The notes beneath the pieces were generated by a model, which saw nothing but the letters and a program-made list of their open reading frames with translations, had not been told where the DNA came from and made no database searches. Positions 1 to 64,000 of a stretch of 64,000 nucleotides of DNA are shown here, one piece after another. The translations under genes were made by a program, and so were the position numbers. This stretch comes from Hydrolagus colliei (taxonomy: Eukaryota): contig CM068747.1 of NCBI GenBank assembly GCA_035084275.1, positions 22,134,001-22,198,000 of the forward strand, in the 5' to 3' direction. Position 1 is the first letter of the stretch. The number at the start of each line of letters is the position of its first letter.

Positions 1-2102
1 AACTCGGTCTCCTCAGTTCATGAGCGAGAACTTGGACAGATCGTAATGAATGAAATGATCCTGCCACGCTTCTGCAGAGCGCATGAAGAGGGGATGAGGT
101 GGAAAATTCCATCAGGTCGGAGAACCCACGCTTTGCTGGGTTAGAAGAAGCTAATTGTCTATCTAAATCTTGTGTGTAACGATTTGTGCCTTGATTTATG
201 TTTTGCTTTTTTTTGTTTTAATGGAAATATTTTTAATTAAAAAATGTATTGCCTCATTTGGTTTGGGTTTTCTTCAATGATAGCTTAACACAAAGTGTGT
301 TGTGCTGCAGATCATTTGGCACAATACAGTTTAGCTTTGGCTCTGATGGTAAAACTCTTGCTCCTGCTTCAGAAAAGTAGGACTCTGGAAAATTCACAAT
401 CTTAGCTAACATTCCAATACAGTGCTGGGGGGGCGGAAGCCTTGCATTGTTGGAGGTGCTATTTTACGTATGAAATGTTGAATCTGTTCAGGCAAAAATA
501 AAAAGCAAGAGATGACTTTGAAAGGTGTTTCTTTCTGAGATTAGATATTGTTAGATTAAATAAGTAGCCATGAGTAATATTGTGCCTCTTAATATTGCAG
601 CTTTCTTGATCTGTTTTATCTATTTGAACGTCTCAATTTTGTATCATCTGAACGACATCCTCCTCCTCTTCCATCATTCTGTCCATCATTCCTAAATTTC
701 TTCAGTTCACGCCCCTTCTCGGTGTGGCGTTCCAATGTCTGCACATTCCACTGAGGTTTATCTTTGCACACTTGCATCTTGCATCAATCTGCATACATGG
801 AATTTAAATGAACTCCATTACATGCTGTAACTCAGTTTTTCTTCATTACGTGTTGCTCAACAACTAGCCGCTAGATAATACAGAGGATTTGGGTTCTGAA
901 GCAGATTGTTAGACATAATCACATAACCTAATAAGTTGCGCTGTCAGACAAAAGTGTAATATTAAAACATGCGTTGAAGATTAAATGGGGAATTTCAATC
1001 AGATGACTGACCGATCCATAAGCAGTGTGATAAAATAAACAGCTTTGCTTCAATTCTTTCAAACTCAGATTTAAAGGATTCTGATCAGCTCGTCTGCAGG
1101 CTCGTTCAATAAAGTAATTGCTTAGTTAGTGTGTCAACCTGAGTCACAAAGATCAGGAAGGTCTCAAGTTTGATCGTGACCTCACCTCGGTTTCGTCAAG
1201 TGCCCTCAGTCAACTGGGAGGATATGCAACACAAAATAGAAGGCTAGTTTTGTGTCTGCATTCTGTCTACACGAATGGTCATGACCGATGTGAACAGTAA
1301 CCCTGTGTGTTACCAGGTGGTCATGTCTTCCAAGACTTTCCCAAGATTGATTGTTACTTGGCCCAGCAAATCGCACAGCAAAATCAATCATATTTTATTT
1401 GCAATCAAATGTCAACTCTAGGCACAATTTATACCCGGTTAAAACACTAAAAGCACGATTGAACTGTAAACCTCAGCTTTCAGGGTGACGACCAAAAAGT
1501 TTCAAGCCGACAGGCCTTTGCATAAACATGTCCCCAGTTTGCTTTTGTGTGGATTCGGTGTCTTTTTTCTAAAGGCTGAATAACAAGATTGTTTTGTGGT
1601 CACACACTACTGCAGATGAAAGCCTCAGAGTTCACTTGATCCAGAGCTGAAGTGGAGAAATGCCTTCCAGTTTGAACTTATCCACTGAACAGTGCCTCCG
1701 AATTATGGTAATTGCTCTTTGAAGATGAGTTTAAGAGTACAAACAAAAATGGGACCGTTTACCTCAATGGCATTCGGTCCACTGAGCTAAACGGTGGGCT
1801 ATTTGTTGAATGGGGAGTTAATTCTCACCTTTTTGCTCCTTAAAGCACATGTACATTTGTATCAACCACATAGATATCTGAGTGCATGTCCTTGTAATGA
1901 ACTAATATATAATTAATTTGCATTCAGCCCTGTAATCAATTAATATATAATTGCGATAATTTTACGTAACAGTACTGTTGTGTGCATCGCCCAAAGATGC
2001 CTAATGTAATTGATGAGGTGTAAATATTGGGCCTCCAATTGCCTTGAAGCTAACTGTAGCCTCTCCAGTTAAATGACTTTAAAACTGAACTAACAACGGC
2101 CT

Positions 2103-2415
2103 AAATAATAATAATTATACGAAGCCTTGCATTTGATATAGCGCTTTTCACGTCTTCTAGATGTCTCAAAGCGCTTTCACAGTATATACTGTAAAGTGAA
2201 TTGACTGTATATTTGTGGGAGATATGTGGTAGCCAATTGTTCACAGCAGTGTCCCACATACAGTCTAGGATTAAAATGCCCAATTTTTTAAAATATATTA
2301 TTATCCGGTGTGTGGAGGAAGGAGACTTGGCCAAGGTTTCGCCCTGCCTGGAGAATCGTACCCAGATCTTCTGTTTATAAGGAGAGTACTCTAACCACTG
2401 AGCTACCAGGACTCC
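2103..2415 (-). mobile_element. tRNA-derived SINE, near full length
   Basis: Head with A box TAGCTCAGTGG and degenerate B box; 3' tail GCGCTTTGAGACATCTAGAAGACGTGAAAAGCGC...(ATT)n. Confidence 0.88.
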
Positions 2416-2956
2416 ATATTAACTATTTAAATGTACAGACTAATTATAATCTAAATTTACAGTTTTACCTGCAGATGACTTGAACTTGAAGATGAATTCC
2501 ACAAACTTGATGTAATCTTTTCTTAAAAACAACTTTTTGCCTCCGTGATTTGTGAACACATTACATTGTGTGCAGTGTGGCATACAATTTGCTCAAGGCA
2601 ATTGACTTTTCGCTCCTTTTTTTGAAAGCATCTGTTCAATATATTAATATTATACATTATAAACCGCTTCTGCATTTGGATTTACATCATTATTGATTTC
2701 CACAATGAAAACAAAATGATGCATCAGAACGCCTACTGTGTGAGTTAAAGGTAAGATAAATTTCACAAAGGTGTTCCAAGCACTTCGAAAATACCCAATA
2801 GCACAAGAGCACTGAAACCCTACCCTGCATGAAGGGGGCGCTATTACACAATACACAATACACTGCAGTACTGTATTACATTTGTATCGCACTTTTCACT
2901 TCAGGAGGACGTCCTAAGGCACATGTTGCCGTTGTTCTTGTTGCAACCTCTCTTTT

Positions 2957-3172
2957 GGAGTCCTGCAGTTCAGCGGTTAGAGGGCTCGCCTCGCAAGTGA
3001 GGTACCTGGGTTTGATTCCCGGCAGGGCGAGACCTTGAGCAAGTTTCCTTACACTACACACCTGATAATAATCCTTCACCAAAAAATAAATTGGTCACTT
3101 CTGTGAAGCGACTTGATATGTCTAGAAGATGTGAAAAGCGCTATATATGAAATGAAAGTATTATTATTATTT
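2957..3172 (+). mobile_element. tRNA-derived SINE with internal deletion, preceded by a short L2 3'-tail fragment (about 2872-2945)
   Basis: GGAGTCCTG head, GGTTTGATTCC B box, same tail as the other copies. Confidence 0.82.
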
Positions 3173-4350
3173 TTGGCACAGTAGCTCAATTAGAAATTGA
3201 AACTCGGCAGGTTACATTTGGAATCATCTGTCACGTTAATACAATCAATGGATTTCCTTTCAATCCCTTCAAAAATGGTATTCTGTGAAATTCATTTTGT
3301 CCTGTTCTGTGATTTTCCTCACCAACTCACAGAATGTCAGCCATACACTCTGAAACAACTGCAATTCGATTACTACCCATCATCACTGTGCAGTAAACAT
3401 GTTAACGATCAGAGTGTTGCAAATCAGATTACAAGAAACGATAGTGTGATAGACACTGCCATACTGTATATTTATATGTAATTATGCCACCTTGTCTCAG
3501 TGTCTTAGTTTTTCAGCACCTTTCAAATTCCACCTCCAGGTTAGTCTGGTGCATGATTTTTCAGTGGCATCTACCGTGGAATTTATCTTCAGACAATAAT
3601 GTCACTTCCCCGCACCTTGCTGTGATTATATTAACATTTGTTATCAGCCATTTTACTTGCGAGCGTGGCAAAGAGTACCGCGTTTGCATAATTTGTAGAG
3701 CACTAAATGCAATGATTGTGATTGATATCATGCCTCCCTTCAAATCTTTTTATTGATGATTATCATTGTGCCCCAGAGGAGGCTGCGGAGATAGTATTTC
3801 TTCATCCAAGTTTCTTTTCCTGACCACATAAATCCTGGCTCTAATGAAAGCATTATTGTGCCGTATGTCAAAATGTCTCTCAAGTGCTTCACAGTAAAGA
3901 CCATCATGCGTAGTGACTGTTTCTGTAGGCGATAGTGAGCAAAAATGCCATCAGCTCAGCCCTTGAAAGGCACTATACAAATGTAATATTCTTGTTGTTG
4001 TTGTTGTTGTTGTTAAGAAAGTGGTAAAACAAGAATCCAGTCAGGTAAATTTTCAATTACTGTATATTTTAAAACCCATTGATTTAGGATTCCACTCATT
4101 TTAGATTCCACTCTGTACTGTATGTACTGAGAAATGCCAACACCTAGTAGGTACATTGTACTTTATTTCCTTCCATTTACACTTTTTTTTGTTAGTCAGC
4201 CGGGTGTTTGACGCGTGCGGAATCCCATCACCTTGTTTAAGAGTATCTAAACTGAGATTTCCATGCATTCCACCTACACATGAAAATCCCACAGATAGGT
4301 TGTTGGAATGGAATGCGCAATCTCTCACTGGAGGGACGCAGCCTGCTTAT

Positions 4351-4640
4351 GGAGTCCTGTAGCTCAGTGGTTAAAGGACTCGCCTTACAAGCGTGAGACA
4401 CGTGTTCAAATCCAGTCAGGGTGAAACCTTGGGCAAGTTTCCCTACTCCACATGCCTAACAACAATCGCTCCAAAAAAAAACACAATAGTAAAATTGGTC
4501 ATTTCAATCCACGACTGTTTGTGGGACACTGCTGTGCGCAATTGGCTGCCACGTTTTGCACACAAAATATAGTCAATTCACTTTACAGTACATTCTGTGA
4601 AGCGCTTTGAGACATCTAGAAGATGTGAAAAAGTGCTAAT
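4351..4640 (+). mobile_element. tRNA-derived SINE inserted into an older repeat
   Basis: GGAGTCCTGTAGCTCAGTGGTT...GTTCAAATCC...GTGGGACACTGCTGTGCGCAATTGGCTGCC...GCGCTTTGAGACATC. Confidence 0.9.
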
Positions 4641-4725
4641 TACAGAAATGATTGTCACAGATTGGCAATAGGCAAGGCTTGGGGACCCCTTACTGTGCTT
4701 TGGGGTAACTGCTGGGGTTTTACCA

Positions 4726-4895
4726 GCTAAGAACTCAATGATAGTGAGCGCAGCACAGCTTGCCATTGATATTGCTGTCGGGTATCGATTTACCCTGCGT
4801 GAAGGGCCCCCTATCAATGCAATGTTGTCTGTGTGATAGTTTGCAAATCAGAGGGGAACAACAGTAGAAGCGCTCACTATCATTGAGTTCATAGC
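4726..4895. mobile_element. 170-bp MITE-like element with 26-bp terminal inverted repeats
   Basis: GCTAAGAACTCAATGATAGTGAGCGC ... GCGCTCACTATCATTGAGTTCATAGC (1 mismatch). Confidence 0.7.
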
Positions 4896-5502
4896 AACCA
4901 TCATGGCTCAATCCAGTTAATGTTTACTTTTAGTTTAAATGAGTAGCCAGCTTCCATAAAATAATAATGGTACAGGACCTTTGGGGGATGGGTTTCCAGT
5001 TCATAATTCATCACAGCAGATTTAGCAGGAAAGAGATCAGTGATATTAACTGCTGGTGGCAATGCTGGAGGTCAGAATCAATCATGTTAAGATTCCCGCG
5101 TGCTCAACATTTGTATGTAATTGGGTCCTAACTAATGCCCACAAGTGGCTGAGATGGGGAATAGAGGAAGAACCAGAGACAAGCAATTAGATGGACGAAG
5201 GACAAAACAGAAACATAAAGTTACAAATTATAGAGGCACACAGAGAAAATTCTGCCGGAAATGGAAATTACAGATAAAAGGGAGCTGTCTCAGAGGGAAA
5301 TGAACATTGATTAGATGGTACACAGTGGATGGGAAAACAGAATGCAGAATACAGACAGGATGCAGACAGGATCAAAAGATCTTCTAAATAGGAGAGAGAA
5401 AAATACACAAAATTCAATTCCTGCCTTTACCTCAATCTATGAAGTTAGTTATTTTATATATTTTTATGCACTGGTAACAGGTAAGTTGCAAGTCTGATGC
5501 AA

Positions 5503-5521
5503 GCTTGCCATCTGCTGGACA
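5503..5521 (-). promoter_or_regulatory. CTCF-like motif
   Basis: Minus strand TGTCCAGCAGATGGCAAGC matches the CTCF core. Confidence 0.5.
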
Positions 5522-5640
5522 ACATAATACTATAATAATAATCTTTGCATTTGTTATAGCACTTTTCACATATTATCGATGTCTCAAAGTGCTTCATAGT
5601 CTATACTGTAAAGTGAATTGACTGTATATTTGTGGGCGAA

Positions 5641-6241
5641 ACAACAACAACAACAACTTCGATTTATATAGCGCCCTCCATGCCGGACAGCGTCTCAGAG
5701 CGCTTCACAATAACGGATCCCGGGACCGAGCCAGAGGCAGGGGGAGAAAAGTGACCAAAGGCGCGGTCTAAAAGAAAGGTCTTTAGCTGAGACCTGAAAC
5801 TGGGAAGAGAGGGGGAGAGGCGAAGGCAGTAAGGAAGGCAGTTCCAGAGCCTCGGGGCGTAGTGGCTGAAGGCCCGGCTGCCGATGATGGAGCAGAGGAT
5901 TCGGGGGACAAAGAGGAGGCCAGACCCGGTGGAGCGAAGGCAATGGGCGCTGATTTGAGGAGAGAGGAGGTCGGAGAGGTATGGGGGTGCAGAGGAGGAG
6001 AGGGATTTATAAACAAGCTTGAGAATCTTGAAAACAATCTTCTCTGGGATAGGGAGCCAGTGAAGTCTGGCAAGGACTGGGGTAATGGGGGAGGAAAGTT
6101 TGGTGCGGGTGAGAATGCGGGCGGCAGAGTTTTGAATGAGTTGGATTTTATGGATTGTGGTGGAGGGGAGACTGGCGAGGAGGGCATTGGAATAGTCCAG
6201 CCGAGAGGTGACAAAAGCATGGACCAGGGTTTCAGCGGCTT
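5641..6241 (-). mobile_element. L2-clade LINE 3' fragment (tail type A)
   Basis: ORF 5664..6335 contains [21 protein letters not shown]...[11 protein letters not shown]...LHWLP, the L2 ORF2 C-terminus; (GTT)n tail. Confidence 0.93.
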
Positions 6242-6808
6242 TTGATCTTGCTTTACAAATGCAACAAATGCTGTATAGCAAGAATTTATATTTCAAATTA
6301 CCAAATGATACATCAGAGATAATAATATGAGGCATTTACTGTAAAACATTTGTCTCAAAATATCATTATAATATCTAACTATTTTCCCATATACCTGTAT
6401 AAATGCAAGCTTTTATTATTGCTGTTCTTCAACAAATGAATCTGTAAAGTTACAACTTCTGAAAATCAGCTACAAAGCTCTAAAAATCGAGGCAACTTAT
6501 TTTTTATGTTTTCGGGAGCCACAGCTGTGCGCAATTGGCTGCCCACAAAATATACAGTCAATTCACTAAACAGTATATTCTGTGAAGCGCTTGGAAACAT
6601 CTCAAAGATGTGAAAAGGCACGGAATCAAATGCAAGGATTATATTATTAGTTACGTTAATAAAGTACGTTAATAAATACTGTGAATAATTGCAAAGAAAA
6701 AAAAAATCCAGGATTGTGTTCTCATGGTTTTTTCAACTAAATGTTTTGGAAAAGATGATGTTTCAGTAGGAATTGTATGTAGAGATCTGTTGAGAAAAAA
6801 GAATAGTA

Positions 6809-7123
6809 CAGGTTGAGCATCCTGAATCTGGCAACTTCGGGACCGAGGCCGAGCTGGTTTTCATGTTTTTCCGGACTTCGGAACGTGTTTCTGATGTTCG
6901 AAGTCCGGAAATGCCCGATCCCAGGTTCGGGTATTTCCGAACTTCGGAATGCCAGAAGAGCATCCCAAGCCTGGAAATGCCTGGGCCCAGGTTGCGATAT
7001 TTCCGTTTTTTGGACGTCACCTTGTAGTTCTTCTCAGGGTGTCCGGATTCCGGAACATTTTACGGATTCCGGATGACCCTGCCACCAATCGTCCCGGAGT
7101 CCGGATTTTGGACGATCAACCTG
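6809..7123. mobile_element. Tigger/pogo-like MITE (copy 1 of 2)
   Basis: TIR CAGGTTGA..TCC / GGA..TCAACCTG, TA on both flanks, internal TCCGGA repeats; second copy 38540-38844. Confidence 0.88.
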
Positions 7124-8542
7124 TATTTAAAGAATTAAATTGCACAATGTGATTGAAGAAACATGTGCTGGAATAGATTAACAAATAGGCATAGATTATC
7201 CAATCAGGTGCAAAAAAAAATCTATAGATTTTTACATTTAGAAGACAAAGAATCAAGTAGGTGAAGTACTCCAGTGATTTTAAAAAGAAACTCAATATAG
7301 CAGCTCATGTTGGCCATAAGCAAATTGGATTTTTCATTACATACAGCAGCTCAATTTAAATAATATACACTGGATGCAAACAGTACACTGCTACTCTCAG
7401 TTATCATGATTTTTTTTTAAGTTTATTTAAATTGACTGTTTTGGGTTTCCAAGATGATCCACTATTGCATCTGTTTATTGCAGATTTAAGAAAATATCTT
7501 TGAATATCTCTGTTTTTTTTACCACCCCCACCCCCCCGACCATCCCACTCTGGCTTCAGAAACATAGCAAAGCTGGCAATCTACAAATGTAAGATCAAAG
7601 CAGCATGTTGCATTTTCAAGAGGTCATAGATAAGGGAGAGATGGGACCTGGCTGTTTTATGAAGAGCACTGCATAACAATATATAATAATGGCTACCGCT
7701 CAGGGCTTAATCACAACAATAGCTTTCAGTTGAAGTGAAATGCATCAGTACAATCATGTTCTGATTACATTATATCTTTTCGCATGAACTGAGAAATCAT
7801 TTGTTATTTTCAGGGGAAAGAATACTTCTGGTTTCTTCAAATCCAGGCATTCAAACCTCTTAAATTACTGGAAGCCAATTTGATGTTACCTGGCTTCAAC
7901 AGTACATTCTTGAAGCCACTCTAGTCAAGAATATTAAAGATAATTATCTACGTTTAAACAAATAAAAAATATAAGAAAGTAACCCTGCTATCTGGAGTGA
8001 AAGAAATAATGTTACTTCATTATCGGTTAAATATAAGTACATGTACTTGAACATTGAATGCTCAAGATTGGTAGGTTGCGTTGGGAGCATTGATGGGTGA
8101 GCTGGCTAGTTAACCTTTGAGGTTAGTCTGGTCCTCATTAGACATAAAATTGATTTCGAAAAGTAATTTCACTTGCAATATTTAACCAACATCAATACAA
8201 AGTGACTCTAACTACTAATCTCAATTTAGCTAACAACTGGTCTCCAGTGTTAAACAATTGCTGTGGCCCCAATGTAAAACCTCTCAAACTACATTGTAAT
8301 TAATGTTCCAATATTATTTCAGCACAGATTCCACATCCCTGAAAGCAATTCCATTACTCGTTATTTAATCTTATTCAATTCCCACAAAATAGTGTGCAGT
8401 AAGTATACTCAAAAAACGGCCATTGTTTGAAGTGTATTCAACCAGATTTGAATAACGAACCAATGGAAACGTAAAACAAAATATCAAAAGTCTAATATAG
8501 GAAAGGGAGAAATCGAAAATGAAAATATGATAGAGAGTTTTA

Positions 8543-8680
8543 TAGAATCATACAGCACAGAAAAAGGGCTATTTGAAAAGAGCTGTCCAAATCAATGCCA
8601 CTCCCCCAGTCTTTCTCCATAACCCTGAAAACTTTTCTCCCCAAATAATTATCTACTTCTCTCTTAAACGTTGTTCTCAA
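8543..8680 (-). mobile_element. Old CR1-type LINE 3' remnant
   Basis: Minus-strand FKREVDNYL (CR1 ORF2 C-terminal motif) followed by a CTGTGCTGTATGATTCTA tail. Confidence 0.6.
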
Positions 8681-8997
8681 AGTAGTATAATGCAAGTAAA
8701 GAACCTCATGAAAAAAGACTGATAGCTGCAAAAGATGACCAAATTTGCCTACAGAAAGTACTTTTTATATTATTACGTGAAACTTTATTGCTAGGCAATC
8801 ATCATCTTCCAGTTTCAATGACTGGGTTATTCATTTTAGTCTCAGTCTCGTGGTTTGTGATTCAGGTGAATGCACAATGATCACTTTGTTATTGCTATGC
8901 TAAAGAACCCGTTATCCTGGCTTGTATTTGGTTGCTCAATGCATTGTTGTTTAAGCAACCCAGCTTAGATATTACATTTGGAAGGGGGGATTATGAA

Positions 8998-9445
8998 TTG
9001 CCGATGGGTCCATCGAAGAGGAGAGTCTTGAGACGAGACTTGAAGGAGGCCAGGGAGGGAGCGAGGCAGAGGGATGGAGTTCCAGAGGTTGGGCGCAGAG
9101 TGGCTGAAGGCCCACCCGCTAATGGTGGGGCGGGTGGGTTGGGGGACGTGGAGCAGGCCAGAAACTGCTGAACAGAGTGGGCGGGCAGGTTGGTAAGGGG
9201 TTAGGAGGTCACGGATGCAGGGTGGGACGAGGTAGTGGAGGGATTTAAATGTGAGGATCAGGATCTTGAATTGGATCCTCTGGATATTGAGGAGTCAATG
9301 ACAATAACAACTTTGATTTATATAGCACCCTCCACGCCGGACAGCGTCTCAATGGAGTCGGGCAAGGATGGGGGAGATGGGGTCACGGAGTTTGGAATGG
9401 TAGAGGACATGGGCCGCAGAGTTCTGGATTATCTGCAGCCTGTGG
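8998..9445 (-). mobile_element. Degenerate L2 fragment with an embedded type-A tail piece (about 9300-9350)
   Basis: Similar to the L2 copies at 34608 and 18270. Confidence 0.8.
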
Positions 9446-12195
9446 AGGGAGGAATTGGAATACACAGCAGGATAGTTGGTAGTTTAAAATTTCAATTTTT
9501 TGCATTTTAACCTACTGTTCCAATGAAACCTACCTACAATTCATTTGCGGGACCTTTCCCATCAGGCCTTACAATTGCGCTAAATAAATTATCAGCCAGA
9601 TTTCTTGAGCAGTCAAAAACTCATTAAAAAATTAATTATTATCATTCAAATCACAGCTTTTCAAATTGTGATCCATGAAAAGGTTGAAATGCCTCATTGC
9701 ATTTAAATCTGCTGATGGTTTTACAAGTTTAACCTAGCTTTTCAAGCTAAAAGTCAAAACATATGGCAACATGGGATCAGAATAACGAATCTGCCAAATT
9801 CTTGTATTTCTGGTAATTTTTATGCATATACAGCAATTAACATGTGTATTCATCAAATATAAAATATTACTCAGCTTTGTATTTTGGGGGAAAGTGGTTA
9901 AGTGGTTAAATTATTTAACCTATCTAGCCTTTCACCTGCATTTTAGTCTAGCATAGATAGATAGGATGAGAGAAATTAATTCCGTTCCCATTGGGGGAGA
10001 GCTGAGATATAAATGATAGCACTGCTTGACTGGCTACAGCCATTAGTCCATCATTGGTTCATCCTCCTCCAACTTGAGAAAACTTAAATCTGCCACAAGT
10101 GTATCAGTTGTGCACGTTATTAATTTTGTTCTGGGATTTACTCTGTACTGTACACGTATCAGGAGAAAGTTCCAAAGTTATTCTTACTCAGAGAAGATGT
10201 TAATGTAGCAAAGTAGAAAACTAACCGAACCTAACAGCCGATATGTGACTCTCCACCCTGGATCCCTCAATCAAACCAAAATTAAAGTGGTCAGACAATA
10301 CAATATGTTCCTTTGGAATTCTGGAATGTATGAACTTACACCCGAGCAATTTGGATATTTCAAAATAATGAAATGCGTTTGACTATCCATCTGAATATGC
10401 CTTTTTTGATATAAAGAAGATCTAATTCACCTTAATTCAAGTTAAGAGACACCCTTTGAGACATTTTGACACTGTAGACGCTATAATACAATCAATTCAC
10501 TTTGCACTAAATGCTATGAAATGCTTTGAGGCATCTTGAAGATATGATAAGGCGCTGTATCAAATGCAAGTATAATTATTATTACTACAGTATATCAATA
10601 TATCATACATACTGGAACCCAGCCAGTATTATTAGGCATCTTGGGACATCTGCCTGACATAAATGTAAATTTCTACTGTGTGGTATCTCCATCAAGAGAA
10701 GAATAATGGAATTATAGAGAAAATACAGCAGAAACCATCTCATTTATTTCGTTCAGTTGCACCAAACCCTAATTCATTACTGATGCATTACATTAACTAC
10801 AATAGATTCCAAACTAGTCAACATGTAATGTTTAAAATGCAGACCTCTGAAGTATCGAGAGTAATCTGGAGTTCGAAAGAATTTCTGGGTTTGTGTGTAA
10901 CCATTGAAACTGCATGATGATCTCGATTGACTGCCAAGCTCTCAGCAATAGCAATTAAAGGGCACAGAGGGTTATGCTCGAAAGATTTACAGACCTTGAC
11001 AGGAAGAAAATCTTATTCAACCTTTCACTGGTCCATGAATATCTGGCCTTGGGACATATTGCAGAGGAGAAGCCATGACATTGATTGTCAGCGTGAGCGG
11101 AATATCCGGATAACATAGGACTCCAGCTTTCAAAAGTGATTTCTCAGCAGTGACCTTATTATTATATAAATAAGATGCTAAATGGGATAGAGAAACCAGG
11201 AAAGATACAGTCAGATATACTGAAACTGCAGGACAAGAGTACGCATGTTCAGAGTATTGAATGGCAATTTTAGGACGGCTGCCAGGAAGTATTTCTTTAC
11301 ACAAAAAAAATTGCCGGAAGAATGCAGTCCAACTGAGGTCAAGATTCCAGAATCATTTTTCAAAACAACGTGATACTCTAAAGGGAAGATGGTAGTTTTG
11401 AGGGTCATTCGGAAGCATTGGATTAAATTGGGGATAAAAGCCCCTTTTCTCAGTTGAAATTAATTAGCTTTGGTTGCGAAAGTTTAAAATGGTGAAATCC
11501 CACCAACAGTACTTAAATTTACCAATTTGAAAAGAAATCTAAGGATTAAAAGCTCAGGTTAATCTGGTGAAACCAAACAAAAATTAAATGAAACCATTAT
11601 TATACATTGAAAGTTCTTCGTTATTTTAGTGACATTTTAACATTTGTGGTGGATGTGCAATCCACCTTACATGGCCTTTGCTTCTAATTGGATTCCCAAA
11701 ACAAACAGAGCACGAGTGAAAATAAGAAAAAGAGTAAACATGAGACAAGTTGGGAAATACAAAAGAGATGAAAAGGGAACCAGTACAGTATATGAATGCA
11801 TTAATTTTAAAAAGATTATCCAACAGCAGATATCTTAAAAATTATAGCAGTCAACCTCCAGCAACTGAGCAATTCCAAGTCTGAAGGCCATTATCCGGAA
11901 ACCCCTTCAAAATGGGATTCCATATATTTTTGGGAATGTAACCCTACCCCACAGCTTTGTATACACTATGCTCCAGTGAAGCAATCTGATTGAGGTCCCT
12001 AGGCCATTCAACAGCACTAATATCCAGTTTCCAATCTTCGTGGTTTCAAAATTGGATTTTTGAGGAACCAGAAATTCTGTCACAATAAATTTCATCTCAT
12101 GACCCAGCTCACACACTAATACTGGATTGCTCTACAACACACAAAAGCCCAGGGTGACAAGTATGTAGTTCCTGAAATTATTATTGTTTCAGCGT

Positions 12196-12399
12196 NNNNN
12201 NNNNNNNNNNNNNNNNNNNNNNNNNNNNNNNNNNNNNNNNNNNNNNNNNNNNNNNNNNNNNNNNNNNNNNNNNNNNNNNNNNNNNNNNNNNNNNNNNNNN
12301 NNNNNNNNNNNNNNNNNNNNNNNNNNNNNNNNNNNNNNNNNNNNNNNNNNNNNNNNNNNNNNNNNNNNNNNNNNNNNNNNNNNNNNNNNNNNNNNNNNN
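12196..12399. other. Assembly gap (N run)
   Basis: 204 N. Confidence 1.
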
Positions 12400-12411
12400 C
12401 TCCAGTAGTCT

Positions 12412-12802
12412 TATAATAATAATAATAATCCTTGCATTTGATATAGCGCTTTTCACGTCTTCCAGACATCTCAAGTCGCTTCAGAGAATATACTGTGAAG
12501 TGAATTGACTGTATATTTGTGGATGAAATGCAGCAGCCCGTTGTGAACAGCAGTGTCCCACAAATAGGTGGATGGTGGATTGAAATTATCAATTTATTAT
12601 TGTTGTTTGTCTTGAGGGATTATTATCAGGTGTGTGGAGTAAGGAAACTTACTCAAGGTTTTCAGTGCCTTCGGACATCCTCCTGACGTGAAAAGCGCTA
12701 TACAAGTGTCATTTTTTTTCGATTTTGTTGTTTTGCCTGCCGGGAATCGAACGCAGGTCTCACGCTTGTAAGGCGAGTGCTCTAACAGGAATCCAGGACT
12801 CT
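12412..12802 (-). mobile_element. tRNA-derived SINE interrupted by an oppositely oriented L2 3'-tail fragment (about 12663-12732)
   Basis: B box GTTCGATTCC on the minus strand, typical body and (ATT)n tail. Confidence 0.85.
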
Positions 12803-14367
12803 TCCATTCTCTTCTGAAGGTTATAGCTGCACATCTCCTGTGAAGCACTTTGAGACATCTCAAAAACGTGATAAGGAGCTGTGTCAAATTCAAGGATTAT
12901 AATCATTATTATTATTTCAGCATTCCCATCTTCCAAAGAAATGTGTTTGTTCCATCAGTAATATCGGTCAAGTGAAACACGTTAGTTAACTAGTTAATGA
13001 AGTACAATTAGATGTAGTCTTATGGGAATTCAACCAAATATACTGCACAATAAAAACTTATCAGTGGTAGAGTATGAGTTAACTCCTACCAGATATTCCA
13101 TATCTCAATCAACCACAAGCAGCCAGCAAGTGGAAACAATGAGAGGAAATAAATCACAGCAACAGAACAATCACACCAACCTACATTACTCTAACACACC
13201 TTCAAATTTCACTTTCAAGTACAGTATTTCAGTTTGAAATTGTGCAGAGAGAGAGAGACATAAATAAATTGGGAGATAGCCTTCTCTCTTATTCATTCCC
13301 ACATCCTTCCCTTCCAATCAATTTTCCTTTAAATCGTTACAAATCTTTAACAAAAGATTCCTTTCTAACATTTGCATAGTGACTTGCAATAAATCTTCTT
13401 GCTTTACTATATGCTAACTCCACAGTAACTCAGCCCTTTCTGTTTCGATGCAAGAGAAACTATTTCAGTGGTATTGAACTGATCATCATTGAGCCCTGAT
13501 GCTCAGATGGATGCAATTATAAGGCATTATGACCCTGGGGCCATTATAATACTTAGTAGATGAATTACTCCTTTAAAAATAATCTAATTGTCAAAGAAAG
13601 CTTTGATGTTACAAAAAAAATCTGCAATCTTAGAATGAGTTCAACTGCCACAACTTAATAGTTACATCAGTTTGCTTGCATCCATCTAACAATGATGGAA
13701 CAGTTCAGCATTTTTCACGTAGCAGTTGGGCAACACGATTAATGAACTTGGCTCTACCTTGTGTTTAAATGAGCTCTCAGTCCCCTTTCTTATTCCATTA
13801 CACAACGCATTAGAACATTAATTATAGTTAGAGTATATTCATCATCAAACTGCAGGGGTCTCAGATAGCTATTGGAAAAGCTGAGCTCCAGCTATTCATC
13901 TAGACGTCAGCCGCTTCACATTCACCACCTTTAATGACTCAGCAAGGAATTCCCTTGAGATCGTCTCATTGTTAAATTTCTAAATAAGATGGATGATGTT
14001 TTATGTTACTAACTTGAAAAAAACAGTTAAGCATCAATTCTTATGTTATGAGAAAACACCTCATTTCTCAAAGTCCACAAACTTTGTTAACTGAACACTA
14101 TATTTTCTCGCCATTGTCTTGCTAAATAAGCCAAAAAATGCATCAGATCGTGTAGAAGCATTCGAGAATCTTAGGCTTTCACGAGGCAGAGGGTAGGAGT
14201 TAGGAATGGGTGAAGACATGTGTGGAGTATAACAACAACAACAACATTACACTTGTCTGGAGCCTTTCACGTCAAGAGGATACCAGCACGGACTGATTGA
14301 ACCAAGTGACCCGTTACTGTGCTATATATTCTGTCAATCTTTATGAAATTCTAGAGGTGGTCATATA

Positions 14368-15084
14368 CCGTATATCTCCGCGTATAAGGCGCACTTTTTT
14401 GCACGTCGGAAGATCTCGAAAGTTGGGGGTGCGCCCTATACGCAGGTACAAGAAATTTTGAGCCTCGGAAATACAGTAAACAGGAGGGGCGGCTGGCGCG
14501 CTGTCAGCCGGGGTTTGGTCAGTGTCCGGCGGGGGTTGGGGGGAGCGGGTGACGGGGCTTCGGCCTCGGCCGCCCAGGCAGCGGCAGCAGCAGCGGACTT
14601 CAGTGCTGTGCCTGCTGCCTGCCATCTGCCTTACCCAGTCTGCCTGCCTCACTCCCTGCCGCTCTCTCTCCCTGCCTGCCTGCCTCTCTCCCTCTCTCTC
14701 TCCCTGCCTGCCTGCCTCTCCCTCCCTCCCTGCCTGCCTGCGTGCCTGCCTGCCTCTCTCCCTCCCTGGCTGCCTGCCTGCTTCCCTCCCTCCCTCCCTC
14801 CCTGGCTGCCTTCCTGCCTGCCTCCATCCCTCCCTCTCTCTCTCCCTCCCTCCCTGTCTGCCTCCCTCCCTGCCTGCCTGCCTCTCTTCCTGTCTGCCTG
14901 TCTCCCTCTCTCCCTCCCTGGCTGCCTGCCTCTCTCTCTCTCCCTACCTACCTGTCTCTCCTGTCTCTCCTCCCTTCTGCCGGCAATATCATTGAAAATG
15001 CTTCCGTTTTTTTTCACCAAGAAAAGGTCAAAAGTGGGGGGTGCGCCTTATACGCGGGTGCGCCTTATATACGGAGATATACGG
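14368..15084. mobile_element. Tigger/pogo-like non-autonomous DNA transposon with CCTG/CCCT low-complexity core
   Basis: TIR CCGTATATCTCCG(C/T)(G/A)TATAAGGCGCAC at both ends, TA flanks. Confidence 0.88.
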
Positions 15085-15719
15085 TAGTTTACGGCACTAT
15101 TTGGTCTACTGCTTTACAATGCTGACCAGATCACTTGATGCTGGTGCCTCTCCACTTGGGTGGATTCTGATCTATAGCGAACTGTACTGCAAATTGTATA
15201 TCCCTTTGTTCAAACAATGGGATTCGTGTTCATTTACATACCAAAAATAGCTCACCTTGTTTTCTTTAGACAAATGTCTATGTGCCCATCCTGTGCACAA
15301 TTGTGCATGTTAAGCATATTAATCTGCATCATGATAGGGTTCAGTTACTTTGTTGCCTGGATTTAGTAATAGAACGTATCGTCAAATGTATAATTATACC
15401 CGTCATTCACATACAATGGAGAAAACAAGTAGAACAAGGAGAATTAGGGAGGAATGTAGAGATGTAAAAAGCCACTTGTTACACAATAATTAAAGAGCTG
15501 ATTTAATCATGTACATTTTACATCCATCACCTACCTTCTGACGCCTACTCTAAATTAACTGGCTGAAGTTGATCAATTGTGAAATTCTTCATTTGAATTT
15601 TACTCCAAAACAGCCTCATGATTCACATACTCTGTTGCCTATTATTATAAGGTGTTTGTTTTACCACAACATGCTTCAACTTAATGCTGAAGTATTTTCT
15701 AATTAGAGTTGCTATATTA

Positions 15720-16028
15720 GATAATACAATAATAATCCTTGCATTTGACATAGCACTTTTCACATCTTCGAGAAGTCTCAAAGCTCTTCACAAGATATAC
15801 TGTGGAGTGAATTGATTGTGTATTTGTGAGCAACACACGGCAGCCAATTGCACACAGCAGTTTCCCACAGTCGTGGATAGAAATGAGCAATTTATTAATG
15901 GGGTTTTTTCGAGGGATTATCAGGCGTGCTGAGTAAGCAAACTTGTCCAAGGTTTCGCCCTGCCTGGAATCCAATCCAGTTCTCTCGCTTGCAAGGCAAG
16001 AGCTCTAATCACTGAACTACAGGACTGC
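15720..16028 (-). mobile_element. tRNA-derived SINE, full length
   Basis: Head, central GCTGTGTGCAATTGGCTGCC motif and tail present. Confidence 0.88.
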
Positions 16029-17171
16029 AGACGGATTTGAAGCACATTTATAATAATCCTTAATTTGGCAATGTGCCTCTCATTTCAGAATGTCCCAAAT
16101 CGCTTCACTGGATATACTTTAAAGTGCAGTGACTATGTTTTGTGTGCATTTCAATCAGCATCAGACTGGACCATTGTAACCCTTTAGCTATAATCTAATT
16201 CACAATTAAAACTATTAGCTAAAATGATTGATAACCAAGATTTGACCCACACTAAATTGCTTTACTAAGGTCCAGTTGTAGCACCAAGTTGCTTAATTTT
16301 AATTCTTTTGAGCCCGACTGCTGAAACGAGAGCTGTATTTGATACTCTGCTTAATCAAGAGACATTCCACTGCTTTAATCCAATTAACCACTAATCCCTT
16401 AAAAATTCAATTATAATCAGATTTGAAGTTGTTCTGATGAAATTCTAGATCAGCAAACATACTTTGAGAAATTATTTTGTTTCTAATGTTCTATGTATGA
16501 CAAGTGTAATTTTTTGGGGGGGATGAAGGCTCTTTATAGATAATTCTTCCAAGACTAGCGTCTTCACATTGCAGCATAGAGCAGTTACGATACCTCAAAC
16601 AAAGCTACTGTGAAACCTGTTCCAGCTGTTAATTATTATATGTAAATATTTTCTATTTAACAGATAGCATTTTATGGGACTGGACTGCTCCTTGTTGGCA
16701 AAGAGGATGTGGCAATCTGCCAATATCCTGCGAGCCACCTGCCAGAAGCTGTAGGGTTTCACATAAATTTGCAGACAAGTGTAATTTGGTTCAGTTAACA
16801 GACTTCAATAGGTCGGTTTGTGCATTGGGTAAGAACTGAGAAAGTGATTATTTTCAGAGATTAACAGGATATGCACCTGGCTTCAGTACTGCCACACAAA
16901 AAGGTATTTGAATAGAATTTGTTGAAGAGAAAAATGAGATAAAATTGACTTATTGCCTAAAATATGCATAGAAAGTAACAACGTGTTTATTTATAAGCCC
17001 TACAAAGTGTCACTTTTGCAACTTTGTCTTCCTTCAGTACAGTATTATCAAATTGGCTGTTGTGATCCACTTACTTCGACTAGAGGATACAAGTTCCGGC
17101 TGAAAGTATAGAATTTATATACTGTACAGTACTGTAGCACTTACAAATAACACTTCTAGAGTGCTCCAGTA

Positions 17172-17190
17172 CTGCCACTAGATGGTGCTC
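17172..17190 (+). promoter_or_regulatory. CTCF-like motif with upstream-module-like flank
   Basis: CTCCAGTA-CTGCCACTAGATGGTGCTC. Confidence 0.6.
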
Positions 17191-17451
17191 ATAATTCAGT
17201 ACTGTACTGAATATCCACTATTGACAGTGTCCCAGAATTAAAGTGACCTTTTAAAGTAGCCTACAGTATTTTCATTACAGCCTATTTTTGGTGAACTGTT
17301 CTAATCAGTAATGGATAAGGCTGGCAGTAACTCAGGTTATAAAATGAATAAGGTTTCATTTATGGGTTGCAACTAATTTTTTTTAAAAATCCAAGATCAT
17401 CAATCATAATTTAACTTTAATGTATCCAGACCTTGATTGATGATGCATAAT

Positions 17452-17845
17452 ACAACAACAAAATTACAATTGTATAGCGCCTTTCGTGTCGGGAGGACGT
17501 CCCAAGGCGTTGGACAGTCCGTGTTTCAGACCCAAGCTTGGTTTGGGATCAGGGAGGGTGGAGGGAAAGGAGGGTGACCGAAGGGACAGTCGAAGAGGTG
17601 GGTCTTGAGGCGGAACCTGAAGGAGGCTAGGGAAAGGGCGCAGTGGAGGGATTGCGAGATGGAATTCCAAAGATATGGGGCAGAGTGGCTGCAGGCTCAC
17701 CCGCCTATGGTGGGCAGGTGGGTCGGGGAACCGGAGCCCATTGAGCAGAGGGAGCGGGCAGGTTAGTAGGGGGTTAGGAGGTTGCTGAGGTTGAGTGGGG
17801 CAAGGCCATGGAGGGATTTGAAGGTGAGGAACAGGATCGTTTGAA
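17452..17845 (-). mobile_element. L2 3' fragment (tail type B)
   Basis: GCCTTGGGACGTCCTCCCGACACGAAAGGCGC tail, (GTT)n. Confidence 0.85.
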
Positions 17846-18271
17846 TTCCACTACAAAATTAAGATTTTAAAATGAAAAACAAATTGCTGACAAGTCCACA
17901 TCGGAACAATGATCATCCGTTAACGAAGGGTCCATTTTCAGATTTCCTGTGATCACTTTTTCCTTTTATTCAATGGAAAATGAAGAAATTGCTTAGGCTT
18001 GGATTAAATGAACAGATTGTAAAGCAAGGCCATATTAGAAATGGATTGTTTTTCTTCTAATGAGAAACAAGACATTTATTTAGCACGCGTGCGAGTTGAA
18101 GGTGTGGATGTGGGCCTGAGTTGCTGTCCTGCAGATGTGGAGTGGCGTGCTTGTGAGTCAAGCTAAATGAGTGCTTCTGTGGATGTAGCCTCTCCTGCGG
18201 TTACTGGAGCATTCAAGTCCCCAGTGAAGTTTCAAAACTAGAATACCAAGTTACCAACTCAAATGTCAAAT

Positions 18272-18665
18272 TGTTTCACTTTTAAAGCCCTCCACAGCCT
18301 CACCCCACCCTACCTCTGCAACCTCCTAACCCCCTACCAACCTGCCTGCCTGCTACTCAGCGGCCTCCGGCCTGCTCCACATGCCCCCGACCCATCCCAT
18401 CAGTCGGCGAGCCTTCGGCCACTTTGCCCCAAACCTCTGGAACTCCATCCCGCAATCCCTCTGCCTCGCCCCCTCCTTGGCCTACTTCAAGTCCCGCCTC
18501 AAGCCCCTTCTCTTTGACGGTCCCATCGGTCACCCCAAATCCCCCCCTTTCCCTCCACCTTCCCCGTCCCCAGATCGGGTCTGAAACAATTACTGTCCAG
18601 CGTCTTGGGACATCCTCCTGACATGAAAGGTGCTGTACAAGTGTCATATTGTTGTTGTTGTTGTT
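18272..18665 (+). mobile_element. L2 3' fragment (tail type B)
   Basis: FTFKALHSLTPPYL...[12 protein letters not shown] remnant; (GTT)n tail. Confidence 0.87.
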
Positions 18666-19196
18666 AGTACCAAAACTACAAATTATTCATCTTGCTGACA
18701 GAAACTGAGCAGACATTTTTTAAAAAAAACATTCAAATAGCAGAACCCATCTGCAGTGTACACTTCCCAGGAATTGATGAATAGGATTGATTCCCATGTG
18801 TGGTATAATTATTGTAAATGGGAAATATGCCGAAGTATTTAACCTTATCAGAAAACATTGACTTACTTTCTTTTTGTTTCAATGTGGTCAGTTAAGGACT
18901 TAATAATAATGTGAAGAGAGACTAGAGTGAAAAAGCAGGTTATTTAACATAAATTTGGCAACACTTTGCAGGGAATTTATAAAGGGACAGAATTGGTACC
19001 CCTACAGGGGAAATAGGTCATTCTTTTCATAAGTTTTCAGAACATAAATAATGAAACTTTATTACATTGCTTCAAATTCTGAAATATTGCAATGTTGTTC
19101 AGCACCAAAATCCATCAGCAACACATGCAAGTGAAGTCACCAAAATTATACCAAATCATTTAAGTCGAACTAAATGCAATCTCGGTTACTACACAG

Positions 19197-20164
19197 TAGG
19201 GTCCGGCGATATATCGATATATCGCTGAAACCCGATATAATTTTCATATCAATACGCCGATATAGGCATTTCAAAAATATTGATATATCGAAAAATCAAT
19301 ATATCGAGGTAAAAAATCGGAATGCGCGCACACTGAACTACAAGACCCAGAATGCTCATCTCTATACACAATGCACAGACCAAGGTGCAAAGCCGCCATA
19401 TTGTATTCATAGTCCTAGAATACAATATACAGGTATGCAAGGGGTGAGGGGAAAGAGAAGGCTGGGGTGGGGGGTGAGAGAGATTGCTGGGGGGGGGGTG
19501 GGGGGGAGAGAGACGGCTGGGGGGTTGGTGGTGAGACGGCTGGTGGGGGGGGTGAGAGAGATGACTGGTGGGGGGTGCGGGGGGGAGAGAGACGGCTGGT
19601 GGGGGTGTGGGGGGTAGAGAGATGGCTGGTGGGGGGTGGGTGGGGAGAGAGATGGCTGGTGGGGGGTGGGGGGGGGGGGGGAGAGAGACGGCTGGTGGGG
19701 GGTGCGAGAGACGGCTGGGGGGGGTGAGAGAGAGACGGCTGGGGGGTGTGGGGCGGGAGAGAGATGGCTTGGGGGGGTGTGGGGGGGGGGGAGAGAGAGA
19801 TGGCTGGTGGGGGGAGGAAGAGAGACGGCTGGTGGGGGGTGGGGGGGTGAGAGACGGCTGGGGGGGGGTGGGAGGGAGAGAGACGGCTGGGGGGGGGTGT
19901 GGGGGGGAGAGAGACGGCTGGTGGGGGGTGGGGGGGGGGGGGGGGAGAGAGACGGCTGGGGGGAGGTGGGGGGGGGAGGGATAAGATGGAGAGAGTGAGA
20001 GACACAGAGAAAGATATTTACCTCCTGAGGAGATAGGCCCGGAATGCGCGCGCCACGCACGCATGCGCAGTACGAAACCCCTGAAAATATCGATATTTCG
20101 GTATATCTCGATATGAGCCGATCGATATATCTAAATCGGAAAATTTCCATATCGACGGACCCTA
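19197..20164. mobile_element. Non-autonomous hAT transposon with G-rich minisatellite core
   Basis: TIR TAGGGTCCG(G/T)CGATAT, perfect 8-bp TSD CTACACAG (19189-19196 and 20165-20172), repeated subterminal ATATCG/CGATAT motifs. Confidence 0.93.
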
Positions 20165-20230
20165 CTACACAGTTGTCACAGACAAACATTATTGCTATGA
20201 AATGGTCCCAGATTTGTACAATGTTTTCTT

Positions 20231-20236
20231 TTTAAT
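20231..20236 (-). terminator. Candidate NUP35 polyadenylation signal (ATTAAA)
   Basis: First A(A/T)TAAA I found on the minus strand after the stop codon, about 515 nt downstream; by-eye scan. Confidence 0.45.
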
Positions 20237-20749
20237 TGATTTATAAAAATTATTTTTAAATTACAGCTTAAAACCAGCAAGAGCAGGTTTCAATTCAGTT
20301 CAGAAAAGGAGAGGCAAAGAACATGATTTTTTTTCAAAAGACAAAAACAAAGAATTTAGTAAATGTTTTCAGACGATAGAATGGTGCCCACAAACATTTA
20401 AAAAGGCAACAATTTTGACACTTGGCTTACCAGCTTTATGTGAAAAAGAACCCTTGAAATCACACTTCCTGTAAATCTCTGCACAAAAAACCATAAAGTG
20501 CACACTATTTACAAGTTACCTGCATAGAAAACAACTGTTGGCAAATGCAAATCCACATCATAGTAAGTGGTTATACAACTAACCAAACTGTATTAGCCGT
20601 TTACAGCCCTTCGCTGTTAATTAATAAAGGTAGTGTGTGCAAATGCACTTGAAAATGCAGCAGTGATTCGAAACCGTTCGCCACGATCAATGATCATTAA
20701 GTCATTCATTTTCGAACGAATCTCTATTCCAGGTTTCTTAATGGATGCA

Positions 20750-20827
20750 CTACCAGCCAAACATGTACTCCATGGCTTTGGAAACAAGGCTATCATCCTT
20801 TTTAGGCGTCTGTCGATCTGTAATCAC
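20750..20827 (-). CDS. NUP35: NUP35 exon 9 (last coding exon)
   Basis: [25 protein letters not shown]-stop (TAG). Confidence 0.97.
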
Positions 20828-23800
20828 CTTAAGACAACAAAGGGAAGAAAAAGAAAAAGAACATTACATTTTGCTCAAAGGTTCCTCTTAAATTTCAACT
20901 CTTCCCATTGAAAATTGAATCATTGCAGCAGGAACAAATCCAGTTTTCACAAACCTGGTTGTTTTTCACAAACCTGGTTGTTTTTCACAAACCTGGTTGT
21001 TTTTTCACAAATCTGGTAGTTTTTTCACAAACCTGGTAAATTTCACAAACCTGGTAGTTTTTTCACAAACCTGGTAGTCGCTGCTGGAAACTTTGTATGC
21101 TGCTGCAAGCGGTCTCATCGCAGTTGTTTTCGGTGTGCTGGTGGACTGTGTAGGCGTGCATACTGTTTTCATGGGAGGAGTGAAGACTGATGAAGGGACA
21201 GAGTTTCTGTTGCAGCCTTCCATGACACCCTTGAAAATGCACATAAGTAATTTCACGGTCACTATTTTTACATCATTTCTCATCATTTTTGATTTTAACA
21301 ATAAACACAAAGTAATAAGCAAGTTAACACAAGATACATCTTTGGCCAAGAATGTAATTTCTTAAGTATTCTTCTGTTAGGAGGAACAAACATCAAGTAG
21401 TCTATTCATTGCCGGTGAATATTGTGCGGAGTGAAGGTGGAAGGATAAAAAAGGGAGTGTTTGAAAACATATGGATACATTGATACTGTTTCTCCAAACC
21501 TCCCCAACTATTTTAAGAGAAACTACAAAAAGCAAATGCTAATGATCATCAGGGAAACTGTCTGTGAGGACTGGAGTTCATAAGTCCTCCATTGATTGGC
21601 TTTGTAAGAACCTTAAAGAAAACACATTGCACTGCAGACATCAGTAGTAGTGTCAAACATCTAATGTTTCTTTCAAAGCCTCCTCACCTTAGTTTCCAAC
21701 CACAGCTTGATGACAATGTTCAACTGTTTGCTCACCAATTACAGTAAAAGCCTGTTTATCTGGTCACCACGGGAGCCGGCCAATGCCGGTTAAACGGCAT
21801 GCCGGATATTTGGTCACATCCAATTCCGAAAACCCAACGCAAAACAATTACCTTATTTTAACACATACCATATTAATAATAGACTAACTAATAACAGACC
21901 TTTGTTATTCACCTAAAAATCACCTTTGCTGGTAGATGCCTGGTTTGAAGCCATGATGCTGGAGAAGTGTACAGTCAAACGGCAGCACGACTTTAAGGCT
22001 CTACTAGCAGCAAGCCAAAATACCTGTACAGTACTCTCGTGGGACAATCGATTCATTAAATGCTCCATCGTGATTGTGCCGGATGACATCCAGTTAATCG
22101 GATGGGAACTTTTCCTGTATTTTGAGGTTTAATATATTATGGGTATATAAATTCAGCAAACCCACCTTTTCAATGCATGGCTTAACTCCAACCATGATGG
22201 CTTCTCCAAAAATCTTTCCGTCTTTACTTAGCGCTTTCCTGGCTTGGAGTTTAGACTGATATTGAATATGCATCCAGTTCCCATTGTTTGACATCTGCAT
22301 AATGTTCAACAACCAGAGTCTGTTAGATATACTTGGCACTTTTACTGCATTTCAACTGATGATCACAATATATACTATGTTTTTCATGGCAATTCAACGT
22401 GAAAAGTGCAGAGCATGAAACACAGATAAATAATAATAATAAGCCTTGTATTTGATACAGCGCCTTATCACATCTTCTAGACATCGCAAAGCACGTCGCA
22501 GAATAGACTGCATTGAATTGACTGCATATTTTGTGGGTATAAGACGGCAGTCAGTTATGCACAGCCGTGTCCCACAACCAGTCATGGTTTGAGTGACCAA
22601 ATTATTGTAACTTAAAAATGTTTTTCAAAACGCAAGATAATTATTGGAATAACATGTCATTTTGTACAAGAGAGGAGTCTTCATTTGCTGAGCTTCAGGA
22701 TAAAAATGATTTAGGTATGAGCAATGACTGAGGATATCCAGGTCATTGGAATCTACTGCAACAAAGCTAATCAAATGCTAGGGTCAATCCAATCAATCAA
22801 AACTTACATTTATATAACACCTTTCGAGTCGAGAGGACGTCCCAAGGCACTGTACAGTCAGGTAGGGACAAGAACAGGCGGGGAGGGGCAGGATGAAGGA
22901 GAGTAGGAGAATTGACTGTATATTTGTGGGAGAAACACAACAGCCAAATTGCACATAGCAGTGTTGCACAAACAGTCTTGGAAGTGGAATTACGGGAGAA
23001 AAGGGGAAAAGAGGGTAAGGAGGGAGAGATGGCAAGGGGAGGGATCAGGGTAGGGGGAAGGAGAGCAGGAAAACCAACTGTATATTTGAGGGCGAAACGC
23101 GGCAGCCAAATTGCACACAGCAGTGTCCCACAAACAGTTGCGGAAATGGGACCAGGGGAGAAAGGGGAAAAGAGGGTATGGGGGGAGAGGGAGGGAAAGG
23201 TGGGTGGGAGGTCAAAATCAGGGAGAAAGCAGGGTAAGAAAGAAGAGGGAGANNNNNNNNNNNNNNNNNNNNNNNNNNNNNNNNNNNNNNNNNNNNNNNN
23301 NNNNNNNNNNNNNNNNNNNNNNNNNNNNNNNNNNNNNNNNNNNNNNNNNNNNNNNNNNNNNNNNNNNNNNNNNNNNNNNNNNNNNNNNNNNNNNNNNNNN
23401 NNNNNNNNNNNNNNNNNNNNNNNNNNNNNNNNNNNNNNNNNNNNNNNNNNNNNNNNNNNNNNNNNNNNNNNNNNNNNNNNNNNNNNNNNNNNNNNNGGGG
23501 CGGTAGGGGGATTAAACAACAATGGGGTACAGCATGAGGGCAAATGACAACATATCTAAAGGGGCTAGGCTAGTTTTGTCAGTTAAAGATTGTGTGCCAT
23601 TAGAGCACCCTACCTTCAAAAAATCATTCAAGCAGGAGAGAATTCAGAAGAGAAACAAGGATGATAGAGAATGGGGGGAAAAAAACATAACCAAGTTCTT
23701 TAAAACGATGAAGTGCCATGTAAGCACATAGAGTCCTGAAAAAAGTATGAGTTTTTTGTCTCCTCTCTTTATGACATTACATATAAGTAAAAGATCACCA

Positions 23801-26800
23801 AATGTCATCTAGCATGTAGATAACAATACAATTCATGGTAGACCACAATAAATTTACATAAACTGAAACGCATAATAACAGAAATGAGACTTACCACATG
23901 CTTCTGTATATTGCCATATTGTGCAAACTGTAGGAGGATGTAAGAAGCGGATGCTGGAGGAAACCTGAAAAAAGCCAAAATATTCTTAGCATTTTATTCC
24001 AAATTATGCTACTATACAGAACAGTGAAAAGCTAATGGTGCACACTAGTGAAGGTTAAACTTGCTTCTGCATTTTATCCACCCTGTGGAATTATTTTGTA
24101 CTTTCAAGAGAAATAATACAAACCCAAAGACTGTAATCCAGGTATCATCCAGATAATCGTTTGAGGTGAGAGATTCCCCCTGAGTGTAGAAAGGATCAGC
24201 TTGTGCAGGAGAAAGAGTAGCCTTCCTATGGTGTCCAATAGTGGCTGGACTAAATACATTCGGACCTAAGGTACAAAGAAGACTTGTTAAGCAAGGCCTC
24301 ATTGAGCGTTCCTCAAATTTCTTCTGTTCACAACTCAATCAGTTTTTGTGCAAGAGAAAATTCTTAAACTTGCCCTAATTTTCTTCTGCAGTGCACAAAA
24401 CTGGGTTTTAAATACTTGCATGTCTAAACAGTGCATTGAAAATTATGTTGCAAAAAGACCTTCGATTGAATCTGAGAACATTTGTGACACTAAAGTTTTC
24501 AGAAACTCCAATATTCACTGGTCATCTTTAGGATATATCTCCAGCTGCATAATCTTCTACAACATCAGGAATAATTTTAAACATGTTTTACTTTGATCTA
24601 CAAAGCAATAGGTATATGACCAGCAATTTTTGCAAAGTAATTAAATGCCCTCAATTGGAGTGTCTAACACTTTGGCTCAGAATTGCCAACATTCTGTCAT
24701 TACGAATCATCCCTATGATCATAAAAATGTAACAAGCAAGAAATATTATTCCTTTTGGGGATACAACAACCAGTTAATGCATCCAAAATAAATATAGTAC
24801 AAAGAATGAACCATCATGAAGTATACAGCAAAGCTGTTCAGTATTTAGAACAAAACCAGAAAGAAATCTATTCTCCAGGTCATGTTTCTATGAAGAGGTT
24901 ACAAATACCTCATATTCAGTATACTAACAAATGACATATACAAGTACTATACGTACATGCTCCAGGTGTTAATTGACTATTTACAGGAGGTGTTTGTATA
25001 TTTGAAATGTTAGCCTGCAAAAAAAAGGAAAGACAATTTAAATTAGCCCAGTAAGATTAAGATTGTCAATTACATTAAGTACCATTTCTGGCAAATAAGC
25101 ACTTAGTATTTGAATGGATCTGTTGACTGGATGTGTCTATCCTGGTACCAGCGCTATATGTAATTTTAACTCAATCAAGTTTTCCACAAGTTTCCTTTAG
25201 TTTTTTTTTAAAAAGTAAACTTTCCTAGTTTTCTGCTAGAGAAAGTCAAAAACATCAACCGGCAAGGGATGGCTAACATGGGCAAGCACAAATCATTTTT
25301 AGTCAAAGTAGATGTAGTGTGGTACTGATCTCTGTCAAAAATCATCTGAATGCTATACTGAGGCAAACATAGAAATATTTCACCCCCCGAAAAGAAAACA
25401 TCAAACTACTTACCAGTTTACGTGAAGTTAAGGGTGTGAGTCCACCTCCTGTAGTTCCCAAATCATCATACAAACTACGAACGGGTGGAGCGCCACTTTT
25501 ATCTTTAGATGTACAACTGGGCACAACTGGCTGGGGAGGTGTGCCTCCTGCATTCAGAGTCACAAAAATAAAAACAATTATTTCACAGAACTGAAAACTT
25601 GGGTTTTCCAAACAGTTCAAAACTCAAACCAAGAAAATCCAAAGCAAAGCCAAGATTTCTTTTTGTAATTGTGCTGGACAAGACTTACCTCCGAGAGGAG
25701 ATCGCACGTCCATTATACCTGCACTCGTTCCACCAAAGCTACGCGGTTGAGGAGTCACCGGAGCTGGTAAATCTCCCATGAGGAAACCAGGCAAAAACTG
25801 AGCATTTGCCCCAGGCTTAGGAGATGATGGTGATCCCAAGGCCATTGGCTCCGATCCTGCAAGAAGAATATTTTTTTTTCAACTGTACAGCTAAATGCTT
25901 CATTCCTAAAACATGAACTGAATGTGACTGAAAATCAGGGAACAAAGGGGGAGCGGAGCGAAGGTGAAGAGAGAGCAAAGAAGAAATCAGCCAGAAATCC
26001 TGCTTCTGATTGTTACCAAGTGACTGTTCAAAAACACGTGAACAGGCTTAGGCATGATAACCCAACAGTCAAATTTGTGCCTACAAATGAAGTATGATCA
26101 CTTGCACACAGTACCAGATGGCTATTGTCACCTGTCAAACCGTAGATTCAGCGCAAACATTCATCATTAGGACACATTCCCTGTTAGCTGTTATTTATTT
26201 GTTTGAGGGATCATTATCAGGCTTGTGGAGTAAGGAAACTTGCCCGAGGTTTTGCCCTGACCCGCCTGGACTCAAACTCTGGTCTCTCGCTTGTACGGCT
26301 GGTGCTCTAACCACCGAGTTACAGGACTCTGCTGAGGCAGCCAAGACACGATGATCGGCCACAGGCAGCTGCGTATTGTATCAGTGCAGGCAATTACAAT
26401 ACAGTAGATACTGTAGAACAAAGCTCCTGTGGCTGCCTCCCAAAATATCAGCTTCTGGTTTTCACACTGATCTCTCTCTCTCTATACACTATATGTATAT
26501 ATATATATATATATACACACAATACATCTATATGCAATATATTATACATATACACGTGAAGCGCTTTGAGACATCTAGAAGTGAAAAGCGCGATATCAAA
26601 TGCAAGGATTATTATCATATTATCATATTATTATCACATTATATATGTATGTATCTATACACAGCGAACACAAGAGCAGAATAATCCTGATCTCGAGGCA
26701 CCTCACATCAAACTCCTTCCGTGTGGCCGCTGACGGGCGACAGCCATGAGATACACAACCCCCTCCCAACCGCCCTGACCCCCAGCCCCCACTCCTCAAC

Positions 26801-27252
26801 AACAACAACAATTTACATTTATAGAGCGCCTTTCACGTCGGGAGGACGTCCCAAGGCGCTGTGGTGAGGACAGGTCCAGGTCCAGGGGGCGGGAGGTGAT
26901 GGGTGGGTGTGTTTGAAGTGTGTGTGTGTGCATCACAGCCATGATCAACAACAACATGACACCGGTCGTGTTAAAGCGCTCTGAGGCGCTGTCCGTCGTG
27001 GAGGGCGCTATACAAATCCAAGCTGTTGTTGTTGTTGTTGTTGTTGAGGCTGTCGATCCACATACGCCCCCCCCCCCCCCACCTCCTGTAGTGACTGCGG
27101 GTCGCGGGGCCCGAACCCCGATCTCCGGCTTCCCTCGCGCCGAGCCTGATGAAACCCGGTGCTGGGCGGCTGACGGAGCCTCGCGCGGCGCTGGCAGAGG
27201 CCGGTTGCAAATGGGGAAAGTCGCGGCGAGTCGTCTCACCTTGAAACTCCAT
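20750..27252 (-). CDS. NUP35: Nucleoporin NUP35/NUP53, complete spliced CDS (9 exons, 951 nt, 316 aa)
   Basis: Exons 27252-27240, 25856-25689, 25547-25414, 25014-24957, 24265-24124, 23964-23895, 22294-22166, 21229-21071, 20827-20750. All introns GT-AG with matching phases. Protein [33 protein letters not shown]...[23 protein letters not shown]...KAMEYMFGW, recognisably Nup35 with its RRM-like domain. Confidence 0.97.
20944..21077 (-). repeat. 7-copy 18-20 bp tandem repeat of the NUP35 exon 8/intron 8 junction
   Basis: Unit on minus strand C(T/A)ACCAG GTTTGTGAAA(A)n; six copies keep GT, one has AT. Confidence 0.92.
21071..21229 (-). CDS. NUP35: NUP35 exon 8
   Basis: [22 protein letters not shown]...[16 protein letters not shown]; donor CAG|GTTTGT. 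Confidence 0.95.
21742..22128 (-). mobile_element. Truncated copy of the CAGTAAAAGCC Tigger-like MITE family, in NUP35 intron 7
   Basis: Reverse complement of the ends of the 57975 and 59801 elements; one terminus missing. Confidence 0.78.
22166..22294 (-). CDS. NUP35: NUP35 exon 7
   Basis: [43 protein letters not shown]. Confidence 0.97.
23253..23496. other. Assembly gap (N run)
   Basis: 244 N, in NUP35 intron 6. Confidence 1.
23895..23964 (-). CDS. NUP35: NUP35 exon 6
   Basis: [23 protein letters not shown]; donor GTAAGT. Confidence 0.96.
24124..24265 (-). CDS. NUP35: NUP35 exon 5
   Basis: [10 protein letters not shown]...[30 protein letters not shown]. Confidence 0.95.
24957..25014 (-). 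CDS. NUP35: NUP35 exon 4
   Basis: 58 nt, [19 protein letters not shown], ttgcag acceptor and GTACGT donor; phases fit. Confidence 0.88.
25414..25547 (-). CDS. NUP35: NUP35 exon 3
   Basis: [30 protein letters not shown]...TPLTSRKL; AG/GTAAGT boundaries. Confidence 0.95.
25689..25856 (-). CDS. NUP35: NUP35 exon 2
   Basis: cttgcag|GA TCG GAG CCA ATG...; [39 protein letters not shown]...SPLG; donor GTAAGT. Confidence 0.96.
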
Positions 27253-27430
27253 GAGGCCGATACTCCACCGCCTCCCCTCCCCCTCTTGCCGCCGCTCCTC
27301 CCTCTCCCTCTCCCTGGAGCCCGGGAACGGATTCGAATTTTTTTTCCCCCAAAATGGCGGAAAAGCCGGTGGTGAGGGCGGCGGGCGCTGCATGCTGGGA
27401 GCAACGTCATCACCCCGCGCCGCTTTCACG
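27090..27430 (-). promoter_or_regulatory. NUP35 CpG-island promoter/first exon with YY1 motif
   Basis: CpG-dense stretch around the start codon; YY1 consensus AAAATGGCGG at 27351-27360. Confidence 0.7.
27240..27252 (-). CDS. NUP35: NUP35 exon 1 coding part (MEFQ-G)
   Basis: ATG GAG TTT CAA G|GTGAG inside a CpG island; phase 1 joins exon 2 to read G-S-E-P-M. Confidence 0.8.
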
Positions 27431-28959
27431 TCTCCCTCCCTCCATCTTCCCTTCCGTCCCTGTTCACCTCGCCTCCTTCCCTCCTCCTCCTCTCGCGTAC
27501 TCTCTGTGTCTCTCCTTCCCCGCTCTCCCTCACTCCCTCCCCCACTCACCCCTTCCTCTCTCACTTTCACTCCCTCCGCTGCCTTTCATCCTCCCCTCTC
27601 GCTCTCTCTCTCTCCCTCCCTCCTCTCCCACTCTCTCTGTCCTTGTCTCTCCCTTCTCCCTCGCTCACTCCTCCTCTCCCTCCCTCGTCCCTTCCTCCCT
27701 CATATCCTCTCCCTTCCTTAAGTAAGACAAGTTTCCTGGCCTTACTCACCTTTCCCAGCAACCTGCACTGATTGTAAATTACCCTCTGAGTGTAACACTA
27801 AACCCGAGTCTTCTAGTTACACTATCACTATTTTATACACAAAGATACAGTTTTATCCTGGATTTACTTTTTCAATCCCATTTAAAATGTTGTACCTGGT
27901 ACTTACCTGGTACTTTACCCGCACACAGTCCTCTCCAATACATCTCCTTCAAGGCCGAAGAGAACCAACTTGTCTGATTGTGTGTTGCTCACGGGGCATT
28001 CCTCTAGCAGTAATTATAACACAACAAGATTTGGTAGATTTGTTGAATGAATTGGAAAGCCATGTGGTTTTGTGCCGGTATGAGAAATGCCGAACATTAT
28101 AAATGACGTTTATGAGTGTTAAAGATAACTAAGCAAGGTGTAATGTGCATATGTTTTCAGGCTGTTTTACAAAAAAACAAAATTACATCTGTATAGCGCC
28201 TTATAAAGTTTATCATTTCCATTGACAAGCTTCAAGGCCCTCTCACTAGAATATTTCCCATTGAATTGGTTAACCAACCCTCTGTACTTCCTTTACTCAT
28301 TTGACCTATCGAATGTTAAGTGACCAGGCAGTCATGAGCAAATTCCAAATGTAATCCTGATCATTTTGTCAATTAACATGTAACCGGAGAATTTCGTACC
28401 ACTTTTACTGTAATGCTGCCTTTAACGTCTCAGGTTTACTTTACAAATAAGGCCAAGCCTGTAATCCCTCGTGGCGGTGGGGGGGGCGTTATGCTTGCAT
28501 CATTTATGATGTCAGTCTTGTAACACATGCTGTGATTCACCTGTTGTATATATACAGTTCACTTTTGAACATATAAATTGCACCTTTTAACTGCATGTCA
28601 GCTGGTATGACAGCAGTCTTTATGATGTAAGCATTGTGTGATGTGAATTAAGTGTCCAATTGTTTTACTTAACATTGATCGACCAGACAGTCAAGAGCAA
28701 ACTCCAAATGTCATTCTGATCATTTTGTCAATTAACATGTAACTAGGTGCATTGTAATTTTGATTACAAAAGATTCTATCCTATTTGACGGTCCTGTAGC
28801 AAACATTATACACATTATTCAGGTATCTTTTATCCAGTAAATGAAGGAAACCGATGTATACTAGTAGCTACATTGTGATAATTCTGAAATAAATAATTTT
28901 AAGTTTGTACTTATTACTGAAAAATATACGTAATGTCATAGCAAACATTTTATAATAAA

Positions 28960-29245
28960 TAATACTTAGATTTGATATAGCATCTTTTATATTAGGAAGA
29001 CATTTGAAACTACTTAACAGGATTATACTGTAAATAATCTATTTTGTAGTTGAATGTGATAGTCAATTTGCACGTAGCAATGTCCAACAAACAGCTAAGA
29101 AGTAAATGATCAATTTTATTTAGGGGATTGTTAGCCAAGACACTGAGACAAACTCGCTTCTCTTTTCAAATAGTGGCATAGGATCTTTAACGTCCACCTG
29201 AACAGACAGACGGGACCTCGATTTACCGTCTCATCCGAAGGACCG
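28960..29245 (-). mobile_element. Ancient DeuSINE (AmnSINE/SacSINE-like) remnant
   Basis: Minus strand GTCCTTCGGATGAGACGGTAAATCGAGGTCCCGTCTG...CAGGTGGACGTTAAAGATCCTATGCCACTATTTG matches the Deu domain as I recall it. Confidence 0.75.
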
Positions 29246-29594
29246 ATTGCACATCTGGGATGAATTTAACAGATTTACAGTAGACATATTTCTGAAGAAT
29301 ACAATAAATCATGCAACAAGCAGTACATTACAAACCACTGTATACATACAAATATCAAACCTAACTACAGTACTAGCCAAAAGACAGAAGATTTCATTGA
29401 AAGTTTGTGGAAAAAATAGCATCAAAACATACATTGAAAATTCACATTATCTTGGTGACTTGGTTTTTACTTAAAGACTTACAATATCACTAAGGAAATT
29501 AATAAAAGCAAACAGTAAAATCCAATTAGGACAAAACTTGTACAGTCAGCACCATGTTGCAATTTAAAAAAAAATAATTCAATTCTGTATGCTC

Positions 29595-29783
29595 TCATTT
29601 GTTTGGCTGGTACTTCCTTAGTTGTTCATCAAAGCCAGCATTAGGATTGCTCGCTGGCCTTGCATTTTTTACCAATGAGAACGCATCTTCAAAGCTTAGT
29701 CCAGCTACATTCATAAGGTATCCTATAACGATAGATGCAGAACGTGATACTCCAGCATTGCAGTGAACCAGTGCAACTCCATC
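29595..29783 (-). CDS. DUSP19: DUSP19 coding exon 4
   Basis: [24 protein letters not shown]...[17 protein letters not shown]-stop. Confidence 0.97.
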
Positions 29784-32700
29784 CTTAAAGAAGGAAATCG
29801 AAAACAAATAATTCAAACATTTACCTGTATTTTTAAACAAATACAAGTTTGAAAACTGGTTCATTTCAATTACATGAGCAAAACACGTTACAATGCAATA
29901 TTGCCATTTTTCAAATAGCAAGAAATTGTTAACATTTTAAAAAATATATCCCAAGTATCTCAATGGCATCTAATTACACAATGCAAAGTTCAAGTAAATG
30001 AAAATAATAATTGTGCATCCTTATACATGTATATTTTTGTGCAACAAAGCCACTATCAGCCATTTTCTGCCACAATAATTAGCTGCTCAATTAGCAGTTG
30101 CAAATGGATTTTCATGTTGATTCATTTTATGAAGACAGGTAGCTTTCCTGGCTTGATATTGGGTTGTTATTGTGAAAGGATTGTTAGGCATCAGCTATCT
30201 TTCATCGCCATGCTGGCCTCATTTGAGATTGAGCATAGTATTAATTTCCAAATGAAGACGAAGGTTTCTTAACTGCTTCAGTTGATTGGACTTATTAGTA
30301 GCAGTTTCATATTGCATGTAATGATATCTGAAGTCTGATAAAGACACTATAAAAACAACAATGGCTATTAGTGGAATAGCTTTTCACACTATCTTCAGTA
30401 ATAAATAATGAACACTGGTTGTTCTTATGTGTGTGGAGTCAATTTCCTTCTGAGTATATTCCTTCGCAACCGAAAAACAAGGAAATATGGTTCAGTGGAA
30501 AAAATCATTAATTATTCACTATGTGTACCTAAACAGTTTACAATATTCTATTTGTATATTTTATTACTAAGTAAACCATTTATATTCAATCAAAATGTTC
30601 ATAATTTGTTTCCGTATTATCTGAAGTGTTCTAAAAAAACAATTTGCTCTCTCTCTCTCGAAGATGTACTCACCTTTGTCCTTGCTTGATCAATAAAACT
30701 GAAGCATTCTTGGAAATATGAAGTGATTTTAGTCTCTGGAAGGTCCAGTATGGGAATGCTTTTATAGGTGAAAACATCTGGAAAGGCATTTTCTATTCCA
30801 TAGCCTACATTCAAAATGTGTGAAATCTTAGGAAGAAAAGCAATTGCAGTAAACTGATGCACAAAACTACATGTTATGCATCAAACATTACTTTATACAT
30901 TTGAATTATATCTGATTCACCATAACTAGCCAAGAAGATAAGCAAGGTGAATGGTTCCCAGCCTCTCCTGCTGAGATTGTCTCTCTAACTTTCACTCTCA
31001 TTTTCTCTTTCTCGCACAGAAAAGTACGAACTCTAATCTGTTTTAGTTTCCAGTCAGTTGAATGTGGGAACACATGGAAAATCCTTGAGAGACAGTGTGC
31101 GTTCTGTACTTCGGAGGAGTGAATTAGTGCACGAGTAAAACATGTCACACTGGGCCACTGAGCATGTTGGTATATCATTAATGAGACACACTATGTCAAC
31201 AACAACAACAACTTCGATTTATATAGCACCCCCCCACACCGGACGGCGTCTCAGAGGCTTCACCATAACAGAAATACTGTGAAAATGTCACCTTTGCCAC
31301 ATTGTATTTGTAGATAAAGAATCCTTGCATTTGAATCCAGTGCCTTTTGAGAATGTGCATCTCAGAAATTAGTATAAAGTTTATTAGTCACTGTATTTTA
31401 CAGGTTTTATTTCTGAAGTTAGTTATTGTCTCTTTTTTTTCCCTGGTCTCACTACTGGCTGTATCTGAAATAGCAGACTGCTAGCAATTGAATCTGTTCT
31501 GAGCTAGGTGTTGAGAGTTACAGTATCTCAGCAGAGTTCATTGCTTTGTCTACAATACTCACCTACTCCAAATCAATTCATTGGAAATTAAGAAACTGGG
31601 GGTATTGTAGTTAAAATCTCTAATGCACTATTATAGTGCTGTCACATTATGATATTATTAAACAAAACATCTCACAGCATTTTGTATACCTTAAACTTTT
31701 TCAATGTCTCATAATCCTGGGCCACGTCTTGTGAAGCTGAAACAATAACAACATTGACATTAGGAATGGTGATAATCTTGAATCATGGAAAGAGAGCAGC
31801 GCTGAAGAAATGCACATGGATACATTGTAATGAATTAACCTTGTTTGGGAATAAAAGCCTTTAGAAACATATTTGAGCTAATTTTATTTGCTTCAGTGTT
31901 TTGGAAATTGGATGGCCTGAACAGTGACCTTACACAAAATAGATGGGATGAAGAGCAACTTTTTAATCCTGTAATTGTAGGTGCTAAAACTACTTGATAC
32001 TAATGTTGGATAGAATGTCTATCAACAACGCAACAAAGCAAGGATTGCTTTCAGTCATGAATGGCTTGAAAGTGGATCCAACCGAACATGGTAACCTTAA
32101 CCATTACTATTGTGCACACTGATTATACTTTCAAACATAATTTTTATTTAAAAGGAAAAACAATAATAAACAAGTCGCATTTGCAAACTGACATCATATA
32201 ATTGTGGGATATATGTTACCATCAAAATGTGTAGTGCTCCATGGTACAAAATAGCGTACCGTATTTGCATTGCAGAAATAATGGAGAAGATGTCAGATAC
32301 TGTAGTCTGGTTTACCTCGAGTGTCTTAAATAACTGGACTAATGTTCAATAGAATCTTACGGCACAAAATATAAACAGTATAACTACATTTGGATTGGTG
32401 AGATATCATTTTTCCCCAATGCAAAAAACTTACCCGTCGAGAGTTTTTCATAACCCTGTTTATACATTTTTGTTCCATATTCCAATACAATATCCCTTCA
32501 GATTCAGTGGCGAGAGTACTTCCAGTGAGCCATACCAATCATATAAAAGCTACCTTATGTCCCTGCCTTCATTATACAGTACATTGTGGATTGTACGGAT
32601 ACACAGTTAAACAAGGGCACAAATCATTGAAATTAGTGGCTCAATACTGAACTGTTTCACTTCTGGACATTGTAGGTTTTGTCTTGCAAGCAAGAGACCT

Positions 32701-33346
32701 GTGTTCGATTCCGGGCAGGGCGAAACCTTGGGCAAGTTTCCATACTCCACAAGCCTGATAATAATCCCACCCCCAAAAAAATCAATTGGTCATTTATTTC
32801 AATTCACAACTGTTTGTGGGACATTGCTGCCGCTGTGAAGTACATTCTGCAAAGCGCTTTGAGACATCTAGAAGATGTGAAAAGCGCTATATCAAATGCA
32901 AGGAATATTACTATTACTACTGTACTATTGTGTCTGATACTGGGATCACTGCACTTCCATGAGACCAAATCTGATCATCGTGGCTCTTTACATCGCGTGT
33001 TCATGTAGAAGCAAAACGTTTTGTGTAAGAAACGGAATCACAAATCTTAGGATAAGACACAATTCTTAAGTTTGGACACATATAGGAGCATGATAAAAGC
33101 ACGATAGCTGTAAAAGGGTAAAACTCACTCACAGAGTAAGAGCCAAGGTTTGACGACACCCACTTGCAGATCAAGGCTGGTGTCTTGAACATATCCACAA
33201 GCCCCATGTGCTTCTTCCACTATCTGCACTCGGGCATCTCTCAGAGTTTCTATCAGTCTTTTCCCAGTAACAGTTGTCACTCTGGTGCTCTGCTTCTTAA
33301 GGGAAGTCTTCGAGAAACTATTGATTTCTTGGACAAGTGAATGCAT
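29595..33346 (-). CDS. DUSP19: Dual specificity phosphatase 19, complete spliced CDS (4 exons, 603 nt, 200 aa)
   Basis: Exons 33346-33133, 31736-31690, 30826-30674, 29783-29595; [33 protein letters not shown]...DLPET...[11 protein letters not shown] (intact HCxxGxxR catalytic motif). Confidence 0.97.
30674..30826 (-). CDS. DUSP19: DUSP19 coding exon 3
   Basis: [51 protein letters not shown]; donor GTGAGT. Confidence 0.96.
31690..31736 (-). CDS. DUSP19: DUSP19 coding exon 2
   Basis: 47 nt, [15 protein letters not shown]; tttcag acceptor, GTATAC donor. Confidence 0.93.
32670..32915 (+). mobile_element. tRNA-derived SINE, partial, in DUSP19 intron
   Basis: GTTCGATTCC B box and conserved tail. 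Confidence 0.85.
33133..33346 (-). CDS. DUSP19: DUSP19 coding exon 1
   Basis: [13 protein letters not shown]...[22 protein letters not shown]; donor GTGAGT. Confidence 0.96.
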
Positions 33347-34607
33347 CTCTCCCACAGTAATCAGAGCATCAAGTCAGAGGTTCAAGTCAGAGCTGTGCAA
33401 AAAAAAAGAGAGAGAGAAGTCAAATGCATTCACCACAGTGTTCACGGCAACTCACACTGACTTAAGGAAGAAAGAGTGAAATGCACAATGCTGTCAATTG
33501 TCTGATTTCTAATTCACTCAAAGGTGCTTCTTGTGACCAGAGTGCAGCCAAGTGAAATCAACAGTGAACCCAACGTGCAGTATTGCATTGCTCTTATTTA
33601 TAAAGAGAGGATGTGATGTGTGACAGCAAACAGAATCGAAAGTTACAGCAAGCAAGAGATGGCAACAGGAGCAGAGAGCTTTAATACTCCAAGCGCATCG
33701 CCATCTATACAATAGGAAGACCACACTCTGGCCATCATACTGCATGCTGCACTCTTTGTAGTTTTACAACAGAATCTTAGCCTCCACCAATGGCCCTAGA
33801 GATAAATACAAAAATAATGTTTGATACATTTATAGGAAAGAATGTGGTCTTAGGAAAGATCAGGGGGAAAAAAAAAGGTGACCTCACTGGGATTTTTGAT
33901 CATCATTGACCTCAGCTCTTTCTTGAACGTTTGATAAGAAGGTTATTGTAAATTTCACTAATACTCACATTGTGAATATTGTAATAATAATAATCCTTAC
34001 ATTTGATGTAGCCCTTTTCCTGTCTTCTAGAGCGCTTTGTCTCAAAGCGCTTCACAGAGTATATTGTAAAGTGAATTGACTGTATTGTATGCAATGTTGG
34101 GCACCCAATTTTGAAGGGACATTGATTCATCAAATCGGATATATACTGTCACTACACAGTTGTTAAACACAAATGAAAGCCCATCTTTCTTCCCACACAC
34201 AATGCCAAGATTTCCGTACACGGTCCTAGGCTTTCATTCTCTTCACAGTGCCTCTCCCTGAAATTGAATGTAGACCCTGAGACACTATCCTGTGTGACGG
34301 GTTTTATTGTTGGTTATACAAGACTATACAAGCTTTTGTCATAGTGAGGCCAGGGTAGCACAATGTACAGACACGGAAATGGATTTAATTTGGCATTTGG
34401 CCACAAAATATATAGTCCAATTCACTTTACATTATATCCTTTGAAGCGCTTTGAGACATCTCAAAGACATGATAAGTAAGACACTATATAATAATATATA
34501 ATGAAACATATATATCAAATGCAAGGATGATTATTATTAATGTAATAGCAGGAGTAGACAATATCTCTCCGGTTTGCCCCAATTCTGCTCCACAACTAGG
34601 AGGATGG

Positions 34608-35500
34608 ACAACAACAACAAAATTACATTTATAAAGCGCCTTTCACATCAGGAGGACGTCCCCGGGCGCTGATCATTTAGGTCAGGACCCAAGCAGTGGG
34701 GGATGGGTCGGGTAGGGGGAAGGAGAGTAGGAAAAAGGTGGGAAAGTTAAGAGGGGAGCAAAAGGCACGGTCGAAGAGGAAGCTCTTGAGACTAGGCTTG
34801 AAGGAGGAAAGGGAGGAAACGAGACAAAGGGATTGCGGGATGGAATTCCAGAGTGTGGGGGCAGAGAGGCTGAAATCCCGGCCACCGATGGTAGGGTGGT
34901 TCGGGCGGGGTACATGGGGCAGGCCAGAGCCTGCTGAATGGAGGGGATGGGCAGGCTGATAAGGAGACAGCAGGTCGGAGAGATAGGCGGGGGCAAGGCT
35001 GTGAATGGCCTTGAAGGTGAGGACGAGGATCTTGAGTTTGATCCTCTGGGGGATGGGGAGCCAGTGGAGAATGGTGAGGGTGGGAGTGATATGGTAGTGG
35101 AGCCTAGTGCGGGAGAGTACATGAGCTGCAGAGTTCTGAACAATCTGCAGCTTGTCAAGGGAAGAGCTGAGAAGGCCGACGAGAAGAGAGCTCCCATAGT
35201 CGAGCCTAGTTGTGATGAATGCGTGGACGTGATTTCGGCAGCATGGAGGGGTGAGGTAGTGGCAGAGTCTGACAATGTTGCAGAGGTGGTGGAAGGCAGT
35301 GGCGCTGATTTGGGGGAAGGAAGGACAGTTCAGGGTCGAACAAGATGCCCAGATTCCTGACTGGCTTTGAGAGGTGGAGAGTACAGCCTTGAATGCTGAT
35401 GTTGCCAGTGCCTGATGTGCGGAGGCGCTGACGCGAGCCAATCAGGAGGGCCTCCATCTTGTTGACACATCAAGAGAAGTACAGCCTTGAATGCTGATGC
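34608..35500 (-). mobile_element. L2 LINE 3' fragment (tail type B), frameshifted
   Basis: ORFs 34677..35441 and 35206..35457: EALLIGSRQRL, VRNLGILFDPELSF, HAFITTRLDYGSSLL, LHWLPIPQRI. Confidence 0.93.
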
Positions 35501-36308
35501 ACGTGAGAATGCCTAGGAAAACAATTCCCATTTCAACAGGTAACAAGAAGTGTTCAGTATGCGAGGTCCCAATGCCTTTGAACTAAGGAGTAAATCAATC
35601 AATCAATCAATCAACTAGCTTTCCCAAGTGGCCTTATCTGGAATTGTTTGTGTGTGGTGGGGCTGTATGTATGCCTGCATGAACAAATATTTACTACGTA
35701 AGGTCACATAACATCATTTAATTTTAATTTGTTTCTTCTATTTTAAACTTTTTAACCTTTGACCCATTTTAGAATAATGCAATAACAACAACAAAATTTC
35801 ATTTATAGAGCGCCTTTCACGTCGGGAGGATGTGCCAAGGCACTGAACAGTCAGCACGGGATCCGATAATAGTCCTCGCTTTTGATATACCATCAATTCA
35901 TGTCTTTGAGACGTCTCAAAGCACCTTTATAATTTCCCTTTATAATCTGGAACAATAGATATCAAATGAAATAAAATCGAAGAAATCCCTGTGGAATATC
36001 CGGAATCATAACTTAACACCCAACATAAAATGAGCCACATTTCCCTGCTGCTGCTGTATTGATTCACTGTATGCATTCTTCCATTTTCTCGGCGTTAAAT
36101 GAGAAATTGATTTCAGTATAATGTGCGTTTCTGACCTATTTCCCCATTGTATCTGAATTATAAACAAACCAAAGAAACTGTTCATGCAAATAGCATTGTA
36201 AAATGGACTGTAAACATACACGAATAAGAAATATTTCCTTCAGATTCATGACCTGAACTCTTAACAGACTGTAGAGGAAGGCAAAGAAACCAGCAAAACA
36301 GTAGCTGT

Positions 36309-36323
36309 GTTACCAATAGCAAC
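36309..36323. promoter_or_regulatory. RFX X-box motif
   Basis: GTTACC-AAT-AGCAAC matches GTNRCC(N0-3)RGYAAC; about 3 kb upstream of the DUSP19 ATG. Confidence 0.55.
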
Positions 36324-38226
36324 AGGGCTGTTCAGTTATCTAACGCTGCAGTGTTCCTCTCTACTGCAAATATGAGTATTAGGGACTGTCAAACACAACC
36401 GTAATGGATAGTGTAACCTATAAAAGACCAAGTTAAAGGGATTTAAATGGAGAAAGATCAAATAATGGGTGGAGCATTGGAGTTCTGAAAATTCAGGACA
36501 TTCCCACTGCCCGTAATCAGGCGTAGGACATTTCTTTACTGGTAGTTTTGTCTGCTAACTTCAAAATCTCTGCTATGTATTTTCATTTGTTGGACCAATG
36601 CACAAATACAAATACGCCAGTTACATTTTTGACTTCTGACAAAAAGCCACTTAAGGGATTTGTTGGGTGTGCCATTCTTAATAATGAGGAAATATGTTGG
36701 AAAGGTGACATTTTGTGAGAACTTGTGTTCTTTTTTATTCCCCAAACGACATGAAAATGAGTAGTTAAACGACAGATGATTAATTCATGAATAGAGGTGA
36801 TTTAAATGTTTTTGCAATTGTTTGGACCGACTAATCTAGGAGCTGTGAAAAGCGTTCTTCTCTTTATGACCAGCGCCTTGGGACATCCTTCCGATGTGAA
36901 AGGCGCTCTAAAATGTAATTGTGTTGTTGTTGCTGTGATTTAGAAACCATCAATTCATGTCTGGAACATGAATAAAACATGTTTGGGGTTTTAAATCTCA
37001 CTTCAACTCTTCTTATATTTCTTTAGAAGTCATTTGAACGGAAGCTGTTGTCTTTTGATTCAAGCCTTTCACTTTGTTTAGTAACTTGTCCATTGATTTC
37101 ATTGATTGACAGGCTGCTGTCAGAAAAGAAAACAGGTCATTTCTTTTTGGTCAGCCAAGTGTCTGACATATGCGGAAACCCATCATTAACCCATGCTTAA
37201 GGGTATCCAAACCAAGCTGAGATTTCCCTCCACCCTACCTACACATGGAAATCCCAGAGAGAGATTGTCGGAATGGAATGCACACTCTCTCCCTCGAGGG
37301 ACACATCTTGCTTACCTAATTTCAGCAAGTAGTAGGCACACATTGGCAAAATCCCAGGTTTGGGAATCCCAGAGAGTGCATTGGGATTACCGGGGGTTGA
37401 TGTTGCTGTCTGCAAAACGTTCTTGCTGCTTGAAAAGCTTGGAGCACCCTACCTGTTTGGGCTTTGGTTTGCAGGGTTGATAGGAGCCAAGGGGAATGAC
37501 TTCCTGCCTCATGAGTAAAACAACTCAATGAGGTGCATCTGAGATGAGATAGAAATTAGAGAAAGAGGAAATAGATTAGACCCGGCAAGATGCAGAGGTA
37601 AAATAACCAAATAAAAATAATGAAACATCCTAAAGCGGGCTTCTAAAGCTGGAAATGTTTTACTCTTGAATTGGAAACCACAGAGCAGATACCAGCAGAG
37701 GAGGAAGTGAGGTGCTTAATAATTTTGTTCCTCTGTATACACCAATTTCCTTCAAAGGGCTGAATATAATGGGAGGGTGGTTGTTATTCTGGATAAGATG
37801 AAAAATGTTTCTGACTCCGACCCAACCCATATAATTCTTGCATTTGATAATAACCCTTGCATTTGATAGAGCACCTTACCACATCCTTGAGTTGTCTGAA
37901 CACATTTTACAAAATACACTGTAAAGTAAATTGGTTGTATATTTTGTGGCTGAAACGCGGCAGCCAAAAGTGCCCAGCAGGGTCCCGCAGACAGTAGTGG
38001 ATTGAGTGACCTAATTATATAATAATACAACAATCATCCTTGCATTTGATATAGCATCTTATTGCATCATTGAGACATCTCAAAGCGCTTCACAGAAGTA
38101 TTGTCAGGTGGATTGACTGTATATTTTGTATATATAACAAATTATGATCATTATTTATTTGGGGGGAAAGGATTATTCACAGTAAATGTAAACTGTTACT
38201 GTATGTGTATGCAAACTATAGTTTGT

Positions 38227-38539
38227 GAAGTCCTGTAGCTCAGTGGTTAGAGCACTCACCTTGTAAGTGAAAGACCTACGTTCGATTCCAGGCAGGGCGA
38301 AACCTTGCTTAAGTTTGCTTACTCCACACGCCTGATAATAATCCCTCGAAAAACAATAATAACAATAAGTTGGCCATTATCTATCCACATCTGTTTGTGG
38401 GACAACACTGTGCGCAATTGGCTGCCGAGTTTCACCCACAGGTAAAACAGCCAAGTCACTTTACAGTATATTCTGTGACGTGCTTTGGGACGACTAGAAG
38501 ACGTGAAAAGCGCTGTATCAAATGCAAGCATGATTATTA
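38227..38539 (+). mobile_element. tRNA-derived SINE, full length
   Basis: TAGCTCAGTGGTTAGAGC A box, GTTCGATTCC B box, tail; a MITE is inserted in its (ATT)n end. Confidence 0.9.
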
Positions 38540-38844
38540 CAGGTTGATCGTCCTGAATCCGGCAACCTCGGGACCGAGGCCGAGCGGGTTTTCGTGTTTT
38601 TCCGGACTTCGGAACGTGTTTCTGATGTCCGAAGTCCGGAAACGCCTGAGCCCAGGTTCGGGTATTTCCGGACTCCGGAACGTCAGAAGCGCGTCCGGAA
38701 ATGCCTGGGCCCAGGTTGCGACATTTCCGGTTTTTGGACGTCACCTTGTAGGTGTCAGGGTGTCCGGATTCCGGAACATTTTACGGATTCCGGACGACCC
38801 TGCCACCAATCGTCCCGGAGTCCGGATTTTGGACGCTCAACCTG
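38540..38844. mobile_element. Tigger/pogo-like MITE (copy 2 of 2)
   Basis: Closely similar to 6809-7123; CAGGTTGA...TCAACCTG termini. Confidence 0.88.
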
Positions 38845-39339
38845 CATTACTATTATAAGAGCACTGGAGGAACAGAACCCCCCCCACCCCCCTCCCTCAT
38901 CCTTCTTTGAAACAATAATAATTTCAGGAACTCCATGCTCGTCACCCTGGGCTTTTGGTATGTGGTTTGAGTACTCCAGTAATAATAATAATAATAATCC
39001 TTGTATTCGATACAGCGCTTTGCACGTCTTCTAATCGTCTCAAAGCCCTTCGCGAAATATAGCGCCGTGTGACTGTGTTACTGTATTACCCGGTCATTTC
39101 TGGCAGTTCAAAAATCCCAAACCACAAAGCGCAAGGTCTATCATCATCAGTATTATGATTACTGTAGTATCATCACTGCAATGTCAGCATTCACAGTCAA
39201 TGTGAACTGTGATTGTGTGTGTGTGGGTGCAAGGTACAGTTTGGCCTCCTACATTAGCAGATTCAGCCAGCAGGCTGTGGGGGGCGCTGCTGAGCACTTG
39301 CTCTCACTCCACATCCCCCTCTCCCCCCCCCCCCCCCCC

Positions 39340-39800
39340 TCCCAACCACTCTGAGAAGTCACGTGAGCGGGAGGGAGCTGCGGCGGGGCCGGGAGGAAGC
39401 TGAGCCTCGCTCTGTGTGTGTGTGTGTGTGGGTGGGTGCGGCCGCCACCTCAAGCCTGAGTGAGGGAGAGAGAGTGAGGGGAGGGAACGGGCGTGAGGGA
39501 GAGAGAGTAAAGGAAGGAAACAGGTTAGTGGAGAGAGGGAGAGAGGGGGGAGGGGGGAGAGGAGGAAACTCACTCGCCTCCTTAAACACCCCCCGCCTCG
39601 CCCCACCCCCCGCCTGACCTGATCAACCGCCACCTTTTTGATTTTACCCGAGAGCACACGGTTTATCAGTCGCCGGTGAGGGAAGTGGGGAGAGAGAGAG
39701 AGAGACAGGGGGAGAGACAGACAGGGAGAGAGAGAGAGAGAGAGAGAGAGACTGTGCCCCGCGCTCCGCGCCATGTCCAGGGCGGTGATGTCGAGCCAGC
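39340..39800 (+). promoter_or_regulatory. NCKAP1 GC/CpG-rich promoter and 5'UTR
   Basis: CpG-rich; E-box GTCACGTGA at 39358-39366, GC boxes, (GT)n and (GA)n tracts; Kozak-like CGCCATGT. Confidence 0.65.
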
Positions 39801-39877
39801 AGAAGATCGCGGAGAAGCTGACCATTCTGAACGACAGGGGGGTTGGTATGCTGACCCGCATTTATAACATCAAAAAG
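39773..39877 (+). CDS. NCKAP1: NCKAP1 exon 1
   Basis: [35 protein letters not shown]|GTAAGG. Confidence 0.97.
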
Positions 39878-42800
39878 GTAAGGACTGCTCACACTCCCCC
39901 TCCCTCACTCCCCCTCCCTCACTCCCCCTCCGCCCCCTCCCTCACTCCCCCTCCCTCACTCCCCCTCCCTCACCCCCTCCGCCCCCTCCCTCACCCCCTC
40001 CGCCCCCTCCCTCACCCCCTCCGCCCACTCCCCCTCACTCACTCCCCCCCCCCTCACTCACTCCCCCTCCCCCCCTCCCTCACTCCCCCCCTCCCTCACT
40101 CACCCCCCTCCCTCACTCACCCCCCTCCCTCACTCACCCCCCTCCCTCACTCACCCCCCTCCCTCACTCACCCCCCTCCCTCACTCACCCTCTGCCCCCC
40201 TCCCTCACTCCCCCTCTGCCCCCCTCCCTCTTTCCCTTCTTCATTCGTAACCCCCCCCCATCTGCCTCCCTCCCTCTTCCTTCCTCCCCTCCCTCTCTCT
40301 ACTCCCTTCCTTCTCTACCCCCCTCTTTCCTCCTCCCCCTTACCGCCTCCCTCCCTTTTCCTCTCCCTCTCCCCCCCACCCCCTTCCTCTCCCCCTCCCC
40401 CCCCACCCCCTTCCTCTCCCCCTCCCCCCCCACCCCCTTCCTCTCCCCCTCCCCCCCCCACCCCCTTCCTCTCCCCCTCCCCCCCCCACCCCCTTCCTCT
40501 CCCCCTCCCCCCCCCACCCCCTTCCTCTCCCCCCCCACCCCCTTCCTCTCCCCCTCCCCCCCCCACCCCCTTCCTCTCCCCCTCCCCCCCCCCACCCCCT
40601 TCCTCTCCACCCCCCACCCCCTTCCTCTCCCCCTCCCCCCCTTCCTCTCCCCCTCTCCCCCTCCCCCCCTTCCTCTCCCCCTCTCCCCCTCCCCCCCTTC
40701 CTCTCCCCCCCCACCCCCTTCCTCTCCCCCCCCACCCCCCTTCCTCTCCCCCCTCCCCCCCCACCCCCTTCCTCTCCCCCCTCCCCCCCCACCCCCTTCC
40801 TCTCCCCCCTCCCCCCCCACCCCCTTCCTCTCCCCCCTCCCCCCCCACCCCCTTCCTCTCCCCCCTCCCCCCCCACCCCCTTCCTCTCCCCCCTCCCCCC
40901 CCACCCCCTTCCTCTCCCCCCTCCCCCCCCACCCCCTTCCTCTCCCCCCTCCCCCCCCACCCCCTTCCTCTCCCCCCTCCCCCCCCACCCCCTTCCTCTC
41001 CCCCCCCACCCCCTTCCTCTCCCCCCCCACCCCCTTCCTCTCCCCCCCCACCCCCTTCCTCTCCCCCCCCACCCCCTTCCTCTCCCCCCCCACCCCCTTC
41101 CTCTCCCCCCTCCCCCCCCACCCCCTTCCTCTCCCCCCTCCCCCCCCACCCCCTTCCCCTCCCCCCTCCCCCCCCACCCCCTTCCCCTCCCCCCTCCCCC
41201 CCCACCCCCTTCCTCTCCCCCCTCCCCCCCCACCCCCTTCCTCTCCCCCCTCCCCCCCCACCCCCTTCCTCTCCCCCCTCCCCCCCCACCCCCTTCCTCT
41301 CCCCCCTCCCCCCCCACCCCCTTCCTCTCCCCCCTCCCCCCCCACCCCCTTCCTCTCCCCCCTCCCCCCCCCACCCCCTTCCTCTCCCCCCTCCCCCCCC
41401 ACCCCCTTCCTCTCCCCCCTCTCTCCCTTCCCCCCCCCACCCCCTTCCTCTCCCTCCTCTCTCCCTTCCTCCCCTCCCCCCCGTTCTCTTCTTTCCCTCC
41501 CCCCTATCTTGTCCCTCATCTCTTCCTTCCCCCCATCTCTCCCTTCGTCCTTCTCTCTCAGGGTTTATAACCGCCTCCCTCTCGGCCGTCATTTTACAGC
41601 CTCCCAATATGTCCGGCCTAGTGCAGCCTCAGCCACCAGCCTATTGACAACCAGCTCTCACTCTGCACTCAACCTGCATCTGCTTTGGGCTCTTGGGTCC
41701 AGAGCCGTGTCTGTGTCCTTCCCCACTGTGCTTCACAGCTCAGTGTGTGAGGAGAGAGAAGGAATTAGTCAGCCTGTGTGTGTGTGTTTTTACAGTAGAT
41801 TATTTGTCCCTCCCTGCCTTTACAAGTCAGTTGCTCTCTTGATTTATCAACAAGACAAATGTCTCAGGGTTATTGTGTTCTACAACCCCCCCACCCCATC
41901 ATCACCTTACACAGTGTGATGTGCTGAGAGTGTAGCCCCCCCTCCCCCCCTAAAAAAAATGTCACCCAATCCCCAAATGCAGTAGCATCCCCAGCCTTTA
42001 TTTTGTCTTATTGTAGCACATCCAAGAAAATGTTTCCAGCTATAACAATTAAGTATTCTTATTTGCCTCGCCAGCTTTGAGAAATGCTGCATTTGTTTTT
42101 CTTCTCTCTGAAAGGAAATTGAGCTGAATTTACTACTCAAGTTGTGTTGCACTGTATTCAATTTTAAAGAACATTAAAAAAAATACAGTATATACTTTTC
42201 TCTGATTTGTTCTGGTTTATCTTTGAATTGTGTTGCAAATCTGGTCAGATGAAAGCTTTATCATTGAGTCTTGTGAAACCAAAGTGGTATTTTGGCCGGA
42301 TATATGTGGTTTCTGTTTGTGGTTGATAGAGGAAGTATTACAGGATTGCTTGAATGTTTAAGAACATCATTAACACTGCTTTGTTAAAAAAAAGTATGCT
42401 ACATGGTGGTGCAAAGTCGGCTCACTAGAGTAGGATTAATATATTTGTCCAGTAACAATAGAAATATTACTGACCTCAGATGTGTGAACATATACTGACA
42501 CTATCAACAAGAACAACAAACATTTCATTTATTGAGCGCCTTTCACATCGGGGGGGACCTCATACAGGCACTGCCTGTACAAAATTATTCTGTGCAGTTA
42601 CTTTGAAAGTTAATCAACCCTTCAGTTTATGTGGATAATTTCAAACTATTTTCATAATCCCAATTATCCAAGGATTATTGACTTGTCAGTTATACACAGT
42701 AATCATAGCCTGAAGTTTAAGACTTTTAAAAAAAATAGCAATAGCTAACCAAATATTTTACTGTACATTAGAACATTCTTTTCATTCAATCATTATATTT

Positions 42801-45800
42801 CAGTAGGTATAAGACGTATGAATAAATTGGAAGATGCATTGGAGATGCAGCCCAACTAATTGAAGCATATGCAGTACTGTATTTCAAACTTTTTTTTCAC
42901 AGGCAGTTAAGAAGGAAGCTTATTTTTGCAAGAAAATTGTTACATAAAGAAATTAATTGCTAATCATACAGCACTCAATAAATATATAGTTAATTTGATT
43001 TTAAGCTTTTCAGGCATTCTTTTCCATTTACTTTTATTATACCAAATTTTTAATCCCAACTGTAACATCTCTTAGTTAAAATAATTATTTTATGAAGCTT
43101 CAGGTAATTTCAAATTGTATTTGTGCAATGCAAATTCTAGGTTTGAATAAAACGTTGGTTACTCTTATGGTATATATAATTATTGAAGAAATCCATGTAA
43201 ATTGCATTTAGTTGTGCTGTTGGAAACGTCATGCCCAATAGTACAGTATATGTCACAGACTATGTTTGCAGAAAAATAGCCACTTTGACACTTGACCTTT
43301 AAATAAGAACTCTTCTCAGTTCAGATAATGACATGATACTTAGTTTACACAATTGGTGATTCTCAGTCAGATCTAATAGTGTCTAGTTCTCGTTCTTACA
43401 TTTGGTTGGATCATTATTTGCATGAATGTATCTTGTCCCACCAGGACTTGACAACAGTGTAAATGTTATCAGGCAAAATGTAATTTTGTTCTTTTAAAAA
43501 TAAATTGTTTTGAACATTCTTCGAATTCACCAGCACTTTGCCAGAAGAAAATCATTTCTGTAGAATAATTTGCCAGAAGAGAATCATTTCACTATTGTAT
43601 TTGGTTTAGCGATGTAAAAAAGCAAAGGGTAGTAATTGGTGACGAGTGTTCAGAAAGTGATGACTTGTTGACAAAATTTCAATTGCCTTTACGACCCATC
43701 CATGTTTATTTTCCCATTTTATAATTCTAGAATAAAACCAGTTTCATTGCAGGTTTTGTTTAAAATGCCAAATATCTGTCAAGGATTTCTACTAAATAAA
43801 ATCTATTTCAATGGTACTTTGGTTGATAACATTTAAACAATGCTGGAGTCCTGTAGCTCAATGGTTACAAGTTTGAGACCTGTGTTCGATTTCAGGCAGC
43901 TCAGGGCGAAACCGTGGGCAAGTTTCCTTACTCCACACGCCCAATAATAATCCCTCAAAAAAAAATGGATCATTTCAATCCACGACACTGCTGTGCGCAA
44001 TTGGCTGCCACATTTCACCCACAAAAACTACAGTCAATTCACTTTATTCTGTGAAGAGCTTTGAGATGTCTATAAGACGTGTAAAGCGCTATATCAAATG
44101 GAAGGATTATTATGCTAAATTGAATAGATTGTTGAAGAATTTCTAACAATATTATTCCTCAGTGTTTTCTAAAATATAAATATTTTCTTTGCACGATTAA
44201 ACAAATGGTGAGTACTATTGATTTGTATAAGAATATTTCATTTTGAATAAAAAGCAGTTTTAAGTTTCTCTATTTAGCATTGCAATGAAAGTTAGACAGC
44301 AGGATATCCAGCTCCATGTCATTCTTGGGATAATTTCTGTATCTCATCACCACCTGATTGTTCTTGATCGCCTTGTTTTGAATGGTTTTAATGTAAAATA
44401 TTAATAATCCTGGTTCCAGGTGTCTAGCAGAACCAAATTTTCAGGTAAGCATTTGCATGCGATCATTACAAAAAAAAACATAGGTCTGGAGGCATTAAGG
44501 ATGCTTTGTTTGACTTGTTTGACTGCTCATTGATTACAATTGAGGGGTGTGACGTGGTGGGATCAGTTGAGACACGGTGTCAATACTTCGCCCTCATTGG
44601 AAGGCTAGCTCCCTTGTGTTACACTGAGCAATTTGTTTTAGTTTTGTAGGGATATTTTGATCATTGGAACATGGAACTTTGCCACAAGTAGCTATTGAAT
44701 GTAAGATTGTAACATTCAAATTAAATTGGATAAATATTGGACTAGAGCATTTTTAAGATAGTTTGGAGAAAGAGCAAGGAATTCAGATTGGAATGCTGTA
44801 TATAGCTCTGATCGTGAAACTAGCTTCATTATATATTTGGTGTGAGGATAGAGTGATGCTTGAATGGAGAAATATTCTTGAAATGTGAGATGTACATTAA
44901 TGTTAAATGTACAAAATACTGAATTTACACTATTTCCTGAGTAGTCATGCTAATCAGTGTTCCATTTGTTGGTTTTGATGATACATTTTAATACTAAATT
45001 ACATTCATAATATATCCACATTTTTCAATGTGACAATGATCAGCTAATGTGATAATAGCAAATATCTTTAAATTTGTGGAGTGTTTGGACTCTGTCTTTT
45101 CCTTTCCTTAATAATTAGAATTTAAAGCTATTTTTCTATTCTGGGTATTACCTTGAGAGAATATTGATCTTTTGTGTTCAATATCCTCCTCCTCTCAGTG
45201 GAGTGCAGACTTTATGGAATGGCCGCATTTAGATCTTGATACAATACAAGCCTTTGTTGCCTGTTTAATTTGAACCAGAGATAGATTTTCTCACTGTTAT
45301 ATGGATATCCAGTAACTAACTAGCCAGAAGGTATTTCACCATTGTGTGATGGGTAGTTGTATTAGGTCAAGGTTTTAAAGTCAAACCGTTTTCATTGTGA
45401 AGTAGACTCAGTTGTTGTTCCACTTCACATGCTAGTTAGGGTATAAGAGAATTGAGAATAGCATACGTAGCATTGAATATAATGTTACTTGCCCATTACA
45501 AAGTTCTGGTTTTGAGATTCTCGACGATGTTGCTCTTGGACCATGTAACCAGAAGCAAGAAAACTAGCAAGGTCGTTCCAAATCTGAAGTCATCACTGAC
45601 AGGGTTAATGTTCTAGCCAAGGTATTTCAAATTCTCATACAGGGTGTGTTTTATTTTACTCAGTTGGGGTTACTGTGGAAAGATTAGACAAGAATGGTAA
45701 TTTTTTTTCAAATCACTGAAGTGCATTTCATACCAGTTAGACCAAGAAGTAGTCGATCAATGGTATGTGAAGATTGAATTGCAACATTTTGAGGCTGTGA

Positions 45801-48800
45801 GGAGCTAATTTTGTTGGGGAATCAAAACTAATCAATGTTATTGAATCAGATAAATTTCAATGCACAGAACTGTAGAAGTATCTGATATTTTTTGGAATAG
45901 AAATCCTAATTGTTTTATTTTATCCTATCTTGAAATAGTAACACTATGTTTGTTAATATAGTAGAACCCTGTTTATCCGTGACTCGATGCACCGGCACTT
46001 CCGTATAACCGGCACGCCCCCCCCAAAAAAAGTCCCCATTCGATAAATCGGAACTTATCCGGAACAATAGCATTGGAGCATTTGTAAATGCATAAATAAT
46101 ATCAGAATATTGCATTGGCACTCACCATCAAAACTATTCTCCTGCGCCCCTCATCCCCGCTGGTAGATGCTGCACTTGAAGCCATGATGCTGTAATTGAG
46201 GTTTTTGCAGTCCAGTGAACCCTCCCAAAATGGAGCACGCCAAGCAGGCGAAAAAAACGGAGCGTGTATGACTTCAAAGTCATACTAGCGGCAAGCCGAT
46301 AACGCTAGCCGATAACCCACATTGCTGCGCAGGTGCAGTATTTCGGTTTGCCACTAGTGGAGTCTAGGCTTCAGCTTGTAGCTAGTAAAGTCGGTCGACT
46401 TTAAAACACGCTGCCGCTTCTTTCACCCACCTGGCGCCCCTCATTCAAAAAAGAATCGCTGGACTGCAAACCCCAATCAGTAAAGTTGAGAAGCGCAAGA
46501 GAGCAGCCCCAACAACAAGCACCAACACAATACTCTGCCACTATCTGCTATTACCTAGTCTGGTGTCTGTGGTGTGTGTTAAAAGAATTGAAAAAAAATT
46601 GTACTGGATTTTCGGCCGCGGGCCACCCGAATATCCGGCAGGCGCTTTAACCGGCATTGGCCAGGTCCCGTGGGTGCCGGATAAATGGGCTTCTATTGGA
46701 TGTTAATGCAGAGTACATAGACATCACTTGTAGGTTTTTTTAGACTTTGTGTTGTAATTCAATATGTTTACAACATATTGAAATTATTTGACAGTTTCCA
46801 ATTTTGTGTTTTTATCTAATGTTTAGATCCAGAAGCACTATGCTACTAAAAGAAAGTTTGTGTTAATATGTATGACAATTGAAGGACATTATGATGCTTG
46901 GTTATATCATATTGATCTAAAAAGTTATTTTCAATTTAAATGTTTATGCTGAACTTGCATCAGATTTACTTTAAAATTCTGCAGGTTTGGAAAAGGCCTA
47001 CATACATCATCCGCTGTTACTCTAGCGATTTCTTTTCTCGTCAGTTGGGTGTCTATTCTCATCAGTACACTGAAGAGTATCTGAATCAGCCTGAGGGATC
47101 CACTTATTTCATTCCAGCCTGTGTCTGGAATGGAATGAACACACTCCCTGAGGGATGCACCAGTTCCAGAGAGCATAAGTGGCGGCCTGGCAAGGAACAG
47201 GCTGGGGAAACCCAGGGTATGCGCTTGGTTAGTGCTGGAGTTCAACCAGCTAAAACAGCAATTTGCAACTGATAGCCTATCTGGAAAGCTTCCCATCAGT
47301 TGTCCAGTTAAGGACCACCCTATCGATTAGGGCTTTGTTTTTCATGATTAACAGGAGCTGATTGGGAAGAATCCAGGCTTCCAGTGTTTGGTCTGTCATC
47401 AGCTGCTCTCTGGAATACTGTACGAAGTCTACAACAAACAGTGCATCATTCCAAAAAAGATTAGTTTTTTTTATTTTCAAACTGGAAGTTCCATGTATTC
47501 TGTGTGCTTAATTATCACATTATTAGCCACTTAATAGACTGTTTCAAATGAACTTGTTTGCATTTTCTTCCTGTCCAAATGAAGGTGATCGATCTCCCCA
47601 GATCTTCTGCATGCTCTTGTAGATTGCTTTGCATGTAATTTGCCTGCCTTCTGACAAGTTACCAGTGTTTCTACTGTGCTCATTAGTGTATGATATCAAC
47701 TTAGTGATTAGTGTAAGAACTTTATAAATTTGATGACCACAAGTAGACATATTATAGTATTGCATGGATCCTTTTCTTTCACAGTCGTACATGGATAGAA
47801 GACGGTCTGACCTCCACTAGAGATTTCTAATTTCATTTGAATCTTTGCCCTTTTTACACATTATGTATATTAGGCATTTAATCAATCGGATAACCCCAAA
47901 GCTTTAATGTAGAAGCATGCCAGATGTTGGAAACTTGTGTTTACATGTGTTTTCTCTTTCTGTTACAATGCTTCCACAGCAAGGACAAGTTTGGAAGGTT
48001 TGCAAAGCTTTTCACCTTCCTTCTGCTATCAGACCAGTCTCATCACCCATAACTTCTCTTTGAAAATCACAATACAGTATATAGAAAATGATAAAGGGAT
48101 TATCCCTAATCTAGCCATTAATTTTTTAAAAAAAACTGTAGACTAATTTAGTTTAGGAATAACTTGTATCCAACTTTATATGAATTTGTAGTTCCTCAAA
48201 GAATGCAAACTCTGTTTATAAATTTATTTAAGAGTTTCCCCGTAAAATTGGTTCTTCAAAATCTTCCTTTAGATTGAATGAAAATAGCTAAGCAGAAATA
48301 ATTTAAAGATGAGTCTACTATGCTTAAAATAGAGTTTGATTAATGAAAGGGAAATAGTTCTATTGCTATTTAAGTATAGGAAGTGTAAAATGTTTCTTCT
48401 ATTTACTCAACCAGGATGATCTGAGCACATAATGCATAACCAGAGCACTACGAGAATGATGCTACTGATAACTTCTTGAAGTTTGCAACCGATCAGCTTT
48501 GAATAACCTTATAGTCGCTACCTCAATATCCTTTAGATTCAAATACAAACATCTTCCTCCCTTAGGACTGAATCCCTTCACTCAGTGCTGTTGCTTTCAA
48601 TCCTTATGCAGTGCGTTTGTGGCACATCTTGTTTTCTATCTCCCATTACATCCTCGAGCTGTGACGATCCCTTGCACTTCTCTCTTCATTTGTTCACCTA
48701 TTCACTCAAACCGGTAGTAAGCTTCAATAACTGGTTACTCCTGGGTGAAAATGTTAGCTATAACTACTATATATTAATTAAACAACATTCCAAGGCTTTG

Positions 48801-51800
48801 TAACCTTTTTTCCCCCCTCTTTGATTCAGGCATGTGGGGATCCAAAGGCAAAGCCATCCTACCTAATCGACAAGAACCTGGAATCTGCTGTCAAATACAT
48901 TGTCAAAAAATTTCCAGTTGTCGATACTCGTAACAACAGTGTAAGTACTGAACGGCAATGAACAATCAAGTTTGTGAAATTATGAAATATATTAATTGTA
49001 GCTTGTTAAAAGTATGACGTGTGAATGAACAAACTTTAATTAAGCAGTGTTTTACATCCTTTTAGATTTTCTTTATAATGGTAGACACATTTAAAAACAG
49101 CTTGATGTTGTGATGGGAAGTCAGTAGGGTGAGCATTCTGGAAGGATTGGCAAAGTGCCTTCGTCATTCAAACTAATCTTGTAATCTATAATTCCTAAAT
49201 CTTAAATTTTGCATCTATTCCTTCCAAATTTAGTTTCAATATTAATGATAGATAACTGACTTGTGTATTGAATTCCATTGCTCGATTAAGTATAAGATAA
49301 AATGATTTCTGTTTAATTTCAACAAAATGGCATCAGGTAGAATAATACCATGTGCTTCTCCAGCACACAAGAATTATGGCTTATGTCTTTGATTCTTTCT
49401 GCCTTTGATCTTGGCTATCACTTCACCCTTGTCTTTAAATCCCTCCATTCCTCTGCACCCCCCTACCTCTCTGACCTCTCTCCTCCAACCAGCTCCCATT
49501 GCCTTCGCTCCACTGGGTCTGGCCTCCTCCATGTCCCCCGAATCCTCCGCTCTACCCTCGGCGGCCGTGCCTTCAGCCACTATGCCCCAAGGTTCTGGAA
49601 TTCCCTTCTTCACTACCTTCGCCTTGCCCCCTCTTTTCTCAGCTTCAGGTCCCAGCTGAAGACCTTTCTCTTCGACCGTGCCTTTGGTCACCTTTCTACC
49701 CCTCCCCCTGGCTCGGTCCTGGGATCCGCTATTGTGAAGCGCTCTGAGACACCGTCCGGCATGGAGAGCGCTATATAAATCGATGTTTTCACTTTGTATC
49801 TTCCAATGGTTTTTCCTAAAACCCCCGCACAGTTTCTCATGGCGTCCCTCAGGGCTCTGTCCTCGGCCCCCTCCTTTTCACTATCTATACGCTCCCTCTG
49901 GGCGATGTCATCCGCAAACATGGGGTAAATTTACACATGTATGTGGACGACAAGCTGTACCTTTCTGCCTCATCCCTCAACCCCCAGACCATCGATGTTC
50001 TGACAGCATATCTGTCCGACATTGAGTCCTGGACGAGGGACAACTTCCTCCAATTGAACGTGAGTAAGACCGAGGCCCTCCTGATCGGCTCAAGCCAGCG
50101 CCTTCGCACATCGGGCGCTGCCAGCCTCAACATCCAAGGCTGTACTCTCCACCTCACAAAGCCAGTCAGGAACCTCGGCATCACGTTCAACCAAAAACTC
50201 TCCTTCCTCCCCCACATCCGTGCCTTGACCGGCACCGCTTACTTCCACCTGCGCAACATTGCCAGGCTCCGCAACTATCTTACCCCCCACGCTGCCGAAA
50301 CACTCGTGCACGCTTACATCACCTCAATGCTGGACTACGGAAACTCTCTCCTCGTCGGCCTTCAAGGCCTTACATGGCCTTGCCCCGCCCTATTTAACCA
50401 ATTTACTCTCCCCCTACAAGCCCACCCAGACCTTCCGTTCAGCAGGACTTGGCCTGCTCCAAGCCCCCCGCCCGAACCGCCCCACCATCGGAGGCCGGGC
50501 CTTCAGTTTTTTTGCTCCGACCCTATGGAATTCCATCCCCCAATCCCTCCGTCCCGTCTCTTCCCTTTCCTCTTTCAAGGCCAGTTTGAAGACTTTCCGC
50601 TTCGACCGTGCCTTTTGTTCCACCCCGAATTCTTTGACCTCCCCTACTTGTTTCACCCCTTCCCGTACACTCCCCTCCCAGCTCGGGTCACACGCCTCCT
50701 GTGCAGCGCCTTGGGACGTCCTCCCGACGTGAAAGGCGCTTTATAAGTGTAATTTGTTGTTGTTGATGGTGTTGTTTGTTCTTGGTTCAACTGCTGAATG
50801 TAATGAGAGGATCCTAGCTACTGTTAGGTATTCAAGTGATTTTATCAGCTTCGCTCTTGCAAACTTCTAGCTGATGATTGCTGTTGTTCCAAATGACTTA
50901 TTGATCTCATTTAACTTTGACACTGAGCCCCACAGGAAGCAGCTCTGCTTATGGCAGCAATCTACTGATACCAATGTTATGCAGGAGAAAGAGATCTTAG
51001 CTGAATATCCCATGGCTTATTCTTTCAATGTCAATCCCCATACGCCTTTAAACATTTATCCTTCATGTATTTATTTTTCTCTTCCATCCCAGAATGGATT
51101 TGTTTCTACCTCCTTATTAGATAACGGCAAGGCATTTCACCGTCCCCAAAACTTTGAAGAATGAAAATGGCATCTAAATTCTCCCTTTGGGCTTCATGTG
51201 ACTCTCTTGTAACTATGGCACCTGGTTATTGCTATTTATTCAGTTCGAGCAAAACGTGAGAGAATTTTAATGATCTTTTTGTAGCATATGCAACTTGCCA
51301 GATGTTCACTACAGAAATGAAGGATACGTAATATTAAAAAATTACAATGAGAGTAGTAGAGGGAGCATGTTGGGACTATGGATGTAAAGTTCTGTTGTTC
51401 TTGACCTTCTACCTCAACTCCCTTCTATCCAGTCTTACCTGTTACTGCAAGTGAAAGATAACTTTGTTGTATATGTTAAGTGGCTGTATCACACCTACTT
51501 TATCCCAATGTAGAATACCCACTCATTTCTCACATAAGATGTCCTGTGGCGTCTTTGGATGAAATTTCCAATTAGTGCAAATTTAATGCCAGATTTTGGT
51601 GCCCTCGTAGATTCATAAAGCTCAGAATTATTTTACTCGGGGCCCCTTAGAGCTATCTGGCATAGAAGAGTTTCATTGATAAATTCAAATGCAAATCCCA
51701 CAGGCAACGACCCAGAGTGCTAATGTATTTTGAAACGGTCTCTAGGGGCTTGGGATGTTCTAATGTGAAAGGCCCTTTACAAATAGAATGTTGTTGTTGT

Positions 51801-54800
51801 TGTTCAGGTGACAGTACTACTCATTAAACACTGATAAACCTGATTAAACATAATAATCCTTGCATTTGATATCTACGATGTACTTAAAAAAATTGTTTAT
51901 CCAATAAATAGCAGAAAACACCAGAAATCCCTGTTCTAATGTAACTCCAAGGTGACCTTTTATATTAATAATAATTTGGTCACTCAATCCATGAATGCAG
52001 GGACACTGCTATACCCAATTACTGCTGTGTTTCACCCACAAATTAGTCAGTTCATTTCACAGTATATTCTGTGACGAGTTTGAGACATCTCAAAGAAGTG
52101 ATCAGGCTTTATCAAATGCAACTATTATTATTACTGCTGACGTTCTCATTTCATGGGTTGCACGGTGTACAAAAGGACCTGGGTTGGAACCCATAACAAT
52201 TGGTGATTTAGATGTCTCATTCTCTGGCGCAGCATGTTAATCCATTAATGTCTGTCACTGGGGCCCAATTTAGTTCTCAACTATATTGTCAGCAAAAAAA
52301 AGGAATCCTGCCCTAATTGCTGTACAGTAGGCCCACTGAACTACTGACACAATAATATTCAGTAACAAAGATGCCACAGGACATCTTATGTGAGGAAACT
52401 CACCAAAAAAAAATTTAATTTGTCTCTCCTAACTGTTTCCTTACTGCCTTCTAATACCATAACTTGCCTGCGAAATAGAATTGATTATGTTAATACAGTA
52501 GATTGGAACAGAGACCAAATCTAGACTTGTTGTGGTGACTAAGTTCTACTTCAGTGGGCTTTTAATGCTGTACGTTTAAACCCACTTGAGCCACTGGTGT
52601 CTTCCTACCAAATTACATTATGAGCATGTACTGAAAAAGTTTAGTTGGGCCCTATATATAACTTTGATTTTTAAAGGACTTGGATATGGAGCTGGGATCA
52701 AGGACAACAACAACAACATTACATCTATAGAGCGGCTTTCATGTCAGGAGGACGTCCCAATGCACTGAATGTCAGGCGTCGGGATCTGAGCGGGGGTGGG
52801 GGGCAGAGAGGTGGGAGGGCAGCTAAAGGCACGGTCGAAAATTAGAGTTTTGGATGATCTGCAGCTTGAGAATAGAAGAGTTGGGAAGGCCGACAAGGAG
52901 TTTCCATCATCAAACCTCGATGTGATGAATGCACGGGTGAGGGTTTCGTCAGCTTAAGGGGTGAGGCAGTGTCGGGGTCTGGCAACTTTGTGGCGGTGGT
53001 GAAAGGCAGTGCTGGTCATGGTGCGGATTTGGGGGAGAAAGGACTCAGAAGGGGAGGATCTATATGTATCCCCTCCATTCTTTACTGCCTTTTGCTTTTC
53101 CTTTGTACTGTGCTACTGTGCTCCAATAACTTGCACATTTTCTGAATTCTGGAGGAAAGTTGTTTTAGCCGTCAAATCATTCAAGGTTAATCTAGTTAGT
53201 TGGCATCTGTTTAATGGAGACATTTCTTTTATTGAAAACAACAACAACAAACAAACCAAATTACATCAGTCAGGAGAATGTCCCAAGGCACTGAACAGTA
53301 TGGGGTCAGGACCCCAGTTTGGGGTCAAGACCCGAGCATGGGGTGGGATGGAGGGGTGAGTTGGCAGGGTTGGTATGCGATAGAGCAGAGAGGTAGGAAG
53401 GCGGCTGAAGGCATGGTCGAAGAGGAGGGTCTTGAAGGAAAAATGCAAGTAGGTTTAAAAGTACAGCATTCAAGGCCTATTGAAATGGAACTTAGTCACC
53501 ACAACACCACTACATTTGGTCTCTGTTCCAATCTATTAACATAATCAGGTCTGTTTCCCAGATAACACATTCAATTACCTTTAAATGCTTTTACACCGGC
53601 ACGGTTGCACATTGGATCAAGTGCGATTGGTGTTTCCAATAAATAGTTTTCAACTCCAGATAAAAAATGCAGCATACTGTAGAATGCATAAACAATTGCT
53701 GTGTGCGGGTGTTTGGATAGTTTTTAATGTGCCATGGAATGAAGCAATCAGATAAGACAGTGAATTCCAGCAGCAGGAAGTTATTTTTGCTTAGAATCTT
53801 TTGATTTAATTGATAAACAGGCAGGATCAACATTGCATCCTTTAGTTTCTTAACGGAAATTTCAGGGATTAGAATTGAATATTGCTGCTAAGGTATCTGT
53901 ATTGACATTGTATTGAAAGCACCAGGTGACATCCTATATGAAAGGCTCTCTGCAAACTGCATGTAGTTGTGCGGTAAATCCTTTTCAAATGCATCATTTT
54001 CTGTGGAAAAACTTGTCTCTCTTTTTTAATAGCAATTTGATGGATTGCATGCATTGCCTCACATTTGGAGCTTATGAGTCCCCTACGTTAAAATAAACTT
54101 ACTAGGTGGCAAACCATTGTTATATTGGACAACCTGCAGTATGCAGTAAAATTTGTAAGTGCAAATCTCAAACCAATTTGACAGTTGCTATTGCAAACAA
54201 AATTTTTGAAATTGACATTTGTGGATTTTCCATATTGAAGCACGTTTGAAGGTGCACATTTAGCTGAAACAATAGTTGTGAATTAATCCATTGATCTTTT
54301 ACTAAGCGGCACTGTTCCGCTAGTTGTGGTTGATGCATTGAAAAGTAGACACATTTGTGGCAGCATTTAGACCATAAGTTCCTTCTCTCCCAAGGCATTT
54401 AAATGGAAATTCAATCATTTCTACTTGAGACCCTGCTGTGAATTAGCCATAGATGAAATGGAACACAAGTCAATGAGGCACACTTAAGTGAAATCCTAGA
54501 GTTTTTTTCTCCGATAGAAGTCTGCCTACTGGCGCCCAAGACCTACTCGGATACCAATCTGGAGATGTCTGAATTGGAAGGATTTCTAGCAATATTTCTA
54601 GCATCAAACCTGTTCCATTTCAATATTGTTTTCCTTTCGGTACAATAAATGTATACATATATGATCCCAATAACTTTAAAAACTGCATTTTAGTAAGTGG
54701 TTGTCAGTTTTTTATTTGTTTTACATAATCTGGTTAATCTATTCCTGTCTTTATAATTGTCAATCCTTTATTCCATATTCTTTTAATGATTTGATTAATT

Positions 54801-57800
54801 TTTAACTTTTTTATGGCTTTCTATTTGTCTTTTCTGTAACTCAGGGTAGATTTTCTCAATGATGGAGGCTTGTTAATATTGTTCTCGTATCTGCTCTTCC
54901 GGTTGTCAATTTGTGCATTTTGTTTATTTTGAAAAGTCTTCCATTTGTATTTTCCATGTGCCTCAGCATTTTTAAAACCTGGATCACAGCGCTTCTCAAT
55001 CTCTGTCTCGTGAAAGCAAGTTTAAGCTTGGCTTATTTAATTTTGTTGGGCTCTGCTAAATTATACAAGCAAAAGCTTTAAAATTGTCATTTTACATCGT
55101 GTCTTTCAATTTTTTTGCATGCTTAACTTGACTTTGCCTGGATAATATGTTGGTAAGTGTGGATTCTCTTGCTGTGTGTTGTGTACGTTAGTTAAACATC
55201 ATTCCCTCTATTACCATAGCCATCTAACCGTTTCATTTTTTTGCCAAATCTGTACCGTAAACCATTTGTAGCTTGACCCAAACCACAATTCTTTTGTACT
55301 AAATTATAATATTTCCCAAATAATTTGTGGAGACCAATCCCATGTTCCCACAAAAGCATATTAGGCATACTACACGGGATGCTTTTGGAAATGCATATTT
55401 TTAAATGCATAATATTCTGCGCTTTAGCATGAAATGTTCAGATTACAATTGCAAATTACAGAATTTTTACCATTCTCAAATTTTTTCCTCTTTCAGCAAT
55501 GTTTTTAAAGTTGAGGCCAACAATAACAAACTGGTTGGAATCGCATGAATGAATAGATTGTTTGGACTAAATTCCTGTTTGGGTCAGGAGTGAAAACTGA
55601 TGTTGGTTACTAATCCTATTTAGTTTCATTCTTTTTATCATTATTTCCCTCTATCAAAGCCCCCTTTCAAGTAAACTACAATAGGTAGAAAGTAGGCAGA
55701 AGTTTGTAGTGTCCATTCTAGTTGACATATATACTAATTTTTCCAAAATGTTTAAAAACTTTGTTGTGTATGGAAAACATAATGTTTAGCTTTTTCGTTC
55801 ATTACAAATGTGATCTGAAATGTTTTCAAAACATTTGTTTGTGCAGAATAAAGTGCAGACCTATTAGTTTAGTTAGTGACCAGCAAAGCTAATAAATATA
55901 ATGCTGGTACAGTAAAACCTGGATAATTGGGCACAGTTGGTCATTCACCTCCTGCATTTCGGAGTTTGCCAGTATTTAGAACCTACTTTAGAAATGGCTG
56001 GGGAAGCTTTGCCCCATACACCACGTGAGCTATAGATACAGCACTGAAGCCAAACTATGCCTGAGCGCCTGATGACAGAGTGGCCAGAGCGGGAACTACA
56101 AGCAGCTGTTCTGAATTTGGGGGATTTGCTGGATATTAGGAAAAAAAAGAGGCTGTTTATATTTTGAAATCTTGCCAGTTTTAGGGAGTTCCTGGCTTTC
56201 GGAATGTCGGATTATCAGGTTTTACTGTATTCTGTTAATTATTTTTGAATGGCAGTTTATACTGCAAGAGTGATTACATTTTGTTTGAATATTGAAATAT
56301 TTCCCACTGATCTGTTAAACTGATTCCACCAGAAATTAAACTCTACTTTCACAATATTGAGGTCTGATTTGATAACCAATGTTACTCGGCTTGATAGAAT
56401 GAATTAAATATAAAATCTGTATAATCCTCTCTTGTATCCTATGTTGAACTTTTGAATTATATTGTGTGATTTTTGGCATGATGGGAACTTTGTGCAACAT
56501 TTTATGCAATTGGATGTTGCTGTCTACTATTCAGATTAATATATAAACTAGAAAATCCAATGGCCATTTCAAGAAGAGATATTCATTGTGAAAGAAACCA
56601 GACACTATTAATGTTAAATTGCTGGACTGTCTCAAATTGAAGAGGGCCATTGGTATATTTAAATTGTTCAGTAAAGATATGTTTTTATTAATTTTTTTTC
56701 TCCCCCCGCCCACCCCCTTCCTTCTTTAGCAACAGTTGTCACAACTACATAAGGAGAAGCAAGACATTCTGAAGAATCTGGCACTTTATTACTTCACGTT
56801 TGTAGATGTCATGGAATTTAAGGTAATGTTCTGCTATATTAGTACAATTTTAAATATTTTGAATGTTACTTCAGAATCAGAGTCTTTTGTGACCAACTGG
56901 TCAATTTAATTAAAGTTGCAGTTTTTAAATTGTAATCTACTTCTGGTGACCGTCCATTAAAATTGGAATATAGGAATAATATATCCTTGTTGAGATCATC
57001 ATAAACTAGGAATTTTATTTAATGGGACCTCCCTCGCTCTATATAACACTAACATATCATGCAATGCATTTTGACTTTTTTAAAATGACTATTTCAAGGT
57101 TTATTGTTTAATCCATTACAGACCTTTTGCTTAGGTGTAGTTTACTTGAAATTTTTTTACAGTTTCAGATTGTAACTCCATGTTCTATTTTTCAGTGAAA
57201 GTGTCAATAACCATAAGAATGCCTCTTAACAATTAGCACATATTAAACATTTGTAGAGAACATAAAATATTGATGGTGAGGAATCCCAAGTCATCCCCGT
57301 CTCCCATTATCCACTTTCTGAAAAGCAGTTTTTCCTAATTGTACCTTTACACATTATAATAGTTGCATTTTGATGCATATTTCTTTTGAAACTCAGAGCA
57401 GGAAAACCATGAGTCATTTGAGAGGGAGCACCAAATGTAACAGAAAAATAGTTAAAGGGTGATGTTAGATTTTTTTTTGAGATTTCAAACTTGCTAGATT
57501 GCAATACGTAAAGATGCCAGATGAGGACACTATACTACTTTAGAATTGCAAGTACAGTAATTGTAAGTTCCAGCATTACCAATTTATGTATTCACCTGTC
57601 TTTTATATGGTGAAATTAATGCAGAGACATTCTCTATTACTTTTGTTGATGTATTTACAATGCTGTATAAATTCTAGATTCCAATTGTGATATTCTGGAG
57701 GAATCTTTGAGATTATTGTGAGCAGTATATTTTGTGCCTGTCTAGATGAAAGTTCCTTTGGTTAACCTTAAAATATAGTTTGAAGATTAACCTCAGAGAC

Positions 57801-60800
57801 CTTGTGACATAAAAAAAATCCTAATGTTCTATTTTTTCCTTTTCCCTTTTACCTTCTCTCTCTCCCCACCACAACTTCCAGGATCATGTGAGCGAACTGC
57901 TGAACACTGTTGATGCTTCGCAGGTTTTCTTTGATATTGTAAGTTTTTGTTTTTTTCAGTTTAGATTGTAATTACAGTAAAAGCCCATTTATCCGTGACC
58001 CAATCAACCATAACTTTCGTATTACCGGCACCTCAAAAAAAAGGTCCCCATTCGAATAAGCGGATCTTATCCAGCACAATCGTAGTGGCGCATTAAATGA
58101 GTCTATTGTCACATGAGAGTACAGTTCGATCGGTTTTGAATGCTGCTGGTAGTGGCAATTCCGTTTTTTCTTCTTAAAGCCGCACTTTCGTTTTTTCCTC
58201 TCCCTCCTTTTTCTCTCTTTCTCTCCCTCTCTCTCCTTCTTTCCTCTGTCTTTCTATCTCATCCCCTTTCTTTCCCTCTCTCTCTAACGGATACTACATA
58301 TTGCCTGTGTAGCCTGACTGTATCGTGGGTTTATACACTGTTATGGTGGGGGGTTGGGTGGGAGAGGGAGAGAGAGGGAAGGCGGCAGGGATGGGGGTGG
58401 AAAGAGAGGGAAAGAGGGTGGGGGAGAAAGAGAGGAGTGGGAGGGAGAGAGATAGGGGGGGTGAGTTGCTTTTAATTTAGATAGAAAATGAGAGGAGTGG
58501 AGGTTTGGAGCCATTGAGATGCCAGACTGACTGAGTGTGTGTGTGAGAGAGAGAGAAAGAGGGAAGGAGGGAGGGAAAGAAAGAAACAAAAAGAAAAATC
58601 GACAGTACCCCTTTAAGAGGAAAAAACTCTTCCGTCTGCCATTGTAGAAGTTTGCTTTGTGATTGTGTGCTGTGTTTATAGACTGTAATCAATATTTATT
58701 GCTTTATTGGTAAGTATCCATACAATATTCTGTTATTATTTAGTCTATTATTAATATTGTATGTTTAAAAAAAAGTTTTTTTAAAAAAATAGTTTTGGGT
58801 TTTCGGCAACTTGGCGCCCAAATATCCGGCATGCCGTTTAACCGGCATTGGCCAGGTCCCGAGGGTGCCGGGTAAACAGGCTTTTACTGTATTGATTATT
58901 TTTTTGTAGGTGAAGACACCATGGAATTCATTTTCTTCCATTTTCCTTAACCTAGACTGTCAACTTTGATTTAACTCGTAATTATTTGGATTTGGTTGTA
59001 ACCTACACAACACTAATGATAATGGTGTCAAGGATTGAGGAAAGGAAGGCAATAGTTGGACTCTACAACTATGCACATGAAATGTCACATGGAGCCAGGT
59101 GAGTGTAAACTCGATGCTGGTGGGCAGCTTAGATTGTGCTTTAATGTGATCTGTATATGTTGGGTGTGCATGAAGGTGAAGTATCTGCAGGGAGTATTAG
59201 GAGGGAATAAGTAAAATGCTTCAATATTTGGGCTTTGAAGTCCTGTAGCCATTCAAATTTTAAAGACTTATTTGAAGTTGTGTTATCGACCAAATTGTCT
59301 CTTTCTTGCTTCTTTTCTGACAGCTGTGTGATATTTGCATTTTCTTCACAGTGATCGGGAATACCCGCGACTTGGCCAGATGATTGTAGATTATGAAAAC
59401 CCTTTAAAGAAAATGATGGAAGAATTTGTGCCACACAGCAAGGTGACATCAGAGGAAATGGAGAATTAAACTTGAAATGAGATTTCCTCACTTTTATATT
59501 TTAAATCAGTTTTAGAAAACGTTACGTTTTGGATCTCAATAACTATTGGGAACATTTCCTTGTGATGTTGCTGAAAATAACGTCTTTACTGTTCCTCCCT
59601 TCCAGTCTTTGTCAGATGCACTGATTTCACTCCAGATGGTTTATCCACGACGAAACCTTTCAGCAGAGCAATGGAGGAATGCTCAGTTGTTGAGCCTAAT
59701 CAGTGCTCCCAGCACTATGCTTAACCCTGCACAGTCTGATACGGTAAAATAGAATTTATATGATATATATAGCTTTTATATACAATTTATATATAATATA
59801 CAGTAAAAGCCTGTTTATCCGTGACCCGATCAACCGTAACTTCCGTATAACCAGCACCTCAAAAAAAAAAGGTCCCCATTCGATTAACCGGATTTTATCC
59901 GGCACAATCGTGGTGGCGCATTTAATGAGTCGATTGTTGCACTAGAGTACAGTATAATTAGTTCTGAATGCTGCCGGTAGTGTCACTTCCATTTTTTTCT
60001 TCTTAAAGGGACACTGTTTTTCCTCTTCCCTCTTCTTTTTCTCTCCCTCTTTTTCTTTCTCCCTCTCCTTCCTTCCTCTCTTATCTCTCCCTCTCTCTTT
60101 CTATCTCTTCCCCCTTTCTTTCTTTTCCTCTCTGGCGATTACTATGTATTGCCTGTGTAGCCTGAAGGGTTTATACACTGTTTTGGTGGGGGTGGGGTGG
60201 GAGAAGTAGAGAGAGATGGGGGGGAGAGAGGGAGGAGTGGGGGGGGGGGGGGGGTTTGGAGCCATTGAGATGTCAGACTGACTGAGTGTGTGTGTGAAAG
60301 AGAGAGGGGGGAAGGAGGGAGAGAAAGTTAGAATAAAAAGAGGAAAAACTGACTGCCCCTTTAAGAAGAAAAAAACTGTCCGCCATTGTAGATGTTTGCT
60401 TTGTGATTGTGTGCTGTTTTTAGAGATTGTAATTGATATTTATTGCTTTATTGGTAAGTATCCATACAATATTTGGTTATTATTTAGTCTATTATTAATA
60501 TGGTATGTTTAAAAAAAAAAAAAATTCTTGTGTTGGGTTTTCGGCAGCTGGCCGCTCGAATATACGGCACGCGGTTTAACCGGCATTGGCCAGCTCCCGA
60601 GGGTGCCAGATAAATGGGCTTTTACTGTATATAGCTTTTATTATATACACAGCTCTTCTCAATTATGTTGATGTGCCAGGGACTGACCGAATTTTATATC
60701 GATACAAGCCAAGTGTTGATAAAAATGGGTTTAACATAAATGGGGACTTATGTAGTAATCCAGCATAAATTTGTAAATCTTGAAACTAGTTCTAAACTCT

Positions 60801-63383
60801 CTTTTTTCAATCAGATGCCATGTGAATACCTTTCTCTGGATACGATGGAGAAATGGATTGTTTGTAAGTTTTGCAAACTTTACACCATGATGGGGATTTC
60901 TACTGTAATGCATGCATGTAACAAACAGCCTCATACTGAATAGTAATCAATATATTTACAGCATGGTCAATGAAATCACGTCATAAAATTGCATCTCAGC
61001 AATAACTCAGATCATTGGTGTGGAGCTGTATTAAATTTTCAACCTTCTATTGTAAATTGCTTTCCTATTAGGAAATGGGTTTCAACGAATTGCATCCTAA
61101 TTGGCTCACTAATTCCTCAATGAGCATTAAGATTTACTTAATCGAAAAAGCTTGAACACTTTCAATTGAAAGTGCAACAGTAGCTGTGGGGATATGTAAA
61201 AATATTTTGTTATTCAGCTAATTCTTGCGAGTTAACTGAATATGTTATACCTTTTATTAGTTGGCTTTGTCCTGTGCCATGGGTTCCTAAACTCTGATGC
61301 AGCAGCTCTGAACCTGTGGAAGATTGCCTTGCAGAGCAGCTCCTGTCTTGCTCTCTTCAGAGATGAAGTCTTTCATGTTCATAAGGTTGCAGAGGACTTA
61401 TTCATGAACATTAAGGGGTAAATTATTTCCTTTAACTCTACAAAAAAAATTGCTTTCAATTGTTAATATAAATTAAATTGATTAAGTTGTCTAATGCTGC
61501 ACTTATTATGTTTCATTACAAATATTGTACTTGCACAGGCAACAAATGAAATCTAGTATTACATTCTAGGGGAAAAACAAGTGTAGCTTTAATCAGAATT
61601 TCTTATGTTTGCAGTTACAACAAACGTATAGCTGATATCCGAGAATGTCGAGAGATGGCATTATCACATGCGTAAGTATCTAGCCAATAAATGTGTATGT
61701 TTTAGAAATGTATGTAAGTTCTTAATAATAAGAATGGAATGAGAGTACAATATCAAAAGAAATATATAGGAGGTGAGCTGAGCTTCAATAGGAGTTTAGC
61801 TACGTTTGTTGCAGCTTGGAGGTAGAATGTTAGAATCGAGTGACCAATAACTTTCTTGTTATGTTTTTGTTTCAATGCTGCTGCTGTTTTGTAAACTTGT
61901 TTATGTGTGTAACTTTTTGTTATCCCTTCCTCAAGTGGTCCACTGCACAGGGAGAGACGCAAGTTCTTGCGATCGGCATTAAAAGAGCTTGCTACTGTGC
62001 TTGCTGACCAGCCAGGATTGCTAGGCCCAAAGGTACTGACATTTTTCTTTCAATATTCGTTACTGAAACAAAATGCAAGTGTAATATGGTGGGTTATGGC
62101 CATAAAATGTAGCCATTAAAATCGTGAATATCTTGCGGATTCTAATCTGCTCCTCCACAATTAATTAGGGTCAATGCTGAATTTAGTGGTCAAGCAGGAT
62201 TCAGTACTGTTTTTTTGTCTTATTCCTTGGTGAGTTCCTGAAGAGAATTATTGTTTTTCCAGGCACTCTTTGTATTCATGGCTTTATCTTTTGCACGTGA
62301 TGAAATTATCTGGCTTCTTCGTCACGCAGACAACATTCCAAGAACTAGAAACAGTGATGATTTTATTGATAAGTAAGTGAACGTTGCTTCATTATTTTCA
62401 CACCTAATCCAAGTATTGTATTAGTTATAATTTGTCTTAAAACCTTGATTCTACTTTGGTTTACTTTTGCAGACACATTGCTGAGCTGATATATTACATG
62501 GAAGAGCTCAGAGCTCATGTGCGCAAATATGGACCAGTGATGCAGAGATACTATGTGCAATACCTTTCTGGTTTTGATGCAGTAGTTTTGAACGAACTTG
62601 TGCAGGTGGGATTGCTTAATGAGTTTAGATAAGAGTTGCAGGGATGACAAACTAAAGGATATTATGTATTGTGCAATTTTACAGGGCTTTGAAAGGAAAA
62701 AGAGAGCAGCATTTTAGATTCAGTGGTTAACAAAACAGCAAAGTACAGTACCTCTGTAGCAGTCATTTTCTAAATGTATAGATTTTGACATTTTAGATGC
62801 AGTGTAGTTTTTAACCAATAGATGGTGCATGAATCTCATTCATTTTAAGCAATTTGGTTCATGCTGTTGTTAGTTGAGGGATAGGACTGAGAAAACATAA
62901 GTTTTATTCATGTTTAAGTCTCCTGTACTTTGTCTTAACTAAACCCCATTAAATAAATTCACTATGTCAACTATTGGGCAAAATGTTGGGATCGAGTCTT
63001 ATAACTTATTCTTGAGGAAGTGAATGTCAATGTATGCTGTTTCTCCCCGATCCAGACCAGGCGTTTATAATGATTCTTCTGTTTGCTTTCAGAATCTTTC
63101 AGTGTGTCCAGAAGACGAGTCCATCATCATGTCTTCATTTGTGAACACCATGACTTCCCTGAGTGTGAAGCAAGGTAAGACTTGTATTTATCTTGTTGTG
63201 TTGCCACACATTATTCGCTATTATTAAACTTTATTGAAGAAAAAACATTTTATTCTTTGCAGTGTTCAATAAGTTGCCTTATTTAACCAGCTTGTTGACA
63301 ATTTTTTTTCTCTGCATAATACAGTTGAGGATGGAGAAGTGTTTGATTTCAGAGGAATGAGACTGGACTGGTTTAGACTGCAG
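39773..63383 (+). CDS. NCKAP1: Nck-associated protein 1 (Nap1/Hem-2, WAVE regulatory complex), 5' part; gene continues beyond the window
   Basis: 15 exons (1482 nt, 494 codons) plus an optional 18-nt microexon; all GT-AG with matching phases; [53 protein letters not shown]...[14 protein letters not shown]. Confidence 0.97.
39888..41560. repeat. 1.7-kb polypyrimidine minisatellite at the start of NCKAP1 intron 1
   Basis: Units CCCTCACT followed by many CCCCCTTCCTCTCCCCCCTCCCCCCCCA copies; almost no G. Confidence 0.95.
43845..44112 (+). mobile_element. tRNA-derived SINE
   Basis: GGAGTCCTGTAGCTCAATGG head, GTTCGATT, standard tail. Confidence 0.87.
45959..46698. mobile_element. Older member of the CAGTA(A/G)AA.CC Tigger-like MITE family
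   Basis: Termini TAGTAGAACCCTGTTTATCCG ... CCGGATAAATGGGCTTCTATTG; shares subterminal sequence with 57975 and 59801. Confidence 0.78.
47980..47997 (+). CDS. NCKAP1: NCKAP1 18-nt alternative microexon (QGQVWK)
   Basis: ttccacag|CAA GGA CAA GTT TGG AAG|GTTTGC, phase 0/0; same hexapeptide as the insert in the long mammalian NCKAP1 isoform as I recall it. Confidence 0.88.
48830..48940 (+). CDS. NCKAP1: NCKAP1 exon 2
   Basis: [37 protein letters not shown]. Confidence 0.97.
49420..49785 (+). mobile_element. L2 3' fragment (tail type A)
   Basis: Closely similar to 5641-6241 ([10 protein letters not shown]...[10 protein letters not shown]...FRSQLKTFL). Confidence 0.92.
49795..50765 (+). mobile_element. 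L2 fragment with RT core remnant and internal deletion (tail type B)
   Basis: [18 protein letters not shown] (YADD-like), [32 protein letters not shown]; (GTT)n tail. Confidence 0.93.
52703..53050 (-). mobile_element. Degenerate L2 fragment (second piece 53237-53445)
   Basis: (AAC)n plus type-B tail and L2-like body. Confidence 0.72.
55910..56227. mobile_element. Old Tigger-like MITE
   Basis: TA-CAGTAAAACCTGGATAAT ... ATTATCAGGTTTTACTG-TA. Confidence 0.72.
56730..56822 (+). CDS. NCKAP1: NCKAP1 exon 3
   Basis: [31 protein letters not shown]. Confidence 0.96.
57882..57938 (+). CDS. NCKAP1: NCKAP1 exon 4
   Basis: [19 protein letters not shown]. Confidence 0.96.
57975..58889. mobile_element. 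Tigger-like MITE in NCKAP1 intron 4
   Basis: TIR CAGTAAAAGCC..TTTA.CCG, TA TSD; internal CT-rich then GA-rich tracts. Confidence 0.9.
58956..59098 (+). CDS. NCKAP1: NCKAP1 exon 5
   Basis: [47 protein letters not shown]. Confidence 0.97.
59352..59442 (+). CDS. NCKAP1: NCKAP1 exon 6
   Basis: [30 protein letters not shown]. Confidence 0.97.
59606..59743 (+). CDS. NCKAP1: NCKAP1 exon 7
   Basis: [46 protein letters not shown]. Confidence 0.97.
59801..60627. mobile_element. Tigger-like MITE in NCKAP1 intron 7 (same family and orientation as 57975)
   Basis: Same TIRs, TA TSD, colinear body. Confidence 0.9.
60815..60863 (+). CDS. NCKAP1: NCKAP1 exon 8
   Basis: [16 protein letters not shown]. Confidence 0.96.
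61261..61417 (+). CDS. NCKAP1: NCKAP1 exon 9
   Basis: [51 protein letters not shown]. Confidence 0.97.
61615..61671 (+). CDS. NCKAP1: NCKAP1 exon 10
   Basis: [18 protein letters not shown]. Confidence 0.96.
61936..62032 (+). CDS. NCKAP1: NCKAP1 exon 11
   Basis: [32 protein letters not shown]. Confidence 0.97.
62263..62372 (+). CDS. NCKAP1: NCKAP1 exon 12
   Basis: [36 protein letters not shown]. Confidence 0.97.
62473..62605 (+). CDS. NCKAP1: NCKAP1 exon 13
   Basis: [44 protein letters not shown]. Confidence 0.97.
63093..63174 (+). CDS. NCKAP1: NCKAP1 exon 14
   Basis: [27 protein letters not shown]. Confidence 0.97.
63325..63383 (+). CDS. NCKAP1: NCKAP1 exon 15
   Basis: [19 protein letters not shown]|GTAAAG. 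Confidence 0.96.
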
Positions 63384-64000
63384 GTAAAGATGGAATTAAT
63401 TTTATTACAAGGAATTCCATGTGGTTGATTTAGCCTTTCACTTGCACCAATAGTTCCACGAAACAGAATCAGGAGATCACAAGACTTCCAGTTTGTATAA
63501 TTTAGAGTAAATATTCAGCATATGATAAACCAACTGAAAATGAAACATGATTAAAATATCTGTAGACAATTTAAAGCACAATTTAAAGAAAAATTATAGT
63601 AAATTGTGATTAATAATAAATAACATAAATATTCAGTGATTGAATGGAATTTAGGAAGGGTTATGGGCTCCAGTCCTGTTTAATTGTTTTTCCTGCCCTG
63701 CAATGTATGGCATAGATTTGTGAGCTGTTATTGAGCAGACAGTGGTTATTCCAAGCCCCACAAAGATTGCTGGTAGATCTGGTTTGTGAAATCATAAAGC
63801 CTGAATTTCAACATTCACAAATGGAGATCAAAGATATTTGCTGACATTGACACGGTCAATAGATTGTATAACTTATGCACAGGCCCTTTGGTAAATCTCT
63901 GGAAAATAGTTTTGCTGTTTCCAGGAAAACCAAAGCGTTCACAAGTCTCTCTACAGTTTGCTAGTTTACAGTTGTAAATCTAGTAACTATTTTGAGTTCA

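Follow-up and report, generated by a model that had tools for sequence, protein, structure and literature searches.

A minisatellite spanning the exon 8/intron 8 boundary reiterates the splice donor of NUP35 in a cartilaginous fish and is probably a harmless repeat

Introduction

The human F7 gene carries in intron 7 a 37-bp variable number tandem repeat whose first unit includes the last 4 bases of the exon (Borensztajn et al. 2006, PMC1557585; PMC6627357). According to PMC1557585, which dissected F7 with 50 minigenes, only the first of 5–9 identical donors is used, the most upstream site winning by its position and not by a special sequence; knockout of the first donor activates the next copy, and strengthened downstream copies become competitors only once they are perfect. 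The same paper cites the LMNB2 and PDGF intron-4 arrays as using the first site only, and 6-16 (intron 2) and CBS (intron 13) as using two pseudo-sites besides the authentic one. The amphioxus 'mirage' minisatellites of Adh3 and the globins leave splicing undisturbed (PMC3087553). Artificial duplicates of a globin donor follow a different rule, in that use of the downstream site climbs beyond ~30 nt and is ~100% at spacings of at least 45 nt (PMC3413131). Latent 5' splice sites, which are intronic donors lying after an in-frame stop, are normally silent; in human cells, heat shock and hypoxia switch them on (PMC3510495).

The C-terminal tail of Nup53/NUP35 has a membrane role and separates two modes of pore assembly, post-mitotic and interphase (PMC3474928); interphase assembly in Xenopus extracts requires the native tail, including the Trp at its very end (PMC3474928; review PMC8700311). 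Here we analyse a 64,000-nt stretch of DNA, referred to as the window, in which intron 8 of NUP35 reiterates the end of exon 8 together with its donor. A sequence-only reading of the window had treated the choice among these donors as an open and unusual dilemma, a view that is not supported, since the layout has been described in human F7, CBS, 6-16, LMNB2 and PDGF (PMC1557585). The NUP35 array adds a new case to this already described class of boundary-spanning donor repeats; a literature search of mostly open-access papers gave no paper on the array itself among the matches listed.

Results

Splicing at the first donor yields a NUP35 of 316 aa encoded by nine exons, all GT-AG and without an internal stop, and the earlier numbering of exons 8 and 9 is correct. 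The protein is identical to that of Callorhinchus milii (elephant shark, P0003) in 298 of 318 columns and to stingray NUP35 in 248 of 318, which makes a chimaera the probable host; P0003 holds PF05172, with the Pfam RRM at its residues 161–242. The gene has a Nup35 RRM, a tail ending in FGW and one full locus in the genome, as is characteristic of a NUP35 orthologue. Its parts in the window are:

22166..27252, minus strand: NUP35 coding exons 1–7 (27252–27240, 25856–25689, 25547–25414, 25014–24957, 24265–24124, 23964–23895, 22294–22166), no internal stop
21071..21229, minus strand: exon 8 (159 nt, both ends in phase 0), with the authentic donor following 21071; joins exon 9 in frame as in Callorhinchus P0003
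20828..20850, minus strand: polypyrimidine tract and AG, the one good intron-8 acceptor (pyrimidine fraction 0.85–0.9; other AGs 0.25–0.55)
20750..20827, minus strand: coding part of exon 9, 25 residues ending KAMEYMFGW, 24/25 identical to Callorhinchus P0003

The normal tail ends all seven chondrichthyan NUP35 proteins examined (7 of the 12 listed), which come from other species and leave intron 8 unseen. A DNA search of the genome for a retrocopy that would record the exon 8–9 joint matched the NUP35 gene alone. A second protein match, on G000:C2, covers only the exon 5–6 joint. This stray piece (L006 3769–4232; G000:C2, ~43795770–43796230, minus strand) has the last 15 nt of exon 5 fused to exon 6, and over 81 nt the joint is 98.8% identical to the spliced form; it continues into ~380 nt of intron 6, the whole stretch being 86% identical, and sits right behind a repeat that is also present in NUP35 intron 6 (70%). 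It looks like a reverse-transcribed fragment of a partly spliced transcript.

Upstream of NUP35 lie dual-specificity phosphatase exons (PF00782, window 29598–30880, minus strand), which we take to belong to DUSP19, and the first coding exon of NCKAP1 (PF09735, window 39773–39877, plus strand), an order of neighbours that is presumably that of the human genes. Long C/T-rich (or G/A-rich) minisatellites occupy window positions 39908–41482 (plus strand), 19464–19978 and 14640–14975. The one among them with a 28-nt unit, of ~58 copies, starts ~30 nt past the donor of NCKAP1 exon 1, and one of its frames is stop-free for 624 codons, probably by composition. A decayed open frame of 253 codons (window 34680–35441, minus strand) has no Pfam match at E 0.001 and is presumably LINE-like.

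The end of NUP35 exon 8 together with its donor is present seven times head-to-tail on the minus strand at 20944–21078, for which TRF reports a period of 20 nt, 6.9 copies and 89% matches. The last exonic bases of the copies are 21071, 21051, 21033, 21013, 20993, 20974 and 20955, placing donors at +0, +20, +38, +58, +78, +97 and +116 with units of 20, 18, 20, 20, 19 and 19 nt; the fourth copy in order (+58) carries AT for GT. Intron 8 is 243 nt long and exon 9 starts at 20827. The 14-mer spanning donor positions −4 to +10 occurs six times in the window, every time inside the array, where composition predicts ~0.0005 per window, and a tandem pair of the donor motif has four matches in the 1.0-Gb genome, all at the array, with 0 for the reversed control. 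TRF and the motif count thus bear out what had been read by eye, seven copies of the junction with identical donors at these offsets and one GT>AT. As the first head-to-tail unit straddles the exon 8/intron 8 boundary and the intron repeats an identical donor (six identical 14-mers of equal predicted U1 energy), the array is, by its layout, a boundary-spanning minisatellite like the one in human F7 intron 7 and the amphioxus 'mirages'. Its features are:

20944..21078, minus strand: minisatellite of seven copies, each made of the last 4–8 nt of NUP35 exon 8 and the first 10–14 nt of intron 8 (TRF, motif count)
21043..21053, minus strand: donor copy +20, GT at 21050–21049, predicted product 298 aa (sequence, predicted U1 pairing)
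21025..21035, minus strand: donor copy +38, predicted product 304 aa (sequence, predicted U1 pairing)
21005..21015, minus strand: dead copy +58 (GT>AT), contains the TGA at 21007–21005 (predicted U1 pairing −1.6 kcal/mol)
20947..20995, minus strand: donor copies +78, +97 and +116 (ends 20993, 20974, 20955), sharing one predicted 312-aa product (sequence, predicted U1 pairing)
21008..21070, minus strand: 21-codon read-through frame, entered via the far donors or by intron retention, with a high predicted helical hydrophobic moment

The array is not an assembly echo. Sequencing runs X2, X6, X7 and X9 were examined out of ten listed from four studies, with no RNA dataset among them (X1, X3, X4, X5, X8 and X10 were left out); X2 bears the same organism label as the window (organism A) and may be the sample underlying it, X6 and X7 are two samples of one study, and X9 is from organism B. 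In X2 one 833-nt contig runs over 20975–21500 with one differing letter and no gap and bridges the +0, +20, +38 and +58 junctions by at least 31 letters; three further contigs cover the remainder of the array with 0–1 differing letters, leaving the exact count of the identical 19-nt units unfixed, and sequencing depth is raised on the repeated 19-mers. The earlier argument that units differing from one another speak against an echo is thereby strengthened: the X2 contigs reproduce the array and relatives carry two to three copies.

The sequences from X6, X7 and X9 are 98–99% alike to the window. X6 and X7, whose contigs are shallow (depth 4.6 and 5, respectively), lack 2 nt at 21058; in X9, 20 nt are missing at 21040. 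All three thus have a first unit of 18 nt. The X6 contig passes from the third copy directly into the unique 3' flank, its 10-letter loose end matching 20943–20934, with 5 of 8 differing letters unplaced, and so X6 has three copies; the X9 array probably has two, a number that two contigs fit without bridging it. Copy number among these organisms is therefore seven in the window, three in X6 and probably two in X9. The extra donors of the relatives (+18 and +36 in X6, +18 in X9) would add 6 or 12 in-frame residues and keep the tail. The sequence-only reading had proposed to look for the copies in related species, where several are indeed found; that the units there are in frame had escaped it. 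Since the tail is kept in the relatives and lost here, the outcome of downstream splicing is not conserved. A conserved alternative 5' splice-site isoform was considered and rejected, as the in-frame +18/+36 of X6 and +18 of X9 stand against the out-of-frame +20/+38 of the window.

The single-copy state has ACT at exon positions −8 to −6 and again at intron positions +11 to +13, 18 nt apart, so that slippage between them predicts exactly the 18-nt founding unit. The array likely arose through replication slippage, as these triplets suggest: a slip between the two ACT would have created the 18-nt in-frame unit, after which more slippage or unequal exchange would have added copies while the A-run lengthened, the units grew to 19–20 nt and the frame was lost. 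We infer the order of copy number to be 1, 2, 3, 7, with the later changes of the A-run breaking the frame in organism A. Organism A tolerates a 20-nt unit that breaks the frame.

The pairing energies of the donors were calculated with the 5'-end sequence of U1. The six live donors are predicted to pair equally (−8.3 kcal/mol each), as the earlier reading had supposed, and the dead +58 copy reaches −1.6 kcal/mol; among the eight donors of NUP35 the array donor is the third weakest, hence middling. Intron 5 likewise begins with GTTTGT (window 24123–24118, minus strand), and the intron-4 donor (24956–24951, minus strand) has a very weak predicted U1 pairing of −3.2 kcal/mol. RNA folding gives the seven sites low predicted unpaired probabilities (0.000–0.031), with no advantage for the first donor. 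Intron 8 holds no frame-restoring alternative acceptor with a pyrimidine tract, nor AATAAA or ATTAAA, a single ATTAAA lying at 20236. With equal donors, no exposure of the first and no usable acceptors, what decides between the donors must be their position and the exon context. The copies were also considered as recursive (AG|GT) splice sites or a proto-splice-site duplication, which was rejected, the pyrimidine fraction before them being 0.35–0.5 versus 0.9 at the real acceptor.

By translation, the +20 and +38 donors give products of 298 and 304 aa that stop at a TGA at the very start of exon 9, and +78, +97 and +116 give 312 aa each, stopping at the TGA 21007–21005, which lies 12, 31 and 50 nt, respectively, from the last junction. 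The translations, the stops and the limit of about 50 nt given earlier are all correct. As exon 8 is the penultimate exon, products of a wrong donor would escape NMD. The claim that each extra donor deletes the tail applies to +20 and +38; the three far donors, as translated, swap the native tail for one of 21 residues and do not merely truncate it. In the predicted 312-aa form it is the repeat that encodes these last 21 residues, and the same protein would result from +78, +97, +116 or intron retention. A query of exon 8 plus the read-through tail, used to find proteins reading into the array, gave 2 matches among 23 longer candidates, both normal-tailed, and no short relative was found among proteins of 40–130 aa.

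Discussion

We propose that the first donor carries nearly all splicing, with a probability of about 0.7, producing normal NUP35 and leaving the other copies as silent passengers. This estimate reflects that the native tail is needed for interphase assembly, so that heavy downstream use should be costly, that the gene is single-copy and that exon 9 is undecayed; the one full locus, the intact first-donor product and the normal-tailed chondrichthyan proteins point the same way. On the other side, sequence alone does not single out the first donor. The U1 footprint is wider than the 18–20-nt spacing of the NUP35 units, and compared with the 37-nt units of F7 neighbouring donors thus lie closer together than one footprint. 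As in F7, U1 would be committed at the first site it meets past the exon with its enhancers, and a second U1 would be hindered alongside; trace downstream use is compatible with this, and the next copies may plausibly see minor use. Copy number and frame vary between close relatives, which fits an unconstrained repeat. With the first donor likely carrying nearly all splicing, the array is probably harmless. The globin downstream rule for spacings of at least 45 nt would count against first-donor splicing, three live copies lying at 78–116 nt.

An unlikely alternative, which still deserves weight, is that the choice is leaky, as in 6-16 and CBS, the +20 and +38 donors being used at 10% or more to give tail-less proteins of 298 and 304 aa that escape NMD and are tolerated as noise, with no programme behind them. 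The donors are identical, and the weak downstream bias under ~30 nt could let them share use (PMC3413131); two pseudo-sites are used in two of the five human cases (PMC1557585), the donor is a middling one, third weakest of the eight in NUP35, and at the birth of the array, when the ancestral 18-nt units were in frame, leakage would have done no harm. Against this, F7, LMNB2 and PDGF use the first site only (PMC1557585), and a tail-less subunit, retaining the RRM dimerisation domain, would likely poison dimers in interphase assembly, as we infer from PMC3474928.

It is considerably less probable that truncation is regulated, tissue- or stress-activated downstream donors supplying a tail-less NUP35 for post-mitotic and not interphase assembly. 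The idea draws on the separation of the two assembly modes by the tail (PMC3474928) and on the stress activation of latent donors in human cells, by heat shock and by hypoxia (PMC3510495). In the relatives, however, the same donors are in frame (+18, +36) and keep the tail, so that the outcome is not conserved, and no such isoform appears in the 7 of 12 listed chondrichthyan proteins or is evident, among the matches listed, in the literature on NUP35 isoforms.

We consider it highly improbable that a substantial share of transcripts comes from a far copy (+78, +97, +116) or from intron retention, so that a 21-residue cationic amphipathic helix born from the repeat replaces the native membrane-binding end. 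Hydrophobic moments were calculated on a scale of Fauchere-Pliska hydrophobicity values. The best 11-mer of the new tail has a predicted moment of 0.79 (0.70 if Pro-free) versus 0.48 for the native tail, on one scale and one window size and examined post hoc. Among the stop-free 21-codon stretches of the window, 3 of 3286 attain a moment of 0.79, as do 3 of 826 AT-rich ones, 1/5000 and 5/5000 periodic nulls and 9/5000 shuffled units; 0.70 is attained by 28/5000 and 50/5000. The product would also be close to normal in length (312 versus 316 aa), and the downstream rule for donors at least 45 nt apart would favour the far copies (PMC3413131). The frame, however, is missing from the inferred three-copy X6 allele (moment 0.58) and is thus not conserved; exon 9 is undecayed (24/25 identical), the new tail lacks the terminal Trp required by interphase assembly (PMC3474928), and the searches described above gave normal-tailed proteins only and no short relative. 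The high amphipathic moment of the read-through frame is, in these models, probably a matter of chance. A switchable NUP35 end in the chimaera lineage, in which far donors would swap and near donors delete the tail and so shift post-mitotic versus interphase assembly, is likewise a long shot. Were the swap real, a splice-site repeat would have given rise to a working membrane helix in an essential nucleoporin.

That the assembler echoed a single donor is next to negligible, for although short tandem repeats can be mis-counted and the contigs leave the number of identical 19-nt units unfixed, the units differ, the X2 contigs agree to the letter with most of the array and show raised 19-mer depth, and other organisms have two to three copies, so that the contigs largely refute this reading.

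If first-donor splicing holds, the locus gives the known class an example from a cartilaginous fish whose copy history (1-2-3-7) is visible, and matters little beyond that. It does offer a natural test, as natural arrays (F7) favour the upstream donor whereas artificial duplicates at least 45 nt apart favour the downstream one: the donors of the NUP35 array are identical and lie at short (20, 38 nt) as well as long (78–116 nt) range, and NMD would not hide their products.

The closest likeness is to F7, with a boundary-spanning first unit that includes the last 4 exon bases and several identical middling donors after the real one; copy number varies in F7 and, for NUP35, differs between related organisms. 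Unlike in F7, the NUP35 units are 18–20 nt instead of 37 nt, the exon is penultimate and one copy is dead. CBS, 6-16, LMNB2 and PDGF share the reiteration of donors by a boundary-spanning repeat and differ from NUP35 in that CBS and 6-16 use two pseudo-sites too and that these arrays are longer, with 10–25 copies. The +78, +97 and +116 donors resemble latent 5' sites in being preceded by an in-frame stop, whereas +20 and +38 have no such stop upstream, and the NUP35 copies are exact and made by duplication. With the amphioxus mirages, likewise from a chordate, the array has in common an exon boundary copied in tandem and some units with lost splice signals; the copy number of the mirages is unstable, as that of NUP35 differs between related organisms. 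The mirage unit is 10–160 bp, and NUP35 stands apart by its cartilaginous fish host and its very short unit.
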